NCBI GenBank assembly: GCA_049976445.1
Contig: JBMFIF010000003.1
Span: 3,629-67,628 of the forward strand
Length of the DNA stretch: 64,000 nucleotides
Reading direction: 5' to 3'
Origin: Thermoprotei archaeon
GTDB lineage: Archaea; Thermoproteota; Thermoprotei; Gearchaeales; WAQG01
Made by a program: the position numbers and the translations under genes. The notes below the pieces were generated by a model. The model made no database searches. It had not been told where the DNA came from and saw only the letters and a program-made list of their open reading frames with translations. Shown piece by piece: positions 1 to 64,000 of the stretch. The first letter of the stretch is position 1; every line of letters begins with the position of its first letter.

Positions 1-546
1 GATCCTAAAAAGATAAAGATCGTGAGTGTAAGAGAATTACCAAAAGAGGGTGGGCCTATAAGGGTTGGTTCGGTTGTGACTGTTGAGGGTTTAGAGGGCA
101 TTGTATTAAGCATAGGTGGTGGAAGGGCTGTTATTGATTTTAATCATCCACTTGCAGGAAAAACGATTATTTATGAGGTAACAGTACGTAGTGTGATCGA
201 AAAGCTTGAGGATAAAATAATGGCCCTTTTATTCAGAAGGATACGCGGATTAGATAAGGGTAAAATCCAGATAGAAAAAATAAATGATGAAGTGACAGTT
301 CGATTACCCTCTGATATATTAACTGCAGAAAACATACAATACGCGTTGAAAGGTGTGGCTGATGATATAAAGGAGTTACTTCCAGAAATTCGTATATTAA
401 AGTATTTAATAAGTTTCGAATTACAACTGCCTAAAATTACCGAAAAAGCAGAAGAACAAGGGAAAAGTACTAATGAGACTATAACAACTGTAGCGCAACA
501 CGAGACACAACAAACTGCATCTCAAAATACAACTTCCCAGCAATAA
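1..546 (+). CDS. FKBP-type peptidyl-prolyl cis-trans isomerase, 5' partial. The reading frame is open to the window start
   Basis: Translation DPKKIKIVSV...DFNHPLAGKT is the C-terminal hallmark of the SlyD/archaeal FKBP fold, followed by the C-terminal domain of long archaeal FKBPs. Frame 1 has no stop back to base 1. Confidence 0.75.
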   Translation, partial: DPKKIKIVSVRELPKEGGPIRVGSVVTVEGLEGIVLSIGGGRAVIDFNHPLAGKTIIYEVTVRSVIEKLEDKIMALLFRRIRGLDKGKIQIEKINDEVTVRLPSDILTAENIQYALKGVADDIKELLPEIRILKYLISFELQLPKITEKAEEQGKSTNETITTVAQHETQQTASQNTTSQQ

Positions 547-639
547 GTCAAAATTTATACATTTTTAATTATTTTTTAGTAAGTTTAAGGATTACTGGTA
601 AAACTAAGTGTTAAACATTTGAAGATGATAATGGCCTTT

Positions 640-1047
640 TTATTGTGTAACGCGTTCTACAGTTACTTTTATGAATGTTTCGTTGTTGTATGATTGTTTT
701 TCTCTCCATACTTTTACTATTTTTATTTTATCACCTGGCTTTAAACCTTCGGGTTTAAATAAATCAGGCTGCTGTGATTCGACTGATGCTGGTTGGAATG
801 TTATAGTTAATCCTTCAATGGCATATTTTGATTGTATCATTAAAGTTATTGGCGCCTCTGTTACTTCTACTGCTATTACACCATCTTCACTTATTAAGCA
901 TTCATGTTTCATTGATCGTACTTTTAAGATTTCATAAATTCGTCCTACTTCTAACTGTGGATTTCCTGTGCATGACAAGAAAAGTTTGCAATTATGACAT
1001 TCATCAACAGGTCCGGTAAATATGAATTTTTCTCCTATTCGTGCCAT
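640..1047 (-). CDS. small Cys/His-containing protein, possibly UPF0179 family
   Basis: 135 aa with CHNCKLFLSC and HEC motifs. The UPF0179 assignment is made from memory. Confidence 0.4.
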   Translation of the reverse strand: MARIGEKFIFTGPVDECHNCKLFLSCTGNPQLEVGRIYEILKVRSMKHECLISEDGVIAVEVTEAPITLMIQSKYAIEGLTITFQPASVESQQPDLFKPEGLKPGDKIKIVKVWREKQSYNNETFIKVTVERVTQ

Positions 1048-1183
1048 TCTTGATCCTACTAATGTTATTATTTTTTTCCCAATATGACCACCTAAATATC
1101 ATAGTATAGGAAAGCTTATATAAATGGATTTTCTTACTAACAGTTGGTGTAAATAACTTCTAGAGGTGTATGATTAAGTGTCA

Positions 1184-1828
1184 ATGATAAATATGAGTTC
1201 CAAAGATATGAGATTACGAACAGGAACTACAACTGTTGGAGTAGTATGTAAGGATGGAGTAGTTCTAGCAGCAGATAGAAAAGTAACTGCAGGACATTTA
1301 GTTGCACATAAAATAGGTAGAAAAATTTTACCTATAGATACACATGCATTAATTACCATTGCGGGATTGGTAGCGGATGCTCAAGCGCTAGTAGATGTAT
1401 TACGAGCTAATGCATCACTTTATCGGATAAGAAATAAACGTCCTATTCCAATTAATGCTATTGCAAGTCTTGCATCAAATATATTGTTTGGATCGAGATT
1501 TTTACCATATATAGTCGAAGTTAACATAGGCGGGTATGATTTACATGGGCCTTCATTGTATTCAATAGACTTTTTTGGTTCTGTTACTAATGAACGAAAT
1601 TATGTTGCTAGAGGCTCTGGTTCGCCAGTAGCTTTAGGTGTACTTGAAAAAGAGTACAGGGAAGGAATTGCAATAGATGAGGGTGTTCGTATTGCTACCT
1701 TAGCAGTACATTCGGCATCACGTTGGGACTTGTATACTGGTGGTTCTGGCATTGATGTAGCTGTAATCGATGCTAACGGTTACAGGTTTTTGGATGATCA
1801 CGAAATAATTAGGATATTATCATCATGA
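1184..1828 (+). CDS. psmB: proteasome beta subunit
   Basis: Short propeptide followed by TTTVGVVCKDGVVLAADRKVTAG, the Ntn-hydrolase active-site Thr region. ATG at 1184 is preceded by GAGGTG. The track start at 1178 is GTG. Confidence 0.9.
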   Translation: MINMSSKDMRLRTGTTTVGVVCKDGVVLAADRKVTAGHLVAHKIGRKILPIDTHALITIAGLVADAQALVDVLRANASLYRIRNKRPIPINAIASLASNILFGSRFLPYIVEVNIGGYDLHGPSLYSIDFFGSVTNERNYVARGSGSPVALGVLEKEYREGIAIDEGVRIATLAVHSASRWDLYTGGSGIDVAVIDANGYRFLDDHEIIRILSS

Positions 1829-1853
1829 TCATTTATAGAGATTTAACAAAAAG

Positions 1854-3785
1854 ATGGGGAGCAAAATGGGACTGCAAGCAACAGATATACAGACCAGAAT
1901 AACTCGTGCATTACTCGAAAACTTGCCAGCTGATGCTAAGATCACACGCATAGAATTTGAAGGCCCATATTTAGTATTATATACAGAGAGTATTAAGGCT
2001 GTAACTGGTGAGGAGGGTTTAGCTGCAAAAATTGCTAAAGCAGCGCGCAGAAAAGTGATTATACGACCAGCAGAGTCTATTAGATTACCAGTAGAAAAAG
2101 CTAAGGAGTTTTTAATAAAAAATATTCCACCTGATATAGGATTACATGAGATATATTTTGATGAGCTTAAAGGCGAAGTTCACATCTACGCACTAAAATT
2201 AGGGCAATTAATAGGTAGAGGAGGAATGAACCTTTGGATGCTTATGAATGAAATAAGATGGAAAATTGTTCCACATCGAGCGCCCGTCATGCAATCAGAA
2301 ATTTTTAGGATTGTATCTGAACAGATAATAGCTTCTAAAAAGGAACATTTAAAAACATTAATGAGAATAGGACAACGTTTAAATCGTCCGCGTATATACC
2401 AAAACGAATATATACGTATTATACCATTAGGAGGTTTTGGAGAAGTAGGACGTAGTTCTATTCTTGTGGAGACCCCAAATAGTAAAGTTTTATTGGATGC
2501 TGGAGCGAGACCTGGCGCGAAAACACTCTACGATGAGTATCCGGCATTTCATATTGATGGATTAGATATTGAGGATCTTGACGCTATAGTAATATCACAT
2601 GCACATTTCGATCATACTGCAGCATTACCTTATCTTTTCAAATATGGGTATAGAGGTCCTGTTTATATGACTGAACCTACACTGCATCTAACATATTTAA
2701 TTATAAAAGATTATCTTGATGTTGCTTTAAAAGAAGGACGCCCGTTACCTTATACTATGAATGATGTACGCACAATGATGCAGCATGTCATAACAATAGA
2801 TTATGAAGAGGTTGTAGATATCGCTCCTGACATAAAACTTACACTTTATAATGCAGGTCATATTTTAGGTTCGAGTAGTGTACATCTTCATATTGGTGAT
2901 GGCTTACATAACATAGTATATAGTGGCGATTTTAAGTTTGCCAATACACGTCTTCTTAACAAGGCGTTTAATAATTTTAAACGTGTTGAAACACTTATAA
3001 TAGAATCTACTTATGGTGCACCAACAGATGTAATGCCATCTGTTGAAGAGACTGAGCAATCTCTTATAAAAGTTGTCAAGGATACTTTAGAGCGTGGCGG
3101 TAAAGTTTTAATGCCTATGCTTTCAGTAGGACGAGCACAAGAAGTCATGCTTGCTTTGTATGAAGCAATTGAGAATAATAAGATGCCTAAAGTACCTATA
3201 TATGTTGAAGGTATGATATTAGAAAGCACAGCACTTCATACTGCATTTTTGGATGAGCTTTCATGGGATATTAAGAATAAGGTGTTTAAGGAAGGTGTTA
3301 TACCATTCAAATCAGATTATTTCTATATGCTTCATGAAAAGACTGATAGATCAGAAATCGTAGAAGGTTCACCATGCATTATAATGGCTCCTTCAGGTAT
3401 GCTCAATGGAGGACCAGCTTTAGAGTACTTACGTCTTTTAGCTAATGATGAGAAAAGTACTGTAGTATTTACATCATACCAAGTTTCAGGTACATTAGGC
3501 AGACGATTAAAAGATGGTATCAGAGAGGTTATGCTGCCTGACGAAAAAGGTATAGAACGACTTGTCACTGTAAAAATGGACGTCCAAAGTATAGAAGGAT
3601 TTTCGGGTCACAGTGATAGAAAACAACTTTTAAATTATATCCGAACTATGCCACAAAAACCTAGATTAGTGATAGTAAATCATGGCGAAAAATCAAAGAG
3701 CTTACAATTAGCTAATGCAATAGAAAAAATTTTTAACATAAAAACTGTAGTACCGGAAGTTCTTGAAGCAATTAAAGTGCACTAG
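1854..3785 (+). CDS. archaeal CPSF1/FttA-type transcription termination factor (KH domains + metallo-beta-lactamase + beta-CASP)
   Basis: 643 aa. N-terminal KH-like region, HAHFDH metallo-beta-lactamase motif and a beta-CASP C-terminal part. Confidence 0.85.
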   Translation: MGSKMGLQATDIQTRITRALLENLPADAKITRIEFEGPYLVLYTESIKAVTGEEGLAAKIAKAARRKVIIRPAESIRLPVEKAKEFLIKNIPPDIGLHEIYFDELKGEVHIYALKLGQLIGRGGMNLWMLMNEIRWKIVPHRAPVMQSEIFRIVSEQIIASKKEHLKTLMRIGQRLNRPRIYQNEYIRIIPLGGFGEVGRSSILVETPNSKVLLDAGARPGAKTLYDEYPAFHIDGLDIEDLDAIVISHAHFDHTAALPYLFKYGYRGPVYMTEPTLHLTYLIIKDYLDVALKEGRPLPYTMNDVRTMMQHVITIDYEEVVDIAPDIKLTLYNAGHILGSSSVHLHIGDGLHNIVYSGDFKFANTRLLNKAFNNFKRVETLIIESTYGAPTDVMPSVEETEQSLIKVVKDTLERGGKVLMPMLSVGRAQEVMLALYEAIENNKMPKVPIYVEGMILESTALHTAFLDELSWDIKNKVFKEGVIPFKSDYFYMLHEKTDRSEIVEGSPCIIMAPSGMLNGGPALEYLRLLANDEKSTVVFTSYQVSGTLGRRLKDGIREVMLPDEKGIERLVTVKMDVQSIEGFSGHSDRKQLLNYIRTMPQKPRLVIVNHGEKSKSLQLANAIEKIFNIKTVVPEVLEAIKVH

Positions 3786-3828
3786 ACTACTATCGAAAGC
3801 ATGTACTTCATAATGGATGTAAAAATTT

Positions 3829-4350
3829 TTATCTCAATAATTCTGCTACTACCCTCCAGATTTTATCATTAAGATGATGTAAATTTCTAGCAACTTTTCC
3901 ATGTTTATCTTTAATTAATTGCGACCAGTTATCTAATATTTCAACAACAGCTAGTGGTCTATTATTTAATTGATCAACTACAACAGCTAACATTCCTTCT
4001 TTAAGTTCTCCTACAATTTTAGTAATACCTGGAGCCATTACATCTGCTCCATTTATTATATGAGGAACAGCTCCTTGATCTACATACAATCTTGGAAGTT
4101 GAAGTATAAGCTTTGAAGTGAGGAAGGGCATCATTTTATTATTTATTTCTATTATCTCGGGTTTTTTATCTATCAAATAAATTATTTCTCCACTTTTTAA
4201 TTCTATGTATTCTATAATCCTATCTGATAGATCTAATTTAATATTGTTTATTTTTAATTGCTCGTTCAGTTTTTTGCTATCACCTTTGCTTAGATAAAAA
4301 CGTTTTTTAATCTGAGCGCTCATGATTCTACATAACTTATAGAAAAACAC
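3829..4350 (-). CDS. PUA-domain RNA-binding protein (MCT-1/Tma20-like, COG2016-type)
   Basis: 173 aa with a C-terminal PUA-like segment LAVVEILD...GKVARNLHH. Confidence 0.5.
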   Translation of the reverse strand: MFFYKLCRIMSAQIKKRFYLSKGDSKKLNEQLKINNIKLDLSDRIIEYIELKSGEIIYLIDKKPEIIEINNKMMPFLTSKLILQLPRLYVDQGAVPHIINGADVMAPGITKIVGELKEGMLAVVVDQLNNRPLAVVEILDNWSQLIKDKHGKVARNLHHLNDKIWRVVAELLR

Positions 4351-4390
4351 ATTTATATATGAAACTGTTAAACATCATTAGTAGTAGAAG

Positions 4391-4642
4391 GTGAGTTATG
4401 TGAGCCGTAATCCAAACATAGGCGAGGTACAATCTAGAGATTTTCTACAGGCAAGCATAGGACAGACAGTATTAGTTAAATTAAAGGGTGGCAGATTTGT
4501 AAGAGGAATTCTAAAAAGTTTTGATATGCACATGAACCTTATATTATTAGATGCAGAAGAAATAGATGAAAATAAAAATACACGTAAACTTGGCACGCTA
4601 GTTGTACGTGGAGATAACGTAATTCTGATATCACCTTCATAG
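4391..4642 (+). CDS. Sm-like archaeal protein (SmAP1-type)
   Basis: 83 aa with Sm1/Sm2 motifs ([15 protein letters not shown]...[14 protein letters not shown]). It sits immediately upstream of L37e, as in many archaea. Confidence 0.8.
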
Positions 4643-4653
4643 GTGAGTATCAA

Positions 4654-4839
4654 ATGAAGGGCACATCATCAATGGGAAAAATGAACCGAACTCCTACACA
4701 TATAAGATGTAGGAGATGCGGAAGGCACTCATACAACATCACAAAAAGATATTGTGCAGCTTGCGGATTTGGTCGTACAAGTAAAATAAGACAATACAGC
4801 TGGCAGAATAAAAAAGTTAATGGAATCAGACTTATTTAG
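4654..4839 (+). CDS. rpl37e: 50S ribosomal protein L37e
   Basis: MKGTSSMGK...[22 protein letters not shown]4 zinc ribbon. GGTGAG lies upstream of the ATG. Confidence 0.9.
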
Positions 4840-4860
4840 TACTGCTATGTTAAATATCAT

Positions 4861-4934
4861 GGGCCGGTAGTTCAGCCTGGGAGAATGCCCGCTTGGCATG
4901 CGGGAGGTCGCGGGTTCAAATCCCGCCCGGTCCA
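4861..4934 (+). tRNA. tRNA-Ala (anticodon GGC)
   Basis: Manual cloverleaf fold. Acceptor stem GGGCCGG/CCGGTCC includes the G3:U70 Ala identity pair. Anticodon loop is TTGGCAT. T-arm is GCGGG-TTCAAAT-CCCGC. No encoded CCA. Confidence 0.85.
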
Positions 4935-5144
4935 CTAATCTTATCAATAATTTTGCTGAATTATTCAAAAATTTGAGTACTTTAGTAAAAATGGAAACTT
5001 GAACTATAAGATACTTAAAAATGAAAGCCTCACTCCTAGGAGTGAGGAGAGGTTATAAAACTCTTTAGTATGCAGGATATTTTAAAGGGGCGATAGATAG
5101 ATTTTTAATTAATGCTATTATTTTCGATTAGGGAGGTCGAAGGG

Positions 5145-5564
5145 ATGTCTATAGTCGGGATTCGAAGGTTCACGAGTGAAATTAATAACTTAGTAGGGCG
5201 AATAATAGAAGTTCATACATCGCTTGGTAAAACATACATTGGGCGTTTATCTGCAATAGATCCGGATAAACTAAATATGATACTTACAGATGTTTCTAGT
5301 GACGGTAACAAATATCATGCCGTTGTACTTAATGGCTCAAATATAACAGAGATATTACTTAAGGAAAAACCATTCGATATGAGAGCATTAGCTGAAAGAT
5401 TAGAAAAAATATTTCCTAAGATGGTTAGATATGATGAAAGCACACGGTTGATAATTGTTGCAGAGCGTGTAAAAGTTGGGGAACAAGGCGTTATCGAAGG
5501 AGCAGGGCCTATTGCCGAAAAAGTTAAGTCAATATACGATCAATATATGAAAGAAATTCAGTAA
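5145..5564 (+). CDS. Sm-fold protein with a C-terminal extension (SmAP3-like)
   Basis: Sm-like segment LVGRIIEVHTSLGKTYIGRLSAIDPDKLNMILTDV plus about 70 aa of C-terminal domain. ATG at 5145 is preceded by GGGAGGT. The track ORF starts earlier, at 5112. Confidence 0.5.
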   Translation: MSIVGIRRFTSEINNLVGRIIEVHTSLGKTYIGRLSAIDPDKLNMILTDVSSDGNKYHAVVLNGSNITEILLKEKPFDMRALAERLEKIFPKMVRYDESTRLIIVAERVKVGEQGVIEGAGPIAEKVKSIYDQYMKEIQ

Positions 5565-5584
5565 GATGAATACGTAATCGTAAA

Positions 5585-7171
5585 ATGAGCTTCGAAATAC
5601 TGGATAAAAGCCTTTGTGGGAGAATTGGTCTACTTAAGACTAGGCACGGAAACATTAAAACACCTACGCTCTTGCCAGTTTTAAACCCTGTAAAGCAAGA
5701 GCTTTCTGCACAAGATATTGCTAAAATAGGTTTTGATGCGGTAATAACTAACGCTTATCTTCTTTGGAGAAATATGAAGGGAAAGCCACGAGATGTTCAT
5801 GATCATTTAAACTTTAATGGGCCAATAATGACGGATTCTGGAGCTTATCAGATTTTACGTTATGGTGCTGTTGAAGTTAAGCCTGAAGAAATTGTGGAAT
5901 ACGAAAAATTAATCAATAGTGATATTGCGGTAATACTTGATGTGCCAACCGGTCCAGATGATGATTGGAATAAGGCTAAAGAAAGTGTGGAAATAACGCT
6001 ACATAGAGCAATTGAAAGTAATAAAATAAGGGATCATGAAAGACTTTGGGTTGGTCCTATCCAAGGTGGTAAATATCTTGATTTAGTTAGGTTATCAGCT
6101 AAATCAATGTATCAACAGGGTTTTGATATATATGCTGTAGGAAGTCCAACTGGTTTAATGGAAGGTTACAAATTTAGTACGGTATTGAAAATGGTGATTA
6201 CTGCGAAAAGTATTATTGGTTCTGGGAATCCATTACACTTATTTGGCGCGGGCCATCCTATGTTCTTTCCGTTTATGGTTGCGGTTGGGGTAGATTTATT
6301 TGATTCTGCCGCGTACGCGCTTTATGCACAAGATGGTAGATATATAACTTCATCAGGTACTTTTAGGATAAACGATTTAAAAGAATTACCATGTAATTGT
6401 CCTGTATGCTCAAAAGCCTCTGCAGATGATGTAAGAAATATGTCTCAAGAAGAAAGAAAGCGTTTTTTGATGATTCATAATTTGTATGTTAGTTTATCTG
6501 AAGTAAAAAGAGTACGCCAACACATAACTGAAGGTACACTCTGGGAACTTTGTGAAGAAAGAAGTCGTGCGCATCCATCCTTGTTTAACGCTATGAAAGT
6601 TCTTGTGAAGTTTCATAAATATCTTGAACGATGTGACCCAATCACTAAACCTGTTATTCATGGTCTCTTTTTCTATAGCAATGAGACTGCATTAAGGCCT
6701 CAGACTTATAGACATGTAATGAGAATTATATCAAATTATTCACCAGAATTTGTTAAACTTATTATATTACTTCCTCCAGTAATAAATAGGCCATACATCA
6801 GATCTTCTGTTATAAGGAATATTATACAACTAATCAATAATACAAAATATGCAAATTCATCATGTATAGCTATTGTTGGCGATCCGTTTATTTTTATACC
6901 AATAGAACTTTCTGAAATATATCCTTTATCACAATATGAAGGCATGGCATGCTCTAAAGCTCTTTCAAAAATATTCATAGATAATTTTCCTAATCTCAAA
7001 TTTCTTGATGGACTAGAAGTAGCAATATCAATATCTGACAAGCACAATAATGATCTTCTTAATAAAATCAATGAATATTTAAGAGAAAAAGGAGTAAAAG
7101 TTATCGAAATTAGTTTGAAAAAAGGAGATTCTATGATAAAAATTCTTAAAAATGTGCTTAGTTTGTTATAA
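5585..7171 (+). CDS. tgtA: archaeosine tRNA-guanine transglycosylase (TGT catalytic domain + C-terminal domains, no obvious PUA)
   Basis: TGT-family N-terminal half and a CNCPVCS zinc site. 528 aa, shorter than PUA-containing euryarchaeal enzymes. Confidence 0.8.
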   Translation: MSFEILDKSLCGRIGLLKTRHGNIKTPTLLPVLNPVKQELSAQDIAKIGFDAVITNAYLLWRNMKGKPRDVHDHLNFNGPIMTDSGAYQILRYGAVEVKPEEIVEYEKLINSDIAVILDVPTGPDDDWNKAKESVEITLHRAIESNKIRDHERLWVGPIQGGKYLDLVRLSAKSMYQQGFDIYAVGSPTGLMEGYKFSTVLKMVITAKSIIGSGNPLHLFGAGHPMFFPFMVAVGVDLFDSAAYALYAQDGRYITSSGTFRINDLKELPCNCPVCSKASADDVRNMSQEERKRFLMIHNLYVSLSEVKRVRQHITEGTLWELCEERSRAHPSLFNAMKVLVKFHKYLERCDPITKPVIHGLFFYSNETALRPQTYRHVMRIISNYSPEFVKLIILLPPVINRPYIRSSVIRNIIQLINNTKYANSSCIAIVGDPFIFIPIELSEIYPLSQYEGMACSKALSKIFIDNFPNLKFLDGLEVAISISDKHNNDLLNKINEYLREKGVKVIEISLKKGDSMIKILKNVLSLL

Positions 7172-7185
7172 TTCTGTTATTTATT

Positions 7186-7974
7186 TCACATGTAGAACAT
7201 GAATTTTTCTCTGCTTTTTTCATCGAGTGCTTTTTGTTCACTTTCTTTCATACTTGCTTCTATTCTAGCTTCAATTTCTTCTACTTCTTTTCTAATAGAT
7301 TCTATATTAATTTCTGCGTCATAGTATTCATTAAGTATGTTTAAAGCTATCATTGTCGCACGTGTATCTGGTTCAAATTGTCTAGCATAGGGAAGTATGG
7401 TTATAGCAGGAAATTCGTTAAGTTCAAAGTAAGAGAGTAATGATGCTAATGGTCCAAAAATTGTTAAACGTGCATCCATTGGTTTTCCGAAGATTTTTTT
7501 AGTTGATGCATATGCACTAGTATACGCGACTCTGTATTCATCATCATTATCACTTCTGTATTTATCTGATAATCCTCCAATAAGGACTGCTTCTTTAAAA
7601 CCTTGAGTTATAACCCATTCAGCTATTCCTCGTGTTAGTAAGTGCATTTCTCTAGGTTCTGGGGGGGATTCTGTAACCATTACTATAAAGTTTTTTCTTT
7701 TGTAAAGTTCAAAAGGTAGTTGGATTCTTGAATCACCCATCTTCACAACTAGTGGTAATCTGTCTAATAGAATATATCCAATATGTTTTGAATCTGACTG
7801 ATCAGCTATATATCTAGTAGTTAGGTATCCTACTGCTCCAATTCCATGAAATCCTGTAAGAAATATTTTATTTTTTCCTATAGGCTCTCTTATCATCTTA
7901 TCTTTTAATATTACTGTGAATTTTGTTTTTTCGTTCATTCGTTCTTCTGTTCTCATAATTTTTTTCAACCTCAC
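7186..7974 (-). CDS. PAC2-family protein (proteasome assembly chaperone-like, COG1938-type)
   Basis: 262 aa. FLTGFHGIGAVGYLTTRYI resembles the PAC2/PbaA-B glycine-rich segment. Confidence 0.45.
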   Translation of the reverse strand: MRLKKIMRTEERMNEKTKFTVILKDKMIREPIGKNKIFLTGFHGIGAVGYLTTRYIADQSDSKHIGYILLDRLPLVVKMGDSRIQLPFELYKRKNFIVMVTESPPEPREMHLLTRGIAEWVITQGFKEAVLIGGLSDKYRSDNDDEYRVAYTSAYASTKKIFGKPMDARLTIFGPLASLLSYFELNEFPAITILPYARQFEPDTRATMIALNILNEYYDAEINIESIRKEVEEIEARIEASMKESEQKALDEKSREKFMFYM

Positions 7975-8042
7975 ACTATTAATTATAGCTAAAAATAAAT
8001 ATGTAACTTAATTATAACACTATGAACTACAAGTGAAAAATC

Positions 8043-9311
8043 ATGTCCGAGGTTACAATTCAAGTTTTAGGCGCTGGAGGAGAAGTAGGTAGGTCTGGAA
8101 TCCTTATTAAACATAAAGAACGAGCACTGCTCTTGGATTATGGTACACTTACGAATGATGAGGTACAATTTCCATTACACGTATCACCAAGGAATCTTTC
8201 TGCAGTGATATTATCGCATGCACATTTAGATCACTCAGGTGCACTTCCAATGCTTTATGCTTCAGCAAAAGCACCACCGCTCTATTCAACGATAATGACG
8301 CTTGAGTTAACAGATATTCTTCTTCATGATTTTATGAACATCAGCACATCGTATTTACCATTTGAAGAGAGAGAAGTTCAAAGGATGTTCAAGCATTCAA
8401 TACCAATTACTGCTGGAGATTCAATAGACATAGATGATTTTCACGTAAAATTTTATGATGCAGGACATATTCCTGGTAGTTTAATGGTTGAAGTAGAGGT
8501 CAGTAACAAAAGAATACTATACACCGGCGATTTTAATACATGGGAGACAAAACTTCTTAAACCTGCACAGGTACCGGATCCAGGATATGATCTTGTCATA
8601 AGTGAGAGTACTTATTCTGGGGTCGAACACCCGCCAAGAAATGATGTCGAGAAAAAATTAATAGAAATATCAACAGCTACAGTAGAAAATAAAGGTTTTG
8701 TTTTAATACCGGCGTTCTCTGTAGGAAGGTCTCAAGAGATCCTATCAATCTTTGAAGAACATAACATACCATACACAATATATCTAGATGGAATGGCAAA
8801 AGAGGTTGGATCATTATTTTTACAATATCCCTCATTCTTTAAGGATTATTCATTACTTAAAAAAGCATTAGAGAGAGCAATATGGGTTAATTCAAATGCT
8901 CAACGAAAGAGAATAGTAGAAAGACCAAATATAGTGGTGACACCTGCAGGCATGTTAAAAGGTGGACCAGCAGTATATTACATGAACAAAATTGTAACCG
9001 TTAATAAAAATTCAATAATCTTAGTATCCTATCAAGTTCCAGGCACTCCTGGTCGCAAACTTTATGATGAACGTTTATGGTTCATGTCCAATATTAAAAA
9101 AGATATTAAGGTCGAAGCAACAGTCGAGTGGTTAGATTTTTCAAGTCATTGTGGGCATTCTCAACTCAAATCATTTCTAACAAGGATAGACCCTAATAAA
9201 ATATTATTAGTTCATGGTGAAACACAAAAAGCGTCTGTTCTTAAATCAGAATTAGAGGAGCATGGTATTAATGTCGAAATTGCAAAAAACGGATACGCAA
9301 TACAGATATAA
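8043..9311 (+). CDS. metallo-beta-lactamase/beta-CASP ribonuclease without KH domains (aCPSF2-like)
   Basis: HAHLDH motif near the N-terminus, 422 aa, beta-CASP C-terminal half. Confidence 0.7.
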   Translation: MSEVTIQVLGAGGEVGRSGILIKHKERALLLDYGTLTNDEVQFPLHVSPRNLSAVILSHAHLDHSGALPMLYASAKAPPLYSTIMTLELTDILLHDFMNISTSYLPFEEREVQRMFKHSIPITAGDSIDIDDFHVKFYDAGHIPGSLMVEVEVSNKRILYTGDFNTWETKLLKPAQVPDPGYDLVISESTYSGVEHPPRNDVEKKLIEISTATVENKGFVLIPAFSVGRSQEILSIFEEHNIPYTIYLDGMAKEVGSLFLQYPSFFKDYSLLKKALERAIWVNSNAQRKRIVERPNIVVTPAGMLKGGPAVYYMNKIVTVNKNSIILVSYQVPGTPGRKLYDERLWFMSNIKKDIKVEATVEWLDFSSHCGHSQLKSFLTRIDPNKILLVHGETQKASVLKSELEEHGINVEIAKNGYAIQI

Positions 9312-10221
9312 GTTAATTGCTATTCAATTTTTAAAAGTAACCTTTTTACTATTATTTATGTCATTACTAACACTATTATTTACACTTAATTTACAATATA
9401 ATGGGACCGGAACTATAATAAGAAATGCTACTGGTACTACAAATATTCAAACAGCAACAGGTGAAGCTGCATTCATGGCGGTTTCTGCACTTATTGGTGC
9501 ATCTCTAATATTTTTCTTATTGCTTAAGCATAAGTTCACTTTTATTTATCTACTTTTTATCAGCTCAATGTTTATAGTTACATTTGTAGCACTTGAACTA
9601 CATTTAACATCATTACTGAATTTTAACCAAATTAATGAAAATATCTTGATACTAATGTCTCTGTTACTCTCGCTTATTATAGTTTATTCTGTCTTCATAA
9701 ATAAAAATATAACAATAAATACTATTGGATTAACATTCTTCGTAAGTATCACAGGGTCATTATTAGGAATCATGTTTACTGATGTACAAATCACACTAAT
9801 TCTTCTTATATTATCACTTTATGATATTTTTACAGTTACAAAAGGACCATTAAAAAAGATTGTAATAAAAATAAATGAGATCGAAGAAAAAACAATGAAA
9901 GGAATCATTTCAGATACAAGTCACATAAATTCTCAAAGTAAAAATGTAATGACAGAAAAAAAGTTAAATTTTCGACGAGGAATGTTCCTTACTCTAGGTC
10001 ATGTTGAGTTCGGAATTGGTGATATGTTGTTTTATTCTGCAATTATATCTAATGCCTTCACTATAGCATTCTTAGTTTATACTATAACGTTAATAGGAGT
10101 AATTATTGGTGTCGGATTTACTCTTTACCTATTAACTCGAAGAGAATTAGTTCCTGGATTACCAATACCATCGTTATTAGGTTTGATAGCTTTATGGATC
10201 ACAAAGCTCTTTTTAATATAA
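9262..10221 (+). CDS. presenilin/signal-peptide-peptidase-like intramembrane aspartyl protease (A22 family)
   Basis: Polytopic membrane protein with a YD motif (LSLYDIFTV), a GxGD motif (FGIGDMLFY) and a C-terminal PGLPIP (PAL-like) motif in the canonical order. The true start is probably downstream of the 50-nt overlap with the upstream gene. Confidence 0.55.
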   Translation: MVLMSKLQKTDTQYRYKLIAIQFLKVTFLLLFMSLLTLLFTLNLQYNGTGTIIRNATGTTNIQTATGEAAFMAVSALIGASLIFFLLLKHKFTFIYLLFISSMFIVTFVALELHLTSLLNFNQINENILILMSLLLSLIIVYSVFINKNITINTIGLTFFVSITGSLLGIMFTDVQITLILLILSLYDIFTVTKGPLKKIVIKINEIEEKTMKGIISDTSHINSQSKNVMTEKKLNFRRGMFLTLGHVEFGIGDMLFYSAIISNAFTIAFLVYTITLIGVIIGVGFTLYLLTRRELVPGLPIPSLLGLIALWITKLFLI

Positions 10222-10225
10222 ATGG

Positions 10226-10420
10226 TTATAATGTTACGATCGGGCATGTAATTTGTTTTATTAAATTTTCAGCTTTTTCTGGTGATATTTTATAAGTATA
10301 TAATTTTGATGATGTGCGCAATTTTAATTTTACAACATCACCGCTTCTTTTAACACGACATTCTTTAGCTCTTTTAGCAATTTCTAAAAATTCTTTTTCA
10401 TCAAATATTTCTACTGGCAT
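10226..10420 (-). CDS. rpl38e: ribosomal protein L38e
   Basis: MPVEIFDEKEFLEIAKRAKECRVKRSGDVVKLKLRTSSKLYTYKISPEKAENLIKQ aligns by eye to eukaryotic L38e (MP.I.EIKDFLL.ARRKDA..VKIK....VKFKVR.S.YLYTL...D.EKAEKLKQ). Confidence 0.65.
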   Translation of the reverse strand: MPVEIFDEKEFLEIAKRAKECRVKRSGDVVKLKLRTSSKLYTYKISPEKAENLIKQITCPIVTL

Positions 10421-10989
10421 TTCCGCTCACTTACCTGTCATTATAAAATTCTAGTTAATATTTTTATTGTCATATTCTAAATTATTTAAAAAAGCTTTAT
10501 AGAGATTGTCCAGTAGAAGCAGAATAATTCTCTAGGATTATCCCCCTGCTGTTAGTAAGGAAGACCTTTGGAGCACTAATTCCAAGCTCTGCTGACAAGT
10601 CTTCGGCGATCTTAGAAATACTTCCATCTTCAGCCTTGTAATCAACATCTTTCAATACAAGCTTAATCGACCTTACATAAGCCTCATGAAAATTTTTAGC
10701 TATGAAAATTAGGATGAATAGGCATGCAGCAAGCAGTAGTCTCAGCTTGTCATGATAAAATTTTCTTATATAACCATTTATAAAGTAAAGTGCTTAAACT
10801 TTAACATGACATGCAAAGACTACCGTTTTGAAGTGATGCACATAACAAAGTGAACCTAATTTTTGATTTTTGTATCTGTTGTCTGTATCATGATGCAGTC
10901 TATTTAATCTATAATTCTTAGGCGCATATATTTAACTTTCATATTTCATTAATTATGAGGAAAAATGTTGTATTTATCTAAAAATTAGA

Positions 10990-11064
10990 TGGGCCGGGCC
11001 GGATTTGAACCGGCGACCACTGCCTCGTAAGGGCAGCATCCTAACCAGTCTAGACGACCGGCCC
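10990..11064 (-). tRNA. tRNA-Val (anticodon TAC)
   Basis: Manual fold. Acceptor GGGCCGG/CCGGCCC. Anticodon stem CTGCC/GGCAG with loop CTTACGA. T-arm GCCGG-TTCAAAT-CCGGC. Discriminator A. Confidence 0.85.
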
Positions 11065-11143
11065 TCTGTTAATGTAAGTAAAACGAGATTTTTAAGTATA
11101 TCGTCATTATTTTGCTGAGTAAGGGATATCGTCTAAAGTGAGT

Positions 11144-11701
11144 TTATGGATCGTCTATTGAGATTATTGTTGGTTGGCTTTCGGATTCTATTTTTTTCAT
11201 TAAATCCTCTATAAATTTAATAATCATAGAGTTATCTTGAGTTTCTAAAACTGAATCGCATTCTGGGCATTTGAAGCTATGATCGTATGCTTCATCGAAT
11301 GTGTATCTTTTTTCAGGATGGTTTGGACATGCAAAAAACATGTTTTGTTTCTCGTATTCTAATCTGGTTTTAAGTTTTTCGAGAACTATTTTTTTTCGTC
11401 TGAGTACTACGTTGGCTAAATTTTCGTAATCTAGGCTCCAATAATATGTAAACCAACCTGTGTCTGGTTCTTTTTCTCTTCGATATTTTACGATTCCTAC
11501 GTCAAAGAGCTCGTAAAGTACTTTTCTTATTACACTCAGTTTAAGTCCAGTTCTTTTTATTAGCCACTCTTCAGTAGTTTCTCTTCTCTCTGAGAGTGCA
11601 ATAACTATGGGTTCTGCGACTGGCCCTACAAATGTTCTAGCCAGCTTTGATATGTATGATCTGAATTTCGCTTGATTTTCTGATCTTGACATTTTGCTCA
11701 T
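11144..11701 (-). CDS. tfe: transcription factor E alpha (TFIIE-alpha homolog: winged helix + zinc ribbon)
   Basis: N-terminal winged helix and a CPNHPEKRYTFDEAYDHSFKCPEC zinc ribbon. Confidence 0.8.
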   Translation of the reverse strand: MSKMSRSENQAKFRSYISKLARTFVGPVAEPIVIALSERRETTEEWLIKRTGLKLSVIRKVLYELFDVGIVKYRREKEPDTGWFTYYWSLDYENLANVVLRRKKIVLEKLKTRLEYEKQNMFFACPNHPEKRYTFDEAYDHSFKCPECDSVLETQDNSMIIKFIEDLMKKIESESQPTIISIDDP

Positions 11702-11763
11702 TTATTATTTAACCTTAAGATATTTAACTTTTAATATAGCATATTAGCGGGATTCAAGAGGTA

Positions 11764-12300
11764 TTATTCATTAGGTTTTATATTAATTACTTTTTTCCCA
11801 CGTTCTGATGGTATGATTTGTATTTTAGCGTTGGTGAAAGTTTTATAAAATTCTTTACCTTCAAATAAGTGATCGAGAAATACTGCAAGAGCGGCTACTT
11901 CGCTATGAGGTTGATTTGTTACTGAGACATTATATGTTGCCATCTCATAAATTTCTTTAGGCACTTTTGATGCTCCAATTATTATTAATTTATCTTTATT
12001 GCTAGTTTTTATCTTATCTATTATAGATGGTAATGGAAGGCCATACATCGTAAGATGTATTACTTCATTTCCGTTTTCAACCCATTTTTTAATGAAACTT
12101 CTCCATGAAATGCCCATTTTTAGTATAAATGGACCGCCGAATCTATTTATTACGTCATGAATCTTCCTTTCTATTTTTTCATCTACAGTATCGAATATGA
12201 TACCATCTGCACCAAATGCCCTAGCTACTAATGCACAATGGGTACTCACTCTTTTGTCTCGTTCAGGTCTATGTCCTAGTCTGAATACAAAGATTTTCAT
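11764..12300 (-). CDS. tRNA (cytidine56-2'-O)-methyltransferase aTrm56 (SPOUT)
   Basis: VFRLGHRPERDKRVSTHCALVARAFGADGIIF matches the aTrm56 N-terminal signature. 178 aa. Confidence 0.75.
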   Translation of the reverse strand: MKIFVFRLGHRPERDKRVSTHCALVARAFGADGIIFDTVDEKIERKIHDVINRFGGPFILKMGISWRSFIKKWVENGNEVIHLTMYGLPLPSIIDKIKTSNKDKLIIIGASKVPKEIYEMATYNVSVTNQPHSEVAALAVFLDHLFEGKEFYKTFTNAKIQIIPSERGKKVINIKPNE

Positions 12301-12824
12301 TTTGTCTCGTCAGTCTTTTTAGGCATTTTAAGTTTTGCAACATCACCTAATGTTAAATCTATTGATATAGAATTTTGGCTTAAATTTGTGACCGAGGGGA
12401 TTTTCTCAATAAGAGGGATGCCCAATATTTTCTCTATTTTCCTTGCTAACTGGATACTAGGAATGATGGACCCCGCCTCAATCTTTTTTATTACAGAAAC
12501 TTTTTCGCCTAACTGACTAGCTAAAAAGTCTTGGGTCCATCCTAATCTTTCTCTAGCAGATTTTATTAGAGATGGATATTCATCAACAACTTTTATATCC
12601 TCATTAAAAATATCTTTTTCGAATTTTCTTTGAACAGTCCTACTACTTGGTTTTGGCTGTATTTTAGATTGTGCTGAGAGCGTTTGAATTTGTGAAACTT
12701 GTCTAGTCTTTATTGGCGTACCGTATCGTGAACATTCATTGCAGACGGTTAATTTTGCCCCTCCTATTAAGATAGTAACAGGTTGACCTTTAATAGGTTT
12801 ACCGCAGATTTCGCATGTAAGCAA
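12297..12824 (-). CDS. mbf1: archaeal multiprotein bridging factor 1 (zinc ribbon + HTH-XRE)
   Basis: N-terminal CEICG...CNEC zinc ribbon and a C-terminal HTH (LGWTQDFLASQLGEKVSVIKKIE). Confidence 0.75.
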   Translation of the reverse strand: MLTCEICGKPIKGQPVTILIGGAKLTVCNECSRYGTPIKTRQVSQIQTLSAQSKIQPKPSSRTVQRKFEKDIFNEDIKVVDEYPSLIKSARERLGWTQDFLASQLGEKVSVIKKIEAGSIIPSIQLARKIEKILGIPLIEKIPSVTNLSQNSISIDLTLGDVAKLKMPKKTDETK

Positions 12825-12881
12825 AGCTTACACCACTATATAAGTATTTTAAGGTGAAATATATCTTAATCTTCTTGTAAG

Positions 12882-13355
12882 GTGGTGATTCTTCTGAACG
12901 TGATGTTATCACAAATTAGGAGGATAGCAGACTACCAGTTTGGCTTAGGGGTTGGTAAAATATTGTTTCCTGATAATGTTAACATTGAACTTTCAAAACA
13001 AGGAAGACCAAGAAGGATTTATTTAAACAATAAGCTGATAGCCACTATACGTGCACGTGATGGATATATTGCACTCACATTAGATGGTGCAAGAATACTA
13101 TTACAAAGTAATTTGGTAGAAAAAAATATTGTAATCATATCTGAGGATGCAGTACCTTTTGTAAAAAATGGGCGTAATGTATTCGTTAAATTTATTGAGC
13201 ATGCCCCTAAAGAACTAAAAGCAGGTGAAGAAGTTATTATAGTTAACAAAAGGAAAGAATTAATAGCTGTTGGAAGAGCTATTTTAAATGGTGAAGAGAT
13301 GTTAAGTTTAAAGTCTGGATTAGCAATTAAAGTTAGGAGGGGTGTTGAAGATTGA
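12882..13355 (+). CDS. stand-alone PUA-domain protein (arcTGT C-terminal-like)
   Basis: 157 aa with a PUA-like C-terminal half (VIIVNKRKELIAVGRAILNGEEM). Start codon is uncertain. Confidence 0.45.
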   Translation: MVILLNVMLSQIRRIADYQFGLGVGKILFPDNVNIELSKQGRPRRIYLNNKLIATIRARDGYIALTLDGARILLQSNLVEKNIVIISEDAVPFVKNGRNVFVKFIEHAPKELKAGEEVIIVNKRKELIAVGRAILNGEEMLSLKSGLAIKVRRGVED

Positions 13356-13729
13356 GCAGGATTATGAACAGAAACATGATGCGAACTTTACAACGTATGG
13401 GCATTAGCGTGGAACCACTCAATGGTGTCAGAGAAGTCCATTTAATATTTGATGATAAGACTCTGAAACTTATTAATCCATCAGTAATGGTAACAAAAGC
13501 TGGTGGACAAGATATATATCAGATAGTCGCTGAAAAGATAGTAGAAGAAAGACAGGCTCTCCAAACACCGTTATCAAAACCTGAAGAACAACCTCTAACT
13601 ATTCCAGAAGAGGATGTGGTGTTAGTTGCAGAGCAAACAGGTGTTTCAAAGGAAAAAGCAAAACAAGCACTAATGCAAACCAATGGAGATATAGCGGCTG
13701 CAATACTTATGCTAAAGTCAAAGAGGTAA
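13352..13729 (+). CDS. nac: nascent polypeptide-associated complex protein (NAC alpha with C-terminal UBA)
   Basis: NAC domain, then a UBA-like tail EDVVLVAEQTGVSKEKAKQALMQTNGDIAAAILML. Confidence 0.8.
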   Translation: MSRIMNRNMMRTLQRMGISVEPLNGVREVHLIFDDKTLKLINPSVMVTKAGGQDIYQIVAEKIVEERQALQTPLSKPEEQPLTIPEEDVVLVAEQTGVSKEKAKQALMQTNGDIAAAILMLKSKR

Positions 13730-13734
13730 ATCAT

Positions 13735-14262
13735 TTGTTAACAGTACGTACTAATGGTTTAATAGTACTAATTCAAGGAATAAAAGTTCGTTCACCAATT
13801 AATATTAACTCACTTAAAAAAATTCTTGAAAAAGCTAATAGTAATAATTACGTTATACAGTTAATTGATGCAGATATTGTCGCTTCTCTTCATCATTTAA
13901 TCGCGGCAATAATTAGAACAGAACGTTCTTTTCATTCAAAAAGGAATATTTCGCACAAAAAGCACGTAGAATTGCTCTTGCGATTATGTGGTACACGTCA
14001 GATTTCTGATGCAATAAAAATTGCTGGTATAAAACCAGATTCTGTTAATGTTATACTCATATGTTATGGAAAAACAGAATGTCCACACGTTAAAACGATC
14101 CTTAATATGATTGATGGTGATTTAGAAAATAATATTCTTTACCTTAATAAAGAAAAGAGAAATAAGTTAATCAAGATTTATAATTTACCGTCTAGCATTT
14201 CTGATGAAGATTTAATAAAGTATGTACTTTTTAAAACATCGTTAATAGAGATAGAATCGTGA
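13735..14262 (+). CDS. hypothetical protein (possibly KEOPS subunit Cgi121; weak)
   Basis: 175-aa ORF in an information-processing neighbourhood. No motif recognised with confidence. Confidence 0.25.
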   Translation: MLTVRTNGLIVLIQGIKVRSPININSLKKILEKANSNNYVIQLIDADIVASLHHLIAAIIRTERSFHSKRNISHKKHVELLLRLCGTRQISDAIKIAGIKPDSVNVILICYGKTECPHVKTILNMIDGDLENNILYLNKEKRNKLIKIYNLPSSISDEDLIKYVLFKTSLIEIES

Positions 14263-14265
14263 TAA

Positions 14266-14371
14266 TGGGCCGGGCCGGACTTGAACCGGCGACCACCACC
14301 GCGTCAGGGTGGCATCCTACCAATCTAGACGACCGTTCTGTGCCATTAGGCAGCCCAGGGTTACCCGACCC
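14266..14371 (-). tRNA. tRNA-Val (anticodon GAC) carrying a ~32-nt insertion in the 5' acceptor-stem region (non-canonical intron candidate, or a disrupted gene)
   Basis: The 3' two-thirds fold as a normal tRNA: D-arm TCGTCTAGATTGGTAGGAT, anticodon stem CCACC/GGTGG with loop CTGACGC, T-arm GCCGG-TTCAAGT-CCGGC, 3' acceptor strand CCGGCCC-A. The matching 5' strand GGGTCGG lies 32 nt further upstream, separated by CGGGTAACCCTGGGCTGCCTAATGGCACAGAA. The exact junction is ambiguous because of a CGG repeat. Confidence 0.55.
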
Positions 14372-14497
14372 ATAAATATTTTAAAAAGACTGCAATATAA
14401 CCTATTCGCTTATTTTTTAATGATAAAAATAATATTTCACGCACAATAATAAATTTATTTAAATATCACTCTAACTAATATAAAATGAGGTGAAACA

Positions 14498-17002
14498 ATG
14501 TCGGTGAACTCTGATTTAAAGGCTAAAGTAGGGCGTGATTTTGCTTTTCCTGAATACAGGCCTCGTTATCCGCGAGACCCACTCTATAAACTTAGGCATA
14601 TTAGGGCTGAGCTTAAAATTGATGTGTGGAATCGCTCAGTTGATGGAAAAGTTACTTATATTGTGAACGGAAATCGTTCTCACGTAACTTATATTGATCT
14701 TGATGCTGTTGAAATGATCATTAAGGCAGTAAAAAATATTTCTGGCAAAGAATTACGTTTTGATTATGATGGAAAGGTTCTCAGGGTATATCCTGAAACA
14801 GAGATTTCGGATGATACTGAGTATACATTTATAGTTGAATATTCTGCAAAGCCTCGTAAAGGCCTTTATTTTATACTTCCTGATAAGTACTATCCAGATC
14901 GCGTGCCTCAAGTATGGAGTCAGGGAGAAGCAGAAGATAATAAGTATTGGTTACCAATTTATGACTATCCTAATAATAAAACTACTGCCGAGATTATAAT
15001 TACAACTCAATCTAATTTCGTAGTAGTATCAAACGGTGATTTAGTGTCTATCATTGAAAAAAATGGGTGGAAAACATGGCATTGGAAATTAGATAAACCT
15101 AATTCTACATACTTGTTAAGTATTGCTATAGGTGATTTTTCAAAATTTGAAGAAGTTCATGATGGAATAAAGTTTGAATACTATGTTCCTAGGGGACGAG
15201 AAAATGATGTAGAAAGAAGTTTTCGGAAGACTCCTGATATGATGAGGTTCTTTAGCGAATATACAGGTATACCATATCCTTATAAAAGATATGCACAAGT
15301 CTGCGTGTCTGATTTTATTTTTGGAGGCATGGAAAATGTGACGGCAGCAACGTTAACTGATACAACGCTTCATGATGAAAAAGCTCATATGGATTTCTTT
15401 AGTGAACCATTAGTTGCGCATGAGCTTGCACATCAATGGTTTGGTGATATGGTTACAACCAAAGATTGGGCTAATATATGGCTTAATGAATCTTTTGCTA
15501 CTTACTTCGAGAATCTCTATCTTGAAAGAGATCGAGGAAATGCAGAATTTATTTATGAAGTATACAGGGACTTACAATCATATTTAGATGAATATAGGAC
15601 TAGGTATGCGCGTCCTATTGTAACACGATTATATGCTATACCAGATGAAGTCTTTGATGGACATGCCTATCCTAAAGGTGCTGTTGTTCTGCATATGTTA
15701 AGGAATATTATAGGTGACGAAATGTTCAGAAAAGCCATAAATCTTTATCTTAATCGTTATAAGTTTAGTAATGCAGATACTGAGGATCTGAGAAAATGTA
15801 TTGAAGAGGTGACAGGCAAAAATTTTGAGTGGTTCTTTGATCAATTTGTTTATAGTTCAGGGCATCCTGTATTAAAAATATCATACTCATGGGAACCAAA
15901 TTCTAAGCTCTTGAAAATAACTATTAAGCAAACACAGGGTGATGATTCATTAAGTGTCTATAAACTACCTCTTGAAATAGAAATAAGGAAAGGTTCTATA
16001 AAAATTAGAAAAACATTTTGGATCGATGAACGAGAGCAAATTATTTACATACCATTTGAAGATAAACCTGATTATGTATGTATTGATCCAGAGCTTAAAA
16101 ATCTAATGGTTTTGGATATAGATGCTGGTATAGAAGAGTGGATAAAACAATTAGAATGCGAATATGTATATTGTAAGATCTTGGCTGCAAATGCTTTAGG
16201 TAAGATTGGTGGAAGCAGAGCTGTAGAAGCATTAAAAAAGGCCTTAATTTCTGATGAATACTGGTTTATAAAATCGGAAAGCGCTAAGGCTCTTGGTAAA
16301 ATAGGTAGTAGTGAAGCGAAGGAGGCTTTGCTTGAAGGACTTGAAAAAGTAAAGGAAGCCCGAGCTCGTCGTTCAATTGTTGATGCGCTTAGTAACTTTA
16401 AAGAAGATAACGTTGCTACCGCTCTTCTTAAGGTTCTTAAAAATAATGATGAGAGTTATTATGTGAGATATCAGGCTGCAGTAAGTTTAGGAAAAATGAA
16501 AAGGAAAGAATACTTCAATGATCTTGTTGAAGTATTAAGTGTGCCCTCGCACAATTATGTAATCACAGTAGGTTCATTATTAGGTCTTGGAGAATTAGGT
16601 AGTGATGATGCTTTGAAGATTATAATGGATCATACTGAATTAGGGAAACCAGGTTTAGTAAGAATAGGAGCTATTCTTGCGTTAGCAAAGTTTCCAGGAA
16701 AAGTGGAAGTGATAAAGAAGTTAGAAGAGTTATCAAAGGATCCGGATCTAAGGATCCGTTCAGCAGTGATCCGCGCAACAGCAGAATTAATGGATCCTAG
16801 GTTACTTCCAATGTTAGATGCATTATCAGCTACAGACCTTCATGGACGTATAATTAGGTCAGCTAGAGAAACAGCAGTAAAAATTAGATCGTCAATGGAA
16901 AAAGGTTTAGAATATAAACAGTTAAGGGAAGAATTAGATAAAATTAGAGAGGAAAACAGGAAATTACTTGAAAGAATTGCTAAGATTGAATCGAAGGGAT
17001 AG
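14498..17002 (+). CDS. M1-family zinc aminopeptidase (tricorn-interacting-factor-like) fused to C-terminal HEAT/PBS-lyase repeats
   Basis: GGMEN exopeptidase motif and HELAHQWFGD...E zinc site. The C-terminal ~250 aa contain repeated ALGKIG / AAVSLGKM HEAT-like units. Confidence 0.85.
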   Translation: MSVNSDLKAKVGRDFAFPEYRPRYPRDPLYKLRHIRAELKIDVWNRSVDGKVTYIVNGNRSHVTYIDLDAVEMIIKAVKNISGKELRFDYDGKVLRVYPETEISDDTEYTFIVEYSAKPRKGLYFILPDKYYPDRVPQVWSQGEAEDNKYWLPIYDYPNNKTTAEIIITTQSNFVVVSNGDLVSIIEKNGWKTWHWKLDKPNSTYLLSIAIGDFSKFEEVHDGIKFEYYVPRGRENDVERSFRKTPDMMRFFSEYTGIPYPYKRYAQVCVSDFIFGGMENVTAATLTDTTLHDEKAHMDFFSEPLVAHELAHQWFGDMVTTKDWANIWLNESFATYFENLYLERDRGNAEFIYEVYRDLQSYLDEYRTRYARPIVTRLYAIPDEVFDGHAYPKGAVVLHMLRNIIGDEMFRKAINLYLNRYKFSNADTEDLRKCIEEVTGKNFEWFFDQFVYSSGHPVLKISYSWEPNSKLLKITIKQTQGDDSLSVYKLPLEIEIRKGSIKIRKTFWIDEREQIIYIPFEDKPDYVCIDPELKNLMVLDIDAGIEEWIKQLECEYVYCKILAANALGKIGGSRAVEALKKALISDEYWFIKSESAKALGKIGSSEAKEALLEGLEKVKEARARRSIVDALSNFKEDNVATALLKVLKNNDESYYVRYQAAVSLGKMKRKEYFNDLVEVLSVPSHNYVITVGSLLGLGELGSDDALKIIMDHTELGKPGLVRIGAILALAKFPGKVEVIKKLEELSKDPDLRIRSAVIRATAELMDPRLLPMLDALSATDLHGRIIRSARETAVKIRSSMEKGLEYKQLREELDKIREENRKLLERIAKIESKG

Positions 17003-17006
17003 TTAA

Positions 17007-18095
17007 TCACTTTATATTAATTTTTATCCAGCAATGCCCACGTAGGTTTCCCAAAGCAATGTTTATCTTTACCTTGGTATGTACTATTTTTTCTGATTTT
17101 AATGTAATATTGGCTTTACCTATATATTTAATAATTTCTAAATCGTTACCTGTGACTTTACCTACATTTGTTAAATCAACCCATGTTTCTAAAGGTTCAA
17201 CATTAAATTTAGATCCAATTGTATAAAAGTTTATGAAATAAGGTTCATTAATTTTTCCATGATCCTGTACATCGACTATTACAACCGGGTTTATTAGTAT
17301 TGAAGCTATTTCTGGTGATATGACTTTTTCCCATGATTCTCTACTAACTGTCTCTGCAAATTTTGTCATTTTTTCTATATTACCTGATTCAAAGAAACCA
17401 CTTGTTGCGTCCCAAATAGCTTGAGATCTCCAGTATTCATCATCAATCTCATTAAGAACCGTTATTATATCATTTATTAGAAAGCCCCATTTAGCAAGGA
17501 GTCTTACAAAATCAGACATTATTTGAAATCTTTGAGATTTATCTTGAATGAAATTTATATCATTCATGATCAAATTAATAAGTTGGTCTCTATATTCGCT
17601 AAGTTCGCTATTTAAAATATTACCTAACATGATTAGAAGTTCTGATCTATTTAAAGGATCGTTAATATTTTCTATGCTATCAAATATTTCATTAATAGTT
17701 TCTTTAAAAACACCATATTCTAGAAATATTCCAGCGATCTGAAGTATTCTAATAATTGCTGACAATCGGTTATACAAATCTTTTAACTCTTTTGCATATG
17801 AAAAAGCTTTATTAATGATCTCTGATGCCTTTTCTATATAATAACCTTCGGCATATATTTCAGCTAATTTTGCAAGCAACCATACATAATCCTCACCTTT
17901 TTCCATTGTACTAAGCTCTTTATCAGCAAGTTGTAATATTGTTTGCGCCTCATTTAATTTATTAATATTCATGAATATTTTTGATATTTCTAATTGGTAC
18001 AACATTTTCCAGTAAAAATTATTTTCAGTTTTTAACATAGATTGTAATCGGTGTATTTCCTTCTCAGGGTTAATTAATTTAATGAGATATTTCAT
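17007..18095 (-). CDS. hypothetical alpha-helical repeat protein
   Basis: 362-aa ORF, tightly spaced between flanking genes. N-terminal two-thirds are helical and TPR-like. No family recognised. Confidence 0.4.
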   Translation of the reverse strand: MKYLIKLINPEKEIHRLQSMLKTENNFYWKMLYQLEISKIFMNINKLNEAQTILQLADKELSTMEKGEDYVWLLAKLAEIYAEGYYIEKASEIINKAFSYAKELKDLYNRLSAIIRILQIAGIFLEYGVFKETINEIFDSIENINDPLNRSELLIMLGNILNSELSEYRDQLINLIMNDINFIQDKSQRFQIMSDFVRLLAKWGFLINDIITVLNEIDDEYWRSQAIWDATSGFFESGNIEKMTKFAETVSRESWEKVISPEIASILINPVVIVDVQDHGKINEPYFINFYTIGSKFNVEPLETWVDLTNVGKVTGNDLEIIKYIGKANITLKSEKIVHTKVKINIALGNLRGHCWIKINIK

Positions 18096-18139
18096 CCTAT
18101 TAGTAAATGATTTTTTACTAAATAAAGTTGTAGTACGAA

Positions 18140-19240
18140 TTATCTTGTTATTGTGGCATTTTTCAATGCTGAGAGGGTATCAAAAGCGTCTTTATTGTTA
18201 GCAAAATAACGACGTGCCGGTTCTAAAATTTTTATTAAGTAATTTGCAACAGCATTTTTGAGATCAAGTGGATGAAGTTTCCCCTCTATATAGTCTTTTT
18301 CTAATTCTGAATATGAATGGTATTCTATTGTACCGCCATACTTTAATGGTCTTTCGATCGTTATCGATGAATATTCACGAAATATTATGTATTTAACTAT
18401 GTCTAAAACTGGATTAAATCTAGTTTCTCTTTCAGGTGCGAATGCATTAAGTATTTTCTTTTTTATAGTTTCTGGTTCATCATAAATGAATATTGCAGTA
18501 TTGGGAATACTTTTACTCATTTTTACTGATGAGAGAATCTCAGCTTTTTGTTCATCAGGTATTGGCCATACTGGTGGTTTTGCTAGTCCTTGAAGTAAAT
18601 GATGATGTATGCTTACAGGTTTCCAGAATCCAAGTTTGGGGCCGATTTCTCTAGCAACCATGTTTGCTTTTCGCTGGTCCATGCCGAGTTGCGCAATCTT
18701 TACATTCATAAAAAATATGTCAGCAACTTGCATAGGTGTGTATATAAAATCTGCTACTCTCCTAGCCTCGACCTCTTTTCTACCCATAATTTCTAATGTT
18801 CGTTTTACTCTATCTATCGTCAGTTCTTGTGCAATTTGAAGAACTAACTTCCAGTAGTCTGAATCTTTATAAAGTTCATCGGCATAAACGAATTCTATTT
18901 TATCTGCAGGAACACCTAGTGCTATCCATGCGTGTTTAAAGTGGTCAGCAGCTTTTCTTATTAATTCGAGATTTCCTCCAAGTTTTCTATTAATCCATGC
19001 ATGCCATGTTGCTAAAAATGCTTTAAAGTGTATTCCAGCCTCTATAAAATCTTTCATTTTATATGCGCAAATTAAGCCTGTTCCTAAATGAACCATACCA
19101 CTAGGTTCCCAACCATTATATGCAATTATATGCTCTTCCGTTTCAAGAAGCTGCTTTAACTCATCGATAGTAACTACCTCTTCAGTAGGTGGACGTATTA
19201 TTAATTTTAATCGCTCTTCTATATCCATGGTATTAACCAA
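18140..19240 (-). CDS. tyrS: tyrosyl-tRNA synthetase (class I)
   Basis: YNGWEPSG..HLG and KMSKS motifs. C-terminal ...IERPLKYGG...HPLDLKNAVANYLIKILEP matches archaeal TyrRS as recalled. Confidence 0.8.
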   Translation of the reverse strand: MVNTMDIEERLKLIIRPPTEEVVTIDELKQLLETEEHIIAYNGWEPSGMVHLGTGLICAYKMKDFIEAGIHFKAFLATWHAWINRKLGGNLELIRKAADHFKHAWIALGVPADKIEFVYADELYKDSDYWKLVLQIAQELTIDRVKRTLEIMGRKEVEARRVADFIYTPMQVADIFFMNVKIAQLGMDQRKANMVAREIGPKLGFWKPVSIHHHLLQGLAKPPVWPIPDEQKAEILSSVKMSKSIPNTAIFIYDEPETIKKKILNAFAPERETRFNPVLDIVKYIIFREYSSITIERPLKYGGTIEYHSYSELEKDYIEGKLHPLDLKNAVANYLIKILEPARRYFANNKDAFDTLSALKNATITR

Positions 19241-19264
19241 TAATAAGTTATTTATAAAAATAAA

Positions 19265-20536
19265 TTAAGCTTTTTGCATTAAGCTTAATAATTTTGGAAT
19301 TAGGTCATATCCATGGTTTATAATACCCAGTTCTCCTTTTTCTGCATCTCTTTCCGAAAATTTTCTTTTTTTATCGTGTTTTTGTATCAAATTTCCACCA
19401 TATATTGCTAAGGGTACTGGATCACTACTATGAGAACCAAGCTTGCATGGTGTAGAATGATCAGCGGTCACTACTATGATAGTATCGTCTAGGGTAATAT
19501 TATTAATGATATTGCTGATGAAATATTTATCAATATCTTCAATTGCTTTGCGTTTTCCTTCACAATCTTTATCATGACCGGGCTCATCAGGGCCTTTTAA
19601 ATGAACATATATAAAGTTGAATTTTTTAAGAAGATCTATAGTTGTGTCTGCTCGTTTCTCATATGATTTTGGAGAGCGTTCTGGTGTAAATTTTTCTAAA
19701 CTAAATCCCAAAACTTTTGCAATGCCTAATTCAACTGGCATATCTGCAATTATCACTGGTCTCATTGCGAATTTCTTTTCAAACGGTTCAACATCAGGAT
19801 ATTTAGAACCTGCATCCCGCATTAGTATAATATTTGCAGGTAATTTATTATTCTTTATTCGCTCGATGTTGATTGGATGGTTTTTAAGAAATTTCTGAAC
19901 TTTTTCTGAGAACTCATTTATTAATTGTGCTGCTCTCTTTGCTTCATAGGAATCATTCAATGCAATGCAAGGTTTAAGTGTCATGTCAACAGTTGATTTG
20001 GCTATTGAAATTGATCCTACTTTCTCATATGCAGGATCATAATTGGATATAGCATCTGACAGTTTAATGTTATGATCACGTATCACAAGAACAGCTCTAT
20101 GACCAATTGTGCTTCTAAATGAAAAATCTGCGTTATCCAGTTTAATGCTTCTTTCTATATCTACTGCAAGTTTTTTAGCCTCTTCTGATGTTAAATTTCT
20201 TCCGACACGACGATCAATTATTTTGTTTTCTTCTGCTGTTGCAAAGTTACAGCGTAGTGCAAGCCAACCATCTCTAAATTCTAAACCAGCTCCTAATGCC
20301 TCTATTACACCTCTTGAAAGTGAATATCTATTAGGATCATAACCTAGTAACGAAAAAGCAGCAGCATCACTTTCAGGAGCAATATTTTTATCTATTGTAT
20401 ACATAAGACCTAAGTATCCTTTAGACGCGATATGAGTCAAATTAGGTGCATCTGCAATATCTAATGGTGTTAAACCATATTTAGGATTATCACTTGCACC
20501 GTCTAATATAATCATAAGTATTTTGTATTTTTCCAT
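19265..20536 (-). CDS. apgM: 2,3-bisphosphoglycerate-independent phosphoglycerate mutase, archaeal type
   Basis: 423 aa. MIILDGASD N-terminus and metal-binding HS/DH motifs typical of archaeal iPGM. Confidence 0.8.
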   Translation of the reverse strand: MEKYKILMIILDGASDNPKYGLTPLDIADAPNLTHIASKGYLGLMYTIDKNIAPESDAAAFSLLGYDPNRYSLSRGVIEALGAGLEFRDGWLALRCNFATAEENKIIDRRVGRNLTSEEAKKLAVDIERSIKLDNADFSFRSTIGHRAVLVIRDHNIKLSDAISNYDPAYEKVGSISIAKSTVDMTLKPCIALNDSYEAKRAAQLINEFSEKVQKFLKNHPINIERIKNNKLPANIILMRDAGSKYPDVEPFEKKFAMRPVIIADMPVELGIAKVLGFSLEKFTPERSPKSYEKRADTTIDLLKKFNFIYVHLKGPDEPGHDKDCEGKRKAIEDIDKYFISNIINNITLDDTIIVVTADHSTPCKLGSHSSDPVPLAIYGGNLIQKHDKKRKFSERDAEKGELGIINHGYDLIPKLLSLMQKA

Positions 20537-20615
20537 TGAACCTCGTATTCTAATTATTCTACAGATTTAAAAGCTTATTTTATAGCATTATATATTATTC
20601 TCTTTAATCAGAAAC

Positions 20616-21770
20616 ATGCAGAGAGTGCGTAAATTTATGTACGTGGAATCATATTATTTCAGAGATATGGTAGGTATTAATAAAATTGAAATGGCACGAT
20701 ATGTATACATGGGTCCTGGTGTTATAAAAGAATTACCAAATGTTATCGAACTTCTAGAACTAAAACCTAGAAGTGTGCTAATTTTCTCAGGTGGCGAAAA
20801 AACAACATCTATAGCTCTTGATACAGTAAAGCCTTTGATCGAATCTTCCAATATTATTGTTAATTCTATGAACAACAAAGATCTGTCTGATTTTATAGAA
20901 AACTTATCAATAATCCTTAAAAACATAAAAGATCTTAGAGTAGACCTGCTCATAGGTGTTGGTGGAGGAAGAGTGATGGATATTACGAAAGTTGTTTCGT
21001 ATTACTTAAAAATACCTTACGTAAGTGTGCCAACTAGTGCTTCACATGATGGTACAGCATCACCTGCTATAGCTACACCTTTTGCTAATATTTTAAGGTC
21101 AAAGTATGGCCAATTAGAATCAATTCGTGCACCACATGCAATAGTCGCTGATATAGAAATTATTTCTAGGGCTCCTAGAGAGACTATAGCATCAGGTGTA
21201 GGTGATCTGGTAGCTAAATTTACTGCTGTAAGAGATTGGAGGCTAGCACACTTAATAAAAGGTGAGGAGTTCAGTGAATATGCTGCATCATTAGCGTTGA
21301 TGAGTGCTCGTTTGGTTGCTAATAGGGCAAGAATAATTTCTACTAGCAATTTAGAAGGTGTTTCAGTTTTAGTTAAAGCATTAATAGGTAGTGGTGTGGC
21401 TATAAGCATTGCTGGGAGTAGTAGGCCTGCAAGTGGCTCTGAACATCTTTTTAGTCATGCATTAGATTATCTTGCATCGAAGTATGGATTCAAACCTAGT
21501 ATGCATGGTGTTCAATGTGGTGTGGGAACGATTATGATGGCCAAGCTTCACGGGCTAAATTGGAAGAAGATAAAAAAGATCTTAAGAACTGTTAATGCTC
21601 CTGTTAATTCAGAGGAACTTGGCATTAATCCTGAATATATAGTTAAAGCATTAAGTATTGCGCACACTATAAAATCAAATTTTTATACAGTCCTTGGGGA
21701 AAATGGTATAACTGAAAACGCTGCAAGGAAACTAGCAATAGAGACTGGAATAATACCATTAAGTAGTTAA
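20616..21770 (+). CDS. egsA: glycerol-1-phosphate dehydrogenase [NAD(P)+] (iron-ADH-fold, archaeal lipid backbone synthesis)
   Basis: GGGRVMDITK glycine-rich nucleotide loop, His-rich metal site and ~350-aa core. The true start may be an internal Met. Confidence 0.75.
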   Translation: MQRVRKFMYVESYYFRDMVGINKIEMARYVYMGPGVIKELPNVIELLELKPRSVLIFSGGEKTTSIALDTVKPLIESSNIIVNSMNNKDLSDFIENLSIILKNIKDLRVDLLIGVGGGRVMDITKVVSYYLKIPYVSVPTSASHDGTASPAIATPFANILRSKYGQLESIRAPHAIVADIEIISRAPRETIASGVGDLVAKFTAVRDWRLAHLIKGEEFSEYAASLALMSARLVANRARIISTSNLEGVSVLVKALIGSGVAISIAGSSRPASGSEHLFSHALDYLASKYGFKPSMHGVQCGVGTIMMAKLHGLNWKKIKKILRTVNAPVNSEELGINPEYIVKALSIAHTIKSNFYTVLGENGITENAARKLAIETGIIPLSS

Positions 21771-21829
21771 AGGAGTTTTAGTTAAGGATATTTTTATGGA
21801 TGTATTACTCTTTTACTGGGTTTGTTAAC

Positions 21830-22627
21830 ATGATTAAAGCTGAGATTGTAAGCGTTGGACGAGAAGTATTAAGAGGATTTACAATAAATACTAATGCTAG
21901 TTGGCTTGCACAACAGTTAACATCATTAGGAATAGAGGTTAAACGAATAACTGTCGTTGATGACGAGGAAATTGATATTATCAAAATTACTAAAGAAGTT
22001 CTTGAACGAAAACCTCAAATAGTAATTTATACAGGGGGTCTTGGACCAACATTTGATGATATTACTGTTGAATCTGTATCTAAGGCGTTAAACTTGCCTA
22101 TAGAGCTAAATGAGGATGCATTAAATATGATCAAGAAAGTTTACAATAAACTCGGCTTACCGTTAACAGAAGAAAGAATTAAAATGGCTAAAATGCCTAA
22201 AGGTTCCTTACCTCTTCCCAATTCTGTAGGAACAGCACCAGGCGTCTTTCTTATTTTTAATGAAACTATTATTATTATGCTCCCGGGAGTTCCAGAAGAA
22301 ATGAAAAGTATTTTTACTGAAAGTGTAAGGCCTAGATTGATAGAGCTTAAAGATAGGGGAGTTTATTTAGAGAAAATATTTAAAGTTCATGGTATTCCGG
22401 AATCAGAAGCAGCTAAAGTAGTCAAAGATGTAAAGAAGCAGTTTAAAATTGTTTATATTAAATCTCATCCAAGAGGATATATGGAGGGCAAGCCTACAAT
22501 ATTGTTTCAATTGTCTTATCTTGGAGAAGATCAAAAAAATGCTAAAATAGAACTAGAAAATGTCATGAGGGAACTCATATCAAGATTATCTAATTTGGGT
22601 GCCAAAATTGAGGTAGAACAAGAATGA
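21830..22627 (+). CDS. CinA-like / molybdopterin-binding (MoCF biosynthesis) domain protein
   Basis: MIKAEIVSVG..E...G...N....L...L...G motif, typical of the MogA/MoaB/CinA N-terminal domain. 4-nt overlap (ATGA) with the next gene. Confidence 0.6.
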   Translation: MIKAEIVSVGREVLRGFTINTNASWLAQQLTSLGIEVKRITVVDDEEIDIIKITKEVLERKPQIVIYTGGLGPTFDDITVESVSKALNLPIELNEDALNMIKKVYNKLGLPLTEERIKMAKMPKGSLPLPNSVGTAPGVFLIFNETIIIMLPGVPEEMKSIFTESVRPRLIELKDRGVYLEKIFKVHGIPESEAAKVVKDVKKQFKIVYIKSHPRGYMEGKPTILFQLSYLGEDQKNAKIELENVMRELISRLSNLGAKIEVEQE

Positions 22628-23412
22628 AGACTATCAGGTATGTTTATATTTTAGGACCAGCAGGCAGTGGAAAATCTACATTAACTGCATCACTTGCAAA
22701 CATTATTGAGAGTCATGATTTAACTGTAGCTAAAGTGAATTTAGATCCTGGTGCTGAGTGGATTCCATATGAACCTGATGTAGATGTAAGAAATTATATC
22801 AAATTATCTGATGTGATGGAGAAATATAAACTAGGACCTAATGGAGGTCTTGTAGTTTCTGTTGATCTAATGATAAATTATATTAACGATATGGTAAAAT
22901 CTATTGAAGATATAGAACCGGATTATGTATTAATAGACACACCAGGTCAGATGGAACTTTTTGCATTTAGAGAGACAGGTGCCAATATAGCTAGAATTTT
23001 AGGTGAAAGGAAGAATTCAGCTATTCTCTTCCTTATTGACTCGTTTTCAATGAGAAAACCATCTATTATGGCTTCTATGCTTTTGTTAGCTGCATCCACA
23101 TATGTGAAATTTATGTTTCCACAGATTAATGTTTTGACAAAGATCGATAAGATACATGAGAATGATTTAAAACAAATAATCGAATGGTCTCAAGACCTTA
23201 CTGCATTATCTGATGCATTAGAATTGGAAATGCAAGAATCTCAACGTGAAATTTCAAGAGATATTTTAATAATAGTAAGTAACTTAGGTTTTCTGGGTGA
23301 CATAATTCCTGTATCCTCCTTTAGATCAGAGACAACGATGGCACTTTATGCAGAATTACAAAGAATCTTTTCTTCAGAAGATGAAACAGAACTTAAATAT
23401 GATGATCAATGA
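22624..23412 (+). CDS. GPN-loop GTPase (XAB1/Npa3 family)
   Basis: P-loop GPAGSGKST and the diagnostic GPNGG motif. Confidence 0.8.
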   Translation: MKTIRYVYILGPAGSGKSTLTASLANIIESHDLTVAKVNLDPGAEWIPYEPDVDVRNYIKLSDVMEKYKLGPNGGLVVSVDLMINYINDMVKSIEDIEPDYVLIDTPGQMELFAFRETGANIARILGERKNSAILFLIDSFSMRKPSIMASMLLLAASTYVKFMFPQINVLTKIDKIHENDLKQIIEWSQDLTALSDALELEMQESQREISRDILIIVSNLGFLGDIIPVSSFRSETTMALYAELQRIFSSEDETELKYDDQ

Positions 23413-23746
23413 TAAAAAAGTCAAAAAGATCTTTTAATTCCTCTTTAATAGAGTAAAAATTATTCATCACAAAATCATTAATACTTTCTTTTTTAGTGAA
23501 AATTGAACCTAAACCTAAAATCATAAGTCCAATAATATCACTTATTATTGGCTCAGGTACTCCTGCTATCATAAAAATACCAATGGATATGAGTTTCGAA
23601 TTGTGGAATGAAATATTTCTAACATCATTTAATGTTAAATTAACAGACTTGTAAATATTTGTTAATTTAACGTAGTCTTTTGAAATATCTCTTCTAAGTC
23701 TTATATTTTCTAAGTAAATTCTGTGAATATCGTTCATAACATACAT
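23393..23746 (-). CDS. hypothetical small membrane protein
   Basis: 117-aa ORF with one or two predicted TM segments. No family recognised. Confidence 0.3.
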   Translation of the reverse strand: MYVMNDIHRIYLENIRLRRDISKDYVKLTNIYKSVNLTLNDVRNISFHNSKLISIGIFMIAGVPEPIISDIIGLMILGLGSIFTKKESINDFVMNNFYSIKEELKDLFDFFIIDHHI

Positions 23747-23872
23747 AGGGTTTTTTATAATTTAAATATATTAGTTTTTTCTTGTGATTTAGCACGTTTA
23801 TTATTGTTCCATAATCTGGACAACTATTGTATGAGATTGCTATTGGAGGGTACTATTTAAAATTAAATAAAA

Positions 23873-25303
23873 GTGATAATTTTTATTGTTGAAGAGAAGA
23901 TGCTTGATCCATTTTTTAAACCAAAAAGCATTGCAATAATTGGTGCCACTGATAAGCCAAATTCTTTAGGCCGTTCATTAACTGAAAATGTGCTTAATAC
24001 TTTCTTAGGAAAAGTGTATTTAGTTAATATAAAGGGTGGTTCATTTAATAACATTACTATATATAAAAGTATACTTGATATTAAGGAAAGCGTTGATTTA
24101 GCTCTTATAATAACACCATCTCATACTGTAATTCAAATTCTTAATGAATGTGGGATGAGGGGTGTAAAAGGTGCTATTATATTTAGCGGAGGATTTAGTG
24201 AAATTGGTCGTGAGGGAGCAGAACTTGAACGTAAAGTTGTAGATACGGCAAAGAGATACGGTATTCGTATAATTGGACCTAATTGTGTTGGTATAATGGA
24301 TAATTGGTTACCGTTAAATGCTACATTTGTCTCCTCTGAGAGATGGCTTAAACCGCCATCTGGCAATGTTTCTGTAATCTCTCAATCAGGCGCTTTAGGT
24401 TCGTTAATTTTAGATGTATCTGCAATATTAAATATAGGATTTAGTAAGTTCATAAGCTTAGGTAATTCATCTGATATAAGTATTACTGAAGCAATCGAAT
24501 ATTTAGCAAACGACCCAACAACAAAAGTAATTGGCATTTATCTAGAAAGCGTAAAAGAGGGTAAAAAATTCCTTGAGATCTTGAAGAAAATTACACGCTA
24601 TAAACCTGTGATTATTCTAAAAGGTGGTATTGGAGAGAAAGGTAGCGCTGCAGCTAAGTCTCATACTGCTGCTGTATCAGGGCCCATTGAAATTTTAGAT
24701 GGGGCTCTCAAACAAGTTGGGGCTATACGAGCTAAAAGTTTTGCTGAATTTATTTCATTATTAAACATTTTTGGAAAATCAAAACCCATAAAAGGTGATC
24801 GTGTTGCAATAGTAACTAATGCAGGTGGTATGGGAGTATTAACAACAGATTCTTTAGAAAGCCAAGGAATTTCTCTATCTGATTTTACAACGACTACCTG
24901 TAACAAATTAAAAGAAGTTATCCCGCCATATATGGGGATAAACAATCCGATCGATGTAGCCGGTGATGCAGATAGTTATAGGTATGACAAAATCTTGAGG
25001 ATACTTGAAGACGCTCCTGAAGTAGATATAATAGTGACAATAGTATTACCTCAAACACCAGCCCTAGATAGTGAAAATTTTAGTAAAATGATTGTGAATC
25101 ATTACAAAAATAGTAATAAACCTCTTTTGTTGCTAATTTCAGGAGGAGACTATACAATGAGAATGGCAAAAAGGATCTCTAGTGAAGGCATACCAGTATT
25201 TTTTGATCCAGATGAGCTAGCATCATCACTTAAAAAATATATAAAGTATAATAAATACATCACAACATCTTCTAATTATAATAATCAGCAAAAGATTATC
25301 TAG
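23873..25303 (+). CDS. acetyl-CoA synthetase (ADP-forming) alpha subunit, paralog 1 (CoA-binding + CoA-ligase domains)
   Basis: FKPKSIAIIGATDKPNSLGR CoA-binding N-terminus. Succinyl-CoA-synthetase-alpha-like core. ~470 aa. Confidence 0.8.
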   Translation: MIIFIVEEKMLDPFFKPKSIAIIGATDKPNSLGRSLTENVLNTFLGKVYLVNIKGGSFNNITIYKSILDIKESVDLALIITPSHTVIQILNECGMRGVKGAIIFSGGFSEIGREGAELERKVVDTAKRYGIRIIGPNCVGIMDNWLPLNATFVSSERWLKPPSGNVSVISQSGALGSLILDVSAILNIGFSKFISLGNSSDISITEAIEYLANDPTTKVIGIYLESVKEGKKFLEILKKITRYKPVIILKGGIGEKGSAAAKSHTAAVSGPIEILDGALKQVGAIRAKSFAEFISLLNIFGKSKPIKGDRVAIVTNAGGMGVLTTDSLESQGISLSDFTTTTCNKLKEVIPPYMGINNPIDVAGDADSYRYDKILRILEDAPEVDIIVTIVLPQTPALDSENFSKMIVNHYKNSNKPLLLLISGGDYTMRMAKRISSEGIPVFFDPDELASSLKKYIKYNKYITTSSNYNNQQKII

Positions 25304-25700
25304 AACTGTTAAATAGTTCCTTGTGATAGTGAGGGGGCTTTGTGTGGATGAGTATGTTGTTCTTATTACTGATGGTGGTCCTTGGTATGTTGATGCTGTT
25401 GTGAGGGCTGGTTTTGTTCATAAGGGGTTTCGGTTTGAGTAGTTCTGTTGAGCGTTTCTTTAGTTTTTTGAAGTATTGGTCTCGCGCTTTCTTTATGTGA
25501 ATTCTAGTGTGCTTTATTTAAACAGCATTTGGCTCTTCATGAACCTCTTCATTTACTGTGAAGTGGAGGCGATGTCTTATGTGAGCAGTCCCTGAAAACT
25601 GCTGGACCATCATCGTCTTCAAAATAAAATTATTTGCATATACTATAATATATGGCATATATAATTTATTCTTACGACAAGTTTATTTGTTTGATTTTAA

Positions 25701-27179
25701 TTGAGAGCCCGATATACCTTGGAGTACCCATTGGCAAGTAAGATAAGCAAAACAAGGATTAAAACATTAAAAGATTTCTTTGAACCAAAAACTGTTGCAA
25801 TAATTGGCGCTTCACATAAGCCTAACAGCGTTGGCAATGTTTTGGTTAGGAATTTTCTTTATGGCCGATTTATGGGTAGGGTTTATTTAGTGAATCCAAA
25901 CTATAAAGAGATTTTAGGAAAACCTTGTTACCCTACTGTTAAGGAAATCCCTGAAAAGATTGATTTAGCAATCGTGGCAGTGCGTGCTGAGATTGTTCCT
26001 CAGATTATTGAACAATGCGGAGAGGCCGGCATAAAAAATGTCTTAGTTTTAAGCAGTGGTTTTAGAGAAACAGGTCCTGATGGTGCTAAGCTTGAACAAT
26101 ATATGTTAAGTATAGCTAAGAAATGGGATATACGTATTATTGGACCTAATTGCTTGGGTATATATAATGCTGAAAATGGTCTTGATGCGCTATTTCTTCC
26201 GGATACTCGCCTTAGAAGGGCTAAGGCAGGTGGTGTAGCTTTTATTTCACAAAGTGGTGCATTATTGGCAGCTATTATGGATTTAGCAGCGGCTATCGAT
26301 ATAGGTTTTTCGAAAGCTGTGAGTTACGGTAACCGTGCTGATGTGGATGAGGCAACATTAATAGAATATCTTCTTTACGATGAGAAAACTAAAATAATCG
26401 CTGCATATATCGAGGGGCTTGAACCTGGAAAGGGTAAGCAGTTTCTTGAATCTATAAGACGTGTTATTTATCATAAGCCAGTTATAATAGTAAAGGGTGG
26501 AAAAAGTATTAGTGGAAGTAGGGCTGCAGCATCACATACTGGTTCATTGGCTGGCGAGTATAATCTTTTTAGATCTGCATTAAGACAAGTAGGTGCAATT
26601 GAGGCAACAAATTTTGAGGATATGTTTGATTTTATAAAAGCACTTACTATGCAGCCTCTCCTTAGTGGTAATAAATTACTCGTATTAACTAATGGTGGTG
26701 GATTAGGAGTCATGATGACTGATGCCGCGGAAGAGTATGGTTTTAATGTTCCTGAACTCTCCAAAGAAACTCAGTCTAAATTAAAATCGATTTTGCGACC
26801 TTTTGCTGCTATAAAAAATCCAGTAGATGTAACAGCTAACGGTACTGCAGAAATGTATAGGGAGGTATTGGAAATAGTATTTAATAGCAATGAGGTTGAT
26901 GCTGCTATTATAGGAATCTTGCCTCAGACGCCGGATTTAGGTATAGAAATTGTAGATAATTTAATTGTAGCGAAATCTTTAGGAAAACCCATGGTTGTGG
27001 TCACTGTTGGTGGTGAATTAACCACGCAGATCTCAAAAATGCTTGAGACAGGAGGAATACCAGTCTATCCATCTCCAGAAAGAGGAGTACGTGCACTGAA
27101 GGTTCTTAGAGATTATTACGAGATAAAAGAACGGTTTAAATGTGAGACGAGCAATTTGGAGTGTGGTACAGATGGATAG
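25701..27179 (+). CDS. acetyl-CoA synthetase (ADP-forming) alpha subunit, paralog 2
   Basis: FEPKTVAIIGASHKPNSVGN. Same architecture as 23873..25303. The two genes are a tandem paralog pair. Confidence 0.8.
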   Translation: MRARYTLEYPLASKISKTRIKTLKDFFEPKTVAIIGASHKPNSVGNVLVRNFLYGRFMGRVYLVNPNYKEILGKPCYPTVKEIPEKIDLAIVAVRAEIVPQIIEQCGEAGIKNVLVLSSGFRETGPDGAKLEQYMLSIAKKWDIRIIGPNCLGIYNAENGLDALFLPDTRLRRAKAGGVAFISQSGALLAAIMDLAAAIDIGFSKAVSYGNRADVDEATLIEYLLYDEKTKIIAAYIEGLEPGKGKQFLESIRRVIYHKPVIIVKGGKSISGSRAAASHTGSLAGEYNLFRSALRQVGAIEATNFEDMFDFIKALTMQPLLSGNKLLVLTNGGGLGVMMTDAAEEYGFNVPELSKETQSKLKSILRPFAAIKNPVDVTANGTAEMYREVLEIVFNSNEVDAAIIGILPQTPDLGIEIVDNLIVAKSLGKPMVVVTVGGELTTQISKMLETGGIPVYPSPERGVRALKVLRDYYEIKERFKCETSNLECGTDG

Positions 27180-27894
27180 AAGAAAAATCTTTTTGGAAAT
27201 ATACTCAAAGGCACTTAATGAGAAACGAAATTGGTTACTTGAACCTGAAGCAAAGGAAATTTGCAGAATATATGGATTACCTGTTACTAAATTAGGTGTT
27301 GCAAGAAATGAAGAAGAACTCCTCAGGATATCTAAAGAAATAGGTTATCCTGTTGTACTTAAAATTTTATCTCCAAATATATTACACAAGTCTGATGTAG
27401 GTGGAGTATTAATTGGCTTAAAAAATGAAATAGAAGTTCTTAATGGTTACAAGCAAATTATTAATAATGTAAAAAAGAATAAGCCTGATGCGATAATTAA
27501 TGGCGTTGTAGTTCAAGAGATGGCACCTCCATCAACTGAAGTAATTATTGGTGTTACTAAGGATCCACAATTTGGTCATGCTATAATGTTTGGATTGGGT
27601 GGAATTTTTGTTGAATTATTTAAGGATGTTAGTTTTAGAATTATTCCCATAACTAGAAGAGATGCCGAAGAAATGATAACGGAAATTAAAGGGTATGCTC
27701 TTTTAAAGGGTTACAGAGGAAGACCTCCTGCTGATATAGATAGTCTAGTGAATGCTCTTTTAACTGTATCAGAAATTATTGAAGAAAATCATGAAATAAA
27801 CGAGATGGATTTAAATCCTATCCTAGTATATGAAAATGGGATAAAAATCGTAGATGCACGAATCGTAATCGGAGGTGTTGAGAATGTCAAATAG
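27142..27894 (+). CDS. acetyl-CoA synthetase (ADP-forming) beta subunit (ATP-grasp)
   Basis: LLEPEAKEICRIYGLPVTKLGVARNEEELLRISKEIGYPVVLKILSPNILHKSDVGGV matches the ACD-beta ATP-grasp N-terminus. It overlaps the 3' end of the alpha gene. Confidence 0.8.
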   Translation: MRRAIWSVVQMDRRKIFLEIYSKALNEKRNWLLEPEAKEICRIYGLPVTKLGVARNEEELLRISKEIGYPVVLKILSPNILHKSDVGGVLIGLKNEIEVLNGYKQIINNVKKNKPDAIINGVVVQEMAPPSTEVIIGVTKDPQFGHAIMFGLGGIFVELFKDVSFRIIPITRRDAEEMITEIKGYALLKGYRGRPPADIDSLVNALLTVSEIIEENHEINEMDLNPILVYENGIKIVDARIVIGGVENVK

Positions 27895-28759
27895 TAACTT
27901 AAAAGCAGAGCTTGAAAACATTAGAAATGAGTGGTTAAAAGCTGATAATGAGGTAAAATCATTGTTGGAAAAGCGAGAACAGCTGATTAGACGAAATAAA
28001 GAACTTAAATTGTTACTTAAAGAATTACGTGAGCAATTAAAAAATGAACGAAATACTATGGATGAATTAAGGAAAGAATTAGAACAATTTAAGAATGAGA
28101 AGAATTATTTGTGGCGTGAACGAGCTGAGGCTTTAAATAACCTTAGAGAATTATCCAGACGTGTTATTGAAGATGAGGAGAGATTACGCAAAAAGCTTGA
28201 GCAATTAGAGTGGTATCATCAAACAACACCATTAAGTGCCAAAGAAGAGGATGAAATCATAAAAAAGATTATAGATATCGAAAAGAAACTTTTAATTTAT
28301 AACAAAATGATGCAGATTAAAAAGAAGAGCGCTGAAGCTGATGAAAAACTCAATGAGGTGATTAGGAAAAGAGAAGAAATAATCTCAAAGCTTGAACAGA
28401 CAAGACAAAAAATCAGTAATTTAAGGTCTGCAATAGATGAAATGATAAAAGAAATGCAACAAAATGGAACAACTATAAAGGAAATTATGAAGAACATTAT
28501 AGAAACTGCACAAAAAGCATATGAACTTAGGAATAAATATTTTGAGCTTTCAAATAAGTTACGAGAGGAGCAATTCCACAGAAGAAGTTTCTCTGAAAAT
28601 GAAAAACGTCAAAAACTTGAAAAAATAGAAAACGAAATATTTGAACAAGCATTAGAAAAGTTAAAGAAAGGTATGAAGCTTGACTTTTATGAATATTCCA
28701 TACTAGTTAAACGTGGTGTACTAAATCAAGAAGAATCTCAAGAAAACACTAGCAAATAA
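27884..28759 (+). CDS. hypothetical coiled-coil protein (K/E-rich)
   Basis: ~290 aa of heptad-like K/E/L-rich sequence. ATG at 27884 is preceded by GGAGGT and overlaps the last 11 nt of the ACD beta gene. Confidence 0.5.
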   Translation: MSNSNLKAELENIRNEWLKADNEVKSLLEKREQLIRRNKELKLLLKELREQLKNERNTMDELRKELEQFKNEKNYLWRERAEALNNLRELSRRVIEDEERLRKKLEQLEWYHQTTPLSAKEEDEIIKKIIDIEKKLLIYNKMMQIKKKSAEADEKLNEVIRKREEIISKLEQTRQKISNLRSAIDEMIKEMQQNGTTIKEIMKNIIETAQKAYELRNKYFELSNKLREEQFHRRSFSENEKRQKLEKIENEIFEQALEKLKKGMKLDFYEYSILVKRGVLNQEESQENTSK

Positions 28760-28923
28760 AAATTTCTAATTCGTTTATAGCTAAATTTTTGAATCAATCA
28801 TATTTATATCTTTCCTTATTCGAAATTATTGAATCTCTGAATAAAAAATAGATAAACAGTATTGTAGGAGTTTGGAACTAAATTCTTAAATTAGGCTTTG
28901 TAGAAAGATAATACAGAGAAAAA

Positions 28924-30078
28924 TTGTCTGAAGTAAAGGACTTGTATAAAGGGAAGATATTAATACTCTGTGTTGACAGGGATAATGATTTAGGTGTGAA
29001 TACTGGTATAAAAACGCCAGTAATAGGTCGTGAATCAAATTTAAGTGCTGCAACTAATTTTGCTATAGTATCACCTGAGGATTCTGATGTAAATACTATG
29101 TTTTCTGCAATAAAACTTTATGATAGATTGGTCAGAATTTTAGGTAAGGAGAATTGTGAAATTGCCTGTATAACAGGTCTTCCTGAGGAGGGTATTGAAG
29201 CTGACATTAAAATAAGTAAGGAGTTAGACGAGGTATTAAGAGTGTTTAAAGCCGATGGTGTAATATTAGTAAGTGATGGTGTATCTGATGAGAGTGTTGT
29301 ACCAATAATTACATCAAAAGTACCAATAATCTCAGTTTCCAGAGTCATCGTTCAGCAATCTCAAAGTGTAGAAGAGATATACACTATAATTACTAGATAT
29401 ATAAAGAGGTTAACTGAGGATCCTAGTACAAGAAGAATACTATTAGGTGTTCCGAGCATAATAATAATTTTATATAGTATTTTTTATGTGATGGGCTTTG
29501 TTAATTATTTTTGGGTTATAGCAGAATTTATTGTTGGAATTATAGGATTAATTAAAGCTTTTCAAATTGATAAAGCATTATATGAAAGTTGGGAAAATGC
29601 TCATACTATAGTTGTTTCAGCAGCATTAAGTCTTATTCTTATAGTGACTGGGTTTTATATTGGTTTCCTGGGGATAACAACTTATTTATCACATGTAGGG
29701 AATCAAAATATATCAAATACGGTACTAGTTGGGATATTTATCACAGAACGATTAGGCCAACCATTTTCTTCAAGTGATTTGATAATAGCAGGGCTCATAA
29801 TTTTAATGTTAGGAAGATTTATTACAAAATTTATTAAACATGCTCCAGGCATTATGCATGGTGCATGGCATGAAATTGTGAGCATCTCATTTCTAATAAC
29901 ATTGAAATTTGTGATCGATACTTTAGGTGAAATATTAACTCAAAGGACAATATTTCCATCAGAAATACTCATACCACTCATCTTAAATAGAGTTGCATTA
30001 AGTTTCGCAATAACAGTGCTATTAACTATATTGTTTATATCTTATGAACGTGTTCAACGTATTAGAGTTTCATCATAA
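28924..30078 (+). CDS. membrane protein with a soluble N-terminal domain (DUF373-like)
   Basis: ~180-aa soluble N-terminus, then ~6 TM helices. TTG start, uncertain. Confidence 0.4.
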   Translation: MSEVKDLYKGKILILCVDRDNDLGVNTGIKTPVIGRESNLSAATNFAIVSPEDSDVNTMFSAIKLYDRLVRILGKENCEIACITGLPEEGIEADIKISKELDEVLRVFKADGVILVSDGVSDESVVPIITSKVPIISVSRVIVQQSQSVEEIYTIITRYIKRLTEDPSTRRILLGVPSIIIILYSIFYVMGFVNYFWVIAEFIVGIIGLIKAFQIDKALYESWENAHTIVVSAALSLILIVTGFYIGFLGITTYLSHVGNQNISNTVLVGIFITERLGQPFSSSDLIIAGLIILMLGRFITKFIKHAPGIMHGAWHEIVSISFLITLKFVIDTLGEILTQRTIFPSEILIPLILNRVALSFAITVLLTILFISYERVQRIRVSS

Positions 30079-30312
30079 TATAATGCATAAAAAGTGCTTT
30101 GTTGCATAATTTTGATATATTTTTGATGAGCTTTTCATGTTGAGTATTCTTGTGTGTTGAGAGTTTGATGATGTTTTCTCACAATTTTAAAACACTCCTA
30201 ACTAGCATACATCAAACCACATCAGTAAGCATCATGAGATTGGAGGAAATGTGTGAAACGCTCCATAAAACTACGCACGAATTATGCAACAAAGCAATAA
30301 AAAGAAAATTTA

Positions 30313-31413
30313 TTAATATAGATCGCGTGGAAAATGTGAAAGCAGTTGATAACCATTTTTAGTTATTAAAACATCCTCTTCTATACGTATTCCTCCAAAT
30401 CCAGGAATATAAATGCCCGGTTCAATAGTTACAACATTATATTCTTCAATGATATCATCACTTATTGAGTTTAGTGTTGGGTACTCATGTACTGCTAAAC
30501 CAATACCATGTCCAAGTCCATGTGTAAAATATTCACCATAACCTTTCCTTTCTATTATTTGTCTAGCAGCCTTATCAATTTCTGAGACTTTCACATTAGG
30601 TGAAATAGCTTTAAGTGCTTGCTCGATTGCATCATTAATAATTTGATATAATTCTATTTCTTTTTCACCTGGCTTACCAACTATAAATGTTCTTGTTAAA
30701 TCTGCACAATATCCATTCACACGAGCACCTAAATCTACTACAACCAATTCTCCACTTTTTAAAATTTTGTTAGATGATGAACCGTGCGGATATGCTCCTC
30801 TTACTCCTGAAGCTACTATTGGTATAAAGGCTATCCATTCTGCACCATTATTAATCATTTCTGAAATGACCGCGTTCATTATTTCGATCTCTTTAACACC
30901 TTCCATAATCATATCCTTTGCAACGTTTAATGCCTGCTCTGTAATAGTAATTGCTCTTATTATGTTCTCTAATTCCAATAGATCTTTTTTAGATCTTATA
31001 TAAGCTATTGTATTAGATATATCCTTTATATTAATTCCTTCATTACTGGAAAAACGTTGTAACATTATATATGAAAATTTTAATCCTTCAATTCCAAGTC
31101 TTTTTATATTTTTTGTTCTAATATACGATGAAATTTCACTAAAAGCCGAAACATTACGTGATATTTCTACAACATCGCCTAATACTGCCTCATCTCTTGC
31201 CTGATTAATTTCTAATTTTGGGGCAAAAATAACCACACTACCATCATTACCGATAAATGCATAAAGGGAGCGCTCGCTGCTTACCAACTTTAAACCTGTA
31301 AAATATTGAACAGATGCGGGATCTATCAAAAGAGCACCATCAACAGAAGTTTTACTCATCTCGGTTATTAATTTTTCTACTCGCTTTTTATAATAAGCTT
31401 TCATATTCACCAA
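30313..31413 (-). CDS. Xaa-Pro aminopeptidase / prolidase (M24 family)
   Basis: Creatinase-like N-terminal domain and the metal-binding motif HGLGHGIGLAVHE with downstream E residues. Confidence 0.8.
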   Translation of the reverse strand: MVNMKAYYKKRVEKLITEMSKTSVDGALLIDPASVQYFTGLKLVSSERSLYAFIGNDGSVVIFAPKLEINQARDEAVLGDVVEISRNVSAFSEISSYIRTKNIKRLGIEGLKFSYIMLQRFSSNEGINIKDISNTIAYIRSKKDLLELENIIRAITITEQALNVAKDMIMEGVKEIEIMNAVISEMINNGAEWIAFIPIVASGVRGAYPHGSSSNKILKSGELVVVDLGARVNGYCADLTRTFIVGKPGEKEIELYQIINDAIEQALKAISPNVKVSEIDKAARQIIERKGYGEYFTHGLGHGIGLAVHEYPTLNSISDDIIEEYNVVTIEPGIYIPGFGGIRIEEDVLITKNGYQLLSHFPRDLY

Positions 31414-31646
31414 CCAATTTTTAATGCATAAACTCTAACTATTAAATATAACACTAAATTTTGTAGTTTATTCAAAGGAATTATCTTAAATATTTTTGAT
31501 TTCAATAATTTAAATAATTTAAGTTTATCGGTAGTTTTCACTTAAAAACATTAGATGAAGATTCCGTAATGAAGTGTTATGCGATAATCTTCTTTTTGAA
31601 GCATAAAGTTTATATTAATACCTTAAGATTTTAACTAAGAGAATCC

Positions 31647-32039
31647 ATGGGTGTTTGGCATTCAAACGATTTGGTTAAACCAAGTGGTGGAAAAAAGAGC
31701 TCAAGCAGAAAAAGAAGACGCTATGAAGCTGGTAGTCCACCTATTGAAACTATTCTGGGTAAAGAGACAGAACTTATTAAGAGTAGGGGTATGGGCGGAA
31801 ATTATAAATTTAAGCTCAAGGTTGCAGAATCAATAAACGTATCTGATCCAAAAACAGGCAAAACTGTTAAAGAAAAAATAATAGGGTTTGTGAATAATCC
31901 ATCATCAACTGATTACAATCGACGAGGCGTAATAACTAAAGGAACTGTTCTGAAAACTAAGTTAGGACTTGTAAAAGTTACCTCAAGGCCTGGGCAGCAT
32001 GGAATACTAAATGGTATTCTTATTGAGCAGCCTGAGTAA
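31647..32039 (+). CDS. rps8e: 30S ribosomal protein S8e
   Basis: MGVWHSNDLVKPSGGKKSSSRKRRRYEAG... is the canonical S8e N-terminus. Confidence 0.9.
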   Translation: MGVWHSNDLVKPSGGKKSSSRKRRRYEAGSPPIETILGKETELIKSRGMGGNYKFKLKVAESINVSDPKTGKTVKEKIIGFVNNPSSTDYNRRGVITKGTVLKTKLGLVKVTSRPGQHGILNGILIEQPE

Positions 32040-32040
32040 A

Positions 32041-32349
32041 ATGCCAAAAAGAGATTATATAATATTATGGCCATCGTATTTTGATTTAAGTAAAACAAGA
32101 AGTAATGGTCGTAGATTACCAAGAAGATATTGTGTTGATAAACCAAGCTTAAGCGAACTTGAAGAAGCAATTAAATCACTAAATCTTGAATTTACTGTTG
32201 AAAAAGATCATGCTTATCCTAGATCATGGTGGGAAAGTGGTAGGATTATTATAAAGAAAAATAATTTAAAAAAATCTGAAATATTAAAACTAATCGCATC
32301 AAACTTAATTAAGATACGACAAAAAAGATTGACTGGTAAAAGCTTATAA
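32041..32349 (+). CDS. srp19: signal recognition particle protein SRP19
   Basis: IILWPSYFDLSKTRSNGRRLPRRY...YPRSWWESGRIII matches the SRP19 consensus. ATG at 32041 follows the S8e stop. Confidence 0.8.
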   Translation: MPKRDYIILWPSYFDLSKTRSNGRRLPRRYCVDKPSLSELEEAIKSLNLEFTVEKDHAYPRSWWESGRIIIKKNNLKKSEILKLIASNLIKIRQKRLTGKSL

Positions 32350-32505
32350 TTATTAAAAATTTTAACCCTTATGAATATTTATACAATAAATGATGATTTA
32401 AATGGTATTTTATCAATAGCTGTTTTTGTGAAAATGTTAAGGTTTAATACTCAGTTTTTATATAACTAATAATTAGTGACCTTAAGTTAGCTAGAGGTGT
32501 AATGC

Positions 32506-32763
32506 ATGAAAAAGCTCGGCAGAGTACTACGTATTACAAAGACTGGGCATGTAATAGTTGAACCAGAGGATTCTGATATTCCGCATCAGAGCCTCGAAGT
32601 GTTTGATGATAAACTTAAGGTTGTTGGGAAAATTTATGACATTATTGGACCAGTTAATTCTCCTTTTATATCAATCAAATTAAACCCTAATTATAGAAAT
32701 CCTGAGAAAATTATAGATAAGTATGTATATGTAATTTCATTACCATCGAGGAGATCAAAATGA
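32506..32763 (+). CDS. gar1: H/ACA ribonucleoprotein complex subunit Gar1
   Basis: MKKLGRVLRITKTGHVIVE...VVGKIYDIIGPVNSPFISIK. Small beta-barrel Gar1 pattern. 4-nt overlap with tfb. Confidence 0.75.
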   Translation: MKKLGRVLRITKTGHVIVEPEDSDIPHQSLEVFDDKLKVVGKIYDIIGPVNSPFISIKLNPNYRNPEKIIDKYVYVISLPSRRSK

Positions 32764-33680
32764 TCACTTCACAAGATAAATGTACAGTTTGTGGTAGCAG
32801 AAATATAATACGGGATGAGAGAGGACAGTTAATATGCCGTGATTGCGGAACTGTAATAGATTCAAGAATCACAGTATCAAACTATAGGATAACTGAGAGT
32901 CAGCTAAGCGGTGAGGGTCAGGGTCCACCTAGAAATATAATGTATCCACCATCGATTTCTGGTACTCTTATTAGTTTAGATAATAGGTATATTGAAAATA
33001 GAAGAGTTTCTTTAAAAGAAAAGCGAGGTCTTCAAAGACTTCGTAGACTGCAATCAAAAATGCAATTGATGAGAAGGCATGAAAGACATTTATCAAGAAT
33101 TCTAAGCGAGATACAAACAATTGTAAATCAATTAAAACTTCCACATCAAGTTGAGGAAAATGCATCATACATTTATCGTGAGTATATGAAAAAGAAGGGT
33201 ACATCAAAAAGTAGAAGTATACGTGGTGCAGCAGCAGCAGCGGTTTTTATGGCATCTCGATTAACTGAGAACCCGGTTACTATAGAAGAATTGTCAAAAA
33301 ACATTCACGTATCTAAACGTGATATTAATAAATGTTATAAAATCTTACGATATGCTATTTCTGAACTTAAGCCTGATCTTGTTAAGAAACTTCATGGTTC
33401 TCCAGAGCATTTTGTTGCTCAAATAGTTTCTCGTCTTAATTTACCTATTGAAGTTCAAGCTAAAGCAAAGGAAATTCTCAAAAACGCAAGTAAAATAGGT
33501 ATAATGTCCGGTAAAGAACCTCAAGGATTAGCTGCGGCTGCAGTATACATAGCTAGTATACTGACAAATAACAAAAGGACACAACGTGAAATAGCTGAGG
33601 CTGCTCGTATCACAGAAGTCACTATTAGAAATCGTTATAAAGAACTTATGAGTGCATTAGATATAAAGTATTCAATGTAA
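32760..33680 (+). CDS. tfb: transcription initiation factor IIB (TFB)
   Basis: N-terminal zinc ribbon CTVCGSRNIIRDERGQLICRDCGTVI, B-reader/linker and two cyclin folds (GAAAAAVFMASR..., AAAAVYIAS...). Confidence 0.9.
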   Translation: MITSQDKCTVCGSRNIIRDERGQLICRDCGTVIDSRITVSNYRITESQLSGEGQGPPRNIMYPPSISGTLISLDNRYIENRRVSLKEKRGLQRLRRLQSKMQLMRRHERHLSRILSEIQTIVNQLKLPHQVEENASYIYREYMKKKGTSKSRSIRGAAAAAVFMASRLTENPVTIEELSKNIHVSKRDINKCYKILRYAISELKPDLVKKLHGSPEHFVAQIVSRLNLPIEVQAKAKEILKNASKIGIMSGKEPQGLAAAAVYIASILTNNKRTQREIAEAARITEVTIRNRYKELMSALDIKYSM

Positions 33681-33690
33681 GGTGAGGGTT

Positions 33691-34098
33691 ATGAGCGAGA
33701 AAAAAGTACCAAGTATTGAAGAACTGGTGGAAAAAGCTATGGAACTAATAAAAAGTTCAGAGAACGGTACAATGGTTCAAAGTGAATTGTGGAAACGATT
33801 AGGAATTGATAGCAAACGTGGTTCACGACTTGTTCAACGCCTTCTACTTGAAAATAGGATAGCAAGAACTAGCATTGTAATAAAAGGTCATAAGACGTTC
33901 GTTTTAACACCTGTAAAAAGAGAGGTACGGATAGTACCATTTGATATTTTGGCAAGTGTACCATGTTTTACTTGTCCAGAATTAAGCAGGTGTGGTCAAG
34001 GTTATTTTGTAAATCCCTTTGACTGCCTTCTTATTGGAGGATGGCTTGATAAATCAGCCAAAGAGCAGCAAAAAGAAATAAAAGAACACCAAGGTTAA
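33691..34098 (+). CDS. winged-helix protein with a C-terminal 4-Cys cluster (TFE-beta/RPC34-like candidate)
   Basis: N-terminal wH-like segment and CFTCPELSRCGQGYFVNPFDC (Cx2Cx5Cx11C), immediately downstream of tfb. ATG at 33691 is preceded by GGTGAGG. Confidence 0.4.
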   Translation: MSEKKVPSIEELVEKAMELIKSSENGTMVQSELWKRLGIDSKRGSRLVQRLLLENRIARTSIVIKGHKTFVLTPVKREVRIVPFDILASVPCFTCPELSRCGQGYFVNPFDCLLIGGWLDKSAKEQQKEIKEHQG

Positions 34099-34103
34099 AG
34101 GCG

Positions 34104-34718
34104 ATGAAAAAAGAACGAAAAGATGGTTATTATTGGATGGCAAAACGTGAAGGTTTTAGATCTAGAGCAGCATATAAATTATTACAGATAAATAGACGCT
34201 TTCATGTTATGAAGCCAGGAGATAAAGTAATCGATCTTGGTGCTGCGCCAGGAGGATGGACTCAGGTTGCTAGATTAATTGTAGGTGAATCTGGGTTTAT
34301 TCTATCAATAGATATTAATGATTTTGAACCATTACCTTATGAAAATGTAAAGATCTTAAACTTGGATATAACTGATGAAAATGCATCTGAACAAATACTT
34401 AAAAGACTTAAGGATAAAGCAGATGTAGTCCTATGCGATGCCGCACCTAAAGTTTCTGGAATCTGGGATCTTGATCATCAACGACAATTAAGATTAGTTG
34501 AAGCTGCCTTACGGATTGCATATAATGTACTTAAGAGTAATGGAAATTTTGTAACAAAAATTTTTGAAGGCGCTGAGTCAAAACAAATTGTTAATAAGGC
34601 AAAGGAACTTTTTAAGCAGGTATATCTTCATAGACCACCTGCAACAAGATCAAGCAGTTCTGAAATATATTTAATTTGCAAAGGATTTTTAGGAAAAATT
34701 AAGGAGAAACAAGTATAA
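34104..34718 (+). CDS. rrmJ: 23S rRNA (uridine-2'-O)-methyltransferase RrmJ/FtsJ
   Basis: RSRAAYKL, GAAPGGW SAM motif and DAAP catalytic region. Confidence 0.85.
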   Translation: MKKERKDGYYWMAKREGFRSRAAYKLLQINRRFHVMKPGDKVIDLGAAPGGWTQVARLIVGESGFILSIDINDFEPLPYENVKILNLDITDENASEQILKRLKDKADVVLCDAAPKVSGIWDLDHQRQLRLVEAALRIAYNVLKSNGNFVTKIFEGAESKQIVNKAKELFKQVYLHRPPATRSSSSEIYLICKGFLGKIKEKQV

Positions 34719-34864
34719 TTTGCCTTTAAAAAGTGATATTTTTCTTAACATTCTTGAAAAATGATTTTATCACAAACTTGCTACTAGAAATTCATACGAT
34801 TCCCCTGCCGCTGAAGGTCAAAGCTTTCATTTTTTATGACTTACATTTCTGTACAATTAATAAG

Positions 34865-36001
34865 TTACATTTTTTTAATGATTTCTAACAATTTTAAAAA
34901 TGGAGCGTCAGTTTTTATGCCTTTTGGGTGAAAGTGTGTACGTGATGCTTTAAATCCATTTTCAGTAAGCTGTTTTATTACCGATTCTATTGAAATTGAT
35001 GAAATTTTATGTTTTTCTGACATGGAATCTAATTGATAATACGTTGGTGGCATATCAGCTTCATTAGCTAATGTGTTAACAAGTCTTCCTTCGTATGAGG
35101 ATAATTTATAATCTGATTTGTTAATTATTTCTGCAACATTTTTAATGAAATTTGCGTTACCTAGTGGTCCAAGCCACAAAATACCTGCATATTCTAATTG
35201 AGAACCACAATGAGGGCAAATTGAAGGAAGAGTTGGTATAATTCCTTTTTTAGGATTTCTCCATAAACAATTGCGGCAATATGATATATAGCCTAAATTT
35301 GAAAGGCTTTCATCTAGAATATGTGTTTTCATATGTAATCTTATAAATATTCTTATATAATGGCGTGTTACATGACTTAAAAGTGGTTCTATACCAAAGC
35401 CATAAATTGCTGATATTCTAGCAAGGTAACCAAGTATAATACGTACTGCTGTTTCATGACAAAATTCATTCTTGAGCGGTATTGATTGATATCTTCTTAG
35501 ACATGATTTACCATGAACACCACATAGAGGTGCTACATCAGTATGCGATATTCCTAATAATCCACCATTTCTAATCGCTTTTATTGCAGCATGAATGAAT
35601 CTTATTGGAGAACCAAAAGGATCTAAATCTATTACATCGAATCTTTTACCCTTTACACTATAATTCGATAGTAAAATGCTGGCATCAGTATTAAAAATCT
35701 CTACTTTATCTTCAACACGTAATCTTTTAACATTTTCCTTAATGTTTAAGTATGCGTCTTTAGATATATCATTTAGACATAATTTATCTACACCATTAGT
35801 CTCTATTAAATATCTTAATCCTCTAATACCTGTTGCAGCAAGAGGTTCGCATATCTTTAATTTTTTACCAATCAAGTTATAATATGCCTCAATAACACTT
35901 ACCGATATGTCTCTTGATAATTCCATAAACTTATTATAAAATACTCCAGGAAATACTACTATGTTTACTTTACCTTCATTTACTATGTTATACTCACTCA
36001 T
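34865..36001 (-). CDS. trm1: tRNA (guanine26-N2)-dimethyltransferase Trm1
   Basis: LDPFGSPIRFI and Trm1 N-terminal signature. C-terminal Cys cluster (CRNC...CPHCG). Confidence 0.8.
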   Translation of the reverse strand: MSEYNIVNEGKVNIVVFPGVFYNKFMELSRDISVSVIEAYYNLIGKKLKICEPLAATGIRGLRYLIETNGVDKLCLNDISKDAYLNIKENVKRLRVEDKVEIFNTDASILLSNYSVKGKRFDVIDLDPFGSPIRFIHAAIKAIRNGGLLGISHTDVAPLCGVHGKSCLRRYQSIPLKNEFCHETAVRIILGYLARISAIYGFGIEPLLSHVTRHYIRIFIRLHMKTHILDESLSNLGYISYCRNCLWRNPKKGIIPTLPSICPHCGSQLEYAGILWLGPLGNANFIKNVAEIINKSDYKLSSYEGRLVNTLANEADMPPTYYQLDSMSEKHKISSISIESVIKQLTENGFKASRTHFHPKGIKTDAPFLKLLEIIKKM

Positions 36002-36209
36002 GCCAATCTTTAATAGCTACAGTTTTTAAAATAACTAACGCTCAAAATATTTCCCTAAAGACTGCAACTAGTACTGTATGGTATCTTCTAAAACTTTTAT
36101 ATTTTTAGAAGAAAGAGTGTTATTTCATCAGAAATAGTATCCGTTTAATCCTAGACCTTGGTCTTGTACTTAAATCTTAATATAGTCCTCTTTTAATATT
36201 TATGTGGGA

Positions 36210-36752
36210 ATGTACTATTTTCTTACTGGAACTCCTGGGGTTGGGAAGACCACGGCCATAGTAAAAATAATAAACCTATTAAAAGAACAAAACATCAAAG
36301 TAGGAGGATTTATAACAAAAGAATTGCGAAGTGGTTTTATTCGTATTGGATTTGAAGTAGAAGATGTTATGAGTGGTAATAAAGGAATTTTAGCAATCTC
36401 TACTGAAAGTGGTGAACCTCGTATAGGAAAATATCATGTTAGAATAAAGGAATTTGAGGATATAAGTATAAGAGCAATAGAAAATGCTATGTTGAATGCG
36501 GATGTAATAGTATGTGACGAGATAGGTCCTATGGAATTATTGTCAAATAAGTTCGTTAAACTTATTGAACAAGTGTTAGAAACAGATAAAAATGTTATTG
36601 GTACTGTACATTGGAAAGCAAACCATCCATTGATTAAAAAAATTCGGAATATTGGTAAAATAATAGAAATTACATATTATAATAGGAATGAAATACCTAA
36701 TATTATAGTAAAAGAAGTAATTAACAATATGCGGGGTGTAAAAAATGAATGA
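36210..36752 (+). CDS. nucleoside-triphosphatase THEP1 (COG1618)
   Basis: MYYFLTGTPGVGKTT P-loop at the extreme N-terminus, ~180 aa. Confidence 0.75.
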   Translation: MYYFLTGTPGVGKTTAIVKIINLLKEQNIKVGGFITKELRSGFIRIGFEVEDVMSGNKGILAISTESGEPRIGKYHVRIKEFEDISIRAIENAMLNADVIVCDEIGPMELLSNKFVKLIEQVLETDKNVIGTVHWKANHPLIKKIRNIGKIIEITYYNRNEIPNIIVKEVINNMRGVKNE

Positions 36753-38262
36753 TCTAATAGCTAAGATTCTCGATATACATGGTGTTGGCTATAAAATCTG
36801 TGTGCTTCATTCAAAAAATGCAGCAGATATGGATCTTAAACCACGAGATCGTATTACGTTAAATTATGGTGGTATGGGAACAAATTTCATTCTTGATATC
36901 ACAGATACCATAGTGAAACCTGGTGAAGTTGGTATACCAAGAGAAATTGCATACAATCTTGGCATAGTAGATGGGGCTCTTGTTAAAATATCACCTTCAT
37001 CACCACCTGTTTCTATAAGTTATATAAAGAAAAAGATGCAAGGAGCTGCATTATCAAAAGATGAAATAGAGAGCATAGTAAGGGACTCAGTAAATTATGA
37101 ATTAACGGAATTGGAGATTGCTGCATTTCTTATGGCTGAGCAATTTGTTGGTATGAATCTTGATGAGATTGTTTATTTAACAGAAGCAATGGTTAATACA
37201 GGAGAAAGAATACACTTTGATGAACCGGTTTATGATGTTCACAGTGTTGGTGGGGTTCCAGGAAATTCTAAGGCATCGATACTAATAGTTCCAATTGTTG
37301 CGTCTGCAGGTATACTAATTCCGAAGACGAGTAGTAGAGCGATAACTTCCCCTGCAGGAACTGCTGATACCATGGAAGTTTTAGCAAGAGTTGATTTGAC
37401 CCCACGTGAGGTCAAAGAGGTAGCACTAAAGACTCGTGGAGTACTAGTTTGGGGTGGGCGATTAAATCTAGCACCAGCGGATGATATTTATGTAAGGATA
37501 GAGCATATTCTAGGTATAGATCCAGAACCTCAGATGGTTGCAAGTATATTATCTAAAAAATTAGCTATGGATGCTAAGTTTGTACTTATAGACTTGCCAG
37601 TAGGTCCTAAGGCAAAGGTCGAAAGTATGGATGATGCAAAAAGGCTCGCTCGTTTATTATCTGACGTTGCTGAGCGTCTTAACATGAATGTAAAATGCGC
37701 AATAACGTATGGAGGACAACCATTAGGATATACTGTAGGACCTGCATTAGAGGCACGTGAAGCGCTTGAGGCATTAGAAGGTAAAGGATCTATGAGTTTG
37801 GTTGAGAAAGCCCTTTCATTAGCTGGCCTTATAATAGAAGCTGCTAACATTGTTCCAAAAGGTTCAGGTTATAATACGGCAAAAGATATTTTAACCTCTG
37901 GTAAAGCGTTAAAAAAGCTTAGAGAAATTATCAGTGCCCAGGGTGGTAATCCAAACATAAGACCCGATGAGATACCTATAGGTGATAAAACAATTAGTCT
38001 TTATGCTCCAATTGATGGGTATGTTACTGGCATTGATAATTCAGCAATTACTGCTATTGCAAGAGCTGCAGGGGCGCCATCCGATAAAGGTGCAGGTGTA
38101 AGATTATATTATAAGGCCGGGTACAAGGTTAAGAAGGGTGAGCCTATATTAACAATACATGCAGAGAATAATATAAAGTTGAACAATGCATACATGCTAG
38201 CTCAACGTTTAAGACCAATAATCATTGAAGGCATGCTATTAGGAACATTTCCAGAGGAGTGA
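36745..38262 (+). CDS. AMP phosphorylase (thymidine-phosphorylase family with archaeal N-terminal extension)
   Basis: ~500 aa. Glycosyl-transferase family 3 core with SVGGVPGNSK and PAGTADTMEVL motifs. Confidence 0.8.
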   Translation: MNDLIAKILDIHGVGYKICVLHSKNAADMDLKPRDRITLNYGGMGTNFILDITDTIVKPGEVGIPREIAYNLGIVDGALVKISPSSPPVSISYIKKKMQGAALSKDEIESIVRDSVNYELTELEIAAFLMAEQFVGMNLDEIVYLTEAMVNTGERIHFDEPVYDVHSVGGVPGNSKASILIVPIVASAGILIPKTSSRAITSPAGTADTMEVLARVDLTPREVKEVALKTRGVLVWGGRLNLAPADDIYVRIEHILGIDPEPQMVASILSKKLAMDAKFVLIDLPVGPKAKVESMDDAKRLARLLSDVAERLNMNVKCAITYGGQPLGYTVGPALEAREALEALEGKGSMSLVEKALSLAGLIIEAANIVPKGSGYNTAKDILTSGKALKKLREIISAQGGNPNIRPDEIPIGDKTISLYAPIDGYVTGIDNSAITAIARAAGAPSDKGAGVRLYYKAGYKVKKGEPILTIHAENNIKLNNAYMLAQRLRPIIIEGMLLGTFPEE

Positions 38263-38268
38263 AAATAT

Positions 38269-38910
38269 TTGCTAATAGGAGGAGTAGATGAAGCTGGTCG
38301 TGGTCCTGTTTTAGGACCAATGATTATTGCTTTAGTTATTTCTGATAAAAATACTTTAGAAAAATTTCGAAATTACGGTGTTAAGGATTCTAAGAAATTA
38401 AGCCCATCTAGAAGAAAGGAATTATATACTATAATAAAAAATGAGGCAAGATATGTTCTCTCGCTAAGAATTGAACCTAATGAAATAGACGATGCTGTAC
38501 TAAATGGGCATAAACTTGCTGTTCTTGAGGCTAAAAAAATTGCACAACTTATTAATATGGTTAATGAGGCCGATATTATATATATTGATGCAGCTCACAG
38601 TAATGCTGATTATTTCTCTCATTTGATACAAGTTGATTTAATTAAAAAATTAAGAATAGTATGCGAACATAATGCTGATGAACATTATATATCAGTTGGG
38701 GCGGCATCTATAATAGCTAAGACAGAACGAGATGAAATTATAGAAAATTTAAAACAAATTTATGGTGATTTTGGATCCGGATATCCATCAGATCCGAGAA
38801 CAATTAATTTTCTTAAACAATGGATACAGATTCACAATGATTTGCCTCCATTTGCTAGAAAAAGTTGGATAACTGTTAAAAGATTAATGCAAACAAGTTT
38901 AGATGTATAA
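38269..38910 (+). CDS. rnhB: ribonuclease HII
   Basis: GVDEAGRGPVLGPM catalytic DEDD signature. TTG start. Confidence 0.85.
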   Translation: MLIGGVDEAGRGPVLGPMIIALVISDKNTLEKFRNYGVKDSKKLSPSRRKELYTIIKNEARYVLSLRIEPNEIDDAVLNGHKLAVLEAKKIAQLINMVNEADIIYIDAAHSNADYFSHLIQVDLIKKLRIVCEHNADEHYISVGAASIIAKTERDEIIENLKQIYGDFGSGYPSDPRTINFLKQWIQIHNDLPPFARKSWITVKRLMQTSLDV

Positions 38911-39171
38911 TGAAATGTCAACGATTGTTTTACGATAATAAATGAATTATTCTACAAACTAACATAATTACAATACAGTTTTATTAACCGTTGAAAAAGT
39001 ATTTTTGGGATTAGAAATGGGCATGGAGATTTTTCAGATAATTTTGATGGCGTTTTCGGTCATCTACATACTAAAAGAACTAGTATCTAACCATAACCGT
39101 AAGAAAGATAACGATAACATTGTTTGAAAATGTCCCAAATTTTTTTATATTAGATAATTATTTAAAAAATA

Positions 39172-40134
39172 ATGCATACTAGAAAATTGCAACAAATTGG
39201 TGGCGGCACATTATACTTGTCACTTCCAAAGGATTTAGTTAGACGTTGGAATTTAAAAAAGGGAGATGTAATAAAAATAGAAGAGACTGCGGATGGAAAT
39301 ATTATTCTTTATGTTAAAGAAGAAGGTATGGAGACTGAGGAATCTTACGGCATAATTAATTTAACTTCGTTAGACATAAAATCATTGCAACGTAAGATTT
39401 TAGGAATGTATCTTCTTGGGTATAGTACGATTATTATAAAATCATTTAATGAAATCAACTCTGATATTAGGGATTTTATTAGAAAGACGTGTAGAGATTT
39501 TATTGGGCTTGAAATTATGGAAGAAACCATGAATAGTATCGTATTACAAAGTGTCATTAATATTAGTAATTTGCATCCTTACAAGCTTCTTCAGCGAGCT
39601 AGTTTAATCGCGAATAGTATATATAAGGATGCGCTAAGTAGTATAGTTTCTGGAAATGTTGCTATCGAGCGTTCTATAGCAAGACGTGACGAAGACGTTA
39701 ATAGGTTATATTTTCTAATAGTTAGAGTTCTTAGAACTGCAGCAAGAAATCATAAGATTTTAAGAAAATTTGAAATATCAGACATTGATTTAATGGATCT
39801 TAGATTAGCGTCAAGTTTTATTGAAAATATAGGTGATATAGGTGTAGAAATTGCTTTATTATTGTCAAATGCAAAAGTCTTAAACTATAAAAATGATATA
39901 TTGAAGCTCATTAAATTTTCTGAAATTCTTTCTAAAAAGCAAGATGAAGCTGTTTCTGCATTAATTAATAAAAAAAGCGAATTAGCTGAAAATGTTGTTA
40001 ATGAATTAAAGCTTGTTATTAAAGATCTGGAATATACTATCAAATCTATAAAGAATCAAACAATCGTGCGCATTGCACTTAATTTACGCAGGATTGGGCT
40101 TTCGATAATAGATATTGCTGATTTGGTACTTTAA
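39172..40134 (+). CDS. PhoU-family phosphate uptake regulator with N-terminal AbrB/SpoVT-like domain
   Basis: N-terminal swapped-hairpin-like KLQQIGGGTLYLSLPKDLVRRWNLKKGDVIKIE plus two helical PhoU-like repeats. Confidence 0.55.
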   Translation: MHTRKLQQIGGGTLYLSLPKDLVRRWNLKKGDVIKIEETADGNIILYVKEEGMETEESYGIINLTSLDIKSLQRKILGMYLLGYSTIIIKSFNEINSDIRDFIRKTCRDFIGLEIMEETMNSIVLQSVINISNLHPYKLLQRASLIANSIYKDALSSIVSGNVAIERSIARRDEDVNRLYFLIVRVLRTAARNHKILRKFEISDIDLMDLRLASSFIENIGDIGVEIALLLSNAKVLNYKNDILKLIKFSEILSKKQDEAVSALINKKSELAENVVNELKLVIKDLEYTIKSIKNQTIVRIALNLRRIGLSIIDIADLVL

Positions 40135-40193
40135 GATTATTAGGAAATTTTTCGATAACATTATAAATATTTTTGAAGTAAACAATATAGGCT

Positions 40194-41276
40194 ATGACAT
40201 GTAAAACAGCGTTTGTTTATCATGAAATGTATCTAAAGTATGATTTTGGTGAGTGGCATCCGTATAAGCCATATCTTTGGAAACTTACGCTTGAAAAATT
40301 AAAAAACATAGATGTGTTTAACGATCCTAATATTTCTTTAATTGAGGCTTTTATGGCTGACGAAGATTTAATATCACTTGTTCATACTAATGATTATATA
40401 AACTTTGTAAAGCATATGAGCAATCTTGGCTACGGTTATCTTGATTATGGAGATACACCAGCCACTAAAGGAATCTATGAAGGAGCTGCATATCGTGTTG
40501 GAGGATCTGTTATGGCTGCAAAACTCATTGCTAATGGATCATACTTACATGCATTCAATTTTGGTGGTGGACTACATCATGCTAAACCTTCTAACGCAGC
40601 AGGTTTCTGTGTGTTTAACGATATAGCAGTAGCCGTACGTTATCTTCAGAAATTATATAATTACAAGAGAATCGCTATAGTTGATATTGATGGACATCAT
40701 GGTGATGGTACCCAGGAAATATTTTATAATGAAGCAACAACTTTAAAGATCTCTCTTCATAAATATGGTTATGGATTTTATCCAGGAACTGGTTGGTATA
40801 ACGAATTAGGAGCGGGCGAAGGATACGGATATACAGTAAACATACCACTAATAGGATATACAAATGATAATACATACCTTTATGCAATAAATGAAGTAGT
40901 TGTTCCATTGCTAATTTACTACAAGCCAGAAATTATAGTTATGCAGTTTGGTGCTGATGCCCATATAAATGATCCTTTAGTTGGTCTATCATTAACTACA
41001 CGAACATATAGCGAAGTAGCAAAAATAATTCATAAATTAAGTCATGAAATCAGTAACGGTAAGCTCTTAATCCTCGGTGGTGGTGGATATAATCCTGATG
41101 ATACTGCCAGATGTTGGGCACTTGGATTTATAGAGATATCTGGTATAAAAATAGACGAAAAAATAAAAGAAACACTTTATGATAAGATAGATGTTGAAAG
41201 CAATATTTCAAAATTTATCTATGAAATAGTTAGCGAACTGAAAAAGAAACTTCGAGAAATTCATGGAAGTTTTTAA
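40194..41276 (+). CDS. histone deacetylase / acetoin utilisation AcuC-family amidohydrolase
   Basis: DIDGHHGDGTQ and GGGGY motifs of the arginase/deacetylase fold. Confidence 0.8.
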   Translation: MTCKTAFVYHEMYLKYDFGEWHPYKPYLWKLTLEKLKNIDVFNDPNISLIEAFMADEDLISLVHTNDYINFVKHMSNLGYGYLDYGDTPATKGIYEGAAYRVGGSVMAAKLIANGSYLHAFNFGGGLHHAKPSNAAGFCVFNDIAVAVRYLQKLYNYKRIAIVDIDGHHGDGTQEIFYNEATTLKISLHKYGYGFYPGTGWYNELGAGEGYGYTVNIPLIGYTNDNTYLYAINEVVVPLLIYYKPEIIVMQFGADAHINDPLVGLSLTTRTYSEVAKIIHKLSHEISNGKLLILGGGGYNPDDTARCWALGFIEISGIKIDEKIKETLYDKIDVESNISKFIYEIVSELKKKLREIHGSF

Positions 41277-41448
41277 ATTAAAAAGTTTCTACAGAACAAA
41301 TTGTTACTTTCTTTTAAATTTTTAACTTATATCATTTTATGTTTACATTAAAATTATATCTGAAACACTATTTCCCATGTGAACTGTCATTTATTTTTGT
41401 AACGTTAAGTTTAATTATTATTACAAAGATAAGAATTATGGTGATTTT

Positions 41449-42546
41449 ATGCAAGTTACAGTTTCTGTGATAAAAGCTGATGTTGGAAGCCTTGCTGGTC
41501 ACCATAAAGTTACCGAGGAACAGATAGAGGTAGCTAGGTCAATTTTATCAAAGGGTGTGGAACAAAACATAATATTAGATTACTATGTATTTAATGCAGG
41601 AGATGATCTTGAATTAGTAATGTTACATAGAAAAGGTGAGAACAATTCAGATGTTCATCAACTTGCATGGACAGCTTTTAAAGAAGTTACTGAAAGAGTT
41701 TCTAAAAAGAGAAGGCTTTATGCTGCGGGACAAGATCTTTTGTCTGATTCATTCTCAGGTAATGTCAGAGGATTAGGACCAGGTGTTGCTGAATTAGATT
41801 TTGAACTAAGACCTAGTGAACCGATAATTATTTTTGCAGCTGATAAAACTGAACCTGGAGCATGGAATTATCCTCTCTATAAAGCATTTGCTGATCCATT
41901 CAATACTGCAGGTTTAGTTATTGATCAAGCGATGCATGATGGGTTCGTTTTTCAGGTAATGGATCTTATTGAAGGTAAAGTTGTAGATTTATCTACACCA
42001 GAAGAAAGTTATTCATTATTAGGTTTAATAGGAACCACTGGTAGATATGTTATTTCTAAAGTTTGGAGAAAAGATGGTTTAGTTGCTGCGGCAGCTAGCA
42101 CAACACGTTTATCTCTTATAGCAGGTAGATATGTGGGCAAGGATGATCCAGTATTAATAGTAAGGGCTCAACATGGTTTGCCTGCTGTAGGGGAGTATCT
42201 AGAGGCATTTTCATTTCCACATTTAGTAGCTGGATGGATGCGAGGTAGTCACACAGGGCCACTAATGCCAGTAGGATTAAAAGATTCACGTTGTACAAGA
42301 TTTGATGGGCCGCCTAGAGTTGTGGCTTTAGGCTTTCAAGTAACAGAAGACAAATTGATCGGGCCTGCTGATTTATTTGAAGACGTGGCATTTGATTATA
42401 GTAGAAGACTAGCTATGGAGATTGCAGACTACATGCGACGTAATGGACCGTTTATGCCGCACAGACTTGGGCCTGAAGAAATGGAATACACCACGCTTCC
42501 AAAGATTCTAAAGAAGCTAGAATCACGATTTAGGCCAATCGAGTAA
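41449..42546 (+). CDS. fbp: fructose-1,6-bisphosphate aldolase/phosphatase (bifunctional, class V FBPase)
   Basis: MQVTVSVIKADVGSLAGHH N-terminus is diagnostic. 365 aa. Confidence 0.9.
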   Translation: MQVTVSVIKADVGSLAGHHKVTEEQIEVARSILSKGVEQNIILDYYVFNAGDDLELVMLHRKGENNSDVHQLAWTAFKEVTERVSKKRRLYAAGQDLLSDSFSGNVRGLGPGVAELDFELRPSEPIIIFAADKTEPGAWNYPLYKAFADPFNTAGLVIDQAMHDGFVFQVMDLIEGKVVDLSTPEESYSLLGLIGTTGRYVISKVWRKDGLVAAAASTTRLSLIAGRYVGKDDPVLIVRAQHGLPAVGEYLEAFSFPHLVAGWMRGSHTGPLMPVGLKDSRCTRFDGPPRVVALGFQVTEDKLIGPADLFEDVAFDYSRRLAMEIADYMRRNGPFMPHRLGPEEMEYTTLPKILKKLESRFRPIE

Positions 42547-42558
42547 GAGGAGCACATT

Positions 42559-43251
42559 ATGCTTTCATATCCATTAATACTAGTTAATTTTAAGAGCTAT
42601 AAAGAGGCATTAGGAAATAAAGCTATTGAATTAGCTAATTATGCTCGTAAAGTTCAAGAGGAGACCGGAATTACTGTTGGAGTTGCGCCTCAGTATATTG
42701 ATTTAAGGGATATATCTAAACTTGGAGTTTTTACGTTTGCACAACATGTTGATCCAATAGAACCTGGTAGTTATACTGGTCATGTAACTTTAGAATCATT
42801 GCATGATGCAGGTGTAACAGGAGTTATAATTAATCATTCAGAGCATAAAATGCTACTATCTGACATAAATTTTATTATAAAAAAAGCTAGACAATTAAAG
42901 TTAATGACAATCGTTTGTGCAGATACTATCGAGACTAGCGTAGCCGTATCTGCGTTAAAGCCTGATATTGTCGCAATAGAACCGCCAGAGCTCATAGGGA
43001 CTGGCCGTGCTGTCTCAAAAGTTAGTCCCGACATTGTAAGAAATGCTGTCGCAGGAATAAGAAGTATAACTAAGGATGTTCATATTTTATGTGGTGCTGG
43101 TATAACTAACGGAGATGATGTGTATGCAGCTATAAAACTTGGGACGGAAGGTGTACTATTAGCTTCAGGTGTTGTAAAAGCTGAAGATCCTTATAAAACA
43201 TTAATGGAGATGGCCATTGCTGCTAAAAAAGCTTATGACGAAAAGCATTAA
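42559..43251 (+). CDS. tpiA: triosephosphate isomerase (short archaeal type)
   Basis: LILVNFKSY N-terminus, catalytic E/H loop, 230 aa. Confidence 0.85.
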   Translation: MLSYPLILVNFKSYKEALGNKAIELANYARKVQEETGITVGVAPQYIDLRDISKLGVFTFAQHVDPIEPGSYTGHVTLESLHDAGVTGVIINHSEHKMLLSDINFIIKKARQLKLMTIVCADTIETSVAVSALKPDIVAIEPPELIGTGRAVSKVSPDIVRNAVAGIRSITKDVHILCGAGITNGDDVYAAIKLGTEGVLLASGVVKAEDPYKTLMEMAIAAKKAYDEKH

Positions 43252-43275
43252 TGATAGTTGAGACTTAATTAATTA

Positions 43276-43352
43276 GGGCCCGTAGCCGAGCATGGATTAA
43301 AGGCGTAGGCCTCCGGAGCCTATTTTCGCGGGTTCAAGTCCCGCCGGGCCCG
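43276..43352 (+). tRNA. tRNA-Arg (anticodon CCG)
   Basis: Manual fold. Acceptor GGGCCCG/CGGGCCC. Anticodon stem TAGGC/GCCTA with loop CTCCGGA. T-arm GCGGG-TTCAAGT-CCCGC. Long D-loop. Confidence 0.8.
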
Positions 43353-43437
43353 TTACAATTAAAATCCTTATTCTTGGGATAAGAGACACTAATAGAGCGA
43401 GATTAAAAAAGCTTATTTATTTGTAAAGATTGAGTGT

Positions 43438-43845
43438 ATGGGGAATATAATGCAAAGAATTAAAAGGCTTAATAAGTGGTTGTCAAGGTTCGAGCGATGG
43501 ATTAGTGAGAATCTTCTTTTGGCTATAGCGTATATTGCTGTTATATTAGCTCTTTTTTATGAAAGTGGATTTATACAAATTATTTCTGTTCCTACACCGT
43601 CTTTTGCTTCAGGAGGTGGCGCATTTTCGTATAATATCAACAGACAAACACAGGCTGAAGCTATAATTGTATTTATATTTCTGCTTATAGGTTTTGCTAG
43701 TACATGGACTCTTTATACATACGCATCAAGTAAAGTTCCGAGAGCATCATCAACAAGTGCTATAGTATCACTTATAATTCTGATAATACTGTTTCTAATA
43801 TTATTTCAAATAGCTTATGTAGCAGTCACATCACCAGGCGGATAA
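43438..43845 (+). CDS. hypothetical membrane protein
   Basis: 135-aa ORF with 3-4 hydrophobic helices. Confidence 0.35.
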   Translation: MGNIMQRIKRLNKWLSRFERWISENLLLAIAYIAVILALFYESGFIQIISVPTPSFASGGGAFSYNINRQTQAEAIIVFIFLLIGFASTWTLYTYASSKVPRASSTSAIVSLIILIILFLILFQIAYVAVTSPGG

Positions 43846-43858
43846 TTTTTTAAGATTT

Positions 43859-44494
43859 TTAATCTTCATAAATAATTTCATAGTTTATTTGCTGTCCTTG
43901 ATATCGTTCTATTGTTATCTGAGTTTTCTCTCCAATTCTCCTTAAATGTATCACGTTCTCAGACCAGAAAAGCGCAGCATTACCCATTACAGGTTCTTCA
44001 TTACCTGTTTTTGGATTACGCCGTATTTGGGTTAATAATATTATAGGTACAGAATACTTTTTTGAAGCATACCCTAAAAGCATCATAACCTTTACTGCCA
44101 GCTTCCAGATTATTAAAGGTGCATATAGATCTGAACTTATCCTATAATATTCTCCTATGTTATCGATGATTATAAGGTCATACTTTAAATAACCATTAAA
44201 AATCATTAAACTTACACGTATTTGATCCTCTATACTTTTCATTTGTATGAAATGTACTTTTGATTTATCTATCAACATATTCATCTGATTTATTTTATAA
44301 AGAATTAGGTGCGGATGTGATGTTACTATGAGTGTAGAGTAACCACTATTCGCATTATTAATACAGAGTTTTAATGCTAAATTTAGTTTATTAGTGTTTG
44401 CTTTACCATAAATTATAGTTAAACCTATTGGTAAACCTCCATTAAGTTTTTCATCAAGCTCTTTTATACCTGTTGGTATTATTTTTTCACCCAC
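43859..44494 (-). CDS. RecA-superfamily (KaiC/RadB-like) protein with a degenerate Walker A motif
   Basis: N-terminal GIKELDEKLNGGLPIG is typical of RadA/RadB/KaiC. The P-loop position reads IYGKANTNKL instead of GxxGxGKT/S. A Walker-B-like DLIIIDN is retained. Confidence 0.55.
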   Translation of the reverse strand: MGEKIIPTGIKELDEKLNGGLPIGLTIIYGKANTNKLNLALKLCINNANSGYSTLIVTSHPHLILYKINQMNMLIDKSKVHFIQMKSIEDQIRVSLMIFNGYLKYDLIIIDNIGEYYRISSDLYAPLIIWKLAVKVMMLLGYASKKYSVPIILLTQIRRNPKTGNEEPVMGNAALFWSENVIHLRRIGEKTQITIERYQGQQINYEIIYED

Positions 44495-44806
44495 AATTAG
44501 GTATTTTATGTTTAATTAATTAAAGTTATTTTTATTTTTTAGTATCCGTTGCATGATCTTTAGAGTTTTTCATTTCTTATAAGCAAAAGCTCCTTAACCT
44601 TAACTCTTGATCTATCATGAGAGCTTCAGGACTACAGTAACTATACCTATAGTTTGCCTTGTAATATTTATGGTCAGCAGAATTATTTTGAACACAAATG
44701 TTTTCTTAACATGACTAGTTAACAGTAATTTATCTTTTTATAGAACTAATGTTATAAAATTCTATCGTAATTTTAAGTTGGAATGATTGAAGTTCTAAAT
44801 CTGAAT

Positions 44807-45049
44807 TTAATAATATTCTTCAACTATTCTGATTATTTTATTTGTTATCATATCTGATCGTGAAAGGGTTAATTGTGCTAATGCTTTGTCAACTGATTTA
44901 CTTTGACTGATGCTGAAAACTGCATGGCATCTAGGACAGTAATATGAATCGTTATGTTTGAATTTAGGTATTATGTTTTTTACTGGTACACAGCTGCTAA
45001 ATCCACATATTGGGCAACTTACTGCTTCTACAGATGTTTTTATAGACAT
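44807..45049 (-). CDS. small zinc-ribbon protein
   Basis: 80 aa with CPICG...CVPV...CPRCH Cys pairs. Confidence 0.4.
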   Translation of the reverse strand: MSIKTSVEAVSCPICGFSSCVPVKNIIPKFKHNDSYYCPRCHAVFSISQSKSVDKALAQLTLSRSDMITNKIIRIVEEYY

Positions 45050-45218
45050 TATTCTCTAAATGGTTTATTTCTAAATTAGGATTTAAATTGTACCGTTTTT
45101 TACAGTTTTGTATTACTTAGGTATTGCTTTAGTTATACCTAGGTTACATAGAATTATCGAATGTAATGATGTATAGAAATATTTATAATTATTTGTAAGA
45201 TAAAGAATATGATACTGC

Positions 45219-45725
45219 ATGTGGTTAAGCTTACTTTGGGCTCCGTGGAGATTTAAGTATATACTGCAGGTTAGTAAAAATAGTTCTGAATGTTTTCTTT
45301 GTGAAGCAATAAAAAATGGTGTGTCATCCCAAACATTAGTTGTTTATGAGAGTAAACATTCGTTCATAATACTTAATAGATATCCTTATAATTCTGGTCA
45401 TTTAATGGTTGCGCCTATCAGACATGTTTCTCAATTGGAAGAATTAAATCATGATGAATTGGTTGATCTTATTGAAACATCTATTATTGCTAAAAAAGCA
45501 CTTGATATTTCTTATAAACCTGATGGATTTAATATAGGGTTAAATATTGGTAAAGCTGGTGGTGCTGGATTAGAGACTCATATACACCTTCACATAGTAC
45601 CACGTTGGGTTGGTGATACAAATTTTATGACGACGGTATCAGAAACTAAAGTTTTACCGGAACTTTTAGAAGATTCGTATAAACGCATAAGTGATGCAAT
45701 AAAAATTTTAACAGCTTCACATTAA
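45219..45725 (+). CDS. HIT-family nucleotide hydrolase/transferase
   Basis: CFLCE near the N-terminus and the histidine triad HIHLHIVPRW. Confidence 0.7.
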   Translation: MWLSLLWAPWRFKYILQVSKNSSECFLCEAIKNGVSSQTLVVYESKHSFIILNRYPYNSGHLMVAPIRHVSQLEELNHDELVDLIETSIIAKKALDISYKPDGFNIGLNIGKAGGAGLETHIHLHIVPRWVGDTNFMTTVSETKVLPELLEDSYKRISDAIKILTASH

Positions 45726-45836
45726 TACATTCTTTAATCAAAGAGGAACTTGATAATAATCTTACATTATCGTAAAGTTTAGGATTATTTTAAAAAATAT
45801 TAAGAGCTAATTTTGATATTTTAAAGAGAGAAATTT

Positions 45837-47474
45837 TTACAATTGTATTTTGATGATAGGAATAATTAAGAGTGATAATAATGCTAATATAATTGTTACA
45901 ATAACTAAAAATGTGCTTTTTACTGTTAAGTCTTTAGCTTTAGATATTAATAGTGAGATCCCAAATGATACTTCAATAACAATAATCTTGATGTTGTCCA
46001 TCATAACATTTAAATCGTAATATTGCATAGATTGCATCAGACTAAGGGAACTATTCCACATCATTGCGTTTATATTTGAAAGAGTATATGTTAACGTGAT
46101 CATTATAGTGAGTATTATAGGTGTTAATAATGCTAAGATTTCATAGAGTTTAAGACTACTTTTTGCTTCAGCCTGACTCTCTTGAACATATATTATGTAT
46201 TCACGTATTCTTTCGATAATCATAGGTGTTCCCCCACCTCGTGCATTAAGTTCTCCGATCACATACAATACGTTTTTAAATAACCTGCTTTTGCATTTAG
46301 GAACGGTTTGATTCAGAGGTATGCCCATGTTCATTTGACTTGTTAAATCATCAAGAATATAATCAACTCTAGAACCAAATCCCCTAAGTTTAGCTATTGC
46401 TTGATCTAGTGAAATGCCAGCTTTTCTAGCATCTGTTAATGATAGTAAGAATGCCGGAAGCCAACGCTCTTCTTCATCGATTTCTTTTAATAATTTTCTT
46501 GTAGGAATATAAATTATTAATGAACTAACAAATATAGCGATACCTAACGATATCCATAGAGTAAAAAATTGAAAAATAATCATGAACGTTAAAATTCCTG
46601 CTAAAATTCCCCAAACAGGGTTTACATTTATAATATTTTTATCAGAGGGAGATGACATATCCATCAATAAAATAGACAGAATTGTGGATAATGGTATGAT
46701 TATAATACCTGTTATCATTATAAATAATACTGCATTACTAGGAAACATGATTGCAGTTATTAAATTTAGAGCACTAGTAAGCAGAAATACTGAAAGCAAC
46801 AATTCGCCCCAATCACTAGCATGTTTAGAATACGATATCCAGCGTTGTTTATATTTATTCAGAAATTCTTTCATTTTATCTTCTAAATATTTGCTTAACT
46901 CACCACCACTTTTTATTATGCTTGTTATTCCTAACATATAGCGTTCCCATTCTTTTGATGGATGATTCACACTGTTTGTGTCTATTGATTCAAAAATGTT
47001 ACCAAAAAATAGTATAGTATCTCTGATGATCTTTTTTGCTTCTTTACTAATGTATTGAAATTCATCACGTTCAGAAATTTCATAAAGAACATCAGCTAGT
47101 CTAACACCTAATTCACCTACTGTCGCCATAAACATTGAAAAAAGGGGGAGTTCATCACTAACACCCTTTTTCCTCATTATTATTTTACTGTATATACTAA
47201 CTTCATACAATGATAATAAAATAAACGGCAATAATAGAACAAAAAGAGCAATGAAAATATTATAGTAATAAAATAATATTGAAAAGCAACAAAATGATAT
47301 TATTGAAGCTAAAAATAAATTTCGCATAATGTTACGAACATAATTATTTAGATCAACATATAATAAAGCTTTGTCAATTGATCTTTTTATATGTAAATAA
47401 TATTGCGTGAAGAGTTTATTTTTCATAAATTTATTCAATAAATTATCAAATAATTTATCCACTATGTTCACCAT
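45837..47474 (-). CDS. type IV pilus/archaellum-family polytopic membrane platform protein (FlaJ/PilC/TadC-like)
   Basis: 545 aa with two repeats of a cytoplasmic helical domain followed by TM clusters. Directly downstream of the secretion ATPase, overlapping it by 20 nt. Confidence 0.7.
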   Translation of the reverse strand: MVNIVDKLFDNLLNKFMKNKLFTQYYLHIKRSIDKALLYVDLNNYVRNIMRNLFLASIISFCCFSILFYYYNIFIALFVLLLPFILLSLYEVSIYSKIIMRKKGVSDELPLFSMFMATVGELGVRLADVLYEISERDEFQYISKEAKKIIRDTILFFGNIFESIDTNSVNHPSKEWERYMLGITSIIKSGGELSKYLEDKMKEFLNKYKQRWISYSKHASDWGELLLSVFLLTSALNLITAIMFPSNAVLFIMITGIIIIPLSTILSILLMDMSSPSDKNIINVNPVWGILAGILTFMIIFQFFTLWISLGIAIFVSSLIIYIPTRKLLKEIDEEERWLPAFLLSLTDARKAGISLDQAIAKLRGFGSRVDYILDDLTSQMNMGIPLNQTVPKCKSRLFKNVLYVIGELNARGGGTPMIIERIREYIIYVQESQAEAKSSLKLYEILALLTPIILTIMITLTYTLSNINAMMWNSSLSLMQSMQYYDLNVMMDNIKIIVIEVSFGISLLISKAKDLTVKSTFLVIVTIILALLSLLIIPIIKIQL

Positions 47475-49050
47475 ATAATTTTATTGAGATCTCTTCTAGC
47501 ATTTCGTTTTTATTATTAAATGATTTTACTGATAGGTTTTGTAGTATGTTTTTTCTTCTTTCCAATTCAGAAACCATATACTCTTTGCTCCAACCCTTAA
47601 TATTGGCTATTCGTTTCATTACATTACTTATCTCAACTAGTTTTTCTGTTGTTAAATCGGTTCCATATTCGTATATTACTTTTGGTATAATATTTGTGCT
47701 TGATTCTTCATATAGTTCTTCTATGGAATAAAGTACTCTATAACCAGGATTAATCTCTCTCATGTTAATAAACGCTGAAATCAATAGTATAAAGCTTGGT
47801 TCAATATTAAGTGGAGGACTCTTTAGTCTAAGAATTGCGGACCTAGCACTATCTGCATGAAATGTTGTTAAACCACCATGTCCAGATGCTACTGCATGAA
47901 CTAATGCTTGGGCTTCACGACCTCTAACCTCTCCTACTATGAGCAAATCTGGTCTTCGTCTCCATGCAAATTTAGTGAGCTCAAACAAATCAATCTCACT
48001 TACTTCTTCACCGGGTAACGCCTTCCTTGAAACTAACCTATCCCATTGAGAATGTGGCGCAAGGATTTCCGGAGTATCTTCCACAGTTACTATTTTCCAA
48101 TCAAGTGGCACAAGTTCTAATAGTGCATTAAGCATAGTAGTTTTACCAGATGCTGTAGGCCCTAAAATAAAAATACATCCACGTGTTTCTAAAATTAACG
48201 ACAAATATGCAGTAGTAAGAGGAGTAATACTATTTTGTTTAATAAGATCAACAATCGATAATCTTTTAGATGGAAACTTTCTTATAGTAAAACTATGTCC
48301 CCATGGTGTCACTTCATTACTATACGTTACAGCAGCTCGGTGACCTTCTGGAAGTAGTACATCAGAAATTGGCATTGCAAATGATAAATATCCTTTACCA
48401 CGTTGAACTATTTTTTGCACTACTAAAAACGCTTCAGTCTCATCAAGTATTATGTTCGTGGGTATCCATTTCTTATAATTAGAGACTATTCTATGGACGA
48501 CATAGACTGGCTTATTAGGACCAATCATGGAAAGCTCCTCAACATATTCATCTCTTAAAAGAACATTTAACGGACCATATCCAAAAACATCTCTCTGAAC
48601 ATAATACATAAATGCAGGAAAGAACTCTAGACTTTTATCATTATCAATCTTTAAAGATTTAATAGCATTCCAAATAAGTTCTTCAACATATTTTTTAAGA
48701 TCATCATGCATATTCTTAATAAAAGGTTCTGGTTGTGCTGAGTAATATATATACTCAATAATTTTTACTATACTAGCCTTTGCTTCATCAGAAAGCTCTG
48801 GCTCTTTCACAGCATATAAATTAGGATAAACAATGACTGATGCGGAATCTATTTGATAATTGATGATAGGATCTTGAGATTCAAAAATCATTTCATCTTG
48901 CCCAAGAATCTTCACTGAACCCCATTTCCAAACACGTCTCATTACCTTGTTAATATTATCATCTTTATTCTCATTTTTACTAAATTTTTGTAAAAAAATT
49001 AATTTTATTTTCTTCATGAATACCAGCCTGAAATCATTGAGCCACAACAT
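47455..49050 (-). CDS. type II/IV secretion-system ATPase (FlaI/PilB/VirB11 family)
   Basis: Walker A ILGPTASGKTT, Asp box, Walker B LIVGEVRGREAQ and His box, in a ~530-aa protein. Confidence 0.8.
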   Translation of the reverse strand: MLWLNDFRLVFMKKIKLIFLQKFSKNENKDDNINKVMRRVWKWGSVKILGQDEMIFESQDPIINYQIDSASVIVYPNLYAVKEPELSDEAKASIVKIIEYIYYSAQPEPFIKNMHDDLKKYVEELIWNAIKSLKIDNDKSLEFFPAFMYYVQRDVFGYGPLNVLLRDEYVEELSMIGPNKPVYVVHRIVSNYKKWIPTNIILDETEAFLVVQKIVQRGKGYLSFAMPISDVLLPEGHRAAVTYSNEVTPWGHSFTIRKFPSKRLSIVDLIKQNSITPLTTAYLSLILETRGCIFILGPTASGKTTMLNALLELVPLDWKIVTVEDTPEILAPHSQWDRLVSRKALPGEEVSEIDLFELTKFAWRRRPDLLIVGEVRGREAQALVHAVASGHGGLTTFHADSARSAILRLKSPPLNIEPSFILLISAFINMREINPGYRVLYSIEELYEESSTNIIPKVIYEYGTDLTTEKLVEISNVMKRIANIKGWSKEYMVSELERRKNILQNLSVKSFNNKNEMLEEISIKLYGEHSG

Positions 49051-49483
49051 TTACTGATACTGTTGTATTTTGATTATTCACATGAGTGAATTGTAATACA
49101 ATCAAATATTTTTGACCAGAATAGAAAGTTCCAGAAACAATTTGCGATATACTTTTCTGTTCACCCGAAAGGATGGAAACGTTTTTTATTGTTGTTACAT
49201 TCACAGGAGTACTAGCTTGACTATAGATAGTAATTTTGGTAAGATTAGCATCGTATGTGCCTTGATTTTGGATTGTTAATTGTAGAAGTGCTGCTTTATT
49301 TCCTTGGAATGTTGTTAATGATGCATCGCTTATGAAGATTAGTGATTTGTTTGTTATATTAGATGCAGATGTGAATAGTGTTCTATAGACCATAAAGGAT
49401 CCTGCTATTGCTATTCCTATTAGTAATAGGGCTGCAATTATTGTATCGGCTCCTCCCCTTTTGTTTTTATATACTTTTCTCAT
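49034..49483 (-). CDS. archaeal type IV pilin-like protein (class III signal peptide)
   Basis: MRKVYKNKRG-GADTIIAALLLIGIAIAGSF has a charged leader, a Gly cleavage site and a hydrophobic helix, then a beta-rich S/T/N/Q-rich domain. Confidence 0.6.
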   Translation of the reverse strand: MRKVYKNKRGGADTIIAALLLIGIAIAGSFMVYRTLFTSASNITNKSLIFISDASLTTFQGNKAALLQLTIQNQGTYDANLTKITIYSQASTPVNVTTIKNVSILSGEQKSISQIVSGTFYSGQKYLIVLQFTHVNNQNTTVSVNVVAQ

Positions 49484-49568
49484 AGTTTCGTCATTAGTAT
49501 TTGTGTTGAATGTTTTAAAAGTATCACTTAGATAATAAATGTGTTTTTTATGATGGAGAGATGTTTAG

Positions 49569-49643
49569 CGGGCCCAGCGGGATTTGAACCCGCGACCGAC
49601 GGCTTAGGAGGCCGCCGCGCTATCCATGCTGCGCTATGGGCCC
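49569..49643 (-). tRNA. tRNA-Arg (anticodon CCT)
   Basis: Manual fold. Acceptor GGGCCCA/TGGGCCC. Anticodon loop CTCCTAA. T-arm GCGGG-TTCAAAT-CCCGC. Confidence 0.8.
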
Positions 49644-49711
49644 AGAAATTTAATGTATAAAGTAGTATATAGGTTTTTATTTTTTAGAAAAATAGTGTAC
49701 TATGATTAACC

Positions 49712-50662
49712 ATGAGTTCGAGTGATGTGCTTCGTGAGGAGGTTAAAGATATTAAGTTGGGAAGTAATTTGAGTGTTTATGATTTGGTTAGAGAGTTGGG
49801 TTCTGCTGGTGGGTTTATGGCTACTCATCTTTATGAGGCTGCTGAGATATTGTATGAAATGAGTAATGATAAGGATTGTTATAGGATAATATCATTTACT
49901 GGGAATCTTATTTCTACTGGTTTACGCGGTGTGATAGCTAAAATGATTGGTGATGGTTTGTTTGATGCAATAATAACTACTGGTGGCGCGCTTGATCATG
50001 ATGTTGCTAGGGGTTTTGGCGGTAAGTATTATAAGGGTTTCTTTAATGCGGATGATGTAATGCTTTTTGAGCTTAATATTCATAGGCTTGGTAATGTGTT
50101 TATTCCTGTTGAGAGTTATGGTCCTTTGATAGAGAAGGTTATTTTTAGTATTCTTGATAGTTTGCCTGAAGGAGAATACTCACCTTCTAGAATAGCGTAT
50201 GAAATTGGGAAGCGTATGAATGATGAATATTCATTTTTGCGTCAAGCTTATTTGAGAAATGTTCCAGTTTATGTACCTGGTATTGTTGATTCAGCTGTGG
50301 GCACTCAACTTTTCTTTTATTCTCAAACTCGAAAGATTAAGTTAAACATGTTCGAGGATATGAAACGTATACTTGATAGTATTTTTGAAGCGAAGAAGCT
50401 AGGAGCTTTGATAATTGGTGGTGGGATTAGTAAGCATCATACAATATGGTGGGCTCAGTTTAAGGATGGATTAAATTATAGTGTATATGTGACTACTGCA
50501 TCTGAATATGATGGAAGTTTATCTGGTGCTCAACCTCGTGAAGCAATCACGTGGGGTAAAATAAATCCTAAAGCAAAACATATAACTCTATATTGTGATG
50601 CTACTATATGTTTACCTATAATTGCGCAGTATGTTTTTGAGAAAAAAGTTAGAGGTGTTTAA
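49712..50662 (+). CDS. dys: deoxyhypusine synthase
   Basis: 316 aa. DHS signature regions (TGGALDHDV..., IIGGGISKHH). Confidence 0.8.
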   Translation: MSSSDVLREEVKDIKLGSNLSVYDLVRELGSAGGFMATHLYEAAEILYEMSNDKDCYRIISFTGNLISTGLRGVIAKMIGDGLFDAIITTGGALDHDVARGFGGKYYKGFFNADDVMLFELNIHRLGNVFIPVESYGPLIEKVIFSILDSLPEGEYSPSRIAYEIGKRMNDEYSFLRQAYLRNVPVYVPGIVDSAVGTQLFFYSQTRKIKLNMFEDMKRILDSIFEAKKLGALIIGGGISKHHTIWWAQFKDGLNYSVYVTTASEYDGSLSGAQPREAITWGKINPKAKHITLYCDATICLPIIAQYVFEKKVRGV

Positions 50663-50663
50663 G

Positions 50664-52022
50664 ATGGCAAAACTGTTTGGAACGAACGGTGTTAGGGGTG
50701 TTGTGAACCTAGAATTGACACCAAAATTTATTAGAGATATGAGTAGGGCAATAGGTACATTTTTTAAAGGTAAAACTATTCTTGTTGGTATTGATGCCAG
50801 GGTTACCAGCAGAATGATAAGGGATATCGTTATTCCTTCACTTATTGATAGTGGTGTGAGTGTTTATGATGGTGGTCTTGCTCCTACACCTGCGCATCAG
50901 TATGCAGTTAAGTATTATAATTTAGATGGTGGTGTGGTTATTACTGCTAGTCATAATCCACCGGAATATAATGGGTTAAAAGTGCTAGGAGAAAAGGGTA
51001 TGGAGCTTCCTCATGAATATGAAGACTTTATTGAAGAAATATATTATAAAAAGAACTTTGTTCAGGGAGTCGGCCATTTTTCTGGTATGTTAGATGTTAT
51101 AAAACCATATATTAATAATATTTTATCACTTATAGATTCTAGTAGTGTTCGTGAACGTAAATTCAAAATTGTTACTGATACTATCAGCAGTGTTGCCGGA
51201 CTTACAGTTCCTTTATTATTAAAAGAGTTGAATGTTGGAATGATTAGTATAAATGGACAATTGGATGGGGCTTTTTCTTCCCGTAATCCAGAGCCGTTAC
51301 CAGATAATTTACAAAATCTCGGTAGATTTGTAAAATCATGTAAATGTGATTTTGGTGTAGCGTTTGATGGTGATGCTGACAGATCAATTTTCATTAGTGA
51401 TGAGGGTGAGGTTGTTTGGGGTGATAGATCAGGAGCTTTACTTGCTGAACACTCTATGAGAAAACATGGGAAGGGAGTTTTAGTTGTTGGTGTAAGCGCG
51501 TCACGGGTTGTTGAATATCCTATTAAGAAGTTGGGAGGAGAAGTGTTATGGACTAAGGTTGGAAGTGTGATAATAACACATAAGATACTTGAATTGGAGT
51601 CTAAAGGAATACGAGCATTTGGATTAGAGGAGAATGGAGGGTTTTTTTATACTCCACATCAACCTGCTAGGGATGGAACTATGAGTCTTGCTTTAATGCT
51701 AGAAGCGTTGTCAGGGATGAATATCACTCTTTCAGAATATAATAATAGTTTACCGAGACTTTTTATGGCTAAAGATAAGTTACCATGTCCGAATGAGAAA
51801 AAATCATATGCTATTGAACGAATTATCAGATATTATTCATCATTAGGCTATGAATATGATACTATAGATGGTATTAGAGTGTGGTTTAATGAGAATGAAT
51901 GGATATTGGTAAGACCAAGTGGTACTGAACCATTTTTACGTGTTTTTGCTGAATCTACTGATCCGGAAAAAACTAAAGATCTATTAGCTAAGACAAAATT
52001 AGAGGTTTCTAAATTAGTTTGA
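50664..52022 (+). CDS. phosphohexomutase (phosphoglucosamine mutase / phosphomannomutase family)
   Basis: FGTNGVRG N-terminus, active-site TASHNPPEYNGLK and metal-binding DGDADR. Confidence 0.85.
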   Translation: MAKLFGTNGVRGVVNLELTPKFIRDMSRAIGTFFKGKTILVGIDARVTSRMIRDIVIPSLIDSGVSVYDGGLAPTPAHQYAVKYYNLDGGVVITASHNPPEYNGLKVLGEKGMELPHEYEDFIEEIYYKKNFVQGVGHFSGMLDVIKPYINNILSLIDSSSVRERKFKIVTDTISSVAGLTVPLLLKELNVGMISINGQLDGAFSSRNPEPLPDNLQNLGRFVKSCKCDFGVAFDGDADRSIFISDEGEVVWGDRSGALLAEHSMRKHGKGVLVVGVSASRVVEYPIKKLGGEVLWTKVGSVIITHKILELESKGIRAFGLEENGGFFYTPHQPARDGTMSLALMLEALSGMNITLSEYNNSLPRLFMAKDKLPCPNEKKSYAIERIIRYYSSLGYEYDTIDGIRVWFNENEWILVRPSGTEPFLRVFAESTDPEKTKDLLAKTKLEVSKLV

Positions 52023-52033
52023 GGAAAGTGAAC

Positions 52034-52858
52034 ATGAGGAAATTTGAATGTGATGTTCTTTTTCTTTCATCTGAAATTGATGAAGCTAGTGTTAATATAA
52101 AAAAGAAACTTATTGAAAAATATGGATTTGTTGAAAAAGGAGAATTTAATAGTATACCATTGTATGTCAAAGATGATATGATTATTTTGACAATTAGTAG
52201 TGAACACATATACTTTGACATATTAGAAGAGTTTGTTAAAGCAAATTTAGTTATAGTGTTAAGTAAACATACATCACAAAGTAATATACCTGCATTAACA
52301 GCGCATTTCACAGGTAATTGGGGGAATTCAAACAGTTATGGAGGTAAGCCTAGGACTTTGTCTATTGCTCCAGCTTCAAAACTCAAGGTTGCGTTAAATA
52401 TAATGAAAAAATTGGCAAAAGAGTTTTCGTTAGATTGGAATGTTTCAATGGAAGTGACTCACCATGGTCCTACATTAAAAAATACTCCTATAATGTTTGT
52501 CGAGATAGGAAGTACTTCTCAACAATGGAAAGACCCTGTAGCAGCTGAAATCGTTGCAACGAGTGCTATTGTTGCTGCTGAATCTAATAATATTTTTGAT
52601 ACTATTGTAGGTTTTGGAGGTTCACACTATGCGCCAAGGTTTAATCATTACATTTTTGAGACAAATTTTGCAGTAGGTCATGTAGCTCCAGAATATGTTT
52701 TTAATGATATCACAGAGAATGAAATATTATTAGCTTTTGAGCGTACATTTGAAAAGACAAAGACTGCTGTTATAGATTGGAAAGGTTTAAAAGGATCTTA
52801 TCGGTCATTTCTTATAGATATTTTGAATCGTAATGGAATGAATGTTATTAGAGCGTAG
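52034..52858 (+). CDS. D-aminoacyl-tRNA deacylase, archaeal type (DtdA/DTD2-like)
   Basis: ~270 aa with an EVTHHGP motif recalled from the DTD2 family. ATG at 52034 is preceded by GAGG. Confidence 0.45.
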   Translation: MRKFECDVLFLSSEIDEASVNIKKKLIEKYGFVEKGEFNSIPLYVKDDMIILTISSEHIYFDILEEFVKANLVIVLSKHTSQSNIPALTAHFTGNWGNSNSYGGKPRTLSIAPASKLKVALNIMKKLAKEFSLDWNVSMEVTHHGPTLKNTPIMFVEIGSTSQQWKDPVAAEIVATSAIVAAESNNIFDTIVGFGGSHYAPRFNHYIFETNFAVGHVAPEYVFNDITENEILLAFERTFEKTKTAVIDWKGLKGSYRSFLIDILNRNGMNVIRA

Positions 52859-52962
52859 CATTTTCGGTGTACTCTCAGACTACTATTCTTATGTATATTC
52901 ATGTATGCATTTTTTTAGCTTTGTTATTTTATATTATGAATCATTAATATTAAGGGAGAATT

Positions 52963-54012
52963 GTGAATAATCTAAATGTAGAAGGTGGAGTTTGCGATAA
53001 GTGTGGAGGTAAGATTATAAAGACTCCAGAAGGAGAATTCGTGTGTTCAGAGTGTGGACTAGTGAAAGGCCATGAGTTTGCAGAGCCTAATTACACAATT
53101 GCACCAATGAAAAGTGATCATGTAGGTTATGTTTCTCATGTTTATGCTGATAATATGTCATTAATTTATGGAGTTGGAAGTAATATAAGTCGTAGGAGTA
53201 CGAAAAAGAATTTTAACAAGTCATCCATGGGAACCTTAATTACTCATGATAAAAAGATCAAGTTAGAGAAAACTAAGCAAATTATTGAAAAAAGAATACT
53301 CAATTCTATGGAATTTGTTGCATCTCGTCTTAATATTCCTGATGATGTTCTTAGACGTTCTATTATAATATATGCAAAGACTATTAGAATTATGAAAAAG
53401 GATAAAAAACGAATTCCAGGTGTTAATAAATATGCGCTCTCTGCTGCTTCATTAATTGCAGCTATATGGGAAGCAGGCAATATTAAACCATTTACGTTGG
53501 TTGAAATAGCTAGTTTTTATAGAGAACTTGGGCATCGTGTAGATAGCCGTAATATTGCATGGGCATTAATACAGACAAGAAAAATAATACAACGGAATAT
53601 AACAATTAAGGAAAGAATAAGAGTTTATATAGACCGAATAACAGCGATGTTATACTCTAATACTTTTATACGCATAAAAATACGATACATGCGCAATAAG
53701 ATAAATCTAAGTACTTATGTTCAAAAGATCAAGGAAAGAGCATTAAAAATTCTAGATTCACTTGATCAAAACGTATATCAAAGTAAAAATCCATATATAA
53801 TAGCAGCTTCATTAGTTTATATTTCAGAAAAAATGTTAGCTTCCGAGTTAAAATTTCGTTCTCTTCTTTCACATAAAGTTCTTTCAATAACTATCGGGAT
53901 TTCAGATTATTCAATTAGAGATAATGTACAAGCAATACTATCTTACCTAGGTATAAAAATTGATCTATCTTCTAGAGGAATTATAAGAAGTGCATACCCT
54001 AACGTATCATAA
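52963..54012 (+). CDS. divergent TFIIB-like paralog (zinc ribbon + two cyclin-like folds)
   Basis: CDKCGGKIIKTPEGEFVCSECG zinc ribbon. Cyclin-like segments (ALSAASLIAAIWEAG..., IIAASLVYISEK...). Much more divergent than the canonical tfb at 32760. GTG start. Confidence 0.6.
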   Translation: MNNLNVEGGVCDKCGGKIIKTPEGEFVCSECGLVKGHEFAEPNYTIAPMKSDHVGYVSHVYADNMSLIYGVGSNISRRSTKKNFNKSSMGTLITHDKKIKLEKTKQIIEKRILNSMEFVASRLNIPDDVLRRSIIIYAKTIRIMKKDKKRIPGVNKYALSAASLIAAIWEAGNIKPFTLVEIASFYRELGHRVDSRNIAWALIQTRKIIQRNITIKERIRVYIDRITAMLYSNTFIRIKIRYMRNKINLSTYVQKIKERALKILDSLDQNVYQSKNPYIIAASLVYISEKMLASELKFRSLLSHKVLSITIGISDYSIRDNVQAILSYLGIKIDLSSRGIIRSAYPNVS

Positions 54013-54422
54013 ATCCTAATAATAATTTTATAGAAAATTCCTATATAATTACTTATTATAACATTTATTTTTATTGTTTCTATCTTAATAATTATAATAT
54101 CGTTATCATCTATTAATGAGTTATTATAAAAATTGATGGCAGAAACTATGAGCAATACGAATCCCTCCTTAATTTCAGTAAGATTAGTAAAAGAATTTGT
54201 GTACACTATTCTTGTTAGATAATTCTTGGTGTTTATTTTTATATTGTTTATTATGGAGTATGATTCTAAATAAATAATTTTTCTTACATACATTTCATCA
54301 TAAATTGGACGCAGTTTGGTGTATTCTGATTGCATATTAAACATGACTAGTACTAGGAAAAGGATTTGTAAAGTCACTATGACCGCTTTTTGATTTCTAT
54401 GTATTACCATAGATTTCAACAT
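53943..54422 (-). CDS. small N-terminally anchored protein (pilin-like/minor filament component candidate)
   Basis: Short N-terminus then hydrophobic helix AVIVTLQILFLVLVMF, then a beta-rich I/N/Y-rich domain. Extremely AT-rich codon usage. The track ORF overlaps the TFB-like gene 3' end, so the true start is uncertain. Confidence 0.3.
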   Translation of the reverse strand: MLKSMVIHRNQKAVIVTLQILFLVLVMFNMQSEYTKLRPIYDEMYVRKIIYLESYSIINNIKINTKNYLTRIVYTNSFTNLTEIKEGFVLLIVSAINFYNNSLIDDNDIIIIKIETIKINVIISNYIGIFYKIIIRIYDTLGYALLIIPLEDRSIFIPR

Positions 54423-54762
54423 TTATATCACCACATGATATGGAAATTACTGGAATTTGCACATGTTTCTCATTACTTTTAATTATTATTTCGATGTGAT
54501 CATTACTGTTTATAATTTTTATTGGATACTGCATATCTAATAACTTGAGTATCTCATTTAGCGTAATATTTTTGCATTGAAAGAGTTTTTCATTGTGTAG
54601 AATTTTTTGTTGCAGTATAAAATATTTATAATAATTTTGAAATACTTCTTGTTTGTTAGATAATGTCTGTGGTGTTATATATGTTATTGTTATTGTGGTG
54701 AGGAGTAGAAGTGATATAATTAAGTCTAAAATAGGTATTGAATCAATGTTCATAGTAATCAC
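54397..54762 (-). CDS. small N-terminally anchored protein
   Basis: MNIDSIPILDLIISLLLLTTITITYI hydrophobic N-terminus and a ~90-aa soluble tail. Confidence 0.3.
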   Translation of the reverse strand: MITMNIDSIPILDLIISLLLLTTITITYITPQTLSNKQEVFQNYYKYFILQQKILHNEKLFQCKNITLNEILKLLDMQYPIKIINSNDHIEIIIKSNEKHVQIPVISISCGDINVEIYGNT

Positions 54763-54906
54763 TTAATCTAATAATATTAGCTAATGAGCTGTTCTGTATA
54801 TCACTTATCAATGAATTGACAATATTAATTTGTATAGTAATTAAGTATATGAGTTGTATAAATATTAAAAGAAACAATATAATTATCAGTATAATATTTT
54901 CTGTCA

Positions 54907-55284
54907 TTAACCCTCACTCACTACTATATAGTTATCTATGTACGAAAATGTATAGTGTTTGTTGGTTTCTAATATAATTTTCTTAAATTTCACATCAGAC
55001 TTAAAAGTAAATGACATGGAGTTTATATTAATTATTATGGAGTTATCTTCTAAATATATTAAAATATTATTGGTGAAGGATTTTATTGAAATTTTAATAC
55101 TTGCATTTAAGGTTTCTGCCAGATAACCTGCATCATTAACTTGAGAATAAATTGCTACTGCTTCTGTTTTTGCTATTGTCATGTAAAGCGAGTTTATGCT
55201 GATGGTGTTTATTAATATGAGAATTGTTGATAAAGAGATCCATGCAATTATATCCATGTAGGATTGAATTAAGCGTTCTGGCAT
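54907..55284 (-). CDS. small N-terminally anchored protein
   Basis: MDIIAWISLSTILILINTISI hydrophobic N-terminus and a ~95-aa beta-rich tail. Divergent from the plus-strand operon that starts at 55366. Confidence 0.3.
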   Translation of the reverse strand: MPERLIQSYMDIIAWISLSTILILINTISINSLYMTIAKTEAVAIYSQVNDAGYLAETLNASIKISIKSFTNNILIYLEDNSIIININSMSFTFKSDVKFKKIILETNKHYTFSYIDNYIVVSEG

Positions 55285-55365
55285 TAATTCTCGTAAGTAT
55301 CTGTCAATTACTAATTTTAAGGATACAAGAGGTGTTTTTAGGTATTTTTATCTTAAAATAATGGT

Positions 55366-55602
55366 ATGAATGTTAGTAAGAGTGATATATTGGTTTGGGG
55401 GTTACGCATAATTTTTGATGAGCTAAAGGAAATACAGAGTAAATTGACAGAGTTAGAAGATAGAGTACGTTCTTTAGAGGATTTGACTACTAGTTCGCTT
55501 ATGTTGACATCAATTTATCGTATTGAATATGTTAAGTGGTATACTATCTATGTGTCTAAGATTGAGGATAAGCTTATGGAGGCTAGAATTTCATGTCGAT
55601 GA
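55366..55602 (+). CDS. small coiled-coil protein
   Basis: 78 aa with a heptad-like central region. First gene of the plus-strand operon. Confidence 0.3.
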   Translation: MNVSKSDILVWGLRIIFDELKEIQSKLTELEDRVRSLEDLTTSSLMLTSIYRIEYVKWYTIYVSKIEDKLMEARISCR

Positions 55603-55991
55603 GAGTTACTCTTGAAGATTTAGCTTTACTTATGGTTAAGAAAGGTGTTTCTCCAGATACTGTTAAAGAACTTTTAACAGAACTAGGAGCTACAAAGGAA
55701 CGTATAGATAAAATTATGGATACTCTTCCGAAATCAGAAATCGTTGAAGAAAAGAAAAGTAAAATTAATGAAATAAATCAGGATAGAATTGCAAAAGAAT
55801 TGATGGCACTATCATTTGAGGTTGTTAAAATTAAGAGTAATGTAGAAATACATAAATCAAGGATAGAGGGACTAGAAACTCGTATTTCAAGTCTGGAAGC
55901 TCGTTTTGAGGCTCTCTCAAACATTCTAGTAGAATATGCTCCATTTCTTTTCAAGAGGGATAAGGATAATGCTAAATCAAATGTGCAGTAA
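55593..55991 (+). CDS. coiled-coil protein
   Basis: 132 aa. Helical, heptad-rich C-terminal 60 aa. Overlaps its neighbours. Confidence 0.35.
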   Translation: MSMRVTLEDLALLMVKKGVSPDTVKELLTELGATKERIDKIMDTLPKSEIVEEKKSKINEINQDRIAKELMALSFEVVKIKSNVEIHKSRIEGLETRISSLEARFEALSNILVEYAPFLFKRDKDNAKSNVQ

Positions 55992-57675
55992 GTCATGCAA
56001 AATTGTGGATGAAGGTAGCACATTACGAGTTTACTGTCCTCATGATTTTCATGTTTTTGGTCTTGAAACAAATAGAGAATGCAGAGAAAAGGTCTTTTCA
56101 TCTATATCTGATAATACTTTTTCAATAATAATGGAAAATGGAATTATTAACAAGACTTATAAGAAAAATGTTAAAGAATTATTTAATTATATCTCATTGA
56201 TTAATATTCACTTTGATAAGATCAAAATGCAGAATATTTCTAAAGATGAATTAATTTATGATCCTGTATTATTACGTTCAGCATATTCCTCTAATGATCT
56301 TATGAAAACTTGGATTTATAAACGTTCACCATTTTTTAGAGAACTTACTGATTACTTTGCAATGAACTATACTGATCACGAAATTTATGAATGGTTATTT
56401 GAACCATACGTGGATTATTGCAATGGATTTAGATCCATAATAGACTCTGAAAGGATAAATGTATATGATGTGAATGTAGGTTTTGTGAATATTTATGATC
56501 ATGACAGTCACTGTTTTTATATAGTTGATGAGGTTTCTAGAAAACCTAATGCTCAAGATTTTTTAGAAAAAATGTTGTGGTTAATCGTAACTAAAAGTAA
56601 CAATTTGAGTAAGATCATGGTACCTTTATATGATAATCATGTTCAAGAGATGTATTTAGATGGAGAGGATAAGTTTATTTATTTGGATCATGAAGAGTAC
56701 GGTAGATGTTCTACTAACATATTTATTACGCATCCTGATATTGAAAGAGTAAAGACTTACGCTAGTATTATAGGTAAAGGCAATGTTAGTCTATCAAATC
56801 CATCATTAAAAATGGATATTACACTCAATGGTATTCCTCATAGGTTTTCTTTAGATTCGCCACCGTTAGTTCTAGCAACATCATTAAACATTAGAAATTT
56901 AACTGTACAATATATGAACATACAAAAGCTAATAAAATCTGATACTATAACGGCAGAAGCTATGGCATATCTTATTTTTCTTGCTATGAATAGACTGAAT
57001 ATTGTAATTTGTGGAGAACCAAATAGCGGTAAAACAACTCTTGCAAATGTTATTGATTCAGAATTACCAAAAATTTGGCGTAGGATTTATATTGAAGATG
57101 TTGTAGAAAGTCTTAATTTAAAAGATAAAGATGTTCATCAAATAAAAATCCAAACAACACCCTTTGAGCAAGGAGCTAAGGTTTTTAGAAAGAGTACTGA
57201 AATAGTTAAGTTATTGCATAGGTCACCAGATTGGATTTACTTAGGTGAGATACAAACAAAGGAACATACAAAAGCTATGTTTCACGCATTTTCGATGGGT
57301 TTAAAAGGCATAGCTACAACTCATGCAGCATCTATTGAAGGACTTTTTTACAGATGGACAAAACATTATATGATTGATCCAAATAGTATACGGCTCATTA
57401 ATGTAATCGTTTTAATGGAACGTGAAATCACAAATTCAGGTAAAATTATAAGATATGTGAAAAATATTGCAGAAATTGATAATAATAGTAATCCTATAAT
57501 CATTTTTAACAGAGTTAATGGTAAGCTTGTTAGAACTATAAATTCGCTGTTTGATTCACAAAATATAAAGAATCTAATAATGAACGGAAAAAGCTATGAA
57601 GAAATTAAAACTCTTCTTCTTAATATTTTAAATAAGATTAATGGAGGTATTATAGATGAAGAAATCTACCAATAA
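55969..57675 (+). CDS. secretion-system ATPase (VirB11/FlaI/TadA family) with a ~330-aa N-terminal extension
   Basis: Walker A ICGEPNSGKTT, Walker B/Asp box WIYLGEIQTKE and His box ATTHAAS in the C-terminal third. Possible starts at 55936, 55969 or 55984. Confidence 0.75.
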   Translation: MLNQMCSKSCKIVDEGSTLRVYCPHDFHVFGLETNRECREKVFSSISDNTFSIIMENGIINKTYKKNVKELFNYISLINIHFDKIKMQNISKDELIYDPVLLRSAYSSNDLMKTWIYKRSPFFRELTDYFAMNYTDHEIYEWLFEPYVDYCNGFRSIIDSERINVYDVNVGFVNIYDHDSHCFYIVDEVSRKPNAQDFLEKMLWLIVTKSNNLSKIMVPLYDNHVQEMYLDGEDKFIYLDHEEYGRCSTNIFITHPDIERVKTYASIIGKGNVSLSNPSLKMDITLNGIPHRFSLDSPPLVLATSLNIRNLTVQYMNIQKLIKSDTITAEAMAYLIFLAMNRLNIVICGEPNSGKTTLANVIDSELPKIWRRIYIEDVVESLNLKDKDVHQIKIQTTPFEQGAKVFRKSTEIVKLLHRSPDWIYLGEIQTKEHTKAMFHAFSMGLKGIATTHAASIEGLFYRWTKHYMIDPNSIRLINVIVLMEREITNSGKIIRYVKNIAEIDNNSNPIIIFNRVNGKLVRTINSLFDSQNIKNLIMNGKSYEEIKTLLLNILNKINGGIIDEEIYQ

Positions 57676-58183
57676 GATAAACAAGGTCACTATTAACGAA
57701 GGATCATTTCTTGCATTGATTTCACTCATGTTACAAATTAGAGATACAAGGTCTATGTTAGAGCGTATTAAAAATTATTATCTTTTAGACAGAGATCGAC
57801 AATTTCTAGTGGAAAAAATTAGTGAGGGACATGATCCAATTAAAGTACTTAATTCTATTAGCGTATTTAATAATTTAGACGTGACTTCGACTTATCTTAA
57901 TTTGTACTCTTCACACGGTATAACATCTACTGAACGTTATAATGTCCAAGAATTAGCATTCCTAAAAACTTCAGGGTATTTAAAAGATCTTACTAATAAA
58001 CTTACATTGCGTATTCTCGTTATTACATTTTTAAGTTACATTGTGCCTGTTGCATTAGCAATTTTTTCTATTAAATATGGGCTGATAGGTACAATATTAT
58101 TTTTAGGCATTTTAATTATATTTACGACTTATATATCCTTAGATACTAAGAGAATGATTCTTCTGCTGAGGGATGTTAAATGA
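57656..58183 (+). CDS. half-size platform-like membrane protein (TadB/EpdJ-like candidate)
   Basis: ~110-aa soluble helical N-terminal domain followed by 2 TM helices. Gene order ATPase-membrane-membrane. Confidence 0.4.
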   Translation: MKKSTNKINKVTINEGSFLALISLMLQIRDTRSMLERIKNYYLLDRDRQFLVEKISEGHDPIKVLNSISVFNNLDVTSTYLNLYSSHGITSTERYNVQELAFLKTSGYLKDLTNKLTLRILVITFLSYIVPVALAIFSIKYGLIGTILFLGILIIFTTYISLDTKRMILLLRDVK

Positions 58184-58779
58184 ATGATGAAATTGAAGAG
58201 TTGATGATTTATTTAAACCAAAATAGTACATTAGGTCTTGGTAAAGCACTGATGTCATATAAGCCTAGGAATAAATCCATTAAGAAAATTTATGATACTA
58301 TTATTAATATGATGTTGTTAAAAGGTCATGAACCGCAACATGTTATTAGTTATGCATCTTATTTATTACCCAGAGGAACTTTTTTGAACTATAATGTGCA
58401 AAATATAATTATTGGTGATCGTTCAGCAATATCTCGTAATATTAATTCTATTATAATTTCACGAAAAATACAGGAAATATACAGAGATTTTGAGTTGTGG
58501 TTATCATCTATGAAGATGAAAACATTTTTATTAACTATTATGAGCTCAATATTTTTAGCTGCTATGTCAAGATTACCTTTTATTTTAATTAGCAAGATTG
58601 AACATTATTCAGATTGGTTTAATTTTGTTCCATTTCTTTATGGATTTTTATGCATTACACTTGCTTTTCTTTCCTCAAACATTTATGGTGAAAAGCGTTT
58701 TACATTATTAATATCTTTACTTTCATTATTTTCCTATACAATTATGATGATAATAATCAATACACTATTTAAAATCTAA
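58180..58779 (+). CDS. half-size platform-like membrane protein (TadC/EpdK-like candidate)
   Basis: ~110-aa soluble N-terminal domain followed by 3 TM helices. 4-nt overlap with the upstream gene. Confidence 0.4.
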   Translation: MNDEIEELMIYLNQNSTLGLGKALMSYKPRNKSIKKIYDTIINMMLLKGHEPQHVISYASYLLPRGTFLNYNVQNIIIGDRSAISRNINSIIISRKIQEIYRDFELWLSSMKMKTFLLTIMSSIFLAAMSRLPFILISKIEHYSDWFNFVPFLYGFLCITLAFLSSNIYGEKRFTLLISLLSLFSYTIMMIIINTLFKI

Positions 58780-58825
58780 TTATGATTTAAATTTGTATTT
58801 AACTAAATTATCATGGTGAAAAATA

Positions 58826-59071
58826 ATGATAAAAAAGTTGTATAGTCTGATAAGAAATCGTAAAGCATCTCCACTAGTAGAAGAAGGTATGCTTCTGGGT
58901 TTAGCAGCTATAACGTTTACAGTAATTCTTAGTATCGTTTCTAATATTATTACCTCAGTACAAAACTCATCAGCTTCAATGTCATCGTCACTAAGTTCAG
59001 GTTTTACTAATTTTCTTAATCAATTAGCTGAGATACTTAATCAAATTGCAAGAGCACTAGGTATTAAGTGA
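58826..59071 (+). CDS. Flp/Epd-like mini-pilin candidate
   Basis: 81 aa: charged leader MIKKLYSLIRNRKA, then SPLVEEGMLLGLAAITFTVILSIVS, a hydrophobic helix with Glu at about +5 from a putative KA/S cleavage site. S-rich C-terminus. Confidence 0.45.
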   Translation: MIKKLYSLIRNRKASPLVEEGMLLGLAAITFTVILSIVSNIITSVQNSSASMSSSLSSGFTNFLNQLAEILNQIARALGIK

Positions 59072-59622
59072 ATATTATGATGTATGGTAAGGATGATATA
59101 ATTACTCTTTTTTCTTTATTAATTATAATTACAATAACTTTACGTTGGATAATTCAGTATATTACTTTTTTATCATATACGTTTTATCAATGGTTAATAA
59201 TATCATTTGCAATCGTTATACTAATTATCGTAATTTTAAAGCTTCTAAACAAAAACAAATTGCATGAATATGCTAAAAAACATAGCCTAATTTTAAGAAC
59301 ATACAATAAAAATCAGTATGTTTTTTCTGTAAATAAGTTAAGTATGTTAACTAATAACATTCAACCAAGTGATGAGAATCTTTTACAATTATCATCACAG
59401 CTTTTGACATTTCAATTACTTTTTTCTTTAATAATTGTGCCAACAAACGATAACGCTGAATTATATTTAATTGTATCGAAGCCAGTTAAAAATCGTTCAG
59501 ATATAGATAATTTCATTGATCAATTATCAAGTATAAAGGCTGTCTTTCATGCATACCTTGGATATGTAATTACAAATGAGCACGAAAAAGTGATGAAGAA
59601 TGAACTCCCAATACCATTCTAA
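59068..59622 (+). CDS. membrane-anchored protein (2 N-terminal TM helices + ~120-aa soluble domain)
   Basis: 184-aa ORF. 4-nt overlap with the mini-pilin gene. Confidence 0.3.
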   Translation: MNIMMYGKDDIITLFSLLIIITITLRWIIQYITFLSYTFYQWLIISFAIVILIIVILKLLNKNKLHEYAKKHSLILRTYNKNQYVFSVNKLSMLTNNIQPSDENLLQLSSQLLTFQLLFSLIIVPTNDNAELYLIVSKPVKNRSDIDNFIDQLSSIKAVFHAYLGYVITNEHEKVMKNELPIPF

Positions 59623-60799
59623 AAAAATTAATGGTGAATATTCTCACATTAAAAATATCATCAAAGTAGTAATATTTATTGATAAGTTAAAAAAGATTAG
59701 CATGAAGAATAACGAGAATATATTATTAGGTAAAATAAACGATAATGGACCATTATTTTATATTTCGAAAAATGATTTAATAAATCATATTGGTATTTTT
59801 GGTCTTAGTGGATTTGGTAAGACGACTACTTGCATGAGAGTATTAGAAGGATTAGCTAGCAATGGATATAAAATACTAGTCTTTGATTGGCATGGCGAAT
59901 ATGAACGATTTATTAAAAGTATTGACGGATATTCTATAAAGCTCGGCGTAGATGATTATGGTATAAATCCTCTCATGGTAATGATTAATAATGATATCGG
60001 TGAACATGTTGGCTTTCTTACTGATATGTTTACTGAAGCATTTCAATTATCTATGCCACAATCTTATGTTTTAAGGAAAATTTTGCTTGAGATTATATCT
60101 AAAAGCAATATACAAGGTCTTACTATTAACAGAATAATTGAGGAATTGTCTTCTAAAAAAGGTCAATACGTGTCTAATTATGAGATAGAAATTAGGATGG
60201 CGTTACTTAGAAGATTAGAACCATTAAATTATGGCGTAAGTAAAAGTATTTTTAATGCTACGAAAGTGCTTAGTGCAAATGAATTGTTAAGCAGTAACAT
60301 CTCTATAAATTTCAAAAATTTATCTGAGGAAGGGTTAAAGAGAATTGTTGCCTATACTATAATGAGAATACTTTATTCTCATGCTGTGAAATATAGTTTA
60401 GAGAAAACTGTCGTTGTTCTTGAAGAAGCTAGAAATATTATACCACAACGAAGATATGGGGATCCTCCATTATTAGGTGAAAAAATGGTCTCTGAGCTCA
60501 GAAAACATGGTGTAACGATGATAATAATAACGCAATTACCATCACAGATTTCCTACGAAATCGTAAGGTCACTTTCTTTGATAATACTGCACAGAATAAA
60601 TTCATTTGAAGAAATTCTTAATGTAACAGGATTACAAAGTATTTTAACGGAAACTACTGAGGTTACAAAGAAAGCAAGAACTTTAAATAAAGGTGAAGCA
60701 TTAATATTTTTACCATCAGAAAATACATATTACAAAGTCTCAATATTAAAATCTAATTTAATGAGTAATGATATAAATAATGAGATCATAATATCATGA
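59600..60799 (+). CDS. HerA/VirB4/FtsK-superfamily ATPase (DUF87-like AAA-like domain)
   Basis: Walker A IFGLSGFGKTTT, Walker B VVVLEEARN and a downstream IIITQLP (Q-motif) in HerA/VirB4-like order. Only ~400 aa. Overlaps the upstream gene by 23 nt. Confidence 0.6.
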   Translation: MNSQYHSKKINGEYSHIKNIIKVVIFIDKLKKISMKNNENILLGKINDNGPLFYISKNDLINHIGIFGLSGFGKTTTCMRVLEGLASNGYKILVFDWHGEYERFIKSIDGYSIKLGVDDYGINPLMVMINNDIGEHVGFLTDMFTEAFQLSMPQSYVLRKILLEIISKSNIQGLTINRIIEELSSKKGQYVSNYEIEIRMALLRRLEPLNYGVSKSIFNATKVLSANELLSSNISINFKNLSEEGLKRIVAYTIMRILYSHAVKYSLEKTVVVLEEARNIIPQRRYGDPPLLGEKMVSELRKHGVTMIIITQLPSQISYEIVRSLSLIILHRINSFEEILNVTGLQSILTETTEVTKKARTLNKGEALIFLPSENTYYKVSILKSNLMSNDINNEIIIS

Positions 60800-60813
60800 T
60801 GAAAGATGAAATC

Positions 60814-61383
60814 CTATCTATTTTTAGATAAATAACCTAAAAGTTCTTCTAAATCTTTATTATTCAAAAGTGTTAACCAGTCTATTTCTTGATTTTTAAT
60901 TATTTTTTTACTGGCAGATATTATAAATTGTTCTATCTCGTTAAACTTTTTATCTGTAACATCCAATTCAAAGACTTTATCATGAAATCTTCTGTAAGCG
61001 TCAGAAGCACATATTCCTAAAAGCTCCGCCTCTACATTTTCTGCTATCTTTTTTTCGCTATATTCCCGTAATTTAAGTATGTTAAGTAATTTTATTGGAT
61101 TTAATCTGAAAACTATTACTAGATCAATATTTTTGGGAACTGTATCAACTATGTGAGTATCGATTATAGCATTATTCTTTCCTTTCAAAAGATTACGTAT
61201 TTTATATTTTACTTTCTCAATATCTATGATATAAGAATTTCTGCTATTATCGTATTCTAAAAATAGGTTATGTTTTTTAGCCAAATCGTTTACATTAATA
61301 TAATAATAATCATATGTTTCAGAAAAATAAAGAGAAAAAGTTGTTTTTCCAGTTCCTGGGGTTCCTGTTATTAATATACGCAT
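60814..61383 (-). CDS. adenylate-kinase-like nucleotide kinase (Fap7/AK6-type, COG1936)
   Basis: MRILITGTPGTGKTT P-loop at the N-terminus, ~185 aa. Starts immediately after the thermosome stop. Confidence 0.7.
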   Translation of the reverse strand: MRILITGTPGTGKTTFSLYFSETYDYYYINVNDLAKKHNLFLEYDNSRNSYIIDIEKVKYKIRNLLKGKNNAIIDTHIVDTVPKNIDLVIVFRLNPIKLLNILKLREYSEKKIAENVEAELLGICASDAYRRFHDKVFELDVTDKKFNEIEQFIISASKKIIKNQEIDWLTLLNNKDLEELLGYLSKNR

Positions 61384-63036
61384 TTAGTCTTTTTCCTCTT
61401 CTTCCTTCTTCTCTTTCTCTGGTCCTTTTTCAGCTTTGCTTATCTTGGAAGCTGCTATTATATCATCGATCCTAAGAATTGTCGCTGCTGCTTCAGTTGC
61501 AGAGCTTATTGCTTGTATCTTAACTGATGCTGGTTCAATAACACCTTGTTTCTCCATATCATCAATTTTACCTGTGAATCCATTGATTCCGTATGATACT
61601 TTACCTTGCTCGTGTACTGATTTTAGTTCCGCTAATGCATCTATCGGATCACCACCAGCATTTTCAGCAAGAGCCCTTGGAATTGCTTCTACTCCTTTTG
61701 CAAATGCTTCAATTGCTAATTGTTCTCGTCCACCGACTGTAGATGCATATTTTCTTAATGCTTTACTTATTTCAACCTCTATAGCTCCGCCACCATATAC
61801 AACTCTTGGATCTTCTATTACATCTGATACTACACTTAATGCATCAATTATTGATCTTTCTGCTTCGTCTACTAATCTTTCAAGTCCACCTCTTATCAAT
61901 ATACTTACTGATTTTGGATTCTTGCAACCTTCTACGAATACCATTTTGTCACCTGCAACTCTTCGTTCTTCCACTAATGCTGCTTCTCCTAAATCTTCTG
62001 ATGTTAAATCTTCAATGTTTGTGACTATTTTGCCACCTGTGGCAAGGGCTAATTTCTCCATATCAGATTTCTTTACTCGTCGTACAGCTAAAATTCCTGC
62101 CTTAGCTAAATAGTGTTGTGCAATATCATCAATGCCTTTTTGACAGAAGACAACATTAGCACCAACAGACTTTATTTTTTCTACCATGTTTTTTAGCATT
62201 CGTTCTTCTTCATCTAGGAATGCTTTCATTTGTTCTGGATTTGATATTCTGATTTCTGCATCAATCTCAGTTTTTTCTATTTCTAATGGTGCATCTATTA
62301 ACGCGATCTTCGCATTAGTAACTTTCTTAGGCATGCCTGGATGTACAACTTCTTTATCAACTATTACTCCATAAACTAATGCTGTGTCTAATAATCCTCC
62401 ACCCTGTTTTTTGATCAGTTGTATCTTATTTATATCAGCAACCCTCTTTCCATTTCGTTCCTCTGTTATCGCTTTAACAGCTTTTACACATATATCTGCA
62501 AGATGTTCTTTAACTGAGGAAACCGATTTACCGTGTATTGATGTTAACGCTACCTTCTTAAGCATTTCGTCATCATCAATATTCACTTTTATCGCTAATG
62601 AATCAATGATTTCTCTAGCTCTGATTTCAGCCTTTCTGTACCCACTAACTATGACTGTCGGATGCACATTTTTGTCAATGAGCTCTTCGGCTTCTTTTAA
62701 CAGTTGACCTGCTATCACAACTGAAGTTGTTGTACCATCTCCAACCTCGTCATCCTGAGTTTTTGCAATCTGAACTAATAATTTTGCTGCAGGATGTTGA
62801 ACTTCTATTTCATTGAGTATTGTAGCGCCATCATTTGTAATAGTTATATCACCAATTGTATCAATAAGCATTTTATCCATACCTCTAGGTCCTAATGATG
62901 ATTTTACAGTTTCTGCTACTGCCATTGCAGCAGTTATGTTAGCTCGTAGTGCATCATAACCAGTTGTCCTTTGCGTTCCTTCTTTGAGTATTAATACAGG
63001 AACCGTTGATGTACCACCTGAAGGCACGCTTACCAT
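61384..63036 (-). CDS. ths: thermosome subunit (group II chaperonin)
   Basis: [13 protein letters not shown]...ITNDGATIL...GDGTTT equatorial ATP-binding motifs, apical domain and a charged [10 protein letters not shown] tail. Confidence 0.9.
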
Positions 63037-63040
63037 AGAA

Positions 63041-63072
63041 TCCTCACCCCAGCTAACTTTTAAATAAAAAAG
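63041..63072 (-). promoter_or_regulatory. thermosome promoter/leader: TATA-like box and Shine-Dalgarno
   Basis: On the minus strand upstream of the ATG at 63036: TTTTTTATTTAAAAG (A/T box about 25-35 nt upstream) and GGTGAGG 5 nt before the ATG. Confidence 0.35.
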
Positions 63073-63129
63073 CTGAATATAAGCTTAATCTAACATAATA
63101 CCAATACTAATACTAGAAAAAATTCAAAG

Positions 63130-64000
63130 GTATAATGAATAATAATGAATACAAACTAATTGTGAGCTACTCCTCGATTGAAGTCGGGAGCTTTCTGCTT
63201 CACAACCCCACCTTGCCCATAGCATAAAGCTATAGGTATTGGGCGGAGCTTCACAGGCACCAAGGCCGGCACCCAACCCGCCAACCTCAAAACATTCAAA
63301 GCAGCGTATAATCACGATCAACACACCAACCACACACAGGACAAGAAAAGATATGATCTGCAAGAGTTAAATCCTCCCTAACATAACCACACCTAGCACA
63401 CGTCTTAAAAGTATCCTTAGGATCCACTATTATGAACTGCTTGCCATACTTCTCCACCTGATAACGAATGATTTCTTTAAGCTCATCAAAAGCAACATCG
63501 TACGCCTGCGATACGCCCTCCCAACCAATTCCTTAACCTTTATGTTCTCCATCACAACCACATCATAGTGTTCAGCAAACCATTTACCGAGCCTCATGTA
63601 GAGGTCATGCCTCAAATTCTTTAAGTGTTCATAAGCCCTAGCCAGCCTAACCTTCGCCTTGAACCAGTTCTTCGAGAGGAACTTCTTGCGTGAGAGAGCT
63701 CTATGAAGCCTCCTCATCTTCTTCAATGCTCTCTTGTAGGGTCTTAAGTTGGGGAAGTATTGGCCGTCGCTTGTCGTGATGAGCTTCTCAATACCAACAT
63801 CTATCCCGACGACTTTGCCAGTCTTCGGGAGTTGTGGGAACTCGTAATTCTCAACGATGAGGGATATGTAGATTTTCTCTGCTTTTGTGAGTTTAACGAT
63901 TACTCGTTTGACCTTGTTTAGTGGGAGTTCTCTGTGCACTATTACCTTGAAAGTCCCCAGTTTTGAGAGTTTTAAGTGTGTTGTTTTTTGGTTTTTGCCT
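63130..64000 (-). mobile_element. IS200/IS605-family insertion (tnpB-only type), partial. Extends beyond the window end
   Basis: GC rises abruptly from ~30% to ~47-60% at about 63150. Encodes the TnpB C-terminal half and a structured, GC-rich ~170-nt right end after the tnpB stop. Confidence 0.7.
63296..64000 (-). pseudogene. tnpB: tnpB (IS605 OrfB-family), 5'-truncated by the window edge and frameshifted near 63.53 kb
   Basis: Frame A (63430..63939) gives GIDVGI...[22 protein letters not shown] (RuvC-like). Frame B (63296..63532) gives ...[62 protein letters not shown] (RuvC-III and zinc finger). The two parts are in different frames. Confidence 0.65.

Follow-up and report, generated by a model that had tools for sequence, protein, structure and literature searches.

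Non-canonical introns bounded by bulge-helix-bulge (BHB) motifs are documented at many tRNA positions (PMC4090602, PMC4033280), and those between positions 3 and 4 in Thermoproteales are described as an 'extreme case' in the summary of Sugahara et al. (2008) that PMC4090602 provides. The enzymes differ in what they accept, relaxed motifs being cut by (alpha-beta)2 and epsilon2 endonucleases, whereas the alpha4 and alpha2 forms require a strict hBHBh' motif (PMC3239211). In tRNAscan-SE 2.0, candidates are extended by 60 nt and searched iteratively for introns near the tRNA ends and introns removed in order, and BHBs that depend on the flanks near those ends are anticipated (PMC8450103). In addition, the distance to the promoter has served earlier as a means of exposing disrupted tRNA genes (PMC3218864).

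The gene described here, an essential tRNA-Val(GAC) gene on the minus strand of a 64,000-nt stretch of Thermoprotei DNA (hereafter the window), very probably contains a genuine, spliced intron of the non-canonical kind, whatever its precise architecture. Our best model, which we regard as having an even chance of being right, comprises a 17-nt intron and a 5' leader removed by RNase P. With its intron at tRNA position 4/5, in an uncultured lineage of low G+C content, the gene is a case to be added to the known BHB introns of tRNAs, among which short, protein-spliced introns so near the 5' end are rare. The host is a thermoacidophilic, sparsely sampled member of the low-G+C Thermoprotei found in hot-spring metagenomes. 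The G+C content is ~33%. Around the locus lie genes of archaeal type (Cgi121, NAC, TFE-alpha, aTrm56 and a TGT-C2/PUA protein), and the adjoining M1 peptidase shares 100% identity with a protein of a 'Thermoprotei archaeon' MAG. The features of the locus are as follows, RNA positions in the text being counted along the minus strand from G1 = 14371, so that position i corresponds to coordinate 14372 - i.

14393-14409, minus strand: probable promoter, with the TATA-like TTATATTG at 14400-14393 preceded by the purine-rich GCGAATAGG at 14409-14401 (from its spacing)
14378-14385, minus strand: second TATA-like box, TTTAAAAT, at -29..-22 from G 14356 (from its position)
14357-14371, minus strand: 15-nt 5' leader of the best model, GGGUCGGGUAACCCU (from pairing tables of six variants and from folds)
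14353-14356, minus strand: 5' exon GGGC of the best model, tRNA positions 1-4 (invariant in six variants)
14336-14352, minus strand: 17-nt BHB intron UGCCUAAUGGCACAGAA at tRNA position 4/5 (BHB at its junctions)
14266-14335, minus strand: 3' exon, tRNA positions 5-73 (ARAGORN, Rfam and cloverleaf drawing)

Both ARAGORN and Rfam RF00005 call the tRNA-Val(GAC) at 14266-14339 (-). As called, its 5' acceptor strand is AGAACGG, paired at 4/7 positions, and it scores 42.1 bits vs 58.3-67.2 bits for the other four tRNAs of the window; from position 8 on, the cloverleaf drawing is normal. The 3' exon runs through CGG, U8 C9, the D arm, the anticodon arm (GAC), the variable loop, the T arm and CCGGCCC to the discriminator A at 14266, its 5' part being CGGTCGTCTAG, and the gene does not encode CCA. 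An earlier account of this DNA, which we call the sequence-only reading, had described the 3' ~70 nt as a perfect tRNA by itself, almost identical to the tRNA-Val(TAC) at 10990-11064. Both descriptions are overstated, for tRNA positions 1-4 are absent from that body and its identity to tRNA-Val(TAC) amounts to 88% (66/75 columns); the 3' acceptor strand CCGGCCC is common to the two genes. The same reading had pointed to a displaced GGGTCGG followed by a 32-nt insertion, and these are indeed present on the minus strand: GGGTCGG lies at 14371-14365, where it can form six Watson-Crick pairs with CCGGCCC plus the U4.G69 wobble already described, and the 32 nt CGGGTAACCCTGGGCTGCCTAATGGCACAGAA come next, at 14367-14336. 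The small hairpins that had been noted in the insert can be drawn too, and the same positions join more informative pairings. Chance is an unlikely source of the upstream GGGTCGG, judging from the rarity of GGGYYGG outside tRNA genes: in 128 kb (both strands) there are 16 copies of that pattern where 4.7 would be expected, 7/16 of them being inside tRNA genes, and the chance of meeting it within 60 nt upstream on the correct strand is roughly 0.004.

Along the minus strand, the order is TTATATTGCAGTCTTTTTAAAATATTTAT / GGGTCGGGTAACCCT / GGGC / TGCCTAATGGCACAGAA / CGGTCGTCTAG...CCGGCCCGGCCCA / TTATC. The GGGC, at positions 16-19, sits inside the 32-nt insert of the sequence-only reading, and the 17 nt that follow it (positions 20-36) are those that we take for the intron, with splice sites at C14353|U14352 and A14336|C14335. 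Removal of 14352-14336 yields GGGCCGG followed by UC; this strand forms 7/7 Watson-Crick pairs with CCGGCCC, is the acceptor strand of tRNA-Val(TAC), and gives a joined product that folds as a canonical cloverleaf with normal D, anticodon and T arms. As to the proposal of a non-canonical intron in the acceptor stem, its kind holds while its boundaries were probably wrong, 17 nt fitting better than 32. The splice ambiguity that had been ascribed to a CGG repeat likewise belongs to the 32-nt version, which has four equivalent placements, and vanishes with the 17-nt intron.

A comparison with orthologues points the same way. A pattern scan of a genome collection listed at least ~119 archaeal tRNA-Val(GAC) genes, all intronless among the matches listed; by eye rather than by a scripted tally, their 5' acceptor strand matches the 3' strand by Watson-Crick pairing throughout, and those listed with a CCGGCCC 3' strand carry GGGCCGG. 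The U4.G69 wobble that a mature tRNA with the displaced strand would carry was not seen among them, again by eye.

Closer relatives were reached as syntenic hot-spring metagenome contigs through homologues of the M1 peptidase and Cgi121, and comprise, with identical copies, five variants besides the window (L005/L006, L132, L134, L133 and L001), six in total. A pattern scan of metagenomes added one more contig, identical to L001, and at <= 58% identity of the M1 peptidase, in more distant relatives, synteny is gone. The interruption is kept in all six of these closely related variants. Pairs were tabulated by hand-anchored columns, the MAFFT alignment misplacing an extra G of L134. The seven leader and intron positions that vary (9, 10, 20, 23, 25, 28 and 36) fall in bulges, loops or helix ends, or at the pair 23:28, or change in ways that improve pairing, and 23:28 covaries, reading C-G, C.A, U-A, U-A and U.G in five variants and being deleted in L001. 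This covariation concerns one pair only, in six closely related variants. Core paired positions of the leader and intron vary in 0/12 cases vs 7/20 for the others (hypergeometric p ~0.02, calculated by hand over the six variants).

In order to define what a BHB looks like in this group, its geometry was calibrated on 21 canonical introns predicted by ARAGORN at other Thermoproteota loci, both possible geometries being scored. The sole geometry that fits the 21 introns places a bulge 3' of each strand of the central helix and the cleavage site behind the second nucleotide of that bulge; the central helix (H) scores 4 in 16/21 and 3 in 5/21, the outer helix (h) has >= 5 bp in 21/21 and the inner helix (h') <= 1 bp in 12/21. 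The mirror-image 'type A' BHB, with bulges 5' of the helix strands, produces distracting matches at our locus, including one by which the leader would be cut off, and was set aside as the 21 introns fit the other geometry.

Under the calibrated geometry, the 17-nt intron is flanked by a motif that we call BHB-1. Its central helix consists of C14-G34, U15-A33, G16-C32 and G17.A31; the 5' bulge is G18 C19|U20 (U/A20 across variants) and the 3' bulge A35 A36|C37 (A/G36 across variants). The inner helix is formed by G21-C30, C22-G29 and C23-G28, and the outer helix by C13-G38, C12-G39 and A11-U40, the latter growing to eight contiguous pairs in the relatives scored with G at position 10. The scores in the window are thus H 3/4, h 3 (8 in relatives) and h' 3 (2 in relatives), and a relaxed BHB is found in all six variants (H 3/4, h 3-8, h' 2-3). 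When the leader and intron were shuffled, with the splice sites fixed by the requirement on the exons, a motif this good arose in 4e-4 of trials. The strict hBHBh' form (3-4-3, with four standard pairs) is absent, the fourth central pair being G17.A31 in all six variants, and this mismatch implies a broad-specificity endonuclease (PMC3239211). An unrestricted scan of the precursor returned 42 relaxed matches in 141 nt, so that the motif alone is uninformative, and only motifs at junctions that restore the tRNA were kept. The search for a relaxed BHB at both junctions that the sequence-only reading had recommended thus succeeds for the 17-nt intron, while for the 32-nt one no comparable motif turned up. 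An alternative junction, GGGCUG|...|G, lacks a BHB. Other kinds of interruption were also considered and rejected: the tRNA exons are collinear, 17 nt apart on one strand, neither at separate loci nor in reversed order as in a split or permuted gene, and a self-splicing group I/II intron is at odds with an insert of 17-32 nt, which matches no Rfam intron family even at E <= 1.

The folds predicted for the precursor assign a role to the upstream copy. At 37 C, the minimum-energy structure pairs G1-G7 with the 3' acceptor strand in 6/6 variants, and in 5/6 (all but the window) positions 10-40 form an extra arm with a 3-nt 3' bulge and the central helix. The cloverleaf is complete or near-complete in the folds of L001, L133 and L132; L005 has distorted D and anticodon arms, and L134 is without a D arm. 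Forcing the split true acceptor in the precursor costs 5.7-11 kcal/mol at 37 C. In these models, the GGGUCGG:CCGGCCC pairing and BHB-1 belong to one structure: the acceptor copy in the leader holds the 3' strand, so GGGC and CGG are free for the splicing arm. The leader would accordingly be divided into a decoy acceptor strand (G1-G7), a side of the outer BHB helix (A11-C13) and a side of the central helix (C14-U15), and it seems more likely that the upstream 'acceptor strand' is a leader presenting the intron for cutting than a part of the mature tRNA.

After removal of the 17 nt, the leader can pair with itself through G1-C14, G2-C13, G3-C12, U4-A11 and C5-G10, a hairpin of 5 bp in five variants and of 4 bp in the window; the U at position 4 is explained by its pairing with A11. 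For the once-spliced RNA at 75 C, the predicted minimum combines this hairpin with the true GGGCCGG acceptor in 5/6 variants. In the window, an A at position 10 makes the leader hairpin as well as the extended outer helix less stable, and the preference for the true acceptor is about neutral at 75 C (-15.0 vs -15.4 kcal/mol). At 37 C, the energy model prefers the decoy pairing in the spliced RNA of all variants; proteins and modifications are ignored in these models. Modelled in this way, the locus suggests a possible splicing-dependent refolding that would hand a normal leader-bearing pre-tRNA to RNase P.

The promoter bears on where this RNA begins. The TTATATTG box lies at -29..-22 from G 14371, the same distance that separates the boxes of tRNA-Ala, tRNA-Arg(CCG) and tRNA-Arg(CCT) from their mature 5' ends, and CGAATARGTTATATT is the best-conserved intergenic block in the six variants (pattern CGAATARG-TTATATT), with a spacer kept at 21-22 nt. 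From this spacing, transcription is predicted to start at or next to G 14371. The second box, TTTAAAAT, has no purine-rich element upstream, varies in sequence among the relatives and has its spacing changed in L134; it is probably merely the A+T-rich spacer of the upstream promoter. Transcription from it, starting at 14356, was rejected as the main route, given that neither the central nor the outer helix of the BHB could then form.

Taken together, these elements can be arranged as a pathway. Transcription directed by the TTATATTG box would start near G 14371, and in the precursor the leader's GGGUCGG would pair with CCGGCCC, while its ACC and CU would pair with the GGU of the 3' exon start and the CAG of the intron, respectively, so that the BHB arm would be pushed out between the acceptor helix and the D arm; these pairings exist in the sequence and in the energy models. 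Following the calibrated geometry, the endonuclease would cleave both 3-nt bulges between their second and third nucleotides (C14353|U14352 and A14336|C14335), and the archaeal tRNA splicing ligase would join GGGC to CGG. The resulting GGGCCGG, with seven G-C pairs, would then oust the decoy (six Watson-Crick pairs and a G.U) from the 3' strand, and the leader would fold on itself as GGGUC/GACCC, as the energy models have it at 75 C for 5/6 variants. RNase P would finally cut at U14357|G14356 and leave a 74-nt tRNA for CCA addition. A mature 5' start of GGGCCGGUC / GGGCCGGUCGUC is expected from this best model, and the leader-bearing intermediate GGGUCGGGUAACCCUGGGCCGGUC both from it and from the nested arrangement weighed below. 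In a milder reading, contained in the best model, the leader may act as a splicing-dependent RNA switch, in which the decoy would keep hold of the 3' end as long as the intron is present and thereafter fold away, licensing RNase P. A relaxed-motif endonuclease, (alpha-beta)2 or epsilon2, and an RtcB-type ligase are to be expected in Thermoprotei. Neither endonuclease nor RtcB-type ligase appears among the 38 window ORFs scanned with Pfam, and neither the window nor 123 kb of further loci, about half of them from the host lineage, yielded the splicing endonuclease, RNase P proteins or RNase P RNA.

Several other readings have to be set against this one. That the gene is non-functional, or yields a tRNA with the mismatched AGAACGG acceptor as called, is what the 42 bits and the 4/7 acceptor pairs given by the standard tools would suggest, and the sequence-only reading had allowed for a disrupted gene. 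The conservation speaks strongly otherwise. The 70-nt body is 349/350 identical in the five relatives, while the flanks have diverged, to ~55% identity in the downstream flank; the intron is 71-88%, the leader 81-93% and the upstream region 78-91% identical to the window. Since the body is kept while the flank has drifted so far, the tRNA-Val(GAC) gene appears to be under strong purifying selection rather than a pseudogene. Moreover, the insert is retained with structure-preserving changes, the conserved promoter block is present, and a second tRNA-Val(GAC) was seen neither in the window nor in the syntenic loci; a search for hidden disrupted tRNAs in the window and those 123 kb of further loci, about half from the host lineage, likewise gave none. 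The boundaries as called fare no better, for position 4 of AGAACGG varies between A and G opposite G69 and never pairs. We therefore consider a dead or mismatched gene very unlikely. The single 32-nt intron of the sequence-only reading, excised in one step at any of four equivalent placements from 4/5 to 7/8, is in our judgement scarcely credible. Its GGGUCGG does pair with the 3' strand and its removal does restore the cloverleaf, and at 7/8 a relaxed motif can be drawn (H 3/4, h 3) of the hBH or HBh' type that heterotetrameric endonucleases accept (PMC3239211). In that motif, however, the central helix contains an internal G.A or G.G mismatch, the inner helix has 0-2 bp, and the outer helix draws on nucleotides upstream of the likely transcription start. 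The other three placements score worse, and the 5' splice site at 4/5 falls within the predicted G1-G7 helix instead of a bulge. None of the four provides a usable BHB joining GGGUCGG to the body; the far better BHB within the insert would, in addition, be cut earlier.

More serious is a nested arrangement, in which the 17 nt leave first and 15 further nt (14364-14353 plus 14335-14333) afterwards, so that 14371-14365 would be the true 5' exon, 14364-14357 part of an intron, and the tRNA would carry GGGUCGG:CCGGCCC with U4.G69; we hold it to be unlikely. Its second BHB lies across the ligation junction, with G2-C37, G3-C19, U4.G18 and C5-G17 as central helix and G6 G7|G8 and G38 G39|U40 as bulges. 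The mature start would be GGGUCGGUC / GGGUCGGUCGUC, the latter shared with the 32-nt intron, and the excised 15-mer GUAACCCUGGGCCGG is peculiar to this arrangement, whereas the 17-mer UGCCUAAUGGCACAGAA is expected from every splicing model but the single 32-nt intron. After 17-nt removal, a formally strict 3-4-3 motif does arise at 7/8 in 5/6 variants (H 4/4, h up to 3, h' 2), the pairing of positions 9 and 10 to G16 and U15 persists in all variants (U.G or C-G; A-U or G.U), the twice-spliced product folds as a tRNA, and the removal of neighbouring introns in order is known in Thermoproteales (PMC8450103). The promoter also counts in its favour and against our best model: a start at G 14371 matches the spacing of other tRNAs to their mature 5' ends, as would follow from GGGUCGG being the real 5' end of a leaderless tRNA made without need of RNase P, and the best model makes tRNA-Val(GAC) the sole long-leader gene among the five tRNAs of the window; on these spacings, tRNAs of the host lineage may be made nearly leaderless. 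In its full form, this amounts to a nested BHB 'twintron', where excision of the inner 17 nt creates the outer intron's central helix and the leaderless tRNA does without RNase P, and to that complete version we give a small probability, a shade under that of the arrangement as such. Several points weigh against it. Two self-complementary GGYC copies are enough to produce the 4/4 helix, which is hence not independent evidence; the flanking helices (h 1-3 bp, h' 2 bp) are weaker than those of every one of the 21 real introns, and with a start at G1 they shrink to h = 1 bp and h' = 2 weak pairs, against h >= 5 in the real ones. As its 3' acceptor strand is left unpaired, the conformer that this motif needs is 6.9-15.3 kcal/mol less favourable than the minimum in all variants, and the extra G of L134 turns the first bulge into one of 4 nt. 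Finally, the second excision would sacrifice a perfect GGGCCGG for a U4.G69 product, which is unseen among the at least ~119 orthologues as listed and inspected.

A locus of this kind matters for annotation. General-purpose tRNA finders report a short, low-scoring gene here, an annotator could pick the wrong 5' exon, and the lineage could be misjudged as being without a good tRNA-Val(GAC). The locus adds a case of an intron within the first five tRNA nucleotides whose splicing motif needs the 5' leader. If true, the switch of pairing partner that the leader appears able to make would let the RNA itself ensure, by simple means, that splicing precedes maturation of the 5' end.

As for the place of this intron among described systems, the canonical 37/38 introns of tRNA-Phe in our calibration set (L020, L063, L089 and L090) share its motif, a CUGR:NCAG central helix with a purine-rich bulge after it: their CUGA:NCAG helix and AU|A bulge resemble the CUGG:ACAG and AA|C found here, and two of them with H = 3 (L020 and L090) have a mismatch at the same helix position as G17.A31. 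They lie, however, in the anticodon loop, where the anticodon stem provides the outer helix, unlike an intron in the acceptor stem. The Thermoproteales introns at 3/4, as far as the account in PMC4090602 describes them, come closest, being likewise short, placed in the 5' acceptor strand of a Thermoprotei host, built with 3-nt bulges around a 4-bp helix and dependent on nucleotides upstream of tRNA position 1 for their BHB. The present intron differs from them in its low-G+C lineage and in its position, 4/5 not being among the positions given in that account, and the leader here includes, in addition, 7 nt that repeat the acceptor strand and can hold the 3' strand. The primary intron catalogues (Sugahara 2008, Marck & Grosjean 2003) aside, no description of such a decoy-acceptor leader was found in the literature, and it is possible that this leader, or else the nested arrangement, represents a new wrinkle.

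In regard to double introns removed in order (PMC8450103), a second 3-4-3 motif can likewise be drawn across the junction after 17-nt removal, but the second 'intron' would here enclose the first wholly, is energetically disfavoured and is almost devoid of flanking helices; more probably, then, the outer 15 nt are a leader rather than a second intron. The split and permuted tRNAs of Nanoarchaeum equitans, Caldivirga and Thermofilum (PMC3218864, PMC4033280) also draw one side of their BHB from outside the mature tRNA. Unlike them, the tRNA-Val(GAC) described here keeps everything in cis, in normal order and on one transcript, with a leader that, in our best model, is not removed by the endonuclease.

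Two TATA-like boxes accompany the interrupted tRNA-Val(GAC) gene (minus strand), each matching one of its candidate 5' ends:

14378-14385, TATA-like box, at exactly -29..-22 from candidate +1 G 14356 (start of the probable 5' exon)
14393-14400, TATA-like box, at exactly -29..-22 from candidate +1 G 14371 (start of the probable 15-nt leader)

A box stands at this same distance (-29..-22) from the mature 5' end in three of the four other tRNA genes of the window, which hints that tRNA transcription in this organism is near-leaderless. Each candidate 5' end is preceded by a U, at 14372 for G 14371 and at 14357 for G 14356. Pairing with the discriminator A73 is possible for either U, and in the ARAGORN drawings of the two spliced forms of the tRNA the stem has 8 bp. 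In the related locus L134 (contig ERZ4120748 G03_000000001487), the G-run of the tRNA leader is longer by one G (GGGTCGGGGCGACCC). The extra G is harmless to the explanation that we favour, namely splicing of a 17-nt intron followed by removal of the 15-nt leader by RNase P, whereas it tells against nested introns, given that the putative second intron (15 nt) would then have a first bulge of 4 nt.

At the other end of the gene, 3 nt separate the end of the Cgi121 ORF from the 3' end of the convergent tRNA-Val(GAC) gene (14262-14266), so that the trailer and terminator of the tRNA necessarily extend into the end of Cgi121. On the opposite strand, the tRNA gene is overlapped by an Rfam hit to HPnc0260, a family of bacterial antisense RNAs (14156-14298, plus strand). 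With 44.4 bits (E = 0.1), this hit stays below the gathering score, which is 59, and is almost certainly due to chance.

A relative encoding Cgi121 with 78% identity (L131, GCA_038881895.1) is rearranged 3' of this gene (10001-10960): an F420-ligase-family gene comes next, and neither tRNA-Val(GAC) nor an M1 peptidase is found in that interval. Within the window, two features lack a Pfam match at E <= 1e-5:

17007-18095, minus strand, conserved 362-aa protein, adjoining the peptidase and also found in L001, L004, L132 and L133
53.9-59.6 kb (53900-59700), run of seven ORFs

Both tRNA-Val genes are surrounded by a cluster of tRNA- and translation-related genes:

11144-14262 and 5585-7171, TFE-alpha, aTrm56, an HTH protein, a stand-alone TGT-C2+PUA protein, NAC and Cgi121

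Since ORF 5585-7171 corresponds in position to a PF01702 TGT gene of L133, our findings suggest that the archaeosine tRNA-guanine transglycosylase is split. The order of the cluster is kept in the compared loci L001, L132 and L133.

Follow-up and report, generated by a model that had tools for sequence, protein, structure and literature searches.

A probable divergent Tad/Epd-style filament module with a possible link to DNA damage and DNA translocation in an uncultured hot-spring archaeon

The analysed stretch of DNA, a window of 64 kb, originated from an uncultured hot-spring archaeon. The other organisms bearing the locus were likewise uncultured and represented by MAGs or SAGs. Eight co-directional ORFs (ORF1 to ORF8) were located on the plus strand at 55366-60799, and an ORF check confirmed the coordinates of a sequence-only reading of the window. 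Adjacent ORFs overlapped by 4-56 nt, with a 46-nt gap 5' of ORF6 as the sole exception. Amino acid identities were 77-94% in the close relative L044 and 59-78% in L045, and the gene order was unchanged in relatives with ATPase identities down to 34-38%. The ORFs are therefore real genes and not chance ORFs. The start of the module had been placed at 55366, which proved too far downstream. The conserved neighbourhood extended 5' and took in four membrane ORFs on the minus strand (53943-55284) as well as a TFB/TFIIB paralog (52963-54012). The GC content of the module was 27-29%, slightly below the flanks. No prepilin peptidase motif was found within the 64-kb window.

The TFB paralog was encoded on the plus strand with 349 aa and was divergent, with an N-terminal CxxC...CxxC zinc ribbon (Pfam Zn_Ribbon_TF, 1e-3). 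It had no match to NCBIfam TFB families. A full-length homologue in L002 matched the TFIIB repeats at 1.3e-7, and the Heimdall paralog showed 27% identity (2e-31). The gene was located directly 5' of the operon or overlapped it in L002 to L013, and sister lineages presumably transcribe both as one unit. The 104-bp spacer 5' of the paralog contained the DDRE-like element ATTTTCGGTGTACTCTC (52860-52876, plus strand), which fitted without mismatch the 17-nt core ANTTTCRGWDTACTCWS of the DDRE consensus bound by Orc1-2 in S. islandicus (PMC6061795). It was the sole perfect match to the core in the 64 kb, with 0.01 expected per window. Every related locus, among them 12 of 12 Thermoproteota loci, had an equivalent element 90-145 nt 5' of its TFB paralog. 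The footprint at S. islandicus tfb3 is at a similar upstream distance (-47 to -99; PMC6061795). No DDRE was found 5' of ORF1 in the window. Downstream of the TFB paralog, the CedD-like gene ORF8 was followed by a Fap7-like gene and thermosome beta (NCBIfam). This order echoes that of S. acidocaldarius, with tfb3 as saci_0665, the thermosome as Saci_0666 and cedD as saci_0667 (PMC5817253; bioRxiv 10.1101/2022.12.17.520879; PMC11823120). The cedD gene SiRe_1715 ('herA1') is TFB3-dependent, and TFB3 is enriched at its promoter (PMC6101594). Synteny and the DDRE make the TFB paralog a candidate TFB3-like regulator of the module, although it is full length (349 aa) and TFB3 is truncated. Control of the module by DNA damage is slightly favoured on these sequence features. 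The TFB paralog, the DDRE, the tfb3/cedD synteny echo and the degeneracy of ORF8 in most of the family were all additional to the sequence-only reading.

ORF1 (55366-55602, plus strand) encoded a soluble, helical protein of 78 aa that was 90% identical in L044 and 78% identical in L045. It was restricted to the window clade and L001, where the homologue was detected at 6e-5. ORF2 (55593-55991, plus strand) encoded a cytoplasmic protein of 132 aa with a C-terminal coiled coil and was present between the TFB paralog and the ATPase gene in all Thermoproteota loci (phmmer 1e-8 to 1e-21 in L001-L013). Its Pfam matches were weak and of the coiled-coil type only. Each of the four minus-strand proteins held one N-terminal TM helix. 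The first, with 159 aa (53943-54422; helix at residues 13-31 by hydropathy), was 45% identical in L045. Its N-terminus was class-III-like, RNQKA↓VIVTLQ, with KNRKA↓IIITFQ in the L045 counterpart. Searches of Pfam and NCBIfam gave no family matches, and the protein is possibly an accessory or minor pilin. The others comprised 121 aa (54397-54762; residues 9-27; 79% and 45% identity in L044 and L045), 54 aa (54743-54907; residues 5-23; 70% and 57%) and 125 aa (54907-55284; residues 12-30; 76% and 57%); for the last, L001 had a weak homologue (7e-4).

ORF3 (55936-57675, plus strand) encoded a secretion or filament ATPase of the archaeal GspE/FlaI class. It matched Pfam T2SSE at 4.7e-14 and the NCBIfam families TrbB (9e-19) and VirB11 (1.5e-14). 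In comparisons with PDB profiles, afGspE, FlaI and CpaF were all far stronger than VirB11, and Tad CpaF was more distant from ORF3 than archaeal GspE/FlaI. The N-terminal Cys4 domain was Zn-ribbon-like and specific to the family. Its structure model was confident, with no solved relative and no match to a known fold. An N-terminal extension of ~330 aa had been proposed; the family-specific part is shorter, ~220 aa, as shown by an afGspE alignment that began at position 145 of the profile, with the canonical N-domain C-terminal to the extension. Judged by the homologues, the true start is probably M12 (55969). ORF3 was 43% identical to the Heimdall ATPase, compared with 28% to the Ups-like ATPase of the same window.

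ORF4 (57656-58183, plus strand; 175 aa) and ORF5 (58180-58779, plus strand; 199 aa) each encoded a helical cytoplasmic part followed by C-terminal TM helices, two in ORF4 and three in ORF5 by hydropathy, and ORF5 carried an LLKGxP motif. Positional homologues were present in eight of eight chained loci. The two proteins showed weak mutual homology (hhalign probability ~70%, E 3e-5). Close relatives of ORF5 were P0204-P0208, and a Heimdall protein of 208 aa was weakly linked to it (probability 12%). Of the split platform suggested earlier, the two small membrane proteins in the expected position were retained; a T2SF fold was not demonstrable, with no Pfam T2SSF signal across 44 family members, no sequence match in the PDB and an AF2 model with pLDDT 49. 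Position, topology and mutual homology make them putative half-platform proteins.

ORF6 (58826-59071, plus strand) encoded 81 aa with one TM helix by hydropathy, and its earlier description as a mini-pilin with Glu near +5 was upheld. A basic leader up to RKA was followed by SPLVEE, a hydrophobic helix and a short amphipathic C-terminal helix. The site RKA↓SPLVEEG, with Glu at +5, was nearly invariant across the family. The family motif K(K/N)(K/R)(R/K)(G/A)↓SP(I/L)xEE with the hydrophobic helix was invariant in both Thermoproteota and Heimdall/Thor archaea (short form KxKR[G/A]↓SPxxEE), where it was shared by proteins of 58-74 aa. ORF6 was the best-conserved small protein of the locus, at 1e-16 to 1e-22 where ATPase identity was ~35%, and a Flp-like prepilin with Glu+5 was present in or near every locus. 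Pfam Pilin_N gave sub-threshold matches in 8 of 20 family members (best 1.1e-3). The Thermoproteota proteins were helix-loop-helix; the second helix was missing in Heimdall. The sequence of ORF6 classifies it as a Flp-like prepilin whose leader is of the class-III type.

The organisation had been likened to Tad/Epd rather than classical crenarchaeal loci. This held for the Flp-like pilin and for a type-IV-filament-like layout that is not one of the classical loci, whereas the ATPase did not follow Tad CpaF. A distinct Ups/Bas-like locus was present at 45837-49483 of the same window. Altogether, a filament-type machine is likely. A repurposed type IV filament remnant without a filament, with ATPase, membrane proteins and TFB paralog acting in transcription or membrane signalling, is unlikely. 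A transcription- or membrane-signalling-related role has been proposed for subclade 4D of Pyrobaculum/Thermoproteus (Makarova 2016). The linkage of TFB paralog and ATPase across two phyla, the greater similarity of ORF3 to Heimdall than to the window's Ups-like ATPase, the lack of a detectable T2SSF signature in ORF4/ORF5 and the novel Zn-ribbon-like N-domain would fit such a role. However, the strong conservation of the Flp-like prepilin and its Glu+5 would be difficult to account for if neither a filament nor a pseudopilus were assembled, 4D ATPases are of different architecture with 335-343 aa, and an N-domain profile search found no 4D-type proteins.

ORF8 (59600-60799, plus strand) encoded a P-loop ATPase of the HerA/FtsK superfamily with 399 aa, in agreement with its earlier assignment as HerA/VirB4-like. 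Walker A (GLSGFGKTT), Walker B (VVLEEA) and ITQ were intact. Pfam matches were DUF87 (5e-17) and TrwB_AAD_bind (2.7e-4), and a weak TrwB DNA-binding-domain signal recurred among the relatives. The closest NCBIfam family was CedD (1.2e-43, model positions 179-516 of 527), with HerA next (6e-12). With 150 bits, where the family cutoff is 600, ORF8 is therefore not a CedD equivalog. CedD is a VirD4-like ATPase of Sulfolobales that is essential for DNA import (PMC11823120, PMC11868833). ORF7 (59068-59622, plus strand; 184 aa) held two N-terminal TM helices by hydropathy and a soluble part, matching in length and topology the 178 N-terminal CedD-model positions missing from ORF8. The overlap of 17-23 nt between both genes was kept in L044, L045 and L001. 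No sequence homology was detected between ORF7 and the N-domains of longer ORF8 relatives. ORF7 is a putative membrane-anchoring partner of the CedD-like ATPase, possibly its split N-part. No type IV filament locus with a HerA/FtsK-superfamily ATPase as a member was found in the literature, in line with the sequence-only reading.

A type-IV-secretion-derived, Ced/Ted-like DNA transfer apparatus would consist of an ATPase like VirB11, a two-helix pilin like VirB2 and a coupling ATPase like VirD4. The TrbB and VirB11 matches of ORF3, the helix-loop-helix of Thermoproteota ORF6 and the CedD/VirD4-like ORF8 would be in line with it. It is nevertheless very improbable, given that GspE, FlaI and CpaF fitted the ORF3 profile far better than VirB11 and that ORF6 had a class-III/Flp leader with Glu+5 and lacked the second helix in Heimdall. 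Family searches found no VirB4/CedB-like, VirB6/CedA or CedA1 genes at the locus.

The gene order was preserved in YNPFFA-type Thermoproteota, where ORF8 mostly lacked the ATPase motifs. Walker A, Walker B and TQ were absent in seven of nine aligned lineages (L002, L004, L006, L008, L010, L012 and L013), so that the module cannot generally depend on ORF8 ATPase activity; in most of the family ORF8 is, by sequence, a degenerate pseudo-ATPase. The core of TFB paralog, ATPase, two membrane proteins, Flp-like pilin and DDRE-like element recurred in Heimdall/Thor archaea entirely without ORF7 and ORF8. The pseudo-ATPase in otherwise intact loci and the absence of ORF7/ORF8 from the Heimdall/Thor version would suit an ordinary Tad/Epd-style adhesion, aggregation or biofilm pilus that moves no DNA, with ORF7/ORF8 as a structural or regulatory ring and the TFB paralog as dedicated regulator. 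Tad/Epd pili whose pilins are head-less and of the Flp type are adhesive (bioRxiv 10.64898/2026.04.22.720090), and Ups pili themselves mediate aggregation only (PMC11823120). In contrast, all catalytic motifs were retained under conservation in the window clade and L001, the nearest family of ORF8 is a proven DNA-import ATPase and the TrwB signal is recurrent. A pure adhesion pilus is considered rather unlikely, though not to the degree of the other alternatives.

That the locus serves defence or belongs to an integrated mobile element, as had also been considered, has minimal probability. HerA-family ATPases are known from defence systems, PADLOC gave HerA/mad8 matches at ~1e-13 and the GC content was slightly under that of the flanks. 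However, the PADLOC matches were generic, housekeeping genes were present on both sides with synteny kept down to ~35% identity, and the closest plasmid or phage relative was generic DUF87 at 23% identity. No integrase, tRNA target, flanking repeats or defence partner genes were found.

The module is best read as encoding a Tad-like filament that is linked to DNA damage and may be coupled to the translocation of DNA, its function being deduced from the genes. We tentatively place it, at slightly less than even chances, among divergent type IV filament systems of the Tad/Epd style; it would be a chromosomal locus, passed on vertically and connected with the DNA-damage response of archaea. The earlier idea of coupling to DNA translocation gained support from the CedD similarity of ORF8 (1.2e-43) and the DDRE at the adjacent TFB paralog; that the module itself translocates DNA is conceivable, with the balance somewhat against it. 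Upon DNA damage, an Orc1-2-type regulator would become active and bind the DDRE, inducing the TFB paralog in the role of TFB3 in Sulfolobales, which would in turn activate the ORF1-8 operon. A prepilin peptidase encoded elsewhere would cut ORF6 after Ala/Gly, and ORF3 with ORF4/ORF5 would polymerise it into a thin pilus, with the four N-terminally anchored minus-strand proteins as possible minor or accessory subunits. A membrane-anchored, CedD-like ORF7/ORF8 hexamer may then move DNA across the membrane at cell-cell contact. The combination of a Flp-type pilus machine, a DNA-pump-like ATPase and a damage signal before the TFB gene suggests a compact, previously undescribed apparatus for damage-induced DNA exchange. 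If this is true, one locus would join the role of the Ups pilus and part of the Ced role of Sulfolobales.

The eight co-directional ORFs between 55366 and 60799 on the plus strand (ORF1 to ORF8) were found exactly as the sequence-only reading had described them. The favoured reading is a divergent filament machine of Tad/Epd style whose TFB3-like regulator is controlled by a DNA-damage-responsive element (DDRE) and which is joined here to a split CedD-like ATPase. The ORFs are real genes, because every one of them was kept at 59–94% amino-acid identity in two close relatives, L044 (GCA_038881895.1) and L045 (JGI 3300050342), and the chain also occurred in distant loci. These were the Thermoproteota loci L001, L002/L003, L004 and L006–L013, some of them from YNPFFA-type Thermoproteota single-cell genomes, where ATPase identity was just 34–38%. 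The conserved chain comprised, in this order, the ATPase and proteins of about 165, 210, 80, 130–180 and 360–400 aa. Hydropathy bore out the proposed membrane topology. The module start at 55366 was not upheld, as the conserved neighbourhood reaches further upstream. In the L002–L013 lineages, a TFB paralog (52963–54012, plus strand, in the window) abuts or overlaps the homologue of the coiled-coil protein ORF2, giving one co-directional gene string. Small minus-strand ORFs sit between the TFB paralog and the ORF2 side in the window clade (the window, L044 and L045) and in L001, with four in the window and three called in L001. Those of the window clade have one N-terminal TM helix each, are conserved at 45–79% and may encode accessory or minor pilin-like proteins. 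A Fap7-like kinase and then thermosome subunit beta follow 3′ of the module.

Between 54000 and 60000, the GC content falls to 27–29% over the module versus 31–35% in the flanks; even so, its synteny is deep and there is no obvious sign of mobility. Rfam and tRNA scans gave five tRNAs in all, and none of them flanks the module. Deoxyhypusine synthase is intact in the window (49712–50662) and called as two ORFs of 145 and 168 aa in L045:3776–4733, which reflects a frameshift or else a misassembly. Two adjoining ORFs at 63296–63939 on the minus strand resemble the halves of a disrupted IS200/IS605 TnpB/OrfB, a RuvC-like part followed by a CxxC...CxxC zinc finger. In L045, the corresponding position behind the thermosome gene is occupied by an intact OrfB_IS605/Cas12f-like gene of 494 aa.

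ORF3 is a secretion ATPase, as had been proposed, with a Pfam T2SSE match (4.7e-14) that exceeds the gathering score. With a profile built from 16 family members, the PDB matches were ranked afGspE (1e-32), FlaI (8e-25), CpaF (5e-16) and VirB11 (2e-9). The ATPase is thus nearer to afGspE and FlaI than to CpaF, and an assignment to the CpaF/TadA clade of Tad-type ATPases had to be dropped. The N-terminal extension is present, but its family-specific part is about 220 aa long and not about 330 aa. The true start is probably M12 at 55969. The domain at residues 12–232 (55969–56631) showed a confident predicted fold (pLDDT 86) with four conserved Cys and no structural relative in the PDB. The core of ORF3 shared 40–44% identity with the ATPases of Heimdall/Thor loci versus just 28% with the Ups-like ATPase of its own genome. 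Many ORF3 homologues carried a precomputed match to PF27713 (UCP018868).

Among the small proteins of the locus, ORF6 (81 aa) is the best conserved. At the N-terminus it reads K(N/K)(K/R)(R/K)(G/A)↓SP(L/I)xEE, the arrow marking the predicted cleavage site, with a basic leader, (G/A)↓S, Glu at +5 and a hydrophobic TM helix at residues 24–42. By its predicted processing, this is a class-III/Flp-type prepilin signature. The earlier description of a Flp-like mini-pilin therefore stood, with a head-less pilin and the pattern G↓xxxxE[Y/E] at the cleavage site predicted from sequence. The mature protein would be about 40 aa long in Heimdall and about 62–65 aa in Thermoproteota. Pfam Pilin_N gave sub-threshold matches in 8 of 20 ORF6-type proteins, and Pfam Flp_Fap matched none of the ORF6-type pilins. 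The prepilin peptidase (A24) motif G[GAS]GD[VILAM]K was present in no frame of the 64-kb window; the gene normally lies elsewhere in archaeal genomes. The ORF6 signature and the secretion ATPase are consistent with a module that would form a pilus.

ORF4 and ORF5 are placed where platform genes sit and are weakly alike (hhalign probability about 70%). Their agreement with a platform lies in position, topology and a G-x-P helix motif only. No T2SSF domain (PF00482) was found by Pfam in 44 ORF4/ORF5-type proteins, even at E<=10, and the ORF4/ORF5 profile had no sequence match in the PDB. Alignment with hhalign to the window's own T2SSF protein was not significant, and no T2SSF homology was gained when the Heimdall membrane proteins were compared in the same way. 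A search with the concatenated profile returned five close relatives of ORF5 only. AlphaFold2 prediction of fused ORF4 and ORF5 without an alignment reached a pLDDT of 49, unusable for fold comparison. Of the proposed two-gene platform, position and topology were thus retained, and a T2SSF domain was seen with none of the three methods (Pfam, PDB, hhalign). ORF4 and ORF5 are referred to as putative platform proteins.

A separate, canonical Ups/Bas-like locus lies 6 kb upstream at 45837–49483 on the minus strand. It encodes a pilin with the N-terminus KNKRG↓GADTIIAALLLIG (UpsA, 1e-6), a FlaI/BasE-like T2SSE ATPase (1e-31) and a T2SSF platform protein (UpsF, 2e-62), all scoring below the equivalog cutoffs. 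Because of this locus, the module is a second, divergent filament module of the genome. It is not a classical crenarchaeal locus, being neither Ups, Aap, Bas nor archaellum, as the sequence-only reading had stated. With the Tad (Flp) pili of bacteria and the Epd pili of methanogens, which form archaeal TFF system 1, it shares a short, head-less pilin whose leader ends in Gly or Ala and which has Glu at +5, a platform function apparently split over two genes and a hexameric secretion ATPase. The Flp motif is G↓ATAIEYGLI, whereas that of the family here is G↓SPILEEGLL. In contrast to Tad and Epd, the ATPase carries the novel 220-aa N-domain, the membrane proteins are without a detectable T2SSF domain and there is no dedicated EppA/TadV peptidase, secretin, TadZ or TadE/F at the module, while the TFB paralog, the coiled-coil protein and the CedD-like unit are added.

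The closest published description is that of the archaeal T4P subsystem 4D of Pyrobaculum/Thermoproteus (PAE2119-like, arCOG05558/05557/05559), described by Makarova, Koonin and Albers (2016) and in a preprint by Sivabalasarma and Albers (2026). Both systems combine, in one predicted operon, a secretion ATPase with a Cys-rich N-terminus, one or more unclassifiable small multi-TM proteins and a lineage-specific TFIIB homologue. Subsystem 4D has a 4–5-TM protein and, unlike the module, neither a pilin nor a HerA-like gene. Its ATPases are 335–343 aa long and lack a C-terminal domain, whereas those of the present family measure 548–579 aa. A profile search with the ORF3 N-domain in representatives of 1.84 billion proteins yielded only six cluster representatives: four measured about 550–570 aa and one 496 aa, the sixth was a 95-aa fragment, and 4D-sized proteins were absent. 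The TFIIB linkage is therefore common to both, and the length and architecture of the ATPase and the presence of a pilin set the module apart from PAE2119 as described.

The last gene of the chain, ORF8, encodes a HerA/FtsK-superfamily ATPase (DUF87, 5e-17), in agreement with the HerA/VirB4-like assignment made earlier. The best curated family by far was CedD (NCBIfam, 1.2e-43), 30 orders of magnitude ahead of other families. ORF8 covers only positions 179–516 of the 527 in the CedD model, the C-terminal two-thirds, and is not a CedD equivalog, as its 150 bits lie below the cutoff of 600 and the TM part is encoded separately, by ORF7. ORF7 has two TM helices and a soluble part, matches in size the missing N-terminal part of CedD and overlaps ORF8 by a conserved 17–23 nt. 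Sequence homology of ORF7 to the N-domains of longer ORF8 homologues was detected by neither phmmer, hmmsearch nor hhalign. A role as the HerA helicase of double-strand break repair was contradicted by the HerA_Thermprot score of 44.7 bits versus a cutoff of 800, and NurA, Mre11 and Rad50 are not neighbours at the locus.

The ORF7/ORF8 unit varies between lineages. The positional homologues of ORF8 at L002:11581–12732, L004:11450–12583, L006:5756–6862, L008:12514–13650, L010:12419–13489, L012:12577–13728 and L013:12401–13504 lack Walker A, Walker B and TQ motifs, with the other blocks kept. This pseudo-ATPase family is conserved at 356–383 aa and had no Pfam or NCBIfam match. ORF7 has no TM helix in the motif-less lineages, and both genes are wholly absent from the Asgard version. 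As predicted from these motifs and helices, a catalytically competent, membrane-anchored unit would occur only in the window clade and L001. Because the motifs are lost or ORF8 is absent elsewhere, the function of the core module does not generally need ORF8 ATPase activity. The CedD similarity of ORF8 suggests that the module may translocate DNA where the unit is competent.

That the whole locus is of T4SS or Ced/Ted type was ruled out by the ATPase class, the pilin leader and the absence of VirB4/VirB6-like genes. The sequence-only reading had also considered a defence- or conjugation-related module. Among the eight proteins, PADLOC gave generic HerA/mad8 matches for ORF8 (about 1e-13) and at most marginal coiled-coil or P-loop matches for the other seven (E>1e-4), and no system-specific model set was matched. 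Searches of plasmids and phages were likewise negative or generic, and a defence or mobile-element origin is unlikely.

The regulatory link of the filament module comes from the TFB paralog, a divergent protein with a Zn ribbon that is homologous to proteins still matching TFIIB repeats. The 104-bp spacer 5′ of it contains ATTTTCGGTGTACTCTC at 52860–52876, which agrees at every position with the 17-nt core of the S. islandicus DDRE, AATAGTTTCRGWDTACTCWS, the consensus being that of Sulfolobales. It was the only perfect match in the window, with 0.01 expected. An equivalent element was located 90–119 nt upstream of the TFB paralog in 12 of 12 Thermoproteota loci; as a control, the bare hexamer occurred at that distance in 19% of ORFs. 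The tfb3 footprint of S. islandicus is similarly distant from the start codon (-47 to -99). There, the DDRE is bound by Orc1-2 and needed for the induction of tfb3, ups and ced (PMC6061795). No DDRE was present in the window before ORF1 or the Ups-like operon. The gene of CedD (SiRe_1715) is TFB3-dependent, with TFB3 found at its promoter by ChIP (PMC6101594). In S. acidocaldarius, tfb3 (saci_0665, PMC5817253), the thermosome subunit gene Saci_0666 (bioRxiv 10.1101/2022.12.17.520879) and cedD are consecutive, and the order in the window is TFB paralog, CedD-like gene, Fap7 and thermosome. The paralog is likened to TFB3 by its DDRE and the thermosome/cedD-like synteny; TFB3 is a truncated TFB made up of a Zn ribbon and a coiled coil, whereas the protein here, at 349 aa, is not truncated. 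These features suggest that the module may be induced by DNA damage.

The module thus resembles the Ups, Ced and TFB3/Orc1-2 regulon of Sulfolobales in having a TFF pilus and a CedD-type ATPase near a TFB paralog with a DDRE, in the echo of the tfb3–thermosome–cedD synteny and in the identity of the DDRE sequence (PMC6061795, PMC5817253, PMC11823120). It differs in that a single locus contains all the parts, the pilin resembles Flp and not UpsA/B, CedD is split into two genes and reaches only 150 bits with its model, and the TFB paralog is of full length. CedA, CedA1 and CedB are also missing here; no NCBIfam or Pfam match to these partners or CedA2 was found among ORF1 to ORF7, and they could be encoded outside the window.

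The core of the locus was also present in Heimdall/Thor loci (L014–L043). These "simple", core-only TFF loci encode the ATPase and, after it, two membrane proteins (about 270 and 208 aa), with an adjoining divergent TFB paralog (27% identity, 2e-31 to that of the window). A protein of 58–74 aa with a KKRG↓SPILEE motif, the GSPILEE mini-pilin, was located either beside the membrane proteins or at a distance of a few kb. The ATPase lacks the Zn-ribbon N-domain, homologues of ORF2, ORF7 and ORF8 are absent and the pilin has no second helix, unlike in the window. The published description of Heimdallarchaeia covers core components only, and a link to TFB or a pilin is not mentioned. The loci carry a DDRE-like element, AAT-ACTTTC-RGT..CT.YC, for example at L032:4961–4980 and L032:12767–12786. 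Over 1.47 Mb, the position matrix of this cis-element matched almost only two kinds of site. The first was upstream of TFB paralogs in both phyla. The second, in Heimdall and left out of training, preceded a nearby Orc1/Cdc6-family gene by 44–64 nt (L032:5005–6243, followed by an ArsR-type wHTH gene). With the published Sulfolobales consensus alone, all five matches at 18 of 20 positions in 942 kb of Asgard sequence were the TFB-upstream site. The Heimdall pair of elements, at the TFB paralog and at Orc1/Cdc6, parallels what is seen at the promoters of orc1-2 and tfb3 in Sulfolobales; the S. islandicus orc1-2 gene has a DDRE in its own promoter (PMC12490963). In the literature, no paper describing DDRE-like elements in Asgard archaea was found.

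The DDRE-like element, the TFB paralog, the secretion ATPase, two membrane proteins and the GSPxxEE mini-pilin form a core shared with Heimdall/Thor. The combination in one locus and the cross-phylum link between TFB paralogs and the DDRE are of main interest. Archaeal TFF systems of the puzzling "pilin-less, TFIIB-linked" kind here gain the pilin they had lacked, and CedD gains testable docking partners. The locus also provides a concrete evolutionary intermediate, in which the pilus machine neighbours both a CedD-like ATPase and a TFB paralog with a DDRE. It is tempting, though rather unlikely on present evidence, to regard it as having kept an ancestral, integrated DNA-damage-inducible machine for DNA exchange, with a Flp-type pilus and a CedD-type translocase under control from Orc1-2 and the DDRE through the TFB paralog. 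If so, the Orc1-2/TFB3 damage circuit, known only from Sulfolobales, would predate the TACK/Asgard split together with its coupling to pili, and the tfb3–thermosome–cedD cluster of Sulfolobales would be a remnant of that machine. The pair of TFB paralog and secretion ATPase, together with the DDRE-like element, reaches the Heimdallarchaeia, which are commonly regarded as the nearest archaeal relatives of eukaryotes. Should the regulatory reading hold, DNA-damage signalling via Orc1/Cdc6 and TFB paralogs would be much older and more widespread than documented.
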